Below are positions 1 through 45,844 of a stretch of DNA of 45,844 nt, piece after piece (within the stretch, counting starts at the first letter, position 1; each line of letters starts with the position of its first letter). The translations under genes were made by a program, and so were the position numbers. The notes under the pieces are model-generated. The model saw only the letters and a list, made by a program, of their open reading frames with translations, did not search any database and had not been told where the DNA came from. Source of the DNA: Bifidobacterium breve. GTDB taxonomy: Bacteria > Actinomycetota > Actinomycetes > S36-B12 > CAIYMF01. The stretch spans positions 1 to 45,844 of the forward strand of contig CALQEM020000001.1 in the NCBI GenBank assembly GCA_943329595.2, given 5' to 3'.

Positions 1-1326
1 GGGGCGTCGCAGGCGGCCCGCGGCGAGGGCCGCCAGCACAGCGACGAAGGCTGACACCATCCACATCACGCCGAACACGACGCCGCCCGGGGCCGCCGTC
101 GCGACCGAGGCCGCGAAGAAGGCGCCAGTGATGCCGGTGATGAGTACCACCCCCGACGAGTCAGCCACCTGGAGTCCCGCCGAGTTCGCGCCCTGTTCTC
201 CGGGCGCGCTGTAGTCGAGCAGCAGCGTGGCCAGCGAGCTCACGCTCATTCCCATTCCCAGTGAACCGATGAGCCACGAGGGCACCAGCACCGCGACCGG
301 AAGCCCCGGCACCAGGCAGAGTGGCAGGGTCACCAGCGACACCACCACGAGGGTGCTTCCGATTCGCACGAGCCGGGCCGGCGTGAACGACACCGGAGCA
401 TGCCCCTGGAACCAGGCACCGCTGGCCCAGCCGATGGCGCCACACGCCAGGAAGAGCCCCGACCAGGTGGTGGAGACCCCCCGCACCGTCTGCAGCGAGA
501 GTGGGATCCACGCCTCGGCCGAGAAAAACGCGCCCGCCATGAGCCCGCGCACCGCGATCACGGTGGGCAGTCCGCGCCTCACACGCAGGGTGCCCGCGGG
601 CAGCAGCACCAGCAGCGCGGGCACCAGCAGCGCGAGTCCCACCGCCGCTTCGATGACACCCACCCAGGTGCCGCGCTGTGCGGCGTCTTGCACCGCGACC
701 AGCCCGACGGCTGCCTGCGCTCCGGCGCGTACCCTGCCCGTGCGGCGCGGCTCGTCGGAGTGGGCTCCGTCGAACTGGCGCAGCCTGGGCAGCACGAGGA
801 ATAGCGGGGGCCAGATGAGGACCACCACCACGAGGAACACCCAGCGCCATGAGACCGAGTCGGCAAGCCAGCCGGCGATGACGGGGCCCACAATCGCTGG
901 CAGTACCCACGCGGCCGAGAGAAGAGAGAAGGCCTTCGCGCGAAGGATGGTTGGGTAGGCGCGCCCGATGATCACGTATGCGACCACGATCATCCCCCCG
1001 GCGCCCAGGCCCTGCAGCGCGCGACCCGCGATCAGCACCGGGAAGGCCGTGGCGATTCCGGCAACGAGGCCGCCGAGCCCAAAGGCCGCGATTCCGAAGA
1101 GCAGAGGCAGACGCGGCCCGAGCCGGTCGCCCCACTCACCGGCGAGCACCTGGCCCATGAGCGAAGCCGCCACGAACGCGTTGATGATCCAGGCCAGCGA
1201 GGCCACCGAGTTGAGGTCGCGCGCGACGACGGGCAGTGCGGTGATCACGGCGGTTCCCTCGAACGCCACGAGGGTCACGAACGTGACGATGCCGAGAGTG
1301 ATCGCACGGTGCTGATCGTCGAGCAT
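1..1326 (-). CDS. MFS transporter (C-terminal end runs off the left window edge)
   Basis: Absent from the ORF track because this frame has no stop inside the window. My translation of the reverse strand from ATG at 1326 gives MLDDQHRAITLGIVTFVTLVAFEGTAVITALPVVARDLNS...GEWGDRLGPR...GRALQGLGAGGMIVVAYVIIGRAY... with about 12 hydrophobic helices over 442 codons. Track ORFs 161..1135(-), 227..958(+) and 968..1315(+) are Arg/Pro/Ala-rich off-frame artefacts. Confidence 0.8.
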   Translation of the reverse strand, partial: MLDDQHRAITLGIVTFVTLVAFEGTAVITALPVVARDLNSVASLAWIINAFVAASLMGQVLAGEWGDRLGPRLPLLFGIAAFGLGGLVAGIATAFPVLIAGRALQGLGAGGMIVVAYVIIGRAYPTILRAKAFSLLSAAWVLPAIVGPVIAGWLADSVSWRWVFLVVVVLIWPPLFLVLPRLRQFDGAHSDEPRRTGRVRAGAQAAVGLVAVQDAAQRGTWVGVIEAAVGLALLVPALLVLLPAGTLRVRRGLPTVIAVRGLMAGAFFSAEAWIPLSLQTVRGVSTTWSGLFLACGAIGWASGAWFQGHAPVSFTPARLVRIGSTLVVVSLVTLPLCLVPGLPVAVLVPSWLIGSLGMGMSVSSLATLLLDYSAPGEQGANSAGLQVADSSGVVLITGITGAFFAASVATAAPGGVVFGVMWMVSAFVAVLAALAAGRLRRP

Positions 1327-1379
1327 GCGCGGTGACGCTGGCTGGCCACCGCGAGAGGTCGGCCGGTCAGCCGCGGAGG

Positions 1380-1676
1380 TCATCCCTCATCGCCGGCGCC
1401 ACCGGGGCCCGAGGGAATGCCGTCGTAGATCTTCTTGCAGTCAGGACACACTGGAAACCTCGAAGGATCGCGCCCCGGCACCCACACCTTGCCGCAGAGC
1501 GCAGTGATGGGGGATCCGGTGACCGCGCTCTCGACGATCTTGTCCTTCTTGACGTAGTGCGCGAAGCGCTCGTGGTCGCCATCGTCGAGTCGGAGGTCGG
1601 GCCGATCCTCGAGAAGGGTGTCACCCTCGAGGGAGGGCGATTCGTGGGGCCCGAGGGGCTCAAGAGGGGTTGTCAT
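1380..1676 (-). CDS. DUF3039 domain protein
   Basis: C-terminal ERFAHYVKKDKIVESAVTGSPITALCGKVWVPGRDPSRFPVCPDCKKIY matches the conserved actinobacterial DUF3039 pattern. Start moved to internal ATG at 1676 (MTTPLEPLG). Confidence 0.85.
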   Translation of the reverse strand: MTTPLEPLGPHESPSLEGDTLLEDRPDLRLDDGDHERFAHYVKKDKIVESAVTGSPITALCGKVWVPGRDPSRFPVCPDCKKIYDGIPSGPGGAGDEG

Positions 1677-1738
1677 CAAGGTCACTGCTCGAGCGTACCG
1701 GGGCAGGGCGCTCGCGGCGTCGAGGGACACCCCACCCC

Positions 1739-1767
1739 TTGTCGACATTCAACACCGCTGATAACTT
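1739..1767 (+). promoter_or_regulatory. Candidate housekeeping-type promoter for the WhiB gene (TTGTCG-17 nt-TAACTT)
   Basis: TTGTCG at 1739-1744, a 17-nt spacer, then TAACTT at 1762-1767. It sits in the only AT-rich patch of the DUF3039/WhiB divergent intergenic region, about 32 nt upstream of GGAGGA-N5-GTG. Confidence 0.35.
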
Positions 1768-1799
1768 ACCTTTTTGAAATCCTGTCACCTGGAGGAACA

Positions 1800-2168
1800 G
1801 TGCCACCGCAGTCGTCCGCACAGGTGCCCGCAGACTCGGTGTGGCGCTGGCAAGACCACGCGTCGTGCAGCGGCCACGACGTCATGATGTTTTACCACCC
1901 CGGAGACCAGCGTGGCCGCACCCGTCGGCGGCGCGAAGTAGTGGCCAAGTCGATCTGCTTTGGGTGCCCCGTGCGTCTCGACTGCGCCGACTACGCGATC
2001 AGGGCACGCGAGCCGTACGGCGTGTGGGGCGGTCTCACCGAGGCCGAGCGTGAGGCTATTTACGCCAGCATTCCGGTTGAGCAGTATCCGCGCCTCCCGG
2101 GCGACGGAGCCTCAGCGGCCAAGCTGGCAATTGAAAGGTCGATGAACCCGCAGGCCTTCACCGCCTGA
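1800..2168 (+). CDS. WhiB-family (Wbl) Fe-S transcriptional regulator
   Basis: WRWQDHASCSGHDVMMFYHP...AKSICFGCPVRLDCADYAIRAREPYGVWGGLTEAERE carries four Cys plus the GVWGG turn. GTG at 1800 is preceded by GGAGGA. The upstream part of ORF 1332..2168 is antisense to the DUF3039 gene. Confidence 0.9.
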   Translation: MPPQSSAQVPADSVWRWQDHASCSGHDVMMFYHPGDQRGRTRRRREVVAKSICFGCPVRLDCADYAIRAREPYGVWGGLTEAEREAIYASIPVEQYPRLPGDGASAAKLAIERSMNPQAFTA

Positions 2169-2189
2169 CAGTCTGACCGCCTCACCCGA

Positions 2190-4016
2190 TCAGGCAGACG
2201 CGAGTCGCGACCTCAGAGCGGCCAGCTGATCGCGCAACTCCCCCGGAACCCGATCGCCGAACAACCCGAAGTACTCCTCGATCAGGTCGGCCTCGGCCAG
2301 CCACGTCGCACCATCGACCGCGAAGAGTTCGGCGAGCTGCTCGGGACTGACCCCGATGCCGTCGACCTGCAGGTCGCCGTCGACCGGGCGCCGGCCGATG
2401 GCAGTGTCAACCGCGCCGACCTTGCCCTCAAGCCGCTCGACGATCCACGACAGCACCCGCGAGTTCTCGCCGAAGCCGGGCCACAGGAACGAGCCGTCGG
2501 CATCCTTGCGGAACCAGTTGACCTGGTAGATCCGCGGCAGCTTCTCGGGGTCGGTTGAGGCGCCCACCTTGAGCCAGTGACTCCAGTAGTCGGCCATGTT
2601 GTACCCGCAGAAGGGCAGCATCGCGAAGGGGTCGCGGCGCAGTTGACCCATGGCACCCACGGCCGCAGCGGTGGTTTCCGACGACACGGTGGCGCCGACA
2701 AACACCCCGTGCTCCCAGCTCAGCGACTCGTTTACCAGCGGCACATTGGTGGCGCGGCGTCCGCCGAAGAGGATGGCCGAGATGGGCACCCCCGCGGGGT
2801 CTTCCCAGTTGGGGGCGATCGAGGGGCACTGTGAGGCCGGCGCGGTGAAGCGCGAGTTGGGGTGTGACGACGGCTCATCAGAGGCAGGAGTCCAATCGCG
2901 ACCCTTCCAGTCGATGAGGTGCGCGGGAACCTCAGGCGTGAGCCCCTCCCACCAGATGTCACCGTCGTCGGTGAGAGCGACGTTGGTGAAGATGCAGTTG
3001 GCGTCGAGGCTGCGCACCGCGTTGGCATTGGTGGTCATGCCGGTGCCGGGCGCGACTCCAAAGAACCCCGCCTCAGGGTTAATCGCGTAGAGGCGGCCGT
3101 CGTCGCCGAAGCGCATCCAGGCGATGTCGTCGCCCACGGTTTCGACCGTCCAGCCCGGCAGGCTCGGCTCGAGCATTGCGAGGTTGGTCTTGCCGCAGGC
3201 AGAGGGGAATGCCGCGGTGAGGTACTTGACGTCGCCGTCGGGCGCGGTGAGCTTGAGGATCAGCATGTGCTCGGCGAGCCAGCCCTCGTCGCGAGCCATC
3301 GCCGATGCGATGCGCAGCGCGAAGCACTTCTTGCCCAGCAGTGCGTTGCCGCCGTAGCCCGAGCCGTACGACCAGATTTCGCGACTCTCGGGGAAGTGCA
3401 CGATGTACTTGGTGTCGCTGCAGGGCCACTCAACGTCGGGTCGGGCCACGCCATCGGCGTCGGACAGCGGGTAGCCGACCGAGTGCAGGGCCGGTACGAA
3501 GTCGCCGTCTTCACCGATCAGGTCGAGGGCCTCGCGGCCCATGCGCGTCATGATCCGCATGTTGACGACCACGTAGGGCGAGTCGGTGAGCTCGACGCCC
3601 AGCTGCGAGATGCGCGAGCCGAGTGGCCCCATTGAGAAGGGAACGACATAGAGGGTGCGCCCGCGCATGGAACCGGCGAACAGGTCCTTCAGCGTGGCTC
3701 GCATCTCGACCGGGTCGGCCCAGTTGTTGGTGGGCCCGGCGTCGGCTTCCTGCGCCGAGCATATGTAGGTGCGGTCTTCGACTCGCGCCACGTCACTCGG
3801 GCTTGACCGGGCCAGGAATGAGTTGGGACGAAGTTCAGGGTTGAGCCGGGTGAAGGTGCCACCCTCGACGAGCAGTTCGGTGAGGCGGTTCCACTCGTCC
3901 TGCGACCCGTCGCACCACTCGACCCGGTCGGGCTCGGCCAGCGCGGCAACCTCTTCAACCCACTCGAGCAGCTTCTTGTTGCGCGTGGGGGGGTTCTCAA
4001 GTCCGGGGACGGTCAT
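2190..4016 (-). CDS. pckG: Phosphoenolpyruvate carboxykinase (GTP)
   Basis: 608 aa with typical GTP-PEPCK blocks ([35 protein letters not shown], YFxHWL-like C-terminus). Start set at ATG 4016 ([20 protein letters not shown]). Confidence 0.95.
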
Positions 4017-4214
4017 CTCGGGAATCCTTTGTGTCAGGTGGCTCACGACGCTGTGGCACGTAGAGCAAGGATGCACCACAGGTGCCTGACTCGTCACTGT
4101 TCAGACCTGAAAGGGAGTGCGTCGGAGCCAAATGTGACCAACTCAACACAGCAAAGAGTGGTGTGAGTCACACTCAAGCCGCCGTGGCGCATCAGCGGCG
4201 CATCAACTGCTCAA

Positions 4215-5837
4215 TCAGCTGCCAATGAGCGGAAATGCGGTTGCAATCACGTAGGCGAGCGGAATCGCCTGCACCACCGCGGGGGCCCAGCGCTCGCGCG
4301 TGAGTCCTGAGACCACGTGCGCGCATACAGCGAGCAGCACGAAGAAGAGTGCCACCAGCGGAACCCACAGAATCAGCACGCCCGGCGCCCCGAGCCACGC
4401 TACGGCGAGCATCAGCGCCACCACCACAATCACCCGGTTGGCGGTCACCAGAAGGATGCGCCGTCCGCGCGACGGGCGGGCCACGAGTCGCTCGTCGGCC
4501 CAGAAGAACACAATCATGGTCACCTCAACCACCGGCAGCACCCACCGACGTGCGCCCACCACCGCGAAGTCTGACCACGTGTGCTGTGACGCCAGCGCCA
4601 GCACCGCGACCAGGTACGCGGTGAGCGCCAGGGTGGCCAGCACCTGTCGTCCGACTCCGCGAGGGCGGCTGTCGGCTGCTTCCGTTTCGTCGCCCGGGAC
4701 ATCGACCGACTTGCCCGTCGCTCCTCGACGGCCAAGCCACCAGGCGATCAGCCAGCCCACGAGGCCGGCGACTCCGAACCAGACGACGGTGTAGTCGGCG
4801 ACCGAGAGCGGCAGCAGGGCCGGCCTGCCGGCCAGCAGCGCACCGCCCAGTGAGGCCACCAGCGCCGACGCCACGGTGGCCGGGATCACCCAGCGCGCTC
4901 GCACCACCGGAGCGTGCTCGCTCGGCTCAGCTCGGCGCGCACCGAAGGCCAGCCTCGCCAGCGGGACGAAGCCCACGGTGGCACCGGCCAGCAGCACCAG
5001 CAGCCACAGCACCTTCGAGTCCGGGGCCACCGTGTGACCGGTGGAACCCACGGCCACCGTGGAGTCGAACCAGTCGACCATCTGCTGCGCGGCCACCGGG
5101 CTGAACACGATGCCGATGTGCTCGACTCCTGGCACCACGAAGGTTCCGCGCGCCGTGCCGTCAGCCCCGCTTCCGTACGACTGTCCGACCACGCCCTCGG
5201 GATAGCCAGCCTTCAGCGCCTCCTCGCCCGCCGCCTCGAAGATCGGTCGCTCGGCCGACCCCCACATCAGCAGCAGGTCGCGCGGTACCGCGACGTCGCC
5301 CACAGGCACGTCGTCGGCCGAAGGAAGGCTGACCGCCACAGTGGCGTCGATGCGCTGCGGGCCGGTGGCGTCGGCCACCGCGAAGCGCACCACCGCGCCA
5401 GCCCCCATCGAGTGCCCCACGAGGCCGAGGTGCTCAGGGTCGACCTCGGGCTGGAGTGCCAGCCAGTCGACCACCACCGACAGGTCGTCCTGCAGCACGT
5501 CAGCCCGCACGGTGCCGTCGGGTCCGAGTGGCAGCGGGGCGGCGTTCTCACCATGGCCACGGAAGTCGGGCATTGCCACGACGTAGCCCGCTCGCGCGAG
5601 CGACACTCCGAGCGACTCCATGATGGTCGACGACGACGCGAAGCCGTGAGCGACCACCACCCCCGGAAGTTTCCCGACAGCACCGTCGGGGGCGAGCACG
5701 GTCACTGGTACCCCCGACACCACCGTGGCCGTGCGCACGATGCCAGTGTCAGCGCGGGAGATCGCGACGGTGGCCGGAACGGTGAGCAGCAGTGCGACCA
5801 CCGCGTAAGCCCAGATGGAGACGCGAGTCCGAGTCAT
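4215..5837 (-). CDS. Membrane-anchored alpha/beta-hydrolase fused to a polytopic C-terminal membrane domain
   Basis: N-terminal signal/anchor, then VVVAHGFASS...PDFRGHGEN...GHSMGAGAV (nucleophile elbow GHSMG), followed by about 7 hydrophobic helices over the last ~250 aa. Confidence 0.75.
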   Translation of the reverse strand: MTRTRVSIWAYAVVALLLTVPATVAISRADTGIVRTATVVSGVPVTVLAPDGAVGKLPGVVVAHGFASSSTIMESLGVSLARAGYVVAMPDFRGHGENAAPLPLGPDGTVRADVLQDDLSVVVDWLALQPEVDPEHLGLVGHSMGAGAVVRFAVADATGPQRIDATVAVSLPSADDVPVGDVAVPRDLLLMWGSAERPIFEAAGEEALKAGYPEGVVGQSYGSGADGTARGTFVVPGVEHIGIVFSPVAAQQMVDWFDSTVAVGSTGHTVAPDSKVLWLLVLLAGATVGFVPLARLAFGARRAEPSEHAPVVRARWVIPATVASALVASLGGALLAGRPALLPLSVADYTVVWFGVAGLVGWLIAWWLGRRGATGKSVDVPGDETEAADSRPRGVGRQVLATLALTAYLVAVLALASQHTWSDFAVVGARRWVLPVVEVTMIVFFWADERLVARPSRGRRILLVTANRVIVVVALMLAVAWLGAPGVLILWVPLVALFFVLLAVCAHVVSGLTRERWAPAVVQAIPLAYVIATAFPLIGS

Positions 5838-5921
5838 TCCGGCAGGCTAGCGGCACCACGGCCATTGCCGCCCAGCGTACGGGTCGACGTGCTGACGGCC
5901 ACCCTGTGCGAGGATGCCGTT

Positions 5922-6293
5922 ATGGATCACGCGGTCCTCACTCGTGCGCTCGAGCGCCTTCGGGTTGGTGGCGCATACTTCGCCTACCTGCACGGCAGTC
6001 AGGTGACGGGTACTGCTGACGAGAACTCCGACATCGACCTCGCCGCCCTCTTCCATGACCCTGCGCCCTCCAGCTTCGCTCTGGACCTGCCACCAGGCGT
6101 CGACCTGATAGTGCTCAACTCCGCGCCACTGGAGGTGGCCGGTCGCATCGCTTGCCATGGCACCTTGGTGCTGGAAGCCGATGAAACGGCGCGAGTTCGC
6201 TGGGAGTCCATGACACGTACCGTGTACCTCGATGAGAAGTACCGAATCGAGCGATCACACCGAGAGTTCCTCGAGGCGGCTGCCCGTGGTTGA
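5922..6293 (+). CDS. mntA: Nucleotidyltransferase (MNT) antitoxin of a HepT/MntA-type toxin-antitoxin pair
   Basis: YLHGSQVTGTADENSDIDLAALF matches the GSxxxG...SDxD minimal nucleotidyltransferase motif. AGGA lies 7 nt upstream of ATG 5922. The 5' 1 kb of track ORF 4914..6293 is antisense to the hydrolase. Confidence 0.85.
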   Translation: MDHAVLTRALERLRVGGAYFAYLHGSQVTGTADENSDIDLAALFHDPAPSSFALDLPPGVDLIVLNSAPLEVAGRIACHGTLVLEADETARVRWESMTRTVYLDEKYRIERSHREFLEAAARG

Positions 6294-6702
6294 CGAGGTG
6301 CGGCTTGCTCGGCTCTTGCGCTCGGCTTCCGACGCGGTTGCCTCACTCGAGCGCGAGCAATTCGCTGAGGACGATCGCCGGGCTGACCCTCTCTGGCTGC
6401 CGGGTGTGAAGTACCTGATGATCACCGCGGTCGAGGCGTGCATCGACGCCGCTCAGCACGTGTGTAGTGCGCAGAAGTGGGGCGCCCCCCGCGACAACGC
6501 TGACGCGATGCGACAACTCGCCCGACACGGGGCGATCGACGGCAGCATGGCGGAGGCGATGCGCCTAGCAGTCGGCTTCCGCAACGTGCTCGTACACGAG
6601 TACGTCGCCGTGGATGATCGGGTAGTTGTCGCGAGACTGCAGGACCTGTCCGACCTTACGGGCTATATCAGCGCGCTGTCGGCCTGGCTGCTCGATCGCT
6701 GA
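6286..6702 (+). CDS. hepT: HEPN (DUF86/HepT) toxin
   Basis: GFRNVLVHEY carries the Rx4HxY HEPN motif. GTG at 6286 overlaps the MNT stop (TGA 6291-6293) by 8 nt. Confidence 0.85.
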   Translation: MVDEVRLARLLRSASDAVASLEREQFAEDDRRADPLWLPGVKYLMITAVEACIDAAQHVCSAQKWGAPRDNADAMRQLARHGAIDGSMAEAMRLAVGFRNVLVHEYVAVDDRVVVARLQDLSDLTGYISALSAWLLDR

Positions 6703-6719
6703 GCGTGCGCGCGCCGCGC

Positions 6720-8624
6720 TCAGGCGGTGCGCCAGGCCCCCGGGTGCGCCAGTGCCGGAACCCCCGGCCCCGACCAGACCGACGCAGGCACGGTCGGTCG
6801 CGAAGGTGCGTCAGCCCAGCTCATCGAACGCAGGCTCACGATGCCGGCCGAGGTTGGAGTGCTGCCGGCGAGCACGCGGTAGTCGCCGTGGGCAGGGTCG
6901 CGGAACACCCGGGTCGAGGGACCGAACACGTTGTGACTCCGCACGAACGCCTGGCTGCAGCCCGCGTTCGTGCCACCGCAGGCCCCGTCGTTGAAACCGA
7001 GGTCCAGGGCTCCCGACCCGTTGAGGAAGACGTTGCCCTCGATGACCAGGTCGTCATCAGCACGGCTGGGGTTCGCCACGCCGCTGTCGGCGGGTGGAGT
7101 CGTGGGCGAGTGCACGTCGAAGTGCGACCACCTCGACGCGTAGCCGGGCGGGTTGGCCACAACGTTGTTCTGGAAGTACACGTGCCGGTTCGGAATGTAC
7201 TGTCCCCCCGACGTGGTGGTGCCCCATCCGCCCAGGGCCCGTCGGGCCGCACACGGGGCCGTCGACTCCCCGGCATCGGCCGCGTCACAGCTGCGGCTGC
7301 CCTGCACGAACTCGACCGCGTGGCTGCGCGCACCCACGCGGTACATCGTGTTGAAGGCCATCAGTACGTTGTAGCCGCCGTTCACCCCGAGCCCGGCGCC
7401 CTCGGTGTCGTGGATGAGGTTTCCTACCACCGTGATGCCATAGGCCTCATAGTGCAGGTACGGCGCGGTCATGAACTCGAAGCCCGTGCCCTGCCCGGCG
7501 GTGAAACCACCAGTTCCACAGCCGAAGATCTCATTGTCGACCACGGCGATACCCGAGCTACCGCCCTTGACATACGCGCACCAGTCCTGGGCGCCGTGGA
7601 TGCGGTTGCCCACGATGTGGCCCGAGCGCACCGCTACGAAGTCGATGGCGTTGTCGTCGGCGCCGTGCACGTCGGAATCCTCGATGTAGATGTGGTCAGA
7701 CTGGTTCACCTTCACGGTCTCGTGCGCGCCGCCCACACCCGATAGGTGCATGCCGCGCAGCAGCACATAGCTGCACGCCTCGCAGTGGAACGCATCACCG
7801 GCACGGATGATGTCGATACCGATCAGGTAGAGGTGGCGCACGTCGAAGGCGTTGATGTCGCCGGTGAAGCGCGCGGCGTGCGGGCCGTCGACCGACCGGA
7901 TGATGATGGGCGCTGAAGCCGTTCCCCAGCGGTGCTCCCAGTAGTTGACCAGCGCCGAGGCGGGGTAGGTGCCGCGCACCACGTTGATGCGGACTCCACG
8001 GGTCAGTGTGCGACCGGCCGGGATTCGGCGCCAGGCCTCGCCCACGGTGGCGAGCGCCGACGCGCGGGTGAGCCCCGAGCGCGAGTCCGAGCCGCGCGCG
8101 GCATCGACCCACACATCGGTCCCTACAAAGGGTTTGATGACGAAGCGGCCGGTGCGAGTCGCGGGCGCAACCCGACGAAAGGCGATCTCGACCCGCGACG
8201 TCGAGCCGCGCAGCACGCTCACGGTCACTGCCCCCACTACAGGACGGTAGGCGGCCGCTCCCACACGCTCAAGGGCGAACGTGACGCGGTAGGACCCCGG
8301 AGCGGGCACGCGCACCGAGGCGGTTCGCGCCACGACTCGGAAAGAGTTCGAGCCCGCCGACGTGACCACGACTCGGGGGACGACCCCGGCGGGAAGTCCG
8401 GTGGCCACCACGCGCAGCCCCGTCACAGCAATGGCCGTCGGCTCGGACCACGACACAACCGGTCGTGCGCCAGCGGGCGGTGTCCACGGGAGCAGGCCGA
8501 CAGCAGCAGCCACGAGGGCGATAACCGCCGGCCTGAGCCACGCGAGGTTCACCTTCACACCATCGGCCCCGCAAGGCCCCACCCGCAGGGCCAAACGGGT
8601 GCAGTGTGCTAGCGCGCCGGACAT
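6720..8624 (-). CDS. Secreted right-handed parallel beta-helix repeat protein (pectate-lyase-fold, possible glycan lyase/hydrolase)
   Basis: Hydrophobic signal (AVIALVAAAVGLLPW), a beta-rich N-terminal domain, then repeated xNxxxGxxDxxI/V turns (VHGADDNAIDF, IHGAQDWCAYV, IHDTEGAGLGV). The start is uncertain: ATG 8624 or GTG 8558. 8723 would overlap the neighbouring gene. Confidence 0.7.
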   Translation of the reverse strand: MSGALAHCTRLALRVGPCGADGVKVNLAWLRPAVIALVAAAVGLLPWTPPAGARPVVSWSEPTAIAVTGLRVVATGLPAGVVPRVVVTSAGSNSFRVVARTASVRVPAPGSYRVTFALERVGAAAYRPVVGAVTVSVLRGSTSRVEIAFRRVAPATRTGRFVIKPFVGTDVWVDAARGSDSRSGLTRASALATVGEAWRRIPAGRTLTRGVRINVVRGTYPASALVNYWEHRWGTASAPIIIRSVDGPHAARFTGDINAFDVRHLYLIGIDIIRAGDAFHCEACSYVLLRGMHLSGVGGAHETVKVNQSDHIYIEDSDVHGADDNAIDFVAVRSGHIVGNRIHGAQDWCAYVKGGSSGIAVVDNEIFGCGTGGFTAGQGTGFEFMTAPYLHYEAYGITVVGNLIHDTEGAGLGVNGGYNVLMAFNTMYRVGARSHAVEFVQGSRSCDAADAGESTAPCAARRALGGWGTTTSGGQYIPNRHVYFQNNVVANPPGYASRWSHFDVHSPTTPPADSGVANPSRADDDLVIEGNVFLNGSGALDLGFNDGACGGTNAGCSQAFVRSHNVFGPSTRVFRDPAHGDYRVLAGSTPTSAGIVSLRSMSWADAPSRPTVPASVWSGPGVPALAHPGAWRTA

Positions 8625-8670
8625 GGCAGCGGCGGCCACCCGAAGGTGACCGCCGCGAGGTGCCCAACGA

Positions 8671-9048
8671 TCAGGCGAGAGCCTTGGTCTTGATCGAGTC
8701 GAACTCGGCCTGCGAGATGGCACCCGAGTTGAGCAGGTCGTGCGCCTTGGCGATCTGGTCGGCGGGGTCGGTGGTGCCGGCGAGCTGCTTCACGTAGTCC
8801 TGCTGCGCCTTCTGGTACTGCTTGGCGGCAGCCTCGCTGCGCTCACGCATGCCGTTGTGGTACACGATCACGTAGACGAGGAGCGACAGGAACGGGACGA
8901 CGAAGAGCAGGATGATCCAGAGCGCCTTGACCAAGCCGCTCATGTCGTGGTTACGGAACAGGTCACTGATGACGCTGAACAGAATCATGAAATAGCACAC
9001 CATGAAGAAGATCACGACGAGCGTCCACAGGAAGTCTCCGAGCTGCAT
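8671..9048 (-). CDS. Small membrane protein, PLDc_N-like N-terminus plus SHOCT-like C-terminus
   Basis: Two TM helices (LWTLVVIFFMVCYFMILFSVISDLF, WIILLFVVPFLSLLVYVIVY) and a C-terminal LLNSGAISQAEFDSIKTKAL short oligomerisation motif. Confidence 0.75.
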   Translation of the reverse strand: MQLGDFLWTLVVIFFMVCYFMILFSVISDLFRNHDMSGLVKALWIILLFVVPFLSLLVYVIVYHNGMRERSEAAAKQYQKAQQDYVKQLAGTTDPADQIAKAHDLLNSGAISQAEFDSIKTKALA

Positions 9049-9150
9049 TGGGTCTCCATAGCCTCAGCGCTGCTTGAGCAGCGCGGTTCTCGTGACCCGC
9101 CGACGGCAGGCCCTCGGAAACCAAGCATAGAGCCCCTACACTCCGGATTC

Positions 9151-10485
9151 ATGAGCACACGCGACCCCAAGCCCGAATCTGACGCCCCTCTCGCAACCGC
9201 CGAGCCTGAAATCAGCGGGCGGATGGGGCCGCTGCTGCTGCTTTCGGTGGCACTCGGCGTGGGCGGGGCACTGGTGGCCTCGCTATTCCTCGTCGTCGAG
9301 TCGGCCCTGCATCAGGCCATGTGGGTCGACCTGCCTGGTCACCTCGGCCTGAGCACCCCGTCGTGGTGGTACGTCGTGGTCGCCCTCCTCGTGGGCGCCC
9401 TGATCGTCCGAGTGGCCCAGCGGCTGCCCGGCCACACCGGGAGCGGCCCACTCGAAGGATTCCACTTCGACACTGGCCCCCGCATCATCGCGTCGGTGGT
9501 GGTGGCCGCGCTCGCCACGCTCGCCTTCGGCATGGTGCTCGGCCCGGAGGCACCCCTCATCGCCTGCGGCACCGCGCTCGGCGGACTGCTACTCAGGGGG
9601 CGCGACCCCAAGGTGGTGCAACTCGGCATGGCACTCGGCGGGGTGGCGGCGATCGGGGCCATCTTCGGCAACCCCCTGGTTACCGCGTTCATGATCCTCG
9701 AGTTCGCCGCCCTCGGGCCGCTCCCTGCCGCCGCCCTGCTGCCCATTCTTGTGGCCCTCGGCTCGGGGTACATCGTGCAGATCGGGCTCGGGCCCTGGTC
9801 TGGTCTGGGCACCCACTCGCTCGCCCTTCCGGGCCTGCCCGCCTTCACCGGACTCACCGGCGTTGAGTTGCTCGGGGGCGCTGGAGTGGCGGTGGTGGCC
9901 ACCGTGGTCGCCCTCGGTGCGCGTGAACTGGCCGAGCGCCTGCAGGCCGCCGGCAGGCGTCGGCCGACGCCCCTGCTCTTCGCCGCCGCCCTGTTCACGG
10001 CCCTCCTGGCCATCGGAATCAACCTCGTCACCGGCCAGTCGTACGACGCCGTGCTGTTCTCCGGCCAGGACTACCTCGGAACGCTGCTGGCTATCACGTC
10101 GGTGTCCACCCTGCTTCTCGTGCTGATCGCCAAGATGCTCGCGTACGCAGCGGCGCTGGGCGGCGGCTTCCGAGGAGGCCCGATCTTCCCGGCGGTGACG
10201 CTCGGTGTGACGGTCGGAGTGCTCGCTGCCCTCGTAGTCCCGGGGCTGAGCCTGCCGGGCATGGTGGTCGTGGGAATCGCGTCCACCACGGCGGCCATGA
10301 CGAAGCTGCCATTCACGGGCGCGATGCTCGCGGTGCTGCTCGCCAGCGCTGCGGGACCCACCGTGACGCCGCTCGCGATCCTCGGTGCGGTGGTGGGGTT
10401 CATCGCCCGGATGGGGCTCGACCGCCTCGACCAGCGGCGGGCAGACGTGACCACCACCTCGGACGCCCCGGCGCTGCCCGCCTAG
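9151..10485 (+). CDS. ClC-family chloride/anion channel
   Basis: About 10-12 TM helices with GPEAPLI and GGFRGGPIFPA selectivity-filter-like motifs. ATG 9151 (MSTRDPK). The 5' part of ORF 8740..10485 is antisense to the previous gene. Confidence 0.85.
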   Translation: MSTRDPKPESDAPLATAEPEISGRMGPLLLLSVALGVGGALVASLFLVVESALHQAMWVDLPGHLGLSTPSWWYVVVALLVGALIVRVAQRLPGHTGSGPLEGFHFDTGPRIIASVVVAALATLAFGMVLGPEAPLIACGTALGGLLLRGRDPKVVQLGMALGGVAAIGAIFGNPLVTAFMILEFAALGPLPAAALLPILVALGSGYIVQIGLGPWSGLGTHSLALPGLPAFTGLTGVELLGGAGVAVVATVVALGARELAERLQAAGRRRPTPLLFAAALFTALLAIGINLVTGQSYDAVLFSGQDYLGTLLAITSVSTLLLVLIAKMLAYAAALGGGFRGGPIFPAVTLGVTVGVLAALVVPGLSLPGMVVVGIASTTAAMTKLPFTGAMLAVLLASAAGPTVTPLAILGAVVGFIARMGLDRLDQRRADVTTTSDAPALPA

Positions 10486-10490
10486 GTGCC

Positions 10491-10607
10491 CGCGCCCACC
10501 CCGACCCCACCCCCTTCCCGATCTGTGGTGCGATCGGACACCAGTTCATGCTCATTCACACCACAGTTGGTGCCCGATCGCACCAGAGAACGCCGGGGCG
10601 GACGAGG
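10491..10607. repeat. Copy 1 of a 117-bp intergenic repeat element with an internal imperfect hairpin
   Basis: cgcgcccaccccgaccccacccccttcccgatctgtggtgcgatcgg...cccgatcgcaccagagaacgccggggcggacgagg. Arms 10522-10537 and 10573-10589 pair 16 bp with 1 mismatch. Confidence 0.9.
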
Positions 10608-10610
10608 GGC

Positions 10611-10640
10611 CACCCCCCACGCGCTCACCCCCCACGCGCT
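10611..10640. repeat. Perfect 15-bp tandem duplication (caccccccacgcgct x2) between the two 117-bp copies
   Basis: 10611-10625 and 10626-10640 are identical. Confidence 0.9.
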
Positions 10641-10644
10641 CGCC

Positions 10645-10760
10645 CGCGCCCACCCGACCCCACCCCCTTCCCGATCTGTGGTGCGATCGGACACCAGTTC
10701 ATGCTCATTCACACCACAGTTGGGGCCCGAACACACCAGAGAACGGCGGGGCGGACGAGG
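10645..10760. repeat. Copy 2 of the intergenic repeat element (116 bp, about 96% identical to copy 1)
   Basis: Same sequence as 10491-10607 apart from a 1-nt indel in the C-tract and 4 substitutions. Two of those substitutions fall in the 3' hairpin arm and are not compensated. Confidence 0.9.
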
Positions 10761-10790
10761 ATCGCGCTGGGAACTCCGCTTGAGGCACGC

Positions 10791-11639
10791 TCAGTGCAGC
10801 AGCGCGAGGCCCGACACCCCGATCACCAGCAGGGTGGCCCCCACGATCTGCTGCCGGCCTAGTGACTCTCGGAACAGGAGCCACGCCGCGATCGGCGTGA
10901 TCACGGCGTACTGGGCCACAAGCACGTCGGTGACCGCGATGCTGGTGCGGGCACCCAGCGGAATCAGCACGTTGACGCCCACCTCGGCCAGCCCCGACAG
11001 CAGCACCAGTGGAGCGGCCTGCCGGGTCAGCGTCAGCCGCCCGGCAAGAAGCAGGGGCAGCGCGATGACGAGTACGCCCAGCAGCCTCGGCGCCATCACG
11101 ATCCAACTCACCGGCAGCGACGTGCTCAGCCGGCCCATGAGGTAGAGGTTGAGCCCCCACGCCAGCGCGGCCACGAGCGCCAGGACGACCGCCAGCACCG
11201 GGCGCTCACCCTCGATCGGGAACGGGTCGTTAGCCGCACCCGCCACCACCACTCCCACCACGGTGATGGCGAGCATCACCAGCGCAGCGGTCGCTAGTCG
11301 CTCGCCCGCGAGCATGGCGAACACCGCCCCGACGGCCCCCTCAGTGGCGAGGATGGGAGTGATTACACCCACCTTGCCGACCTTCAGCGCCACGAAGACG
11401 AGCAGGTATCCACCCACCTGACAGACCGCCATGAGCAGCAGCAGAGCGCCGTCGACTCCCGCGAGCGAGGGGGGCACCCCATCGGCCAGAGCCCACGGCA
11501 GCGTCACGACGAGACCCACCAGCATCACCCAGGCGAGCACCGGGAAGTTGCCGATCATGCGAATCGAGCGCGACGAGCTGAGCAGGCTCATCGAGATCAG
11601 AACCGAGGCCGCGAGCCCACAGATGATGGCCGCCGTCAT
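10791..11639 (-). CDS. EamA/DMT-family transporter
   Basis: 282 aa with 10 hydrophobic helices in two EamA-like halves. The ATG overlaps the upstream stop as ATGA (11636-11639). Confidence 0.8.
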   Translation of the reverse strand: MTAAIICGLAASVLISMSLLSSSRSIRMIGNFPVLAWVMLVGLVVTLPWALADGVPPSLAGVDGALLLLMAVCQVGGYLLVFVALKVGKVGVITPILATEGAVGAVFAMLAGERLATAALVMLAITVVGVVVAGAANDPFPIEGERPVLAVVLALVAALAWGLNLYLMGRLSTSLPVSWIVMAPRLLGVLVIALPLLLAGRLTLTRQAAPLVLLSGLAEVGVNVLIPLGARTSIAVTDVLVAQYAVITPIAAWLLFRESLGRQQIVGATLLVIGVSGLALLH

Positions 11640-12883
11640 GCGATCGAGAGGGTGACGTCACCGTCGTCGGCTCGGGCCTGGCTCACCAGGCCCCATGGAA
11701 TCCGGAAGGCACGACCCGGTGCGAGGGGCCACGGGAGGCGTCGACGCGCGAGCAGTTGGCCGTCCTGCCGCGCCTCGACGTGCGGAAGGCGGTGGTACTC
11801 GCTCGCCCACGCCACCAGCCGCTCTCGAGGGGGCGCGGGGTCACCCGGGCGCATGAGCCCCGGGGCCACCCAGAGCAGCGGGTCGGCGGCGACCAGTCGA
11901 ACGGCGCTGGCTCCCCGTCGGTTCCCCGCTAGGAACCGGCTTACCTGGGCGGCTACGTGCCCACCGTCAAGGGCCGCGACGTCGGCGGTGTCGACGGGAT
12001 GCAGGAGGTTGCCCGCGGCGAAGACTCCGTCAGCACTGGTGCGAAGGGCGGTGTCGACCAGCGGGCCGAGGTGGCGCGGATCTATGTCGACACCCCGCAG
12101 TCGGGCGAGCTCATTGTCAGGAATCCAGTTGCCGGTGAACACGACGGTGTCACAGTGAACGATGCGTCGTGCCCCCGTGTCGAGAGCCTCGACCTCGACC
12201 CCGGTCACCCGCTTTCGTCCCAGCACCCGCAGCACGCGCGTACGAGTGGCAAGCGGGACCCGCAGCGCCAGGCGGCCTGGTATCGCGAACGCCGCATACG
12301 AGTCGACCCGGACGTGCTCGGTGGTCATGAGCGCCGTGCCGCACCCCACCTCGCGCAGGGTGAGCGCCGCCGACCAGCTCACCAGCTCGGCGCCGACGAT
12401 GACCGCGCTCTCGCCCACGCGCCGTCCCTTGAGGTGCACAAGAGACTGAAGCTGGCCTGTGGTGAGCACTCCGGCTGGCCTATCGCCCGGTATCCGTCGC
12501 GCCGCCCGGGGCCGCTCACGGGCGCCAGTGGCGAGCACCACCGCGCGCGCGCTGACCAGTTCGCGGCCGAGCGGGCTGGTGACCTCGAGGGTGAGACCGT
12601 CGGCCCACCCGGTGGCCATGGCCCCCGAGCGCACGTCAGCACCAGCATCGACCGCGGCCAGGGTGAGGCGTCGGGCGTAGTCGGGACCCTGCAGCACGCG
12701 TCGCATATCGCGCAGCCCGTAGCCCGTGTGGTGGCTGTGGCGCGGAATGCCCCCGGCCTCCGACTCGCGCTCGAGCACCACCACCGAGCCCACGCCGGCC
12801 TCGCACAGCGCTCGGGCCGCGGTGAGCCCGGCCGGGCCGCCGCCGACCACCACGACGTCAGCGTGGGTCTCGCGCGGAGTCAT
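11636..12883 (-). CDS. FAD/NAD(P)-dependent oxidoreductase (pyridine nucleotide-disulfide oxidoreductase-like)
   Basis: ADVVVVGGGPAGLTAARAL dinucleotide fold and a second GxGxxG-like AVIVGAELVSWSAALTL. Start at ATG 12883 forms ATGA with the upstream stop. Confidence 0.8.
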   Translation of the reverse strand: MTPRETHADVVVVGGGPAGLTAARALCEAGVGSVVVLERESEAGGIPRHSHHTGYGLRDMRRVLQGPDYARRLTLAAVDAGADVRSGAMATGWADGLTLEVTSPLGRELVSARAVVLATGARERPRAARRIPGDRPAGVLTTGQLQSLVHLKGRRVGESAVIVGAELVSWSAALTLREVGCGTALMTTEHVRVDSYAAFAIPGRLALRVPLATRTRVLRVLGRKRVTGVEVEALDTGARRIVHCDTVVFTGNWIPDNELARLRGVDIDPRHLGPLVDTALRTSADGVFAAGNLLHPVDTADVAALDGGHVAAQVSRFLAGNRRGASAVRLVAADPLLWVAPGLMRPGDPAPPRERLVAWASEYHRLPHVEARQDGQLLARRRLPWPLAPGRAFRIPWGLVSQARADDGDVTLSIA

Positions 12884-14259
12884 CGCGACCCCTCGGCCAG
12901 CATCGACTCGACCTCGGCCCCGCAGTAGAAGCCCTGGCAACGGCCCAGTTGCGCGCGTGTGCGCCGCCGCAGCCCGTCGAGGTCACGCGGCGGGATCGAA
13001 GAACGCAGCGCATCACGAATCTCGCCGCGCGAGACGCGCTCGCAGAAGCAGACGATCTCGCCGTAGGCACTGTCGCCCTCGATGAGGTCGGCGCGCTGGT
13101 AGGGCCGCGGGAACGCCTCGCCGATGTTCGGCATGCTGGGCGCGGGGGGCAGGTCATCGCGTGGAACGAGAACGAGGCCCGCCTCAGACATCAGCCCACG
13201 CACGTACTCGGCGATGGCGAGCGAGGCGGTAAGGCCGGTCGACCGAATCCCCCCGACCACCACGTAGCGCTGGTCAGCGTCGGCCTCGATCACGTAGTCA
13301 GGGTGCTCGGTCGCCGCACGCAGGCCCGCGTACGAGGCTGTGACCTCTTCCACGAGCAGCGCCGGCATGAGCGCCCGACCCTTTTCGAGCAGGAACGCGA
13401 AGCCTGCCTCTGAGGTGGACGTGTCGGCGCGATCGACGAGATTTTCAGCCGTGGGCCCCAGCATGACGTTGCCGTAGATCGTGGGGCTCACCAGCACGCC
13501 CTTACCGCGGGCGCTCGGCACCGGCAGCACGATCACGTCCACCAGCGGTCGGGCCAGCTTGTCGAAGACGAGCAGTTCGCCGCGCCGGGGCACGATGGTG
13601 AAGCGGTGGTGGCCGAGCATTGCGTCGATGCCGTCGCTTCCGAGGCCGGCCGCGTTGACCACCCACCCCGCCTCGATGTCGCCGCGACTCGTCTCGACCA
13701 CGCTGCGGGCCCCCGGTCGCACTCCCAGCACTCGATGGTCGAGCAGCAGTGTCACGCCACGTGCCACCGCCTCCGTGGCGTAGGCGAGGGTGGTGGTCCA
13801 GGGGCAGATGATCGCCTCGTCCGGCACCGAGAGTCCACCCCGCACCCCCGGCCCGAGCGCCGGCACCATCGCGTACACAGCGTGGGCGTCGAGAAGCTCG
13901 CACTTCGAATAGCCATTCTTCACCGCCTTGTCGAGCAGGCCCGGCAGGCTGGCCAGCTCGTCGTCGCCCCACGCCACGAGAATGGCCCCCGTGCGCTCAA
14001 CCGGAATGCCCACCTCGCGCGCGTAGGCGCCGAGCAGCTCGAAGCCCCGCGCCACCAGCGTCGACTCAAGCGTGCCGGGGGTTGCATCGAAGCCCGTGTG
14101 AAGAATCGCGGTGTTGGACTTGCTCGTGGCGTCGCCCACGTCGTGACGGGCCTCGACTAGCGCCACCTCGAGGTTGAAGCTGGCGAGCTCCCTCGCGATC
14201 GCGGCGCCCACCACCCCCGCACCGATGACCACCACGTCGAAGGTTCGCCCCTCGGTCAT
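12880..14259 (-). CDS. FAD-dependent glycerol-3-phosphate dehydrogenase-like oxidoreductase with a C-terminal BFD-like [2Fe-2S] Cys motif
   Basis: FDVVVIGAGVVGAAIARELA...SKSNTAILHTGFDA (DAO family). C-terminus CFCERVSRGEIRDAL...CQGFYC. Start at ATG 14259 forms ATGA with the kinase stop. Confidence 0.8.
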   Translation of the reverse strand: MTEGRTFDVVVIGAGVVGAAIARELASFNLEVALVEARHDVGDATSKSNTAILHTGFDATPGTLESTLVARGFELLGAYAREVGIPVERTGAILVAWGDDELASLPGLLDKAVKNGYSKCELLDAHAVYAMVPALGPGVRGGLSVPDEAIICPWTTTLAYATEAVARGVTLLLDHRVLGVRPGARSVVETSRGDIEAGWVVNAAGLGSDGIDAMLGHHRFTIVPRRGELLVFDKLARPLVDVIVLPVPSARGKGVLVSPTIYGNVMLGPTAENLVDRADTSTSEAGFAFLLEKGRALMPALLVEEVTASYAGLRAATEHPDYVIEADADQRYVVVGGIRSTGLTASLAIAEYVRGLMSEAGLVLVPRDDLPPAPSMPNIGEAFPRPYQRADLIEGDSAYGEIVCFCERVSRGEIRDALRSSIPPRDLDGLRRRTRAQLGRCQGFYCGAEVESMLAEGSR

Positions 14260-15710
14260 GACACTCCCCCCGGCACGGCGCTCAACTCGGCCGCCGCCAG
14301 CCACCCCGCCATGAAACCGGCCGCGCGGTCGGCCGACCAGCGCGGCTCGAAGGTGGCCGACGGACGCCACTGTGGCAGCACGTCGGCCAGCGCGACCGTG
14401 TGGTCGAGGGCCATCTGCGCGAGCGCCGCGGCCCCCATCGGGGTCGCGTGCGGCGAGGGGAACACCTCGACCGGCACCTGCAGCAGGTCGGCCTGAGCCT
14501 GCATCAGAGTGCGAGACGACGTGAGGCCGCCATCAACCCGCAGTGATGTGAGGGGGCTGCCAAGGTCGGTAGCGAACACCGAGGCGAGGGCTGCCACCTG
14601 TGCCGTGATGCCTTCGACAACCGCCCTGACGATCGCACCCGCATCGGTTGAGAGCGTCATTCCTGTCAGGGTCGCGCGGGCCTCGGGGCGCCACCACGGC
14701 GCAGCCAGACCAGCCAGCGCGGGTACGAAGAGCACGCCGTCACTGTCGGCCGAGGCTGCGGAGTCGAGCTCGAGCGCCGACCCGATGAGTCCGAGCTCGC
14801 TGATCCATCGGATGGCCGACGCGGCTGTATACACCTGCCCGTCGAGGCAGTAGGGCGCCCCCTCGCGGGTACTCCACGCCACCGAGGCGGTGAGTCCGGC
14901 CGACGACCGCGCAGGCGCCGCACCCGCGTTGGCCAGCAGGAAGGCGCCGGTGCCGTAGGTGCACTTGGCCTCACCGAGGACGAGGCACCGCTCGGCGAGG
15001 AGGGCCGCCTGCTGGTCGACCACCAGGCCAGCAACCGGCAGGTCGGCGCCGAAGACCGAGGTGGTGCCGACCACCTCGTCACAGTTGACCAGTCGCGGCA
15101 GCGGCTCATCACCGAGCCCGAACAGTGTTGCCAACTCGGGGTCCCACTGGCGCGAGTCGAGATCGAGGAGTAGCGAGCGGCTCGCGGTGGTGACGTCGGT
15201 GACGAACTCGCCGGTGAGTCGGTGCACCAACCAGGAGTCCGTGGTGGTGACAACACCCTCGCGGGTCACATGCCGCCGCAACCAGGCCATCTTGGGCGCC
15301 GAGAAGTACGGGTCGAGCACGAGTCCGGTGCGCCTCGCGAGGAGTTCGGCAGCGTCGCCCAGCGCAGCCACCTCGGCGCAGATCGGCTCCGACCGGCGGT
15401 CCTGCCACACGATCGCCTGCGACAGCGGCTCGCCGGTAACTGGGTTCCAGGCCAGCACTGTCTCACCCTGATTGGCCAGTGCCACGACGTCGACTCGAAC
15501 CCCGGCCGCTCGGGCGCGGGCCACGGCCTCGCGCCCGGCCGCGAGCACCGACTCGAGCAGTTCGGCGGGGTCCTGCTCGACACCACCTCCCTCGAGGTAG
15601 CGGGGACGCACCTCCACCTCGGCCAGCGCAACCACGTCACCGTCGTCGTTGACGACGATCGCCTTAGTTCCGGAGGTGCCTTGGTCAATCGACAGAACGG
15701 CCATGCGCAC
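14256..15710 (-). CDS. glpK: Glycerol kinase-like FGGY carbohydrate kinase
   Basis: LSIDQGTSGTKAIVV, AIVWQDRRS and FGGY C-terminal blocks. ATG 15710 or 15704. Confidence 0.75.
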   Translation of the reverse strand: MRMAVLSIDQGTSGTKAIVVNDDGDVVALAEVEVRPRYLEGGGVEQDPAELLESVLAAGREAVARARAAGVRVDVVALANQGETVLAWNPVTGEPLSQAIVWQDRRSEPICAEVAALGDAAELLARRTGLVLDPYFSAPKMAWLRRHVTREGVVTTTDSWLVHRLTGEFVTDVTTASRSLLLDLDSRQWDPELATLFGLGDEPLPRLVNCDEVVGTTSVFGADLPVAGLVVDQQAALLAERCLVLGEAKCTYGTGAFLLANAGAAPARSSAGLTASVAWSTREGAPYCLDGQVYTAASAIRWISELGLIGSALELDSAASADSDGVLFVPALAGLAAPWWRPEARATLTGMTLSTDAGAIVRAVVEGITAQVAALASVFATDLGSPLTSLRVDGGLTSSRTLMQAQADLLQVPVEVFPSPHATPMGAAALAQMALDHTVALADVLPQWRPSATFEPRWSADRAAGFMAGWLAAAELSAVPGGVS

Positions 15711-15725
15711 CTCCCTCGCGTCGGG

Positions 15726-16277
15726 TCAGCTCGCCTGCTCGTGCGCGCTGGTGCGCCCATCATGTCGCGCCTCGAGGCGGAACCACCTCATGCCCTCGCG
15801 CATGCCCATGTGGGTGAATCCTGCACGCAGAAGCACACGCTGGCTGGCCGTGTTGCCGGGGTCGGTTTCCGCCTCGACCGACAGCTTGTTCGCATGGTCG
15901 TGCGCGAGCCCGACGAGCGCGCGCACCGCTTCGGTCGCGTAGCCGCGCCCCCGCGCACTGGCCGCTAGCCCATACCCGACTTCGATCACCCCCGCGCGCG
16001 GCGGCCCCTTGAAGCCAGCCCCGCCCACCACGACTTCGGTGGCACGCTCGACCACCTGGTAGGTGCACCAGGGCGGCTGTGGCTCCTCGCCCGACTCCAT
16101 CGCGAGGGCAGCAACCACCACGTCTTCCTCGGTGGGGTAGTCGTCCGCCCACGCGCGTCCCTCACGTCTGCCGTCGACGATGGCCCGTGACTCGTCGGAA
16201 GTCAGCACCCTCAGAACGAGTCGCTCGGTGACGACCGTGGCCGCAGGGAGTGCTGGTGGAGTGGGCGGCCTGCACAT
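15726..16277 (-). CDS. GNAT-family N-acetyltransferase (RimJ/RimL-like)
   Basis: TERLVLRVL...IEVGYGLAASARGRGYATEAVRALVGLAH...NTASQRVLLRAGF. Its stop lies only 15 nt upstream of the kinase start. Confidence 0.8.
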   Translation of the reverse strand: MCRPPTPPALPAATVVTERLVLRVLTSDESRAIVDGRREGRAWADDYPTEEDVVVAALAMESGEEPQPPWCTYQVVERATEVVVGGAGFKGPPRAGVIEVGYGLAASARGRGYATEAVRALVGLAHDHANKLSVEAETDPGNTASQRVLLRAGFTHMGMREGMRWFRLEARHDGRTSAHEQAS

Positions 16278-16370
16278 AGGCCCCAGTCTCCACCCACCCG
16301 TGTGCAGCGAGTAGCGGCCGGCCTGTGGGCCTCAGCGCAGGGACTCCGTCAGTCGGCCTAGGGTGGGGCC

Positions 16371-17252
16371 GTGCGGCCGACGTGGGCAGAGCGACTCGCA
16401 CCGATCGCTTTCGTGCTCGTGTGGAGCACCGGATTCATTGGGTCGAAGTACACCGTTCCGTACGCTCCCCCGTTCAGCTTGCTCACCATCAGGCTCAGCG
16501 TGGCCTCCGTCGCGCTTGCGATCTTGTCACTCGTGTTCCAGTCAACATGGCCGCGCACACGCGAGGCGTACCAGCGGTCGACCCTCATCGGGGTGCTGCT
16601 GCACGGGGGCTACCTCGGCGCGGTGTTCGTGTCGATCGAGATGGGCCTGCCCGTAGCCGTGGCCGCACTGATCGTGTGCCTCCAGCCGGTGTGTGTCGCC
16701 GCGCTCAGCCAACCCGTGCTCGGTACCTCGCTCACCCGGCGGCAGTGGACCGGCATCGCCCTCGGCCTCGCTGGCGTACTCGTGGTGCTGGCTCCCGGAC
16801 TTGCCGCAGGCGTGGGTGCCGATGGCTACGCGCCCACGGCCGTGCTCGTCGGCGCGGTGGCGCTGGTCTGCTCGACGGTGGCCACCCTGCTTCAGAAGAA
16901 GCACGGCCAGGGCATTCCCATGCTTCCCGGAACCGCCATTCAATATGCCGCAGCCGCCGCGGTGCTCTTCGTCGCGGCACTGGCCTTCGACCGGCGGCCG
17001 GTGCTGTGGACGCCCCAGTTCATTGGCGCCCTCGCGTGGATGGTGATCGCGCTCTCGATCGGCGCCGTGCTGCTGATGTTCTGGCTGCTTCGCCGGGGCA
17101 CCGCCGCAGGCTTTTCGAGCCTCTACTACCTCGTGCCACCGGTGACCCTCATGATGGGATACCTGCTGTTCGGCCAGACGCTTGCGCCCGTGGCGCTCGT
17201 GGGGTTCGCGATCAGCTCGCTGGGTGTGCTGCTCGTGCGCGACACCCCATGA
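16371..17252 (+). CDS. EamA/DMT-family transporter
   Basis: GTG 16371. APIAFVLVWSTGFIGSKY and 10 predicted helices. Confidence 0.8.
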   Translation: MRPTWAERLAPIAFVLVWSTGFIGSKYTVPYAPPFSLLTIRLSVASVALAILSLVFQSTWPRTREAYQRSTLIGVLLHGGYLGAVFVSIEMGLPVAVAALIVCLQPVCVAALSQPVLGTSLTRRQWTGIALGLAGVLVVLAPGLAAGVGADGYAPTAVLVGAVALVCSTVATLLQKKHGQGIPMLPGTAIQYAAAAAVLFVAALAFDRRPVLWTPQFIGALAWMVIALSIGAVLLMFWLLRRGTAAGFSSLYYLVPPVTLMMGYLLFGQTLAPVALVGFAISSLGVLLVRDTP

Positions 17253-17270
17253 CAGGGTGCCTCACTGCCC

Positions 17271-18239
17271 TCACGCCAGTTGCTGACTCCACACCAGAGC
17301 GGCCACAGCCGCAAGCGCCATGAGCAGGAAGGCGATGGCCGCGAACGCCACGGTGATCTCCACGGTCTGGAGGTCGTAGCCGACGCTGCCCCCAATTTCT
17401 CCGTACACCTCCGACAACTCGGAGGCCGACTCGGCGGTGAAGGTCTTGCCACCGGTGGCCTCGGCGATAGCCCGCATCGCCACCGGGTCGTAGGGCACGG
17501 GGATGGTCTCACCCTGCACGACGACGGTGCCGTCATCGGTGCCGAAGGCGATCGTGGTGATGGGTATGCCCTCAGACTTGGCGCGCGTTGACGCTTCGAC
17601 AACCGACTCCTCCGGCGTCAGGTTGCCCGACCCGTAGGTGGGCGACCCGTCACTCATGAGCACCACCGCTGCAGGGGCGCGCTTGCCTTCGGCATCGGCG
17701 GGCACACCCCCGATGGCGTCGAGCGCTAGGTCGATGCCCGAACCCGTACCTGTTCCGGTGCCCATGCGCATGGCGTCGATCGCACCGAGCAGCGCGGCTC
17801 GGTCGGTGGTCGGCGGCATGGCGAGCCGCGCGTTGCGATCGAAGGTGACCAGCCCGACCTGGATGGTAGCCGGCAGGCTCAGCACGAAGTCGCGCGCCGA
17901 CTGCTGGGCCGCCGCGAAGCGCGAGGGCGACACATCGTCGGCCGACATTGAAGCTGAGGTGTCGAGCGTGAGCATGATGGTGGCTCGCTCCTTGGGGGTG
18001 CGCATCGCTAGCGCCGGCTGCGCCAGCGTGACCGCGCCCACGGCAACCGCCGCGATGAGTGCCGCCCACGGCAGGTGCCGCTGCCAACCCGAGCGCCTCG
18101 GCAGCACCGAGGCGAGGAGGTCGACGCTGCTGAAGCGCGCGGCCACACCGGCGCGACGCCGTGACCTCACCACGTACGCCACCAGAAGTGCGATCGGCAC
18201 GACGAGCAGCAGCAATCGCCAGCCAGCAAGGAAGGTCAT
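17271..18239 (-). CDS. VWA-domain membrane protein (BatA-like)
   Basis: N- and C-terminal TM helices flank a VWA domain with the MIDAS motif LTLDTSASMS. ATGA overlap with the DUF58 stop (18236-18239). Confidence 0.85.
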   Translation of the reverse strand: MTFLAGWRLLLLVVPIALLVAYVVRSRRRAGVAARFSSVDLLASVLPRRSGWQRHLPWAALIAAVAVGAVTLAQPALAMRTPKERATIMLTLDTSASMSADDVSPSRFAAAQQSARDFVLSLPATIQVGLVTFDRNARLAMPPTTDRAALLGAIDAMRMGTGTGTGSGIDLALDAIGGVPADAEGKRAPAAVVLMSDGSPTYGSGNLTPEESVVEASTRAKSEGIPITTIAFGTDDGTVVVQGETIPVPYDPVAMRAIAEATGGKTFTAESASELSEVYGEIGGSVGYDLQTVEITVAFAAIAFLLMALAAVAALVWSQQLA

Positions 18240-19192
18240 GGAATCCGCCGTTCGGTCGCGTTGTGAATGCGGGCGCGACGGTTTCCTGTCACGAACCCGA
18301 TGATGTCGGTGAGCCAGTCGCGCCCGGTAGAGACGGCGAGGTACTCGGCGCCGGAGAGCCGGATCGCCTGCTCGATCGTGTCGTTACGCTCGCGCGCGGC
18401 GGCAGCGTAGCGCTCACGTACTGCCGTGCCACGGGTCTGCACGTGCACGAGCCGGCCACTTTCGGGGTCGACCACGGCCAGCATTCCGACGTCGGGCAGT
18501 TCGAGCTCGCGCGGGTCGGTGACATGCACGCAGATGACATGGTGGCGCAGCACCAGAGAGCGAAGCGCAGTCGACCAGTCGGAGGGGTCGAGGAAGTCGG
18601 AGGCCACCACCACCTGCCCGCGCCGGGGCTGCACGCGGGGCAGCAGCGCAAGCGCGGCGGTGAGGTCGGCCCCCTCGCCCGGGGACGCGCCCTGTCGAGG
18701 GGTGTCGTAGAGGGTGGCGAGTGAGGCCAGCATCGCGGTGCGACCGGTGGAGCTCGGCCGACGGATGATCGTCGGTCCTCCGCATGCCATCACGCCGAAC
18801 CGGTTGCCCGAGCGCGCGGTGAGAATTCCGAAGGCGGCGGCCGTCGCCAGCACTACATCGCGCTTCTCGCGCCCCGCGGTGCCGAAGTCGAGGCTCGCCG
18901 AGCGGTCGGCGATAACCCATGTTTCGATCTCGCGGTCGGCCTCGGTGGTGCGCACGTGCGCCGCGTGCGACCGCGCCGTGAGACTCCAGTCGATACGCCG
19001 TGCGTCGTCGCCCGGCTGGTACTCGCGCGCGCCCGCACGCTCGCTGCCAGGACCCAGCGAGCTGGTGTGATGATCTCCTGAGGCTCGGCCGTCGAGCCGA
19101 CGGATGACATCGAGTTCGAGCTGGCGCAGCACAGCGGCACGACCGACGTGGTCGGACACCTGCTCGCTCACCCGGGTCGCGTCGGAACTCAC
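18236..19192 (-). CDS. DUF58-domain protein
   Basis: YQPGDDARRIDWSLTAR motif. GTG 19192 overlaps the MoxR stop (GTGA). Confidence 0.85.
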   Translation of the reverse strand: MSSDATRVSEQVSDHVGRAAVLRQLELDVIRRLDGRASGDHHTSSLGPGSERAGAREYQPGDDARRIDWSLTARSHAAHVRTTEADREIETWVIADRSASLDFGTAGREKRDVVLATAAAFGILTARSGNRFGVMACGGPTIIRRPSSTGRTAMLASLATLYDTPRQGASPGEGADLTAALALLPRVQPRRGQVVVASDFLDPSDWSTALRSLVLRHHVICVHVTDPRELELPDVGMLAVVDPESGRLVHVQTRGTAVRERYAAAARERNDTIEQAIRLSGAEYLAVSTGRDWLTDIIGFVTGNRRARIHNATERRIP

Positions 19193-20316
19193 CCGGCCGC
19201 CAGCACCAGCGTGTCGCTGCCTGAGGCATCGCGCGTGGGGCGCACCGCAGGGGCAGTGACGGTGGACAGGATGCGGGCTAGCACGTGGTCGACCGTGATT
19301 CCCTGCGCCAGAGCGTCGTACGACAGCATCAACCGGTGGCGCAGCACCTCGGGTGCGACGTCGTAGATGTCCTGAGGAACTAGGAAGCGCCGTCCGCGCA
19401 GCACCGACAGCGCCCGGCCGGCGGCCAGCAGGCCGAGGGTTCCGCGCGGGCTGGCTCCGAGCGCGATGAACGGCGCGAGGTCGGGCATGCCGTGTACCTG
19501 GGGCTCGCGGGTTGCCATCACGAGGCGCACCGCGTAGTCCTGCACGGCGTGGTGCACGAATACGTCGTCGGTCTCGCGCTGAAGCGCCTCAAGCTGCTCG
19601 ATGCTGAGCACCTGCTCGGCCTTCGGCGGGCGCACGCTCATGCGTCCCGCGATCGCGGTCTCCTCCTGGTAGGTGGGGTGCGAGACCACGACCTGCATGA
19701 GGAAGCGGTCGCGCTGGGCCTCGGGCAGGGCGTAGACGCCCTCCGACTCGATCGGGTTCTGCGTGGCGAGGACGAGGAAGGGGGTGGGCACCTTGCGCGT
19801 CTGCCCGCCGATTGAGACCTGGCGCTCGGCCATCACCTCAAGCAGCGCCGCCTGCACCTTGGCCGGCGCGCGGTTGATCTCGTCGGCCAGCACGATGTTG
19901 GCGAAGACTGGGCCCCACTCGATGTCGAACTCCTCGCGCGACGGCCGCCAGATGCGCGTTCCGACGACATCGGCCGGCACGAGGTCGGGGGTGAACTGCA
20001 GCCGCGAGAACTGGCCGCCCACCACGGTGGCCAGGGTTGAGACAGTGAGGGTCTTGGCGAGCCCGGGCACGCCCTCGATGAGGCAGTGGCCGTTAGCGAG
20101 GAGGCACAGGAAGGCGCGCTCAACGAGCCTGTCTTGGCCGACCACCACGCGCTTGACCTGAAAGAGCGCGTCCTCGAGCAGCGCTGCGTGGTCGACCGGT
20201 CTCGGGCGCGACGGTGCCGTACCGTGCGGCTGGCCGGTGGGAGGCGCGGGCTGGCTGGCCAGATCAACCGTGTGATCCTGCGACTGCTCGGGCATCTGCT
20301 CGGTGCTCTCGTCCAT
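19189..20316 (-). CDS. MoxR-family AAA+ ATPase
   Basis: HCLIEGVPGLAKT (Walker A), ILADEINRA (Walker B) and the typical MoxR C-terminal lid. Confidence 0.9.
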   Translation of the reverse strand: MDESTEQMPEQSQDHTVDLASQPAPPTGQPHGTAPSRPRPVDHAALLEDALFQVKRVVVGQDRLVERAFLCLLANGHCLIEGVPGLAKTLTVSTLATVVGGQFSRLQFTPDLVPADVVGTRIWRPSREEFDIEWGPVFANIVLADEINRAPAKVQAALLEVMAERQVSIGGQTRKVPTPFLVLATQNPIESEGVYALPEAQRDRFLMQVVVSHPTYQEETAIAGRMSVRPPKAEQVLSIEQLEALQRETDDVFVHHAVQDYAVRLVMATREPQVHGMPDLAPFIALGASPRGTLGLLAAGRALSVLRGRRFLVPQDIYDVAPEVLRHRLMLSYDALAQGITVDHVLARILSTVTAPAVRPTRDASGSDTLVLAAG

Positions 20317-20572
20317 CGGGTGCTCCTACGGTCTGCGGGATGAGGGTTCGTTGGCGTTGGTTCTCAGGGTAAACGTCTGCGCCCTGAACAAACGTCTCAC
20401 GACAACGTAAGGAGTATGCAAGGCCTCAATGAACTACCAGCGATTGCCGAGACCCGAATGACCGGCCACCCACCCCTAGTGAGCCGGGGGAACAGCCCGC
20501 GGATAGCCCCGTGGCACACGCGTGGCCCGAGGTTGGCGCGCCTCCACCGTGCCGATGAGCGAGGATGGGCAT

Positions 20573-21703
20573 ATGAGCGAGCACGACTTCCGGGGGTCTC
20601 CCCCAGGCTGGTATCCCGACCCGTGGTTCACCGGGCAGCGCCGGTACTTCACGGGTGAGGCCTGGACCTCCGACGTGTTCGCCGACGGAGCGGCCGGGAA
20701 CGCTGGGGCAGCACCCGTGTCGCCTCGGGGCAACCACGGCCCGCCGCCCGCCACCCCCGCCTCTCCCGCGCCGCCTGCACCTCAGTGGGGCATTGACCAG
20801 CCAGCCTCGGCCGTGTCGGTCGCGCCGATGCCCCCGCCCGAGGTTCGCGCCTCCGCCGCGGCAGCACGCGGGGGCGCGATGCCGCGCGTGATTGCCGCCT
20901 CGATCGCCGTGGTGGTGCTCGCACTCGCCGCACTCTGGCTCACCCACCGCGACGGTACGACATCGAGCGCCACCGCGAGCGACGCTCCTTCAGCGGCTGC
21001 CAGCCCGGCTCCTTCGGGCTCGCCCTCCGCCCCCGCCGACAGCAGCAGTGCGTCGCTCGAGAACCTGGTGGTTCGCCCGCAGGATGTCACCGACGCCTAC
21101 GCGGTGGCTCCCATTCCCGGTGGCACCGAGGTCGAGGGCGAGGTCACCCTCGACCTCTGCGACTCCTTCTACCCGAGCGAGGCCCTTCGGGTTGAGCGGC
21201 TCCAGGTGGTGGCCGTCGACTCGGCCGGCGACACCCAACTGAGCACCGAGGCGGTGCGGTACGAGTCCGACGCCGCGACCGCCCAGGCCTTCGACGAGAT
21301 TCGGGCCTCGGCCAAGGACTGCCCCAGCGCGCCCGTGCCCGACCCCACCACGGGCGGCACTGTGTCAACCACTCTCACCAGCGACGTCGACTCGTCATGG
21401 GCCAGCACCCCGGGAGTCGACAGGCTGGCGTATCTTGTGACCCGCACCGACGACACCGGCAACGAAACCTCGACGCTGGTCGTCTACCTCCGCCGCGGAC
21501 CCCTGTTCATCGGCGTGTATTTCCCGAAGTCGTCGGGCGAGCAGATGTCGGTCGAGGGTGCCACCACGATTGCTGACATTGTGACCATCTTCGAAAAGCG
21601 CCTGGTGAGCCCACCCACCGACGCCCCCTGGACCCCCGGCCTCGAGAGCGGCGGCAGTGGTGGAGGTGGTGGCGGTGGCGGCAGTGGCGGCATTCCCGCC
21701 TGA
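20573..21703 (+). CDS. DUF2510-domain membrane protein with an extracytoplasmic PknH_C-like sensor domain and a poly-Gly tail
   Basis: PPGWYPDPWFTGQRRYFTGEAWT (DUF2510), one TM helix (VIAASIAVVVLALAALWL), a Ser/Ala/Pro linker, a ~200-aa domain with Cys...Cys (LDLCDSF, SAKDCPS), and C-terminal SGGSGGGGGGGGSGG. Start ambiguous: GTG 20522, ATG 20555, or ATG 20573 preceded by GAGGA. Confidence 0.7.
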   Translation: MSEHDFRGSPPGWYPDPWFTGQRRYFTGEAWTSDVFADGAAGNAGAAPVSPRGNHGPPPATPASPAPPAPQWGIDQPASAVSVAPMPPPEVRASAAAARGGAMPRVIAASIAVVVLALAALWLTHRDGTTSSATASDAPSAAASPAPSGSPSAPADSSSASLENLVVRPQDVTDAYAVAPIPGGTEVEGEVTLDLCDSFYPSEALRVERLQVVAVDSAGDTQLSTEAVRYESDAATAQAFDEIRASAKDCPSAPVPDPTTGGTVSTTLTSDVDSSWASTPGVDRLAYLVTRTDDTGNETSTLVVYLRRGPLFIGVYFPKSSGEQMSVEGATTIADIVTIFEKRLVSPPTDAPWTPGLESGGSGGGGGGGGSGGIPA

Positions 21704-21723
21704 CCGCGCCCGACTTTCCCGAT

Positions 21724-21773
21724 TGCTGCTCGAGTCATCGCTGATGTCGCAGCCAGCGATGACTCAAGCAGCA
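21724..21773. terminator. 20-bp-stem hairpin between convergent genes (possible bidirectional, U-tract-less terminator)
   Basis: tgctgctcgagtcatcgctg (21724-21743) pairs with cagcgatgactcaagcagca (21754-21773), 19 of 20 bp with a 10-nt loop. The 3' arm is repeated again at 21779-21794. Confidence 0.5.
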
Positions 21774-21811
21774 CTCACGATGACTCAAGCAGCAGGTGCC
21801 GGCTGACGGAA

Positions 21812-22069
21812 TCAGGCCAGTGACATGAAGAGCTTGACCATGTCGTCTTGGTCCATGCCCTCGTCGGGGTCGAGCAGGCACTGCTGCATCCCGCTCGCGA
21901 TGATGTGAAAGCCAGCCTTGTCGAGCGCACGCGACGCGGCCGCGAGCTGGGTGACCACGTCGCGGCAGTCGCGGCCCTCCTCAAGCATGCGCACCACGCC
22001 CGCGATCTGGCCTTCGGCGCGGCGAAGGCGACGGATGGATGCGGCCGAGGCATCGTCATTGAGCTGCAT
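21812..22069 (-). CDS. CsoR/RcnR-family (DUF156) metal- or persulfide-sensing repressor, C-x-C type
   Basis: RLRRAEGQIAGVVRMLEEGRDCRDVVTQLAAASRALDKAG...MQQC. Cys35 and Cys64 are 29 residues apart, as in other family members. The position 4 residues before the second Cys is Gly60, not His. Confidence 0.85.
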   Translation of the reverse strand: MQLNDDASAASIRRLRRAEGQIAGVVRMLEEGRDCRDVVTQLAAASRALDKAGFHIIASGMQQCLLDPDEGMDQDDMVKLFMSLA

Positions 22070-22078
22070 GATTCAAAC

Positions 22079-22094
22079 ATACCCCTCTGGGTAT
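22079..22094. promoter_or_regulatory. CsoR-type operator-like inverted repeat ATACCC-CTCT-GGGTAT just upstream of the repressor gene
   Basis: 6-4-6 inverted repeat located 10-25 nt upstream of the ATG at 22069. Confidence 0.6.
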
Positions 22095-22166
22095 CCGTTT
22101 TCTGGTGAAAAGCGCCCCCCGGAACGGACCATGATCAAGGTGAAGGTCGTGTCCGCCGGTGAGGCG

Positions 22167-22337
22167 CTATCTCGGTGTCGGCGTGGGCCGCCCGAACAAC
22201 TTTCTCTTGGCTGGCCTGCCGCCGTCGCAGGAGCACCGATCCTTCGTCGCAACACCGCGCAAGACCTGGTCGACATGTGAGCCACAGCCGGTGAAGGTGG
22301 CCTTACCGCAGGTTCGGCAGGTTGCGGGTGAGCACAT
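22167..22337 (-). CDS. 56-aa cysteine-rich protein (6 Cys, 1 His), function unknown
   Basis: MCSPATCRTCGKATFTGCGSHVDQVLRGVATKDRCSCDGGRPAKRKLFGRPTPTPR. ATG 22337 lies 1 nt after the DUF302 stop (TGAcATG), and a GAGGTG SD-like sequence sits inside the DUF302 3' end. The longer track ORF to 22409 would overlap DUF302. Confidence 0.6.
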   Translation of the reverse strand: MCSPATCRTCGKATFTGCGSHVDQVLRGVATKDRCSCDGGRPAKRKLFGRPTPTPR

Positions 22338-22338
22338 G

Positions 22339-22743
22339 TCAGGCCACCTCGGCGTCGGGTGAGAGAGACGCCAAGGCCGCGCGAAGCCTCGTGGTGGCCT
22401 CCTCGGCAACGGACCTCAGGTCGGGCGACGGCGACATCGCCACCATTGTCATCGGATCAATCACCTCGACTACCGTGCTCTCGCCAGCGACCCGCACCAC
22501 GACGTTGCACGGCAGCAGCAGGCCGATCGACGGGTCAGCCGACATCGCGCGATGAGCGAGTGGCGGGTTGCAGGCACCGAGGATGAGGTACGGGTCGCCG
22601 TCGATGTCGAGTTTGGCCTTCATGGTGGCCTGAACGTCAATTTCAGTCAGCACACCGAAGCCCTGCTCAGACAGCGCCTGCCTCACGGCGACGACCGTCT
22701 CCTCGAAGGGCGCGCTCAGTGTGATCGCGAATCCGTAGCCCAT
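22339..22743 (-). CDS. DUF302-domain protein
   Basis: FEETVVAVRQALSEQGFGVLTEIDVQATMKAKL...YLILGACNPPLAHRA...LLPCNVVV is a typical DUF302 pattern. GGAGG lies 7 nt upstream of the ATG. Confidence 0.85.
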   Translation of the reverse strand: MGYGFAITLSAPFEETVVAVRQALSEQGFGVLTEIDVQATMKAKLDIDGDPYLILGACNPPLAHRAMSADPSIGLLLPCNVVVRVAGESTVVEVIDPMTMVAMSPSPDLRSVAEEATTRLRAALASLSPDAEVA

Positions 22744-22761
22744 GGCTGAACCTCCAGTAAG

Positions 22762-22781
22762 TAATACCCCTAGGGGTATTA
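22762..22781. promoter_or_regulatory. Perfect 20-bp palindrome TAATACCCCTAGGGGTATTA, a CsoR-family operator upstream of the DUF302 operon
   Basis: The sequence equals its own reverse complement. It lies 6 nt upstream of the SD of the DUF302 gene. A TTGACG -35-like hexamer (reverse strand, 22802-22807) places the -10 on the left arm of the palindrome. Confidence 0.75.
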
Positions 22782-22835
22782 TTCACGGCTCGAGGCACGC
22801 CCGTCAATCCGTGCCCCTCGGCGGCCGAGAGTCAC

Positions 22836-24233
22836 TCAGGTCAGGGCAGGTCCAGGCCGCTGGTACGGCCCTCGCGCCCATGCCACCCCTCGGCAGTACT
22901 GCAGGGGCAGCACCAGCACCGCCACGGTCAGCGCGAGCCGGAGAAAGATCACCGCACGCGAGGCCGAGGTCAGCAGAAGAAAGTCGATGTCAGCAGGATC
23001 GGCTAAGTAGGCGACTAGGAGAGCGGCGAGTCCTAACGCCCCCACCGCGACCGTCCAGAGTGGACCACCTACGCCGGTGGCACGGATGCGCGAACGCAGG
23101 GCCAGCGCGCCCAGCGCGATGAGGGCGAGAGCGGGCACGGCGAGGGGGACGAGCCTCTCAATGGCGGTCAGCGACGGTTCAAGCCGCCCGACCACCGTGG
23201 GGTCATTGGCCAGCAGCCCGCGCATCGCTGCTGCCAGCGAGTAACGACCCGGAATGCCGAGCGCCGCGACCACCACCGGCCACAGGGAAACGGCCGCGAT
23301 ACCCACGGCGACGATGTGCCAAGTCGCGCCGTCGGGGGGAGCCGCAGGCTCACGCTGGCGCGCCCACCTGAGCCGCAGCGCCGTGAGCGCAATCACGGCG
23401 AGTGCAATCGGAAGAGCGTCAGACTTCACGCTCGCGGCCGCGACGCACAGCAGCACGGTCACCCTGAGGTTGGTGTGGTCGGCTGGCGCCACCAGCCCCG
23501 CCGCAACGGCGGCGACCGCCAGCGCGGCCCACAGCGTGTCGACATAGCCATTGCTCACGAAGCCGCCTGAGGCAATCAGCGCCTGCATGACCAGGGCCGA
23601 CCCCAGCCCGGCGGCCATCAGACGGCCGGCCCGGCCTGTGCCCACGCGGGCCACCTCGTGGCCGGCCAGACCCACGGCCGCGATGGTGAGCGCTCCGATG
23701 ATCAACTGGGCCTGCCGGTAGTCGACACCACCGCCCACGACCCAGCCGAGGGCGATCGCGAACGATGAGCCCTCCGGGTAGTCCGGGTGGCTGAACGCGT
23801 ACACCGGCAGGCGCAGCGAGTCGACCAGGGCTGCCCCTTCGCCCGTCAGCAGCCTCGCGTGAAGGACCCAGATCGACCGCGCGTCCCAACCGAGGCCGGC
23901 GACAGTGAAGTGGGCACAGCTGAGCACGAGGGCAACCCCGAGCGGCAGCAGCCCGGTGAGCGCCTCGACCCACCCCTCACGCGCGTCGGGAGCAGCCGAC
24001 CGGCCACGACGGCGCAGTAGCACGAGAGAGCAGAAGGCTGCGGCGATCACGACCGCGCCCCACGCGAGCCACAGGGGCACGGGCACCAGCAGGGTGATCA
24101 CGACGCTGAGGCTGCCAAGAATCAATGCAGCCGGGAGCACCAGCAGGGCGACGCGCACGGGGTCGTTGGTCGCCCAGCGGGCAGGCATCACTCCCGACAG
24201 CGACAGCGCCGCAACCGCCCACAGCGTGCTCAT
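22836..24233 (-). CDS. Polytopic membrane protein, GT-C-like glycosyltransferase candidate
   Basis: About 12-14 TM helices in 465 aa, immediately downstream (4 nt) of a GT2 polyprenol-phosphate sugar synthase-like gene. Start at ATG 24233 (MSTLWAV). No catalytic motif confidently recognised. Confidence 0.5.
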   Translation of the reverse strand: MSTLWAVAALSLSGVMPARWATNDPVRVALLVLPAALILGSLSVVITLLVPVPLWLAWGAVVIAAAFCSLVLLRRRGRSAAPDAREGWVEALTGLLPLGVALVLSCAHFTVAGLGWDARSIWVLHARLLTGEGAALVDSLRLPVYAFSHPDYPEGSSFAIALGWVVGGGVDYRQAQLIIGALTIAAVGLAGHEVARVGTGRAGRLMAAGLGSALVMQALIASGGFVSNGYVDTLWAALAVAAVAAGLVAPADHTNLRVTVLLCVAAASVKSDALPIALAVIALTALRLRWARQREPAAPPDGATWHIVAVGIAAVSLWPVVVAALGIPGRYSLAAAMRGLLANDPTVVGRLEPSLTAIERLVPLAVPALALIALGALALRSRIRATGVGGPLWTVAVGALGLAALLVAYLADPADIDFLLLTSASRAVIFLRLALTVAVLVLPLQYCRGVAWARGPYQRPGPALT

Positions 24234-24237
24234 CTGC

Positions 24238-25011
24238 TCATTCGCCTGCCGGGTGCCACGAGGACGTCTGACGTCGGCCGCGCAGGTTGTACTTACCGAC
24301 GCAGTAGACGGCCCTGACGCCGTCGCGCCAGCCGATCTTCTTGCCCTCGGCGTACGTGCGACCGCTGTACGAGACCCCGACCTCGTAGATGCGGGCACCG
24401 AGTCGCGCCACCTTCGCGGTGATCTCCGGCTCGAAGCCGAAGCGATCCTCCTCGATGGTGATCGACTGGATCAGTTCCCGACGAAACGCCTTGTAGCCCG
24501 TCTCCATGTCGGTGAGGTTCAGGTTGGTCATCATGTTCGACAGCGTGGTGAGCGCGCGATTGCCGACGAAGTGCCAGTAGTACAGCACGCGGTGGGCGTC
24601 GCCGCCGATGAATCGTGAGCCGAAGACCACATCGGCATGGCCTTCGGCGATCGGTCGGATCAGCACCGGGTAGTCGCGTGGGTTGTACTCAAGGTCGGCG
24701 TCCTGAATGACCACGACATCACCGGTCGCTGCTGCGATACCGGTGCGCAGGGCTGCCCCCTTGCCACGGTTCACATCGTGTAGCAGTAACACGTCAACAA
24801 GGCCGCGCAGCGGACCCTCGAGCAGCTCGCGCGTTCCGTCTGTCGACCTGTCGTCGACGACGATGACCTCAATGCGCTGCACCGGCGAGGCATGAACGGC
24901 GCTCAGCATGGCCGCGATGGTGCTGGCCTCGTTGAAGCACGGAATGACAATGCTGAGGAAGAGCTCGGCGCCAGGGTCGGAGCCGACACCACCCATGCCC
25001 TCGTCACTCAT
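24238..25011 (-). CDS. GT2-family glycosyltransferase (polyprenol/dolichol-phosphate sugar synthase-like)
   Basis: [14 protein letters not shown]...[12 protein letters not shown]...[15 protein letters not shown]...FGSRF... Confidence 0.85.
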
Positions 25012-25463
25012 GCCGCCGCCCCATCACGGGTGACCACGAGACTTCCGCACCCCCAGGGGCCAGCGTCGCTCCCCTTCAGACTCAGACCGAGGGCACCAGG
25101 CTCCGGGGCAGCAAGCACACGCAGCCATGGTGTTGACAGCTCGACGAGCCGCTGGAACGCGAGCGGTCCCTCGGACGACATGACGTACACACGACTACCC
25201 GCAGGCACAGCATCGTGAAGGTCGGCCTCCACGCACCCCCAGCTAACCTCAGCGGCGGCGCCACCCTCGACTGCGGCAGGCGACACCTGGGCGAGGAAGT
25301 CACGCATTCCGTGGAGGGCCCCGAAGCACACGGTCCCCACTGCCGCGAGGACTACTACTGCTCGCAGGGCCGACATGAGCCATGACAAAGGGGACAGCGG
25401 GTTGCGGGGCTCGCTCAGTGACGACTGGCCGTGGCCTGCATCCACGCCTCCTGGCTGCACCAT
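25008..25463 (-). CDS. Hypothetical membrane-anchored protein, first gene of the GT operon
   Basis: One hydrophobic helix ([19 protein letters not shown]). The stop overlaps the GT2 start as ATGA (25008-25011). The start could be ATG 25376. Confidence 0.45.
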
Positions 25464-25563
25464 GGCGCACTCCTCGTGGTCGTAGAAACCTCGTGCGCGC
25501 CCTAGACGACGCCCGAGTTTTCCGGAAGGGACTCAACGCTACCCATGATGGTCGCATGCGGAG

Positions 25564-26112
25564 ATGACTCAGCCTGCAGGTCTCGACGGCAGCCGCTACC
25601 GTGACCGCATGGCCGAGACCGAGAACCCCGAGAGCTCAGACATCTCAAAGATCGTCGATACTGGCAACGATCGGGTGCGGTCAGCGCGCATCACGATCAA
25701 TGCCCCCGCGGCCGACATCTTCGACCTGATCGCGCACCCGGCCAACCACCCGCTGTTCGACGGTTCGGGCACCGTGACCTCGAGCTCCTTCGGGCCCGAT
25801 CGGCTTACTCTCGGCGCAACATTCGGCATGTCGATGCGTATCGTGGTGCCCTATCGCATGACCAACACGGTGATGGAGTTCGACGAGGGCCGGCTCATCG
25901 CGTGGCGCCACATCGGCGGCCACCGCTGGCGCTACGAACTCGAGCGCGTCACCGACTCGTCGACCCTCGTGACCGAAACCTTCGACGGCACCACCTCGCG
26001 GTTTCCGCCGAGCCTGCGGCTCATGAACGCGTACGAAAACAACACCCGCTCGATTCTGAAGACGCTCGAAGAGCTCAAGCGCCTCGCCGAGAGCGCTGCT
26101 TCGAACAAGTAG
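25564..26112 (+). CDS. SRPBCC (polyketide cyclase/dehydrase-like) family protein
   Basis: RSARITINAPAADIFDLIAHPANHPLFDGSG...IAWRH... is the typical START/Bet v1-like pattern. Confidence 0.75.
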   Translation: MTQPAGLDGSRYRDRMAETENPESSDISKIVDTGNDRVRSARITINAPAADIFDLIAHPANHPLFDGSGTVTSSSFGPDRLTLGATFGMSMRIVVPYRMTNTVMEFDEGRLIAWRHIGGHRWRYELERVTDSSTLVTETFDGTTSRFPPSLRLMNAYENNTRSILKTLEELKRLAESAASNK

Positions 26113-26192
26113 GTCGGCCACACCTACATCACTTCGGACACAGCTTCACCATGTCCGATCTGGCGTGGGGGTTCGGCCCGTAAACTCGCACT

Positions 26193-27488
26193 ATGGCAAG
26201 CCTGCGCGACTCGGTGCTCGCGGCCTCGATCGGGCGCGACCGCGTCGTCGACGCAGTCAAGGGAGCGGCTCTGCTGCTCGTGGTGATCGGCCACAACCTC
26301 GCGTGGACCTCGCTGCCCGGCGGTGAGGCGCAGACCACGCTCGATGCAGCGCCCCAATTCTTCTGGCTTACCTGGCTGCTGCAGATCATTCCGCTGTTCT
26401 TCGTGATGGCCGGAGTCGGGCTGCGCCGTCTGGCGGGCGCCGCTCCGAGCGCGTACCTCTCGCGGGTCTCGCGCCTGCTCACCCCCACCCTTCCGCTGGT
26501 GGCCGCTGCCGTCGTGATCGCCGCGATCGTCGGGGCTGTGGCGCCGGACCTCGCTCCTGTCGCGGGCGTGCTTCCGGTGCAACTGCTGTGGTTCATCGGC
26601 GTGTACCTGCTGGTGATCGCGGTGGCACCGGTCCTGCTGCGCGTCACACGCGGGTGGCAGTTTGCCCTGTGGCTGTGCGCCATCGCCAGCGTCGACCTCG
26701 GCCGCGTCACGGTAGATGAATCCTTCGGCTGGCTCAACCTGCTGCTTATCTGGGCGCTATTCGCCGGTCTCGGAGTGAACCTCGTGCGGCTGCGCTCGCT
26801 ACCGCGCTGGCAGGTAATGGTGGCTCTGGCCGCGAGCATCGCCGGAGCCTGCCTGCTGGTGTGGCTCGGCCCCTACTCCCGCGCCCTCATCTCCACCGAT
26901 GCCGTGCCAGGAATCTCGAACCTTGCGCCTCCCACCCTGGTGCTCGCCCTTGCCGGCATCGCCCAAACCTGCGCGCTGCTGCTGGTGTGGGACCCTCTCG
27001 CCCGTCTGCTGGCACGCGACCGGGTGTGGGTGCCGGTCGCGGTGTTCTCCTCGCGCGCGATGGAGCTCTACGTCTACCACGTGCTGCTGATGGCGCTGCT
27101 CATCAGCGGCGTACTCGCCCTGAATATCGCCCCCGCCGCGCTGTCTGCCAGCTGGTGGGCGCTGCACCTGGTGGTCCTCGCCATCGATGCCGGCACCCTG
27201 CTGCTGCTCGCCCCCACGCTGCGCCATCTCTCGTCGCGGCTGACGGCGGCGCTGGCCCGCGGTGTTCCGGCCAGTCTCGCTCGCATGCTCGCGAACGGAC
27301 CCAGATCGCGAGCGCTGGTCGTCGCCGCCGCCCTTGGCATCACCGTGCTGCTCGTCAGCGAGGGTGGGGTCAACGACCTCGTGACTCCGAGAACCGTGGT
27401 GGTGCTGCCGTACGTGCCGATCGTGGCTCTAGCGCTTCTCACGGTCGGTACCGCGGTGGCCGCGCGGGCGAGTCAGAGGCTGAACTGA
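26193..27488 (+). CDS. Acyltransferase-3 family membrane protein
   Basis: DAVKGAALLLVVIGHNLAW at the N-terminus and about 10 TM helices. Confidence 0.8.
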   Translation: MASLRDSVLAASIGRDRVVDAVKGAALLLVVIGHNLAWTSLPGGEAQTTLDAAPQFFWLTWLLQIIPLFFVMAGVGLRRLAGAAPSAYLSRVSRLLTPTLPLVAAAVVIAAIVGAVAPDLAPVAGVLPVQLLWFIGVYLLVIAVAPVLLRVTRGWQFALWLCAIASVDLGRVTVDESFGWLNLLLIWALFAGLGVNLVRLRSLPRWQVMVALAASIAGACLLVWLGPYSRALISTDAVPGISNLAPPTLVLALAGIAQTCALLLVWDPLARLLARDRVWVPVAVFSSRAMELYVYHVLLMALLISGVLALNIAPAALSASWWALHLVVLAIDAGTLLLLAPTLRHLSSRLTAALARGVPASLARMLANGPRSRALVVAAALGITVLLVSEGGVNDLVTPRTVVVLPYVPIVALALLTVGTAVAARASQRLN

Positions 27489-28201
27489 CCTCGAAGAACC
27501 GTGGTGGCCGAGTGTTGGGGATTCCCGTCAACGGGCTCGTCAGAGATGTCGACCGCCGAGTACACCGACAGCGGAAGCCCCGAGGGAACACTGAACTCGG
27601 CATGTGACTGGCCTGACGACATGGTGCCCAGCGAAATCAGCCCCGAGTCGTCAGGGCTCATCAGCCACACCTCGTAAAACCCAGCAGAGGATCCGAGCCC
27701 CACGGCGTCGACCTCCACGTGGTACCCGACGGCGTCCTGAAGGAGCGCGGCGCGACCCCCGGTGGCCGTACTGGTCGTGCCGGGCAGCGGCGCGAGTTCT
27801 GTTGACGCCACGATCACCGCTGAACCCGACCGCGAGGGCAGCAGGCCGAGAACTCCCGCCCCGCCCACCACCAGAGCGAGAGCGGCCGCCACCGCCACCA
27901 GCGGCCACCATCTCCGGGCGTGACGCGCGGGGCGAAGCTCGACCACGCTGCCGGCAGAGTGGGGTACGTCGGTCGCGTCGGTGTCAGCAACGAAGGCCAA
28001 CGCAGCGATGCGGCCCCACACATCGGGGCTCGGGCCGGGCACCTCGACGACGCCCAACCGGGCAAGGGCGACCACGTCGGTGAGCGAGGCGAGCTCACTC
28101 TGACAGCCGACGCAGGAGTTGAGGTGGGCGACGAGGTCGGCGTCGTCGACGGGCTCACCCAGCGCCATGAGGGCGAGAAGATCAGGGTCACAGTGCGGCA
28201 C
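27473..28201 (-). CDS. Anti-sigma factor, zf-HC2 N-terminus plus RskA-type extracytoplasmic domain
   Basis: HLNSCVGCQSEL (HxxxCxxC), one TM helix (WWPLVAVAAALALVVGGAGVL), and a C-terminal YEVWLMSPDDSGLISLGTM...FSVP...VDISDEPVDGNP...VLRG resembling the anti-sigma-K RskA domain. Confidence 0.8.
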   Translation of the reverse strand: MPHCDPDLLALMALGEPVDDADLVAHLNSCVGCQSELASLTDVVALARLGVVEVPGPSPDVWGRIAALAFVADTDATDVPHSAGSVVELRPARHARRWWPLVAVAAALALVVGGAGVLGLLPSRSGSAVIVASTELAPLPGTTSTATGGRAALLQDAVGYHVEVDAVGLGSSAGFYEVWLMSPDDSGLISLGTMSSGQSHAEFSVPSGLPLSVYSAVDISDEPVDGNPQHSATTVLRGQFSL

Positions 28202-28736
28202 GGTTCACCTCCAGTCGGGTGCGCAGGCGCTCGAGCGAGCGTCTGATGTGGCTCTTCACGGTGCCCAGCGGTAAGTCGAGGTGCAGTGCTATCTGTTGGT
28301 GTGTGAGGTCGGAATAAAAGGCTAGTCGCATGATGTGGCCGGCCGGGTTGCCGAGGCTATCGAGCTCCTCGGCCAGAAGCACCCGGTCGACCACGTGGTC
28401 GTGGTGGCCGTCAACACCCTGCTCGTGCTCGTCAACCGCTAGCGCGAGGGTGTGAGGCGTTCTGCCCTCGCGCCGATAGTGGTCAGCGATACGTCGCCGG
28501 GTGATTCCGAGCAACCACCCCGGCAGTGACCCTGCGCCCGGGTCGTAGCTCGCCCGCGAGTTCCACGCCGATACGAACACCGCCTGGGTCACGTCGTCGG
28601 CGTCGGCGGGCGTGGGCACCGACTTCAGCGCCACGCCGTGCACCAGCCGAGACCAGCGGCGGTAGCACTCTTCCAGCGCCGCCTCGTCACCCACGGAGAG
28701 GCGAGCCCCGAGCTCGTCGGGACTCGCCTCCTCCAT
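28188..28736 (-). CDS. ECF (group 4) sigma-70 family factor, SigK-like by context
   Basis: Region 2 DADDVTQAVFVSAW...GWLLGITRRRIADHYR and region 4 LTHQQIALHLDLPLGTVKSHIRRSLERLR. Overlaps the anti-sigma start by 14 nt. Start at ATG 28736 (MEEASPDE). Confidence 0.9.
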   Translation of the reverse strand: MEEASPDELGARLSVGDEAALEECYRRWSRLVHGVALKSVPTPADADDVTQAVFVSAWNSRASYDPGAGSLPGWLLGITRRRIADHYRREGRTPHTLALAVDEHEQGVDGHHDHVVDRVLLAEELDSLGNPAGHIMRLAFYSDLTHQQIALHLDLPLGTVKSHIRRSLERLRTRLEVNRAAL

Positions 28737-28787
28737 GAACCGATCTTCACACACATCAGTCGATACCAACACTCGTGGAAGCGTGGG

Positions 28788-29516
28788 TCAGCAGGTCAAG
28801 CCCTTGGGGCAGTTGGCAGGGTTGTACGGAGCCGGGTCGATGTCGACGGGCAGGATGACCCGGTTGATCACGTGGGCGATCTGCTTGTTGCCCTTGTTGA
28901 TGTCGACCACGATTACCCGCGCATTGCGGAACTGACGGGCCGTGTCGTAGAGCGCGATCTGCCCGTGCACCATGCGGAGCGATACCTGCGAGCCGGAGAA
29001 CATCGTGAGCGTGGCCCTCGCGTGCGCCGCTGCCATGGCAGCGTGCGAGTTGATGGTGCCCGCGGTGCAGTGGGAGAGCAGAACCGTCTCCACGACGTCA
29101 ACCGCCGTGGTGCCGTTGCCGATGCTGGTGGCTAGAGTACCGGCGTACTGGACGACGCCGGTGAACACGTTGGCCTCGGTTCTGATGGTCTTTCCGGTGG
29201 CAGCCTCGGCGAAGTACTTGAACGCGAGGTCAGTGGGTGCGAAGCAGGTGAGGGAGTTGCGCCCGTTGGCGAGCTTCTTCACCGGAGAGTTCGGCTTCAC
29301 AGTAAGCACCGTGGCGACGGCCTTCGTGAGGATGTCGAGATCTGCCCAGTTCTTGTCGAAGGCGGGGTTGGCGACGTTGAGGACCGTTGCCAGCGAACGG
29401 GTTCCCATCGACGTGCGATCGATCGGTGCGGCGGAGGCAGGCACGACCGCGGATGCCACGAGTGCCGCCGAGGCCACTCCAGCCACCGCTACAGCCATGA
29501 GACGAACACGACGCAT
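28788..29516 (-). CDS. Secreted fasciclin (FAS1)-domain protein, copy A
   Basis: Signal peptide MRRVRLMAVAVAGVASAALVASAVVPASAAP. FAS1 blocks LTCFAPTDLAF and IAHVINRVILP. AAGGAG lies upstream of ATG 29516. Confidence 0.85.
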   Translation of the reverse strand: MRRVRLMAVAVAGVASAALVASAVVPASAAPIDRTSMGTRSLATVLNVANPAFDKNWADLDILTKAVATVLTVKPNSPVKKLANGRNSLTCFAPTDLAFKYFAEAATGKTIRTEANVFTGVVQYAGTLATSIGNGTTAVDVVETVLLSHCTAGTINSHAAMAAAHARATLTMFSGSQVSLRMVHGQIALYDTARQFRNARVIVVDINKGNKQIAHVINRVILPVDIDPAPYNPANCPKGLTC

Positions 29517-29565
29517 GGAAAATCTCCTTATGTCGGAGGCCCCGACTAGGGCCACTCCCCCACTC

Positions 29566-29593
29566 TGTCGTTAGCACCGGCCCAGGTGGATGC
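29566..29593 (-). promoter_or_regulatory. Candidate ECF-type promoter of fasciclin A (GCATCC-17 nt-CGACA on the reverse strand)
   Basis: The same hexamer, spacer length and distance to the ATG recur upstream of fasciclin B. The surrounding leader sequence has diverged. Confidence 0.4.
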
Positions 29594-29612
29594 ACCCGAA
29601 GCAAGAAAACTC

Positions 29613-29676
29613 TCAGCGGCCCGGATCCTCCGCCGGACCCACGTGGTCGGCCAACCACTCGAGCAGCGGGCGCACT
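29613..29676 (-). pseudogene. Remnant of the DUF2461 gene 3' end (last ~19 codons plus stop), left by the tandem duplication
   Basis: Encodes PLLEWLADHVGPAEDPGR*, identical to 30652-30708, with no upstream coding body. Confidence 0.7.
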
Positions 29677-29775
29677 GTGCACCAGTCGCGGCCACCGGAG
29701 GTAGCACTCTTCTAGCGCTGCCTCATCACCTAGGAAAAGGCGAGCCCCGAGGTCGTCGGGGCTCGCCTCCTCCAT
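29677..29775 (-). pseudogene. Remnant of the ECF sigma gene 5' end (first ~33 codons), fused to the DUF2461 remnant
   Basis: MEEASPDDLGARLFLGDEAALEECYLRWPRLVH versus MEEASPDELGARLSVGDEAALEECYRRWSRLVH in the intact gene. Track ORF 29230..29811 then continues out of frame across fasciclin A. Confidence 0.75.
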
Positions 29776-29826
29776 GAACCGATCTTCACACACATCAGTC
29801 GATACCAACACTCGTGGAAGCGTGTG

Positions 29827-30555
29827 TCAGCACACCAGGCCGGGAGGGCACTTACCAGGGTTGTACGGGGCCGGGTCGATGTCGAAGGACACGATCACCC
29901 GGTTGATCGCGTGGGCGATCTGCTTGTTGCCGATGTTGATGTCGGCCACGATCACGCGTGGGTTGCGGAACTTCTGCCCGCCGTCGTAGAGCGCGATCTG
30001 CCCGTGCACCATGCGGAGCTGTACGTTCGACGTGGAGAACATCGTGAGCGTGGCCCTCGCGTGCGCCGCCGCGATGGCAGCGTGAGAGTTGATGGTGCCC
30101 GCGGTGCAGTGGGAGAGCAGGACCCTCTCCACGACGTCAACCGCCGTGTAGCCGCCGCCAAGGCCTGCGGCGAGGGTGCCGGCGTACTGGACGAGCCCGT
30201 TGAACACGTTGCCTTCCCTCCTGATGTTCTGCCCAGTGGCACCCTGGTGGAAGTGCTTAAAAGCCAGGTCAGTGGGAGCGAAGCAGGTGAGGGCGTTGCG
30301 CCCGTTGACGAGCTTCTTCACCGGCGAGTTCGGCTTCTCCGTGAGCACCGTGGCAATGGCCCTCGTGAGGATGTCGAAGTCTCCCCAGTTATTGTCGAAG
30401 GCGGGGTTGGCGACGTTGAGGACCGCTGCCAGCGAACGGGTTCCCATCGCCGTGCGATCGATCGGTGCGGCGGAGGCAGGCACCACTGCAGAGGCAACGA
30501 GTGCCGCCGAGGCCACTCCAGCCACTGCTGCGGCCGTGAAACTAACACGACGCAT
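29827..30555 (-). CDS. Secreted fasciclin (FAS1)-domain protein, copy B
   Basis: 242 aa, with 193 of 242 residues identical to copy A by my count. Same signal peptide core and FAS1 blocks. Confidence 0.85.
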   Translation of the reverse strand: MRRVSFTAAAVAGVASAALVASAVVPASAAPIDRTAMGTRSLAAVLNVANPAFDNNWGDFDILTRAIATVLTEKPNSPVKKLVNGRNALTCFAPTDLAFKHFHQGATGQNIRREGNVFNGLVQYAGTLAAGLGGGYTAVDVVERVLLSHCTAGTINSHAAIAAAHARATLTMFSTSNVQLRMVHGQIALYDGGQKFRNPRVIVADINIGNKQIAHAINRVIVSFDIDPAPYNPGKCPPGLVC

Positions 30556-30604
30556 GGAAAATCTCCTTCCGCGGAAGGCCCCGACTGAGCCCACAATCAC
30601 ATTA

Positions 30605-30632
30605 TGTCGTCAGCACCGACCCACGTGGATGC
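30605..30632 (-). promoter_or_regulatory. Candidate ECF-type promoter of fasciclin B (GCATCC-17 nt-CGACA on the reverse strand)
   Basis: Positional equivalent of 29566-29593. Confidence 0.4.
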
Positions 30633-30651
30633 ACCCGAAGCAAGAAAACTC

Positions 30652-31296
30652 TCAGCGGCCCGGATCCTCCGCCGGACCCACGTGGTCGGCCAACCACTCG
30701 AGCAGCGGTCGCATCGCTCGCCAGTCGCGCTTCACCGTGGTGAGAGCCTTACGACTGCTGACCCACGGCTCGACCCCGTAGTTCCGCGCCACGGTGATTC
30801 GCCGGGCACGCAGCAGGTCCAGCCGAGGGTGGTCGGCGTCGTACCCCTTGGGCTTCGTCGCGAGCAGGTTCATGTCGAATGCGAACGCGCGCGGCACCGC
30901 CGCCACCAACAGCTCGAGCTCAACTCCGAAGGGTCCGTCGACTGCCTCGCGATAGCGGCGCATCTGTTCACCGCCCGGCGAGTACCAGCCGCCCGCCACC
31001 ATGAGCCCCTGCGCCGACACCTGAACGTAGTAGCCCACGGCGTCCTCGAGGGTGACCGTCGCACCCTGATGGGTCTTGATGGGGTCGCCCTTGCTGAACC
31101 GCGCATCGTTGTGGGGGCGAAAGAGCTTGGCAGCGCCGAACTCGTCGGCGAGCTCGGAGGTCAGCGCCAGCATCGGAGCCTTCACCAACGACTCGTACTC
31201 TCCCTTGTGCTCGGCCCACCACACCTTGGTGTTGTTAGCGGCAAGCCGCTCATAGAAATCAAAGGCCTGAGGGGAAAATCCAGCGAAGTCGGTCAT
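30652..31296 (-). CDS. DUF2461 (TIGR02453-like) family protein
   Basis: MTDFAGFSPQAFDFYERLAANNTKVWWAEHKGEYE...FRPHNDARFSKGDPIKTH...GGWYSPG...R. ATG 31296 overlaps the kinase stop (ATGA). Confidence 0.8.
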   Translation of the reverse strand: MTDFAGFSPQAFDFYERLAANNTKVWWAEHKGEYESLVKAPMLALTSELADEFGAAKLFRPHNDARFSKGDPIKTHQGATVTLEDAVGYYVQVSAQGLMVAGGWYSPGGEQMRRYREAVDGPFGVELELLVAAVPRAFAFDMNLLATKPKGYDADHPRLDLLRARRITVARNYGVEPWVSSRKALTTVKRDWRAMRPLLEWLADHVGPAEDPGR

Positions 31297-32681
31297 GCCT
31301 CCAGCGTGCCAGAGCTTGCGGCGGCCCGCGGAAGCTCCACCCAGAAGGTGCACCCCTGCCCGAGCGTCGACTCCACTCCGATGCGTCCCTGGTGGGCCGC
31401 GACGATTCCTGACGCGATCGCCAGTCCGAGACCGCTGCCACCCGTGGCGCGGGCCCGCGCGGCGTCCGCGCGGTAGAAGCGGTCGAACACGTGGGCGGCG
31501 TCCTCGGCACTGAGCCCCGGCCCGTGGTCGGCCACCTCGACGCGCCAACAGTCACCCCGCTCAAGCATTCGCACCTGCACATCGCAGCCGGCTGGCGTGT
31601 GCTTGCGCGCGTTGTCGAGCAGTGCCCCCACCACCTGGGTAAGTCTGTTTGCGTCGCCCGCGACGGCGGCCTCGGTGGGTCCGTCGAGGTCGAAGGCGCG
31701 GCTGGGGTCGATGGCGCGCGCATCGGACACCAGCCCGGCGACGACCGCGACGAGATCGACCCGGTCATGCCGGAAGTCGGGTCCGCGGTCCATCTCGGCC
31801 AGCAGCAGGAGGTCGTCGACGAGGCCGCCCATACGGAGGGCCTCCTGCCGGATGCGGCGCATCGCATCGTCAACGCTCGCCGGGTCACTGAGCCCTCCGG
31901 CGGCCCGCAGCGCCGCGTAGCCAGACAGCGTGGCCAAGGGGGTGCGCAGTTCGTGCGAAGCGTCGGCCACGAACTGTCGCAGGCGCGCCTGGGCAACCTC
32001 GTTCTCCTCGACCAGCCTGTTGAAAGCCTGCCCGAGTTCCTGCGCCTCCGTGCCTTCGGGAAACGCTGGCACCCGCTGGGTCGTGTCACCGGCGCCAATG
32101 GCACGGGCCACCCCGGTGACCTCGGCGATGGGCCTGAGCCCGAGCCGCACCATCCACCAAAACACCAGAGCGATGACGCCCAGAAGCAGGGCACCGATGC
32201 CCAGCAGGTTGCGGGCCAAGGTCGCAGACGCGGCGTCGACGTCGGCGAGGGACTGCCCCACCACCGCAGACGCGCCCATCGGCCCTGGGAAAGCGACCAC
32301 CCGCATGCGCTCCCCCGAGCCCCCGGTGGTCTCGACAGTGGTCGGAGCCGCGTACGAGCGGCCCGGCTTCAGCACGGGGGTGGTTCCGGGGTCGCTCTCG
32401 GGGGTGCCCACCGTCATCATCACGCCGTTAGCCTCGAGCCTCCCGACGTACAGGTCGGCCAGCGAACGTTGTCCGCGCGCATTGGGTGCGTCGGGGGGGT
32501 CGTTGGGGGTAAGCGGCGCCAGCGCAGCCGCAGACATCGCCGGCCGGCGCAACGAGTCGAAGCGTGAGTCAACCTGCTGCAGCAGGGTTGCCGACTGAAC
32601 TCGGAAGAGCACGTAGCCCGCGATGAGGAGCAGCGCGATGACCGCGCCGAGCGCAAACAGCAGCCGCGAGCGGAGCGTCAT
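31293..32681 (-). CDS. Sensor histidine kinase (2 TM helices, periplasmic loop, HAMP, HisKA, HATPase_c)
   Basis: H-box FVADASHELRTPLATL, N/G boxes LLDNARKHTP and DHGPGL...GGSGLGLAI. Start at ATG 32681 overlaps the regulator stop (TGATG). Confidence 0.9.
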   Translation of the reverse strand: MTLRSRLLFALGAVIALLLIAGYVLFRVQSATLLQQVDSRFDSLRRPAMSAAALAPLTPNDPPDAPNARGQRSLADLYVGRLEANGVMMTVGTPESDPGTTPVLKPGRSYAAPTTVETTGGSGERMRVVAFPGPMGASAVVGQSLADVDAASATLARNLLGIGALLLGVIALVFWWMVRLGLRPIAEVTGVARAIGAGDTTQRVPAFPEGTEAQELGQAFNRLVEENEVAQARLRQFVADASHELRTPLATLSGYAALRAAGGLSDPASVDDAMRRIRQEALRMGGLVDDLLLLAEMDRGPDFRHDRVDLVAVVAGLVSDARAIDPSRAFDLDGPTEAAVAGDANRLTQVVGALLDNARKHTPAGCDVQVRMLERGDCWRVEVADHGPGLSAEDAAHVFDRFYRADAARARATGGSGLGLAIASGIVAAHQGRIGVESTLGQGCTFWVELPRAAASSGTLEA

Positions 32682-33364
32682 CACGGCTCCCTGATGGTGT
32701 AGCCCACACCGCGCACGGTGCGGATCAGCTTGGGCTCGCCCGCGTCGACCTTCTTGCGCAGGTTGCTGACGAACGACTCGATGATGGACGAGTCTCCGTT
32801 GAAGTCGTACTGCCACACGGTGTCGAGGATCTGCGCTCGGCTTACCACCCGGCCCGCGTTGGTCATCAGGTATCGCAGCAGGTTGAACTCGGTGGGAGAC
32901 AGCAGGGCCTCCTGGCCCCCACGCCACACCCGGTGCGAGTCAAGGTCAAGTTCGAGGTCGGCCACGGCCAGTCGCGACGACTCGACCCCGGCTCCCGCGC
33001 GACGCAGTGCGACCTGCACCCGCGCCACGAGTTCCTCGAGCGCGAAGGGCTTGGTGATGTAGTCATCGCCCCCGATGGTGAGGCCCTTCACGCGGTCGGC
33101 GGTGTCGTGGCGCGCTGTGACAAAGAGGATGGGCGCCCGGCAGCCCTTGTTACGCAGCCGCGTGAGCAGGTCGAACCCGTCGAAATCAGGAAGCATCACG
33201 TCGAGCACGATCACGTCGGGCGCGAACCGGTCAACCTCTTCCAGCGCCTCAAGACCCGAGGCCACGGCCCGGGTCTCGAAGTCAGCGAGGCCCAGGGCCG
33301 AGGTAATGAGGAACGAGAGGTTTTCCTCATCGTCGACTACGAGCACTCGCGGAGTTGTCGCCAT
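32681..33364 (-). CDS. OmpR/PhoB-family response regulator
   Basis: VLVVDDEENL...VIVLDVMLPDFDG receiver domain and a winged-helix C-terminus LSPTEFNLLRYLM...IRTVRGVGY. Confidence 0.9.
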   Translation of the reverse strand: MATTPRVLVVDDEENLSFLITSALGLADFETRAVASGLEALEEVDRFAPDVIVLDVMLPDFDGFDLLTRLRNKGCRAPILFVTARHDTADRVKGLTIGGDDYITKPFALEELVARVQVALRRAGAGVESSRLAVADLELDLDSHRVWRGGQEALLSPTEFNLLRYLMTNAGRVVSRAQILDTVWQYDFNGDSSIIESFVSNLRKKVDAGEPKLIRTVRGVGYTIREP

Positions 33365-33415
33365 GCCATCACTCTCCCACTCTCACCTGAAGGCAGGCTC
33401 GACGCTTCCTGAACG

Positions 33416-33471
33416 TTGGCTGGATGCATTCTCCAGCCAATCTCCAGCCGTCCTTGCAGACCGCTCCAGCC
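33416..33471. promoter_or_regulatory. Phased direct repeats CTCCAGCC (x3, starts 33431, 33442, 33464) plus an inverted copy (33418-33424) in the divergent promoter region
   Basis: The 11- and 22-bp spacings equal one and two helical turns. The repeats sit 67-107 nt upstream of the repeat-protein ATG and 52-107 nt upstream of the regulator ATG. Confidence 0.5.
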
Positions 33472-33537
33472 CCCGTGGGGATCGTAGTGATGTGCCCGAA
33501 GACGTCGGGCAAACCACTCATAGAGAGCGAGACCACG

Positions 33538-34611
33538 ATGAACACCCGATTCAAGACAGTGCTCACCATCGCCGGAGTCGCCACCACTGGCGCCCTGATT
33601 CTCGGCGGTACTGCCGCGAACGCCGCCAACACCACCCCGACGCCTTCCACGAGCGCCACGGAGTGCACCGGGCCGGCGTCGTCACTGACCGGCGACCAGT
33701 GCAGCACCTTCCTCAACGACATCGCCTCGGTACGCGCCCAGCGTGACGCCGTGTTCGTTAAGTACGGGCTCACAGCACCCACCGGGGGCGACCACGAGGG
33801 ACGCGAGCAGGTCGAAACCCTCAGCGCCGACCAGAAGGCCGCCTTCAAGGCCGACATGGAGCCGGTGCGCACCGCACGCGACGCTGTGTTCGCGAAGTAC
33901 GGCATCACCGCCCCCGAGCACGGACCCCGTGACGGCCGGGGCGGACCCGGCGGCCAGGGCGACCCCGCGGCCAACCTCACCGATGCCCAGCGATCCGCAC
34001 TTCGCACCGACATGACTGCGATCGACGCCCAGCGCGACGCCGTGTTCGCCAAGTACGGCATCACCGCTCCCACCGAGGGTGACCGTGGCGACGGTCGCGA
34101 GGGCGTCCGCGAGCAGGTCGAGGCCCTCAGCGCCGACCAGCAGGCCGCGTTCAAGGCTGACATGGAGCCCGTGCGCGAAGCACGCGATGCCGCCTTCGCC
34201 GAGTACGGGATCACAGCACCCGAGCACGGACCCCGTGACGGCCAGGGCGGACCTGGTGGACCCGGCCACGAGGGCGACCCCGCGGCCGACCTCACCGATG
34301 CCCAGCGATCCGCGCTTCGCACCGACATGACTGCCGTCGAGGCCCAGCGCGACGCCGTGTTCGCCAAGTACGGCATCACCGCTTCCACCGAGGGTGACCG
34401 TGGCGACGGTGGCCAGGGCGTGCGCGACCAGGTCGAGGCTCTCAGCGCCGACCAGCAGGCCGCGTTCAAGGCAGACATCGAGCCCGTGCGCGAAGCACGC
34501 GACGCGGCCTTCGCCGAGTACGGCATCACCGCACCCGAGCACGGCCCCCGTGGCGGCCAGGGTGGCGGCCAGGGTGGACCCGTTCACCAGGACGCCACCC
34601 CCGCGTCCTAA
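33538..34611 (+). CDS. Secreted repeat protein with six L[TS]xxQ modules (Spy/CpxP/ZraP-like candidate)
   Basis: Signal peptide MNTRFKTVLTIAGVATTGALILGGTAANA. Six 32-aa modules L[TS]xxQxxx[FL]xxD[MI]xx[VI]xxxRDAxFxxYG[IL]TA[PS], joined by Gly/Pro/Asp/Glu/His/Arg-rich linkers. Confidence 0.7.
   Translation: MNTRFKTVLTIAGVATTGALILGGTAANAANTTPTPSTSATECTGPASSLTGDQCSTFLNDIASVRAQRDAVFVKYGLTAPTGGDHEGREQVETLSADQKAAFKADMEPVRTARDAVFAKYGITAPEHGPRDGRGGPGGQGDPAANLTDAQRSALRTDMTAIDAQRDAVFAKYGITAPTEGDRGDGREGVREQVEALSADQQAAFKADMEPVREARDAAFAEYGITAPEHGPRDGQGGPGGPGHEGDPAADLTDAQRSALRTDMTAVEAQRDAVFAKYGITASTEGDRGDGGQGVRDQVEALSADQQAAFKADIEPVREARDAAFAEYGITAPEHGPRGGQGGGQGGPVHQDATPAS
33961..34590 (+). repeat. Two tandem 315-bp (105-codon) units inside the repeat-protein gene, with a third more diverged unit at about 33685-33960
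   Basis: Both units begin gaccccgcggcc[a/g]acctcaccgatgcccagcgatccgc, at 33961 and 34276. They look roughly 90% identical by eye. Confidence 0.9.
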
Positions 34612-34619
34612 CCCCTCAC

Positions 34620-34657
34620 GGCAATGCCCCCGGCCTGATCAGGCCGGGGGCATTGCC
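34620..34657 (+). terminator. Perfect 16-bp GC-rich stem hairpin 9 nt after the repeat-protein stop
   Basis: ggcaatgcccccggcc-tgatca-ggccgggggcattgcc. There is no clean U-tract (followed by gcgtgttgag). Confidence 0.7.
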
Positions 34658-34752
34658 GCGTGTTGAGCAACTAGGTCAGCGCACTGCCAGCCAGGACGCC
34701 CACGGTGCACCCCCGCCAGCGCGACTGTGTCCGTCGAGTGTGGGCAGAGTTT

Positions 34753-34784
34753 CAGAAATTCAGAAAATCAGACAATCAGAAAAT
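34753..34784. repeat. Four tandem 8-mers CAGAAATT-CAGAAAAT-CAGACAAT-CAGAAAAT in an AT-rich island
   Basis: Read directly from the sequence. It lies within a 233-bp non-coding gap between convergent genes. Confidence 0.85.
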
Positions 34785-34890
34785 CCGCCACGCTCGAACC
34801 AGAAGGTTGCCTCCACCGCACGCACTACCCAGAATCCGTACACGGGGCGTCGCCGCAAGGAGACAACCCCCGTATCGAACCACGCGAGGT

Positions 34891-35334
34891 TCAGTCGCCG
34901 AACAGGCGCTCATGCTCCATGTACATGCATCGGTCCATGACCACCGATAGCCCCGCGGCCTCGGCTCGCCGTGCGATGCCCTCGTCACTCAGGCCCAGTT
35001 GGAGCCACAGTGTTGTCGCACCCACTTCGATCGCCTCATCGAGCACCTCGGGCAGGTCGGACACCTTACGAAAGACGTCAACGATGTCGGGCGGCTCGGG
35101 CAGCGACCGCAGGTCGGGGAAGGTGCGGTGCCCCATGATCGAGTCGACTCGGGGGTTCACTAACCACACCGTGTAGTCGGTGCTGGTCAGCAGGTAACTC
35201 GCCACGGAGAAACTCGCACGGTCGGGATTGTCGGAGGCGCCCACAACAGCCACGGTGCGCGCCCGGCCCAGAATCGCAAGCAATGCGGAGTCAGTGGGCG
35301 CGAGCCACGGGGACTGCTCGGAGTCAGGTGACAC
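34891..35334 (-). CDS. CoA-binding domain protein (YccU-like)
   Basis: RTVAVVGASDNPDRASFSVASYL...VWLVNP...PDIVDVFR...LWLQLG. GTG 35334 is preceded by AAGGAG at 5 nt. The track start 35385 would overlap the PAS gene. Confidence 0.8.
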   Translation of the reverse strand: MSPDSEQSPWLAPTDSALLAILGRARTVAVVGASDNPDRASFSVASYLLTSTDYTVWLVNPRVDSIMGHRTFPDLRSLPEPPDIVDVFRKVSDLPEVLDEAIEVGATTLWLQLGLSDEGIARRAEAAGLSVVMDRCMYMEHERLFGD

Positions 35335-35348
35335 GTCAGCTCCTTCGC

Positions 35349-35732
35349 TCAGCCCCGCGGCGTGATGTCGAGCGAAATGCCGCACATGCCGACGAGCTCG
35401 CCGGATGCGTTGCGCATGGGGCTTTTGGTGGTGAGGTACACGCGCTGCTCACCGGTCTCCTTGACGATGTCGTGCTCCTCGCGCCGCACTGTCACGCCGT
35501 CAGCGATGACCTTCAAATCGTTGACCCGCAGCTCGTTCGACTGCTCCAGGTCAAAGAACTGGCTGTCGTCATGTCCGCGGATCCCGTCGAGCGAGGCCCC
35601 GAAGAGGCTCTGCACCGCCCTGTTCGCGTAAACGTAGTTTCCGTCGAGATCCTTGCTATACACGAACGCGTCGAGCGAGTCCAGGATCGCCAGCGCGTCT
35701 GCGGCTGACGAGTCCGTCGGGTCAATGCTCAT
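35349..35732 (-). CDS. Stand-alone PAS-domain protein
   Basis: ILDSLDAFVYSKDLDGNYVYANRAVQSLFG...TTKSPMRNASGELVGMCGISLDIT. ATG 35732 is preceded by GAGGA. Confidence 0.75.
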   Translation of the reverse strand: MSIDPTDSSAADALAILDSLDAFVYSKDLDGNYVYANRAVQSLFGASLDGIRGHDDSQFFDLEQSNELRVNDLKVIADGVTVRREEHDIVKETGEQRVYLTTKSPMRNASGELVGMCGISLDITPRG

Positions 35733-35826
35733 GGTGTTCCTCACGTAGGGCGTGCGTGGGCAATCAAACAACACCGTACGCCCACCCACCATCGATCCGC
35801 GGGCCAACACCATAGACTCGCGCACC

Positions 35827-36906
35827 ATGAGTGCCAGTGCTGAGGTCGAGATCGTCATTCCCGCCGACCATCGAGTGCTCATCGTCGGCGGCGCAGGCTT
35901 TATCGGCCACCACCTCGCCCTAGCGCTTCACGAGCGCGGTGCTACGGCGCTCGTAATAGATGACCTCAGCGTTAACCACCTCAATGCGCACCAGGAGATG
36001 TCACGCCCCGGGGTGAATCGTCCCCTCTACACCGCAATCGCCCAGGCTCGCCTCGATCTGCTCGCCGACGAGGGCATCGAGGTGCGTCACCAGAGCGGCC
36101 GCGACGTGAACCAGCTGTCCGAGACACTGTCCGAGTTCGCGCCACACACCGTCGTGCAACTCGCGGCGATCTCCCATGCGAGCCGGTCGAACGCCGACCC
36201 CCACCGGGCGTACCAGAACGGTATGGAGACACTCGAGGCAACCCTCGAGGCGATTCGCCGCCATCCGGGAAGCCATCTCGTCTACACGTCGTCGAGCATG
36301 GTCTACGGAAACTTCGCCACTCCCGTGGTCGATGAGGAGGCGCCCTGTGACCCCCTCGGCATCTACGGCGCCCTGAAGTTCGGCGGCGAGGTGCTGATCC
36401 GGGCCCATTCGCGCGTCTCTGGACTCGAGCACACGATCGTCCGACCCTCGGCCGCCTACGGCCCCCGCTGTATCGGGCGCCGATTCATCCAGACGTCGAT
36501 TGAGAATGCCATCGCAGGCATGCCGCTGCAGGTGACCGGTGATGGCCAGGAGCTCGTCGACTTCACCTACATCGACGACCTCGTGCAGGGCCTGCTGCGC
36601 GTCATCGCGGTGCCGGACGCGCGCGGCGAGATCATCAACATCACCACCGGCAAGGCGGCCTCACTCCTCGAAGCAGCCGAGATCGTGATGAGGCGCTTTG
36701 AGGGCAGCCGGCTCGAGCACCTGCCCCGCAGCGCGGCGGTACCCAAGCGGGGCACCCTCGACATCAGCAAGGCACAGGACCTGCTCGGCTACCAGCCACG
36801 ATTCACCATAGAGACGGGCGTCAATGCCACCGTCGACTGGTACACCGAGCTGAGCCGCCAACGCCCCGAGTTATTCGAGATCGGCGCGCCGATCGTCAAT
36901 GAGTGA
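35827..36906 (+). CDS. NAD-dependent epimerase/dehydratase (extended SDR)
   Basis: VLIVGGAGFIGHHL and YxxxK (YGALK). The stop TGA abuts the convergent Dabb stop (TGATCA, 36904-36909). Confidence 0.85.
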   Translation: MSASAEVEIVIPADHRVLIVGGAGFIGHHLALALHERGATALVIDDLSVNHLNAHQEMSRPGVNRPLYTAIAQARLDLLADEGIEVRHQSGRDVNQLSETLSEFAPHTVVQLAAISHASRSNADPHRAYQNGMETLEATLEAIRRHPGSHLVYTSSSMVYGNFATPVVDEEAPCDPLGIYGALKFGGEVLIRAHSRVSGLEHTIVRPSAAYGPRCIGRRFIQTSIENAIAGMPLQVTGDGQELVDFTYIDDLVQGLLRVIAVPDARGEIINITTGKAASLLEAAEIVMRRFEGSRLEHLPRSAAVPKRGTLDISKAQDLLGYQPRFTIETGVNATVDWYTELSRQRPELFEIGAPIVNE

Positions 36907-37215
36907 TCAGCGTCCGGCCACGTTATTCACCTGCACGGCCCGCCTCTCGGCGACCATGCCCATGACGTAGTCCTTGACGAACACCTGGTGCAGCGGATGG
37001 TCGAGGTAGACGCTGACCAGTTCGGGAGCCTCCAGTTCGGCGACCACCCCGTAGGCGAAGTTGCCCTCGCGCAGGCCGAGGTCCGGGCCAAACCGGAACG
37101 ACAGCAGCATCGGCATCTGTGCACGAAGTGCGATCAGCGCGTCGGTGAACGACTCGACCTGCTGCTCGGTGACGCCCTCATTCCAGCGGAATATGGCGAT
37201 GTGAAGGACGGTCAT
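36907..37215 (-). CDS. Dabb (stress-responsive alpha/beta barrel) protein
   Basis: VLHIAIFRWNEGVTEQQVESFTDAL...FRFGPDL...YLDHPLHQVF. Confidence 0.85.
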   Translation of the reverse strand: MTVLHIAIFRWNEGVTEQQVESFTDALIALRAQMPMLLSFRFGPDLGLREGNFAYGVVAELEAPELVSVYLDHPLHQVFVKDYVMGMVAERRAVQVNNVAGR

Positions 37216-37251
37216 CTCAACTCCCTACTCAGGTCGGCCTGCGCCGATCGT

Positions 37252-38136
37252 CTAGTCGAACAGAATCCTGCGGGGCGCGTCCGAGATCATGAAGCGCACC
37301 TCGTTCTCGCTGAAGCCCTGCTCGAGCATTCCGACCACGAAGAGCCGTAGGGCCTCGACAGGCACGGGGTTCATTTTCTGGCCGCCGTCGGTAGCGAGAT
37401 AGCAGCTCTCCACGCCCACTGCGCGGATGGTCTCGGCGATGTACTGCATCGTCTGCGGCGGATTGATCACCGGCGTCACGAACGCGTAGTGCATTTCGTT
37501 CATCGCTCCGAGGCTCGCGAGCTCCTTCATCTGCTCGACCTCAGCACCCACGAAGAGGGCGTGCGGGTGGGTGACCACCAGCCGCGTGATGCCCAGCTCG
37601 CGGGCCCGGGTGAACGCGGCGATGGCGTCGGACGGCGTGACGTGGCCCGAGCACAGCACCATGTCGTGCTCCTTGACCAGTCGCAGCACGTCGTCGACCT
37701 CAGGCAGCAGCGCGCCGTCGGCAGAGGTGAGCACGATGCCCACGCTGTCGACCGGCGACTTCTCACGAAGGATCGGCACGTTCTCGGCGTGGGCCAGGAA
37801 GTGGGTGGCGCACAGCGTGGGGAACCACACCACACGGCCGCCCTGTCGTGCAGACTCGAGCACCGCGTACGGGTTGAGCCCGCCCACCGAGTAGTTCAGC
37901 GTGACCCCACCGAACACCTGCATCCCGGTGTGCGTCGCCGCGAGCTCTGCGCGCGCAGCCGTGTCGGTCGAATGGCTCTTGAGGACAATCGCTTCCATTC
38001 CGGCCTCGTGGGCCTGCCGGGCCGCCTCAATGGCGTCGACCGACCGCGGGAAGATGTCGGGCGCCGAGTGGATGTGCATATCGATCGCGCCGCGCAGCAG
38101 GCTGCGCGAGAGGTCGTCGTGCGCCGACACGCTCAA
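37252..38136 (-). CDS. Amidohydrolase-superfamily-like metal-dependent hydrolase (HxH motif)
   Basis: GAIDMHIHSAPDIFPRS...VLKSH...VVTHPH. Start is TTG 38136 (TTGA overlap with the cyclase stop) or GTG 38130. Confidence 0.55.
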   Translation of the reverse strand: MSVSAHDDLSRSLLRGAIDMHIHSAPDIFPRSVDAIEAARQAHEAGMEAIVLKSHSTDTAARAELAATHTGMQVFGGVTLNYSVGGLNPYAVLESARQGGRVVWFPTLCATHFLAHAENVPILREKSPVDSVGIVLTSADGALLPEVDDVLRLVKEHDMVLCSGHVTPSDAIAAFTRARELGITRLVVTHPHALFVGAEVEQMKELASLGAMNEMHYAFVTPVINPPQTMQYIAETIRAVGVESCYLATDGGQKMNPVPVEALRLFVVGMLEQGFSENEVRFMISDAPRRILFD

Positions 38137-39110
38137 CGAATGGCCTGCGGGTTCACCGGCGAGCCGACTGAGCCTGTGATCGTGAGCGGGGGCGCAACGA
38201 GGAGGAAGTCATAGGTGCCCTCGGTCGCGCAATCCTCGGCTAGGGCCTCCATGTCCCACATCTCGCCCAGGATGATGCCCGCGTTCACCAGCATGATGCA
38301 GTGCAGCGGCTGGAAGACGTCGGAGGTCTCGTTGGGCAGCACCTCGGTGCCCCACGTGTCGGTGGCCACCGCGGCCACATTGCGCGAGCAGAAGTAGTCG
38401 GCGCACGTGATGCCCATGCCAGGAGCCGGGCCCCCGGCGTAGTCGCCCCATGAGCCCTGCGCCCGACGGTCGGCCATCTGACCGGTGCGCAGCAGCACGA
38501 AGTCGCCCTCGCCCACCTCGACGCCCTGTCGCTCGGCGCAGCCCTCGAGGTCGTCAGCCGTGATGGCGTAGCTGGTGGGCAGCCAGGGCAGTCCCTTGTC
38601 TCGCGCGATGTCGAGCAGCACTCCACGACCCACGGCCTTGTCGCGCACGTTGGTCATGCTGTTGACCTGCGCCCCGCGGCTGGTGACCCTCTCGGGGCCA
38701 TGGCCGTTGTACATCTGGCCGTCGAAGAAGATGTGCGCGAGGGAGTCCCACTGGGTTGAGCTCTGCAGCACTAGGAACACGGCGTCGTCGGTGTAACGCA
38801 TGGCGGGAATGAAGTCCTGCACGCCCGGCTCGAAGTCACCGCCGTCCCAGATCATGAAGTGGTAGGGGTTCACTCGACCGTGCGCGCCGACCATCGGGCC
38901 ATTGACGTCGAGCGGAAGCGCGAGCGAGAACACCGTGCCGCGGCGGGCCAGAGTGGTGGCATGGGCACGCATCTCGTCGGTGACGAAGTTCAGCGAACCG
39001 AGTTGGTCGTCGGCACCCCAGCGTCCCCAGTTGCGGTACTTGAGTGCCATCTCGCGCACCATCTCGATGTCGGGCTCTCGTGTCATAGCCGTCTCCCTCT
39101 CCGTCGTCAT
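38133..39110 (-). CDS. Cyclase-family (kynurenine formamidase-like) metal hydrolase
   Basis: 325 aa with SSTQWDSLAHIFF and DTWGTE blocks typical of the putative-cyclase fold. Confidence 0.7.
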   Translation of the reverse strand: MTTERETAMTREPDIEMVREMALKYRNWGRWGADDQLGSLNFVTDEMRAHATTLARRGTVFSLALPLDVNGPMVGAHGRVNPYHFMIWDGGDFEPGVQDFIPAMRYTDDAVFLVLQSSTQWDSLAHIFFDGQMYNGHGPERVTSRGAQVNSMTNVRDKAVGRGVLLDIARDKGLPWLPTSYAITADDLEGCAERQGVEVGEGDFVLLRTGQMADRRAQGSWGDYAGGPAPGMGITCADYFCSRNVAAVATDTWGTEVLPNETSDVFQPLHCIMLVNAGIILGEMWDMEALAEDCATEGTYDFLLVAPPLTITGSVGSPVNPQAIR

Positions 39111-39126
39111 CTGTCGTCATCCGTTC

Positions 39127-39804
39127 TCATACGTCGGCGCCCCGATGCCGATCGGTCAGACCACGATAGGTCGCCGCGTTGCGCAGGAAGCCCTCGCGTT
39201 CCTCCGGAGTCGTCTCGCGCCGCACCTTTCCGGGCACTCCGGCCACGAGTGAGTTCGGAGGAATGTCGGACCCCTCGAGCACCACCGAGCCCGCCGCCAC
39301 CAGAGACCCTGCCCCGACCCGCGCACCGTTGAGCACCACGGCGCCCATTCCGATCAGGCACCCGTCACCGATGGTGCACCCATGCAGCACGACACGGTGG
39401 CCGACGGAGACGTCATCGCCAACCACCACCGGAAGGTCGGGATCGGCGTGCAGCACGCTGCCGTCCTGCACGTTGGAGCCCACACCGATCGTGATCGAGT
39501 CTTCGTCTCCGCGCAGCACCGAGGCGTACCAAACGCTGCTCTGCGCCCCCACCGTCACCGAGCCGACGCAGAGCGCGCCCGGAGCAACCCATGCCGACGG
39601 GTCGATGACGGGCACCTGGTCGCCCAGGGCGATCAGACGCCCGTCATCGGCCGGACTAGAAATCGGTGTCCTCCGAGCCCTTGAGCCCCAGCACCGCCCG
39701 TGCCTCGGCGGGGGTCGCGGGCACCCGGTCGAACATCGCCGCCAAGGCGACCGCCTTCTCGACGAGGTCGACGTTCGACTCGGCCATCGCAGTGCGGCGC
39801 ACAC
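39127..39804 (-). CDS. Gamma-carbonic-anhydrase-like LbH protein (PaaY/YrdA-like); true start probably near 39636-39663
   Basis: PVIDPSAWVAPGALCVGSVTVGAQSSVWYASVLRGD...HADP...IGDGCLIGMGAVVLNGARVG hexapeptide repeats. The only ATG/GTG/TTG in frame is GTG 39804, 149 nt inside the upstream gene. Confidence 0.8.
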   Translation of the reverse strand: MCAALRWPSRTSTSSRRRSPWRRCSTGCPRPPPRHGRCWGSRARRTPISSPADDGRLIALGDQVPVIDPSAWVAPGALCVGSVTVGAQSSVWYASVLRGDEDSITIGVGSNVQDGSVLHADPDLPVVVGDDVSVGHRVVLHGCTIGDGCLIGMGAVVLNGARVGAGSLVAAGSVVLEGSDIPPNSLVAGVPGKVRRETTPEEREGFLRNAATYRGLTDRHRGADV

Positions 39805-40585
39805 GCAGGTTGTCCTCGAGGCCGACGCGCACGTTGCCGCCCATCATCAGCCCGAGAGCGACGAGGTGGAACTCGCCGGGATAGCCCACGCCCGCGGCCG
39901 ACCACGTGAAGTTACCCGCGCCAAAGAGGCGCTCGGCGGTGCGCAGCATGTGGATCAACTGGTCGGGCTCGACCATGTTGGCACCGAGCACGCCCAGCAC
40001 GAACTGCAGGTTGAACGGAGTGGAGAGTACGCCCTCCTTGATCAGCTGACGGAGGTTGAACAGGTGTCCGACGTCGTAGATCTCGATCTCGGGCCTGGTG
40101 CCCGCCTCGTCCATCAGCCCCTTGAGGTAGGTAACGTCGGCGAAGGTGTTCTTGAAGATGTAGTCGCGCGTGCCCTCGAGGTAGTCGACCTCCCACTCCT
40201 GGAACGGCAGGTCACGCTGGAGAATCGGGTAGAGGCCAAAGTTGAAGCTGCCCGCATTCAGGGTCGCCATCTCGGGCCTGAACCGCGGCACGATCGAGCC
40301 GCGCTCGATGATGGTCATACCCCGCCCGCCACCGGTAGTGGGCTGCAGCACGGCGTCGGTCTGCTGCTTGAGCCGCGACAGCACGTCGGCGAAGAGGTCG
40401 AGGTCGGCAACCGGTCGGCCCGTGGCCTCCTCGCGCACGTGGATGTGCAGCACCGACGCACCGGCCTCGGCCGCGCGCAGCCCGTCTTCGACGATCTGGT
40501 CGGCGGTGATCGGAATGGCGGGGCTCTGTGCCGGTACCGTCATGCCGCCCGTGAGCGCGCAGGTGATGATGACCTTGTCATCCAT
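39656..40585 (-). CDS. BKACE-family (DUF849) beta-keto acid cleavage enzyme
   Basis: VIITCALTGGMTVP...ASVLHIHVRE...LQPTTGGG... is the characteristic BKACE N-terminal half. Confidence 0.85.
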   Translation of the reverse strand: MDDKVIITCALTGGMTVPAQSPAIPITADQIVEDGLRAAEAGASVLHIHVREEATGRPVADLDLFADVLSRLKQQTDAVLQPTTGGGRGMTIIERGSIVPRFRPEMATLNAGSFNFGLYPILQRDLPFQEWEVDYLEGTRDYIFKNTFADVTYLKGLMDEAGTRPEIEIYDVGHLFNLRQLIKEGVLSTPFNLQFVLGVLGANMVEPDQLIHMLRTAERLFGAGNFTWSAAGVGYPGEFHLVALGLMMGGNVRVGLEDNLRVRRTAMAESNVDLVEKAVALAAMFDRVPATPAEARAVLGLKGSEDTDF

Positions 40586-40639
40586 GGGACTACCTCTTTC
40601 CCTACTGGTGGGGGTTTCCTTGCTGATGGGGGGCTTGTC

Positions 40640-41656
40640 CTACTGAGCGAGAATCTGGTGCAGGACGTCGAGTGCGTCGGGCCCCGGCGAGCGCGCACCG
40701 GCCTCGCAGGCGTGCACGAGATCGACGATGCCCTGATTGAGGGGGGCTGGCAGCCCGAGGCGCGTGGCCTCGAGCACGACCCCGCCGTTGATCACGTCGA
40801 CCTCGGTGGCGGCTCCACGCTCGAGGTCCTGCAGCATCGAGGCCTTGGTAGGGCCGAGCCGGGCCATCAGCTCAGCCAGTGCTTCCTCGGCGCCAGGCAC
40901 GTCGGAGTCGTCGCGCACCACCAGTCGGTCGGCGTTCACGCCCGCCACGTTGTCGAGCGTCACGCCCAGGGTGCTGGCCACGCGGTGACCCTCAGTCCAG
41001 AGCGCGAAGGCGAGCTCGTGCCCGTGGGGCTCCCTCATCACATCGGCGTAGACCATGCCGCTCACGGCACCGAGTCCGGAGAACGTGCTGTTGAGCAGGA
41101 GCTTGGCCCACACCTGGCCGTACACATCGGTCGACATCTTGACATCACCCGCATGCTCGAGCACCCGCGCCAGCCGCTCGAGCCGGGCGGTGACCGTGCC
41201 GTCGGACTCGCCCACGAAGAACGGGGCAACGGTCGTCTGGCGCACGTGCCCAGGGCCGAGATTGGTGGCGCCCCACTCGACGATTCCGACCATGAAGCGC
41301 TCAGCGCCGACGACCTCGAGAACCCGCTGCTGCACGAGCCCGTTTCCGAACGAGACGTAGTGCTCGACGAGGCCGCGCTCGAGCAGCGGGCTGAGTGCCA
41401 CCTCGATGTAGGGGGCCTTCAAGAACACCAGGGCGAAGTCGAAGGGGCCGACGAGCGCGTCGGCGCTCGACACGGCGTTCAGCGCGACCAGCGACTCGGT
41501 GCCCAGCTCGTCGAACAGAAGCCCGGGATCGGTCATCAGTCGGGCGTGCTCGACATGCGCGTCGAGGACTGTGACGTCGCATCCGGCCCGGGTGAGGCGC
41601 GCAGCAGTAACGCCCCCGATCGCGCCAGCACCCACGATGAGAACCCTGTCGGTCAC
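40640..41656 (-). CDS. Ketopantoate-reductase-family (ApbA/PanE-like) NAD(P)H oxidoreductase
   Basis: VLIVGAGAIGGVTAARLTRAGCDVTVL Rossmann N-terminus and the KPR-like two-domain length. Start at GTG 41656. Confidence 0.7.
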   Translation of the reverse strand: MTDRVLIVGAGAIGGVTAARLTRAGCDVTVLDAHVEHARLMTDPGLLFDELGTESLVALNAVSSADALVGPFDFALVFLKAPYIEVALSPLLERGLVEHYVSFGNGLVQQRVLEVVGAERFMVGIVEWGATNLGPGHVRQTTVAPFFVGESDGTVTARLERLARVLEHAGDVKMSTDVYGQVWAKLLLNSTFSGLGAVSGMVYADVMREPHGHELAFALWTEGHRVASTLGVTLDNVAGVNADRLVVRDDSDVPGAEEALAELMARLGPTKASMLQDLERGAATEVDVINGGVVLEATRLGLPAPLNQGIVDLVHACEAGARSPGPDALDVLHQILAQ

Positions 41657-41833
41657 GTGCGTGCCCCCGTGCTGGATGAGGCAGGGCAGCAGGCAACCGA
41701 CGCCACGGAGCCTCCCGAAACTAGGTGTCGCGCCACGGTGAGTTACCCGCGCAGCACGCCGATGAGTTGGCTGGAGCCTTTCACAGGCACCCCCCATTGG
41801 CAATTGGCGGGTGACGGTCTACGGTCGGTCCCT

Positions 41834-42703
41834 ATGAAGACGATCGTGCGGCAAATCTACGTCATGAGCAGTGGCACCCTCACGGTCGAGGGAAGCACGC
41901 TGGTGCCCGGCACCAGCTTCGGTCAGCCCAAGACGATTCCCGTGCAGTACTTCCTGCTCGAGACGAGCAAGGGCTACATCATGGTCGATACCGGTAACGA
42001 TCCCGGCGTCATCACCGACGCAGTCGGTGCCTGGGGCGCCGACCTCGCGGGGGCCTCGAATCCGGTGATGAACGCCGAGCACCACCCTCACGCGCAGCTC
42101 GCCCTGTGCGGCGTCGATCCCGATGACGTGCGCATGATCATCTATACGCACCTGCACCACGACCACGCCGGAGGCGGCCGCTTTTTCCCCGAGGCGCTCC
42201 ACGTGGTGCAGAAGGCCGAGCACCGCTGGGCCTTCGGTCCCGACCGGTACTTTGGCGCTCCCTACAACCAGAACGACTTCCGGCACGACTCGCTGAACTG
42301 GCAACTGGCTGAGGGCGACTGGGTCATTCAGCCCGGCATCCACCTGGTCACCACGCCCGGCCACACCCCGGGCCACCAGTCGATCGTGCTGTGGGACACC
42401 CCCGATAGTGGCACCGTGATCCTCGCCGGCGACGCCATCAACTGCCGCGAAAACATCGAGCGCGACATTCCGCCGGGGCTCACCACCGACACCGCGTCGG
42501 CCGTGAGTTCACTGCACCGCCTCACGGCGCTCGCAGCCGCCTCCGACGCCAGCATGCTGGTGAGCCACGAGGCCGGCTTCTTCGAGCTCCTGCCCAAGGC
42601 CCCGAACGCGCTCAAGCTCCTCGAGCCTGAGGTGCGCCGGTACTACGAGGCCGGAATCCGCCACCTCTACCACGACGCGGCAAACCCCGACAACCTTCTC
42701 TAG
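41834..42703 (+). CDS. MBL-fold metallo-hydrolase, N-acyl-homoserine-lactonase-like
   Basis: YTHLHHDHAGG (HxHxDH), later TPGHTPGHQS and AGD. Only the last 290 codons of track ORF 39179..42703 are real. Confidence 0.8.
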   Translation: MKTIVRQIYVMSSGTLTVEGSTLVPGTSFGQPKTIPVQYFLLETSKGYIMVDTGNDPGVITDAVGAWGADLAGASNPVMNAEHHPHAQLALCGVDPDDVRMIIYTHLHHDHAGGGRFFPEALHVVQKAEHRWAFGPDRYFGAPYNQNDFRHDSLNWQLAEGDWVIQPGIHLVTTPGHTPGHQSIVLWDTPDSGTVILAGDAINCRENIERDIPPGLTTDTASAVSSLHRLTALAAASDASMLVSHEAGFFELLPKAPNALKLLEPEVRRYYEAGIRHLYHDAANPDNLL

Positions 42704-43701
42704 GAGTCCGCCGCCGCGGCGTCGGGCGACGAACGGCGTCCGGGCACGGGGCCAAGTTCGGCGCGCAACTTCGTCAGCGCCGCGTAGGCCCGGTTGCGGT
42801 ACCGCACGATGTCGGCCAGCAGCGAGGCGTCCATTCCGGTGAACCCGCCCCCGGATTTCAGACCGAGGTCGCCGTCGGCCACGCGGTCAAGCAGTAGCGA
42901 CGGAGGCGCAAAGCGATCTCCGTACGCCTCGTGGAAGCTCTCGTACGCTCCGACGTACACGTCGAGCCCCGCCATGTCGGCCATGGCGAAGGGGCCAAAG
43001 AACGGCAGCCTGAAGCCGAAGGAGTCGCTGACAACCTGGTCGATCTCGCCGGGCGTGGCACTGCCCTCCTCGACCATGCGCACCGCCTCGTGGAAGAGCG
43101 CGTACTGCAGCCGGTTTGCAACGAACCCCGCCTGGTCCGACACCCGCGACGGCGACTTGCCCACGGCCGCGATCAGGGCTTCGGCCGCCTCGATCACGTC
43201 GGGCCGGGTCATACTCGAGGGGATGATCTCGACGCCGGGCACAAAGGGCGCGGGGTTCATCCAATGCACTCCCAAGAAGCGCTCGGGGCCGGTCACCAGC
43301 TCGGAAAGCCGCTCGATCGGCATTGCCGAGGTGTTGGAGGTGATGATCGCGTCGGGCCTTGCCGCAGCGCTGATACGGCCCAGTGCAGCCGCCTTCACAT
43401 CTATTCGCTCGGGCACCGCCTCAACGATGTAGTCGGCGTTGCTGACGGCTTCCTCGATGCTCTCGGCGGCACGCAGGCCACGGGCGATGGTGTCGGCGCT
43501 GCCGGGCTCGAAGAGTCCCTGCTGCTCAAAGGTGCGCGCCTCGTCGACGAGTCGTGCCAACGATGCCGCCGCGGCCTCTGACGACACGTCGGCGATCACC
43601 ACGGGGTACCCGGCCAGCACGCACACCTGGGCGATCCCCCCTCCCATGTAGCCGCTGCCAACCACGGCGATGGTTTCGATGGGGCGGCGACCTCCGGGCA
43701 T
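42700..43701 (-). CDS. 3-hydroxyacyl-CoA dehydrogenase-family NAD-dependent dehydrogenase
   Basis: IAVVGSGYMGGGIAQV, ITSNTSAMPI and HWMNPAP. ATG 43701 is preceded by GGAGAGGAAG. Confidence 0.85.
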   Translation of the reverse strand: MPGGRRPIETIAVVGSGYMGGGIAQVCVLAGYPVVIADVSSEAAAASLARLVDEARTFEQQGLFEPGSADTIARGLRAAESIEEAVSNADYIVEAVPERIDVKAAALGRISAAARPDAIITSNTSAMPIERLSELVTGPERFLGVHWMNPAPFVPGVEIIPSSMTRPDVIEAAEALIAAVGKSPSRVSDQAGFVANRLQYALFHEAVRMVEEGSATPGEIDQVVSDSFGFRLPFFGPFAMADMAGLDVYVGAYESFHEAYGDRFAPPSLLLDRVADGDLGLKSGGGFTGMDASLLADIVRYRNRAYAALTKLRAELGPVPGRRSSPDAAAADS

Positions 43702-43727
43702 CGAAACTTCCTCTCCGACGGTCACGT

Positions 43728-44492
43728 CTAGCGCCCCGTCCACTGGGCAGCGCGCTTCTCGACGAAGGCTAGGGCGCCTTCGCGCGCGTCGTCTGAACTT
43801 TCGACAGCATCGACGTGCGGGCGCTGCAGGGTCCACATCTCAGAGCCTGGCCAGTCGGCCGACTCGACCACGATCTGCTTGCTGACGGCCACAGCCATCG
43901 GTCCGTTCACCACGATGTCGCCCGCCAGCTCGAGTGCAGCAGCAAGCGCGGTGCCGGGAGCGGCCAGCCTGTTCACCAGGCCGAAGTGGTGCGCTCGCGC
44001 CGCGGTGATGGGCTTGCCGGTGAGCACCATCTCCATGGCCACGTTGCGCGGCAGCCGGGCCGGCAGGCGCAGGAGTCCCCCGCCCGCGGCCAGCAGCCCG
44101 CGGCTCACCTCCGGGAGGCCGAATCGGGCGTCGTCGGCCGCCACCACGAGGTCGCAGGCCAACACCAGTTCGAACCCGCCGGCGAGGGCGAATCCCTCGA
44201 CCGCAGCAATGAGCGGCTTGGCCGGCTGCGCCTCGATAAAGCCGCCGAAGCCCCCCTGCTCGATGTGTGGGTTCTCACCCTGGCCGAAGGCCTTGAGGTC
44301 CATGCCTGCGCTGAACCCCGCGCCCGCGCCAGTGATGACGGCCACCGTGAGGTCGTCGCGCGCGTCGAGCTCGCGCATCGCTGCCCCCAGCGCCTCGGAC
44401 GTGGCCCGGTTGATGGCGTTGCGCACCTCGGGCCGGTTGATCGTGATGATGCGGATGGGTCCGCGATCGTCGACGAGCACGACTTCGGTCAT
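43728..44492 (-). CDS. Enoyl-CoA hydratase/isomerase (crotonase)
   Basis: ITINRPEVRNAIN...AVITGAGAGFSAGMDLK...IAAVEGFALAGGFEL. Confidence 0.9.
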   Translation of the reverse strand: MTEVVLVDDRGPIRIITINRPEVRNAINRATSEALGAAMRELDARDDLTVAVITGAGAGFSAGMDLKAFGQGENPHIEQGGFGGFIEAQPAKPLIAAVEGFALAGGFELVLACDLVVAADDARFGLPEVSRGLLAAGGGLLRLPARLPRNVAMEMVLTGKPITAARAHHFGLVNRLAAPGTALAAALELAGDIVVNGPMAVAVSKQIVVESADWPGSEMWTLQRPHVDAVESSDDAREGALAFVEKRAAQWTGR

Positions 44493-44587
44493 GGCAGATC
44501 CCTTCGATAACACCAGAGTGGATCACTCCCCAAGGAATGGGGTAGGTGAGCTACGAACGCTCTCCTCAGCATGGGGCCAGCGTGACC

Positions 44588-45844
44588 CTACGCCTCGTCG
44601 GTGAGGACTCGAATCTCAGCCTCGGCCCAGGGCGCGAGCTCGCGCTTGAGCAGCTTTCCATTGGGGGTGCGGGGGAAGGGCTCGTCGCGCATCAGCACCC
44701 TCTTGGGCCGCTTGTACGACGACAACTGCTCCTCGCACACACGCAGCACATCGTCGGCGGAGCCACCGGAACTCGACAGCAGCACGACGACGGGCACCTC
44801 GCCCCAGCGTTCGTCCGGTACGCCGACCACGGCCACGTCGCGAATGCCGAGTTGGGCGATGATGACGTCTTCAATCTCGCGGGGGTAGATGTTCATGCCC
44901 CCGGACATGATCATGTCCTTCTTGCGGCCGGTGACGGTGAGGAAGCCCTCGGCGTCGAGACGGCCGGTGTCGCCGGTGTGAAACCACCCGTCGCGGAACG
45001 CTTCCTCGGTCGCCTCCGCCTTCCCGTGGTAGCAGAGCATTCCGGCAGGAGACCTGGTGAGAATTTCGCCCTCGCCTAGGTCGGTGATGACTCCCTCGGC
45101 CGTCTCGACGGCGAGCGAGGTGATGGAGGTCGCGCGTCCGGCCTTGCCCGCGTGCTCGACGGCCTCCTCAGGCCGCAGCAGCGCGGCGATGAGGGGGAAC
45201 TCCGACATGCCGTAGCCCTGCACCACGTCGCACTTCGGCAGTTCGGCGTTGAGTTCATTGGTGAGCGCCGCAGGAACCGGCTCAGCCCCGGTGAGCACCC
45301 AGCGCAGGTCGCTGCCTCTCAGCCTCTCGAGGAGGTGCGGCGAGGCCGCGAGTTCGCGCAGCAGTACCGGCACGAGCAGTGTGTGGCTGATGCGGTGCTC
45401 AACGATCTGGTCGATGATCATCTCCATCGACACCTGCCCCGTGGGCAGCAGCACGTTGGTGCCGCCGGTCCACATCAGCGCGAGGGTGACGTCGTGGAAC
45501 CCGGCCGCCCACGACAGCGAGGGAACGACGAGGTAGCGGTCGGCCGGACCGACCGAAAGGTCGTGCACCTGCGACATCGTGTTCCAGGTGATGCCCTGGT
45601 GCGAGTGCGTAGCGCCCTTGGACCGTCCGGTGGTGCCCGACGTGTAGTACGTCATGGCAGGGTCCTCGACACCGATCTGGACGCCCGTGGGACGCGCCGC
45701 GCCGGACTCGATGACCGACTCGTTGGTGCGCACGTTGGCGCCCGCAGGCACCTCGACCGTGCCGACGGTGATGATCGTGCGCGGAAGCCGCGGCAGTTCG
45801 GCCAGCGGGAGCTCGCCGCGCTCGTCGACGATGAGCACGTCGAC
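44588..45844 (-). CDS. AMP-dependent acyl-CoA synthetase/ligase (N-terminus beyond the right window edge)
   Basis: YYTSGTTGRSKGATHSH (AMP-binding P-loop), GYGMSE, TGDTGRLD and PRTPNGKLLKR. Confidence 0.9.
   Translation of the reverse strand, partial: VDVLIVDERGELPLAELPRLPRTIITVGTVEVPAGANVRTNESVIESGAARPTGVQIGVEDPAMTYYTSGTTGRSKGATHSHQGITWNTMSQVHDLSVGPADRYLVVPSLSWAAGFHDVTLALMWTGGTNVLLPTGQVSMEMIIDQIVEHRISHTLLVPVLLRELAASPHLLERLRGSDLRWVLTGAEPVPAALTNELNAELPKCDVVQGYGMSEFPLIAALLRPEEAVEHAGKAGRATSITSLAVETAEGVITDLGEGEILTRSPAGMLCYHGKAEATEEAFRDGWFHTGDTGRLDAEGFLTVTGRKKDMIMSGGMNIYPREIEDVIIAQLGIRDVAVVGVPDERWGEVPVVVLLSSSGGSADDVLRVCEEQLSSYKRPKRVLMRDEPFPRTPNGKLLKRELAPWAEAEIRVLTDEA

Follow-up and report, generated by a model that had tools for sequence, protein, structure and literature searches.

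Within a 45,844-nucleotide stretch of DNA, here called the window, a secreted helical repeat protein is encoded back to back with an OmpR-type two-component operon, and we judge, with a probability of roughly one half, that together they form a conserved PhoP-type signaling module of an uncultured Actinomycetota clade in which the secreted protein would act as an accessory of the kinase, in the mode of CpxP or ZraP. The regulator is of the PhoP type, the gene arrangement is kept across relatives, and the repeats in the shared intergenic region are conserved; binding of the regulator, control of the secreted gene and an interaction with the kinase are what we infer from these features.

A PhoP-type regulator and its operon

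As originally predicted, overlapping genes on the minus strand encode a response regulator (32681-33364; Pfam Response_reg, E 3e-28, and Trans_reg_C, E 3.5e-26), a sensor histidine kinase (31293-32681; HAMP, HisKA and HATPase_c) and a DUF2461 protein (TIGR02453; 30652-31296; PF09365, E 1.2e-40, with a TIGR02453 score of 99.5 bits, slightly below the 105.4-bit cut-off), and a 173-bp region separates them from a divergent plus-strand gene (33538-34611) whose product has a Sec signal and six L[TS]xxQ modules. The junction at which TGA and ATG share one base reads ...CCGTGATGACG...; where the DUF2461 start meets the kinase stop, ...GCATGACC..., the overlap is four bases, ATGA. This last overlap is real, but the coupling of DUF2461 to the kinase is lineage-specific, since the gene is absent from all nine related loci whose kinase downstream flank is present (L003-L010 by tblastn, and L013-L016, where the L014 contig ends earlier); judged by gene order, the operon carries DUF2461 as a passenger in this lineage only, outside the conserved module.

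The Cpx/Zra-like character first ascribed to the two-component system was not borne out. The regulator belongs to the OmpR/PhoB family, and among solved structures its closest relative, well ahead of the next, is Mycobacterium tuberculosis PhoP (Rv0757 of the PhoPR system, Rv0757/Rv0758), with a PDB match of 261.7 bits against 173.8 for PrrA and 54% identity over 223 aa, a likeness measured between the regulators. M. tuberculosis PhoP uses helix alpha-8 and the wing to bind TCACAGC-N4-TCACAGC (PMC4832192). In its recognition helix the window regulator has SIIESFVSNLRKK where PhoP has NVVESYVSYLRRK; residues T, R and G of the wing are kept, as are E215 and S216 of the helix, and two base-contacting residues are changed (N212S and Y220N). 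The kinase, by inspection, has two transmembrane segments with some 125 aa of extracytoplasmic loop between them, followed by HAMP, HisKA and HATPase_c. It scores below every NCBIfam equivalog cut-off, coming highest on a heavy-metal kinase subfamily (203 versus 292 bits) and reaching 126 bits on the CpxA equivalog, whose cut-off is 486; on NCBIfam scores, orthology of the kinase and regulator to CpxA and CpxR was rejected. Like the window system, Streptomyces CutRS and CssRS are actinobacterial and OmpR-type, and they have been proposed to survey protein folding outside the cytoplasm (PMC12802291), but CutR binds TAWATAAA, to which the repeats in the window are unrelated, CutS senses through two loop cysteines, whereas the loop of the window kinase, by inspection, contains none, and no secreted accessory has been described for CutRS.

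A triplicated two-helix unit

The secreted protein (357 aa) starts at a Met equivalent to that of its homologs and, like all family members, carries a signal peptide, here of the Sec type (aa 1-29 by inspection: MNTRFK, a hydrophobic core, then ANA followed by AN). It has no visible anchor in the form of a lipobox, an LPXTG motif or a transmembrane segment at its C terminus, and in a monoderm host it might drift away from the kinase. Its L[TS]xxQ motifs begin at aa 50, 95, 147, 197, 252 and 302, the first flanked by a Cys43/Cys55 pair, and after each one comes ...D[MI]...RDA.F..YG[LI]TA[PS]. The six 32-aa modules are all present, but a DNA repeat period of 315 nt (TRF: 2.5 copies, 89% matches, score 1189) shows the true repeat unit to be a pair of A and B modules, present three times. 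Unit 1 (modules 1-2, aa 45-126, 33670-33915) is the ancestral two-module unit, common to all family members (alignment A3); unit 2 comprises modules 3-4 (aa 142-228, 33961-34221), and unit 3 (modules 5-6, aa 247-333, 34276-34536) is its most recent duplicate. Among the module cores, nucleotide identity is 95% between 3 and 5 and 94% between 4 and 6; module 2 matches 4 and 6 at 83-85%, and module 1 stands apart as divergent. Synonymous and non-synonymous codon differences number 5 and 1 between modules 4 and 6, 9 and 4 between 2 and 4, and 6 and 5 between 2 and 6; this lean of the B-type modules toward synonymous changes, in which the counts are small, lends weak support to the plus-strand frame as the coding frame, whereas modules 3 and 5 (2 synonymous, 3 non-synonymous) have no such lean.

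The full-length AlphaFold model consists of three confident two-helix units with disordered linkers between them. In unit 1 the long helices cover aa 52-75 and 97-120 (AlphaFold2 with the family alignment; pLDDT 80, pTM 0.68), in unit 2 aa 149-172 and 199-222 (pLDDT > 90) and in unit 3 aa 254-277 and 304-327; linkers flanking unit 2 (aa 130-137 and 231-244) fall below pLDDT 50. The modules are predicted to be helical, as anticipated, and every long helix begins directly past L[TS]. A metal-binding role once suggested for the Gly/Pro/His/Asp/Glu linkers finds no support, as these are not conserved (they are G/R-rich in relatives) and are predicted to be disordered. The repeat-protein family is tiny, unannotated and drawn from uncultured Actinomycetota only, and most members have two modules; the contrast with the two modules of CpxP and ZraP holds for this protein, but within the family, as its sequences stand, two modules are the norm and six a lineage-specific expansion. 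We posit that tandem duplication of the 315-nt unit took the protein from one unit to three, each folding on its own and joined to the next by a flexible linker, a change that would raise valency and not alter the fold. A scan of the genome collection with one short family motif yielded eight confirmed loci, all in uncultured Actinomycetota MAGs and none in Mycobacterium, which suggests that mycobacteria may lack this family.

Kinship of the repeat protein to E. coli CpxP, Spy and ZraP, inferred originally from the motif, is not demonstrated by these comparisons. PF07813, the LTXXQ/CpxP/Spy model, is not matched (E 0.32-0.93). The ZraP family, PF13801 (Metal_resist), is the top Pfam match of the mature protein (E 2.7e-5) at a sub-threshold score (24.8 bits, or 19.4 at full length; cut-off 29.2); for scale, CpxP itself scores 23.2 bits, and the homolog P0002 exceeds the cut-off with 30.8-35.5. 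Similarly weak matches extend to plainly unrelated helical families, a Sulfolobus coat protein (24.3 bits) and DUF4296, and such weak scores are inflated by the sixfold repetition. Sequence and profile searches of the PDB with the repeat protein returned no Spy, CpxP or ZraP, nor did Foldseek, which found generic alpha-hairpins alone (E >= 1). With signal peptides removed, the hhalign probability against the ZraP alignment falls to 4.5% (E 0.009, 26 columns), pairing '...R..RDA.FAKYG[IL]T' and a Gly-rich tail in the family with '...RVKRDIAMAEAGIP' and a Gly-rich tail in ZraP; against CpxP it is 1.2%. The L[TS]xxQ motif by itself is weak evidence of kinship because L-[ST]-x-x-[QE] is also a generic helix N-cap, combining a hydrophobic staple with a capping box.

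The E. coli cpxP and zraP genes do lie divergent from cpxRA and zraSR, as the original prediction held. Like CpxP, the window protein is small, secreted and (by prediction) all-helical, with L[TS]xxQ starting its helices and two motifs per basic unit; it is divergent from an operon for an OmpR-type regulator and a HAMP kinase, and a regulator-type repeat element lies within the shared intergenic region. CpxP, however, is a four-helix cradle, whereas the window unit is predicted to be a plain two-helix one, triplicated, and has no significant match to PF07813, to CpxP/Spy structures or to CpxP in hhalign. ZraP offers the nearest sequence signal (PF13801) and is likewise divergent from its two-component operon, but ZraSR is of the sigma-54/NtrC type and the window system is OmpR-type, and the G/M/H/C metal-binding tail of ZraP is not conserved in the window family.

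Synteny and the shared intergenic region

Conservation of the arrangement across relatives had been set beforehand as a test that could refute the prediction; at 10 of 11 informative independent loci, the secreted-protein gene is divergent from the same regulator-kinase pair. Regulator and kinase both lie beside it in L003, L004, L006, L008, L009 and L010, where the regulators are 72-88% and the kinases 53-61% identical to those of the window, and the secreted protein, at 33-55%, is less conserved than either. The same divergent layout recurs in L013, L015 and L016, and in L014 the regulator is present beside the family gene and the contig ends inside it. In L005 and L001, the family gene is not adjacent to a two-component system.

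A plus-strand array in the intergenic region (33430-33471) holds three exact copies of CTCCAGCC, found by a repeat search at spacings of 11 and 22 bp: TCTCCAG-CCAA-TCTCCAG and a third copy 22 bp on. It points at the repeat-protein gene, and its 7-bp motif and 4-bp spacer have the geometry of the PhoP box; several half-sites, such as TCCACAG and TCACAAG, come near TCACAGC (PMC4832192), but the consensus here has moved to TCTCCAG. An imperfect minus-strand array, CATCCAG-CCAA-CGTTCAG (33407-33428; inverted repeat I1, 16-nt arms, 81% complementary), faces the regulator gene and contains a core scan match at 33424 (minus strand), giving a head-to-head arrangement; L006, L014 and L015 have comparable arrays in both directions. 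The repeat dimer is found once in the 45.8-kb window, against an expectation of 0.08, and in the intergenic alignment invariant columns cluster within the plus-strand array. Allowing at most one mismatch, TCCAG-N6-TCCAG occurs at 6.3 per kb in 12 intergenic regions and 0.083 per kb elsewhere (157 kb), an enrichment of about 77-fold. Scored with a weight matrix derived from other loci, L013, L014 and L015 each have their locus-wide best site in the intergenic region; L016 has only a weak version of the repeats. In 6 of 7 loci, the array facing the secreted gene keeps a rather steady distance of 76-91 nt to the gene start.

Proposed roles for the secreted protein

We posit that the regulator, once phosphorylated, most likely binds both head-to-head arrays, in which 7-bp repeats are separated by 4-bp spacers, and that from this shared region it would govern the secreted protein as well as its own operon. 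The secreted protein would most likely act outside the membrane as a kinase accessory, by analogy with CpxP-CpxA or ZraP-ZraS; it could be a feedback modulator, bind clients or ligands, or combine the two roles, activating or inhibiting the kinase.

It is possible, though rather unlikely, that the protein is an output of the regulon only, induced by the PhoP-type system for a job unrelated to signaling (as an extracytoplasmic chaperone or holdase, a wall-associated protein, or an ion or metal buffer) and with no feedback on the kinase. Synteny and the cis-element evidence fit this equally well, Spy, a Cpx/Bae-induced chaperone and not a kinase modulator, offers a precedent, and L005 and L001, which keep the gene and a repeat-like element away from any adjacent system, are easier to explain than with an obligate kinase partner. 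Adjacency in 10 of 11 loci amid changing surroundings, however, is tighter than is typical for a simple regulon member, and the His/Asp/Glu linkers, not being conserved, give metal buffering no conserved basis.

More doubtful is the proposal that the repeats serve only autoregulation of the regulator-kinase operon and that the secreted gene, although conserved in its adjacency, is independently expressed and functionally unrelated. M. tuberculosis provides the precedent: the divergent neighbor of phoP has PhoP sites in the shared region, and PhoP is ChIP-enriched there, yet Rv0756c is not PhoP-dependent (a change of just -1.24-fold), so shared intergenic sites can serve autoregulation alone (PMC4038636). 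The regulator-facing arrays in the window, L006, L014 and L015 would suit such a role, but the second array faces the secreted gene at near-constant distance, and synteny holds down to 33% protein identity. The unlinked L005 gene, moreover, retains ATCCCAG-GTTG-TATCCAG at 121 nt ahead of its start, the position at which L001 shows a degenerate form; present where no system is adjacent, these repeats argue for service to the secreted gene and not autoregulation alone.

Very improbably, the protein is a secreted precursor whose units are cleaved at the disordered linkers and sensed by the adjacent kinase as an autocrine or quorum-type ligand: the beads-on-a-string model, the variation in unit number among near-identical strains and weak matches of distant repeat relatives to the nematode polyprotein allergen family would fit, but most family members have a single unit and so nothing to release, no conserved cleavage motif was found, and the allergen (Pfam NPA) matches are as non-specific as many others. 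Least probable of all is that the six-module form is a mis-assembly of a two-module gene, a common risk for tandem repeats and one that the 154-aa two-module relative P0004 (94-97% identical) might suggest, because all six modules recur in L002, an independent metagenome contig (99.7% identity, one amino-acid difference), the copies are distinguishable (module cores 94-95%, whole units 88%), and P0004 differs elsewhere and lacks the GQ-rich tail, as befits a different allele and not a collapsed copy.

With the kinase-accessory reading preferred, the locus probably marks a previously unstudied accessory protein of a PhoP/PhoR-type sensor.

The PhoP-like operon and its divergent secreted gene

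The original prediction placed an OmpR-type regulator (32681-33364, minus strand), a kinase (31293-32681, minus strand) and a DUF2461 gene (30652-31296, minus strand) in one operon divergent from a gene for a secreted repeat protein (33538-34611, plus strand). All four positions were confirmed, and Pfam assigned Response_reg and Trans_reg_C domains to the regulator, which make it OmpR-type, HAMP, HisKA and HATPase_c domains to the kinase, and PF09365 to the DUF2461 product (E 1.2e-40, 140.2 bits), which scores 99.5 bits against TIGR02453 of NCBIfam (cut-off 105.4). The TGATG and ATGA overlaps within the operon are real, and the secreted protein, of 357 aa, carries a Sec-type signal, recognized by inspection, and six L[TS]xxQ modules.

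The Cpx/Zra-like identity proposed for the two-component system did not survive: no NCBIfam equivalog model, those for CpxA/CpxR, BaeS, MtrAB and CseB included, matched the system at its cut-off, and the regulator is closest to PhoP of Mycobacterium tuberculosis (Mtb), with 54% identity. This ranking, 261.7 bits for Mtb PhoP versus 173.8 for PrrA, 161.1 for RegX3 and 157.7 for MtrA, is one among solved structures, and strict orthology to PhoP is a separate question. Among the DNA-contacting positions described for helix alpha-8 and the wing in PhoP (PMC4832192), E215, S216 and wing T235, R237 and G238 are kept, V213I and Y217F are conservative, and N212S and Y220N differ. CutRS was rejected as an identity because CutR binds a different motif and cysteines are absent from the loop of the kinase here.

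Scanning genomes, one for each species, recovered eight loci, all from uncultured Actinomycetota MAGs, one of them Nanopelagicales. Of the seven loci that are informative, six keep the predicted synteny: in these the secreted gene (product 33-55% identical to that of the window) is divergent from a regulator 72-88% and a kinase 53-61% identical to those described here; four more contigs, reached via family members, have an equivalent layout, one of them (L014) ending inside the regulator gene. The genes surrounding the module change from locus to locus, and, judged by gene order, the view that the secreted gene and the regulator-kinase pair constitute a conserved module is well supported. One locus (L005) has no adjacent two-component system, and the short contig L001 is probably likewise unlinked. 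DUF2461 was excluded as a component of the module by its absence from every related locus; its coupling to the kinase is specific to the window lineage, and the literature on DUF2461 gave no function.

The position next to the kinase where the window has DUF2461 is occupied by a DUF2202 (ferritin-like) gene, convergent to the kinase, in two related loci (L013, 2112-2933; L016, 1880-2626) and by crcB genes in another (L015), probably also, as inferred from layout, in L006. Directly downstream of DUF2461 lies a SigK/RskA-type locus (27473-30600, minus strand) with an ECF sigma gene (28188-28772, minus strand), an anti-sigma gene with an RskA_C domain (27473-28201, minus strand) and two MPT70/MPT83-like genes for fasciclin-like secreted paralogs (28788-29555 and 29827-30600, minus strand). 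Between the paralogs lies a remnant of the sigma 5' end, an ORF (29230-29811) that opens with MLVSTDVCEDRFMEEASPD... as the intact sigma does; fasciclin and the 5' part of sigK seem to have been duplicated in tandem. On the other side, just downstream of the repeat gene and on the opposite strand, are a gene for a CoA_binding_2 protein (34891-35385, minus strand) and one for a stand-alone PAS protein (35349-35882, minus strand), whose longest ORF overlaps that of CoA_binding_2 by 37 bp. Both are present on a near-identical contig (L002) and gave no tblastn match in the other related loci.

Direct repeats between the divergent genes

The intergenic region contains the direct repeat TCTCCAG-CCAA-TCTCCAG (33430-33447); a third copy follows 22 bp later, and an opposite-facing imperfect array, CATCCAG-CCAA-CGTTCAG, adjoins the repeat. 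The TCTCCAG dimer occurs only once in the 45.8-kb window. Mtb PhoP binds TCACAGC-N4-TCACAGC, in which the 7-bp direct repeats are set strictly 4 bp apart (PMC4832192), and the predicted sites in the window share this geometry; several half-sites in related intergenic regions (TCCACAG, TCACAAG) approach the Mtb motif itself. When seven intergenic regions were aligned, the invariant columns clustered in the repeat element. TCCAG-N6-TCCAG, with at most one mismatch, is ~77-fold denser within the 12 intergenic regions than in the 157 kb outside them. For three of four held-out loci, a weight matrix built from the other loci gave its highest score anywhere in the locus within the intergenic region.

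An inverted repeat of 14 nt (86% complementary, 5-nt loop) at 33486-33518, 20-50 nt upstream of the secreted start, is not conserved, since RNAalifold predicted no pairs shared with relatives in the 5'-UTR of the secreted gene. Searching 33300-34800 for sigma-70 promoters and intrinsic terminators returned nothing, a kind of scan that is uninformative for actinobacteria. CACTCTC occurs twice, 8 bp apart, at 33370-33384 (plus strand), immediately upstream of the regulator start codon.

We posit that the PhoP-type regulator would bind the head-to-head repeat arrays and drive the gene of a secreted helical accessory as well as its own operon. Beyond the membrane, the accessory would work with the kinase, or upon it, in the manner of CpxP/ZraP; in the window version it is triplicated into three flexible units. 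We give this reading, which is built from sequence, about even odds (roughly 50%). The proposed control by the cognate two-component system and the proposed modulation of the kinase draw only indirect support from the divergent synteny and the conserved repeats. The same observations would be expected if the secreted protein were an output of the regulon that exerts no feedback on the kinase, and this we regard as an unlikely, if serious, competitor. It is more doubtful that the repeats serve autoregulation only and that the secreted gene is an unrelated neighbor. Mtb PhoP binds the Rv0756c-phoP intergenic region, yet Rv0756c is not PhoP-dependent (PMC4038636), and this case is a caveat on the control of the secreted gene by the repeats. 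The unlinked gene of L005, however, keeps ATCCCAG-GTTG-TATCCAG upstream, an argument for control of the secreted gene by the element.

A family of tandem helical modules

The secreted protein belongs to a very small family. A word-indexed search of 5.8 billion clusters yielded two proteins, an exhaustive HMMER search with the module profile against 1.84 billion representatives yielded 27, and a further profile search for the family yielded 25; every member is named 'hypothetical protein' in all sources, and all known members derive from uncultured organisms. A search of NCBIfam with the repeat protein gave no meaningful match. Typical members have 115-190 aa and comprise a signal peptide, a conserved C-x-G-P-A-A-S-L-S-x-x-Q-(C/H) start and two modules, each closing with (F)AKYG[LI]TAP. 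A 300-aa relative, P0049 (ENA contig of 1466 nt), carries a family member's first ~130 aa fused to a short-chain dehydrogenase; the contig is short, and the gene call is probably chimeric or frameshifted. The linkers, which had been thought capable of binding metal, are G/R-rich in relatives, and this rules out metal binding as a conserved feature.

For modules 1-2, AlphaFold2 with the family alignment (pLDDT 80, pTM 0.68) predicted, per module, a short helix and then a 24-residue helix from just after L[TS]. The full-length model contains three such confident units joined by disordered linkers (pLDDT <50), their mutual arrangement not being fixed (pTM 0.39). That this chain of helical units and disordered linkers is a cleaved signal precursor strikes us as very unlikely.

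The L[TS]xxQ motifs of the window protein begin at aa 50, 95, 147, 197, 252 and 302. The six predicted modules are thus present as motifs, but the DNA period is 315 nt, not 96-150, so that the repeat unit is an A/B module pair in three copies. At the nucleotide level the module pairs 3/5 and 4/6 share 94-95% identity, module 2 shares 83-85% with modules 4 and 6, and module 1 is divergent. B-type copies lean somewhat more often to synonymous change, although counts are small (synonymous/non-synonymous codon differences of 5/1 for 4 vs 6, 9/4 for 2 vs 4 and 6/5 for 2 vs 6); modules 3 and 5, with two synonymous and three non-synonymous differences, do not share this lean. The same six-module gene is present on L002, a second, independent metagenome contig, and an assembly artefact is the least credible explanation of all. 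A 154-aa allele, P0004 (ENA contig of 2170 nt), matches the window protein at 94-97% identity where the two overlap, and lacks modules 3-6 and the GQ-rich tail. Because so close a relative has two modules only, the six-module expansion is recent, and module number varies between very close strains. Some family members have three, four or six modules, none of those found being larger than the window protein.

Possible kinship to CpxP/Spy/ZraP and what a secreted partner would mean

The proposed membership in the LTXXQ family was not borne out by PF07813: the whole protein gave no match at E <=1, a single two-module unit gave E 0.32 and the mature window protein 0.93; CpxP itself scores 78.3 bits. 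Each structural unit has two L[TS]xxQ motifs, as required of a CpxP/Spy protomer, and the long AlphaFold helices begin two residues past each motif Leu. L-[ST]-x-x-[QE], however, describes the textbook helix N-cap as well, in which a hydrophobic staple is combined with a capping box, so that convergence is possible and the motif is not diagnostic of CpxP/Spy.

The best Pfam match of the mature window protein is PF13801, the ZraP family, at 24.8 bits (19.4 at full length), below the gathering cut-off of 29.2 and confined to the first half of the profile (positions ~15-67 of 125). Plainly unrelated families score nearly alike, e.g., a Sulfolobus virus coat protein at 24.3 bits, and the six-fold repeat inflates such scores by multiplying chance matches. 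Two results speak for kinship: clan-level relatives score like the window protein, CpxP itself reaching only 23.2 bits on PF13801, and a 49%-identical homolog, P0002, passes (35.5 bits at full length, 30.8 mature), with a clear margin above its next match; other members give 16-26 bits or no score. Aligned by hhalign, the two-module unit and the ZraP orthologs matched with 48% probability when signal peptides were included; on mature parts the probability was 4.5% (E 0.009, 26 columns) vs E 0.47-0.62 for reversed-sequence controls, and the surviving stretch is a C-terminal '...R..RD....A..GI[PT]' with a Gly-rich tail. The value against a single CpxP was 1.2%.

Structure databases added little. 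Against PDB sequences, phmmer with the secreted protein found nothing at E <=10, and module and two-module profiles retrieved only designed helical repeats, the SIRV coat protein and similar entries, with Spy, CpxP and ZraP absent. Foldseek against the PDB, which has little power for small helical hairpins, gave the MexA alpha-hairpin as best match (E 1.0), and the three proteins were absent among the 50 matches listed. A literature search for LTXXQ proteins in Actinobacteria or Gram-positives found nothing. The distant relatives P0025 and P0026 were discarded as a bridge to LTXXQ because many unrelated helical families matched equally weakly. The ZraP partner ZraSR is of the NtrC/sigma-54 type, whereas the regulator here is OmpR-type. 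On these comparisons, true homology to CpxP/Spy/ZraP has somewhat less than an even chance. In L014 (1531-5000), the family gene is followed by genes for a 127-aa putative secreted protein or lipoprotein and for a helical protein of 307 aa, which has several LTxxQR motifs and matches PF07813 faintly, then by a second regulator-kinase pair; this arrangement may be another module organized along similar lines.

Accessory proteins encoded divergently from their two-component systems are an already known architecture. Here the secreted family is undescribed and formal membership of known families fails, the partner system resembles PhoPR, and the expansion in tandem is unusual. We tentatively suggest, as a possible though doubtful extension, an unrecognised family of secreted helical hairpins that partner PhoPR-type kinases in Actinomycetota, a very distant or independent counterpart of CpxP/ZraP in which unit number (1, 1.5, 2 or 3) tunes signaling. 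To our knowledge, secreted accessory proteins of the CpxP/ZraP kind have been described almost only in Gram-negative bacteria, and the signal of PhoR-type kinases, including that of the Mtb virulence regulator PhoPR, is still debated. A secreted protein beside a PhoP-type system across a clade, together with a repeat element, offers a testable candidate accessory in Actinomycetota, and the alleles with 2, 3, 4 and 6 modules provide a natural dose or valency series. If the partner reading is true, some PhoR-type kinases would read their signal via a secreted partner, not directly.
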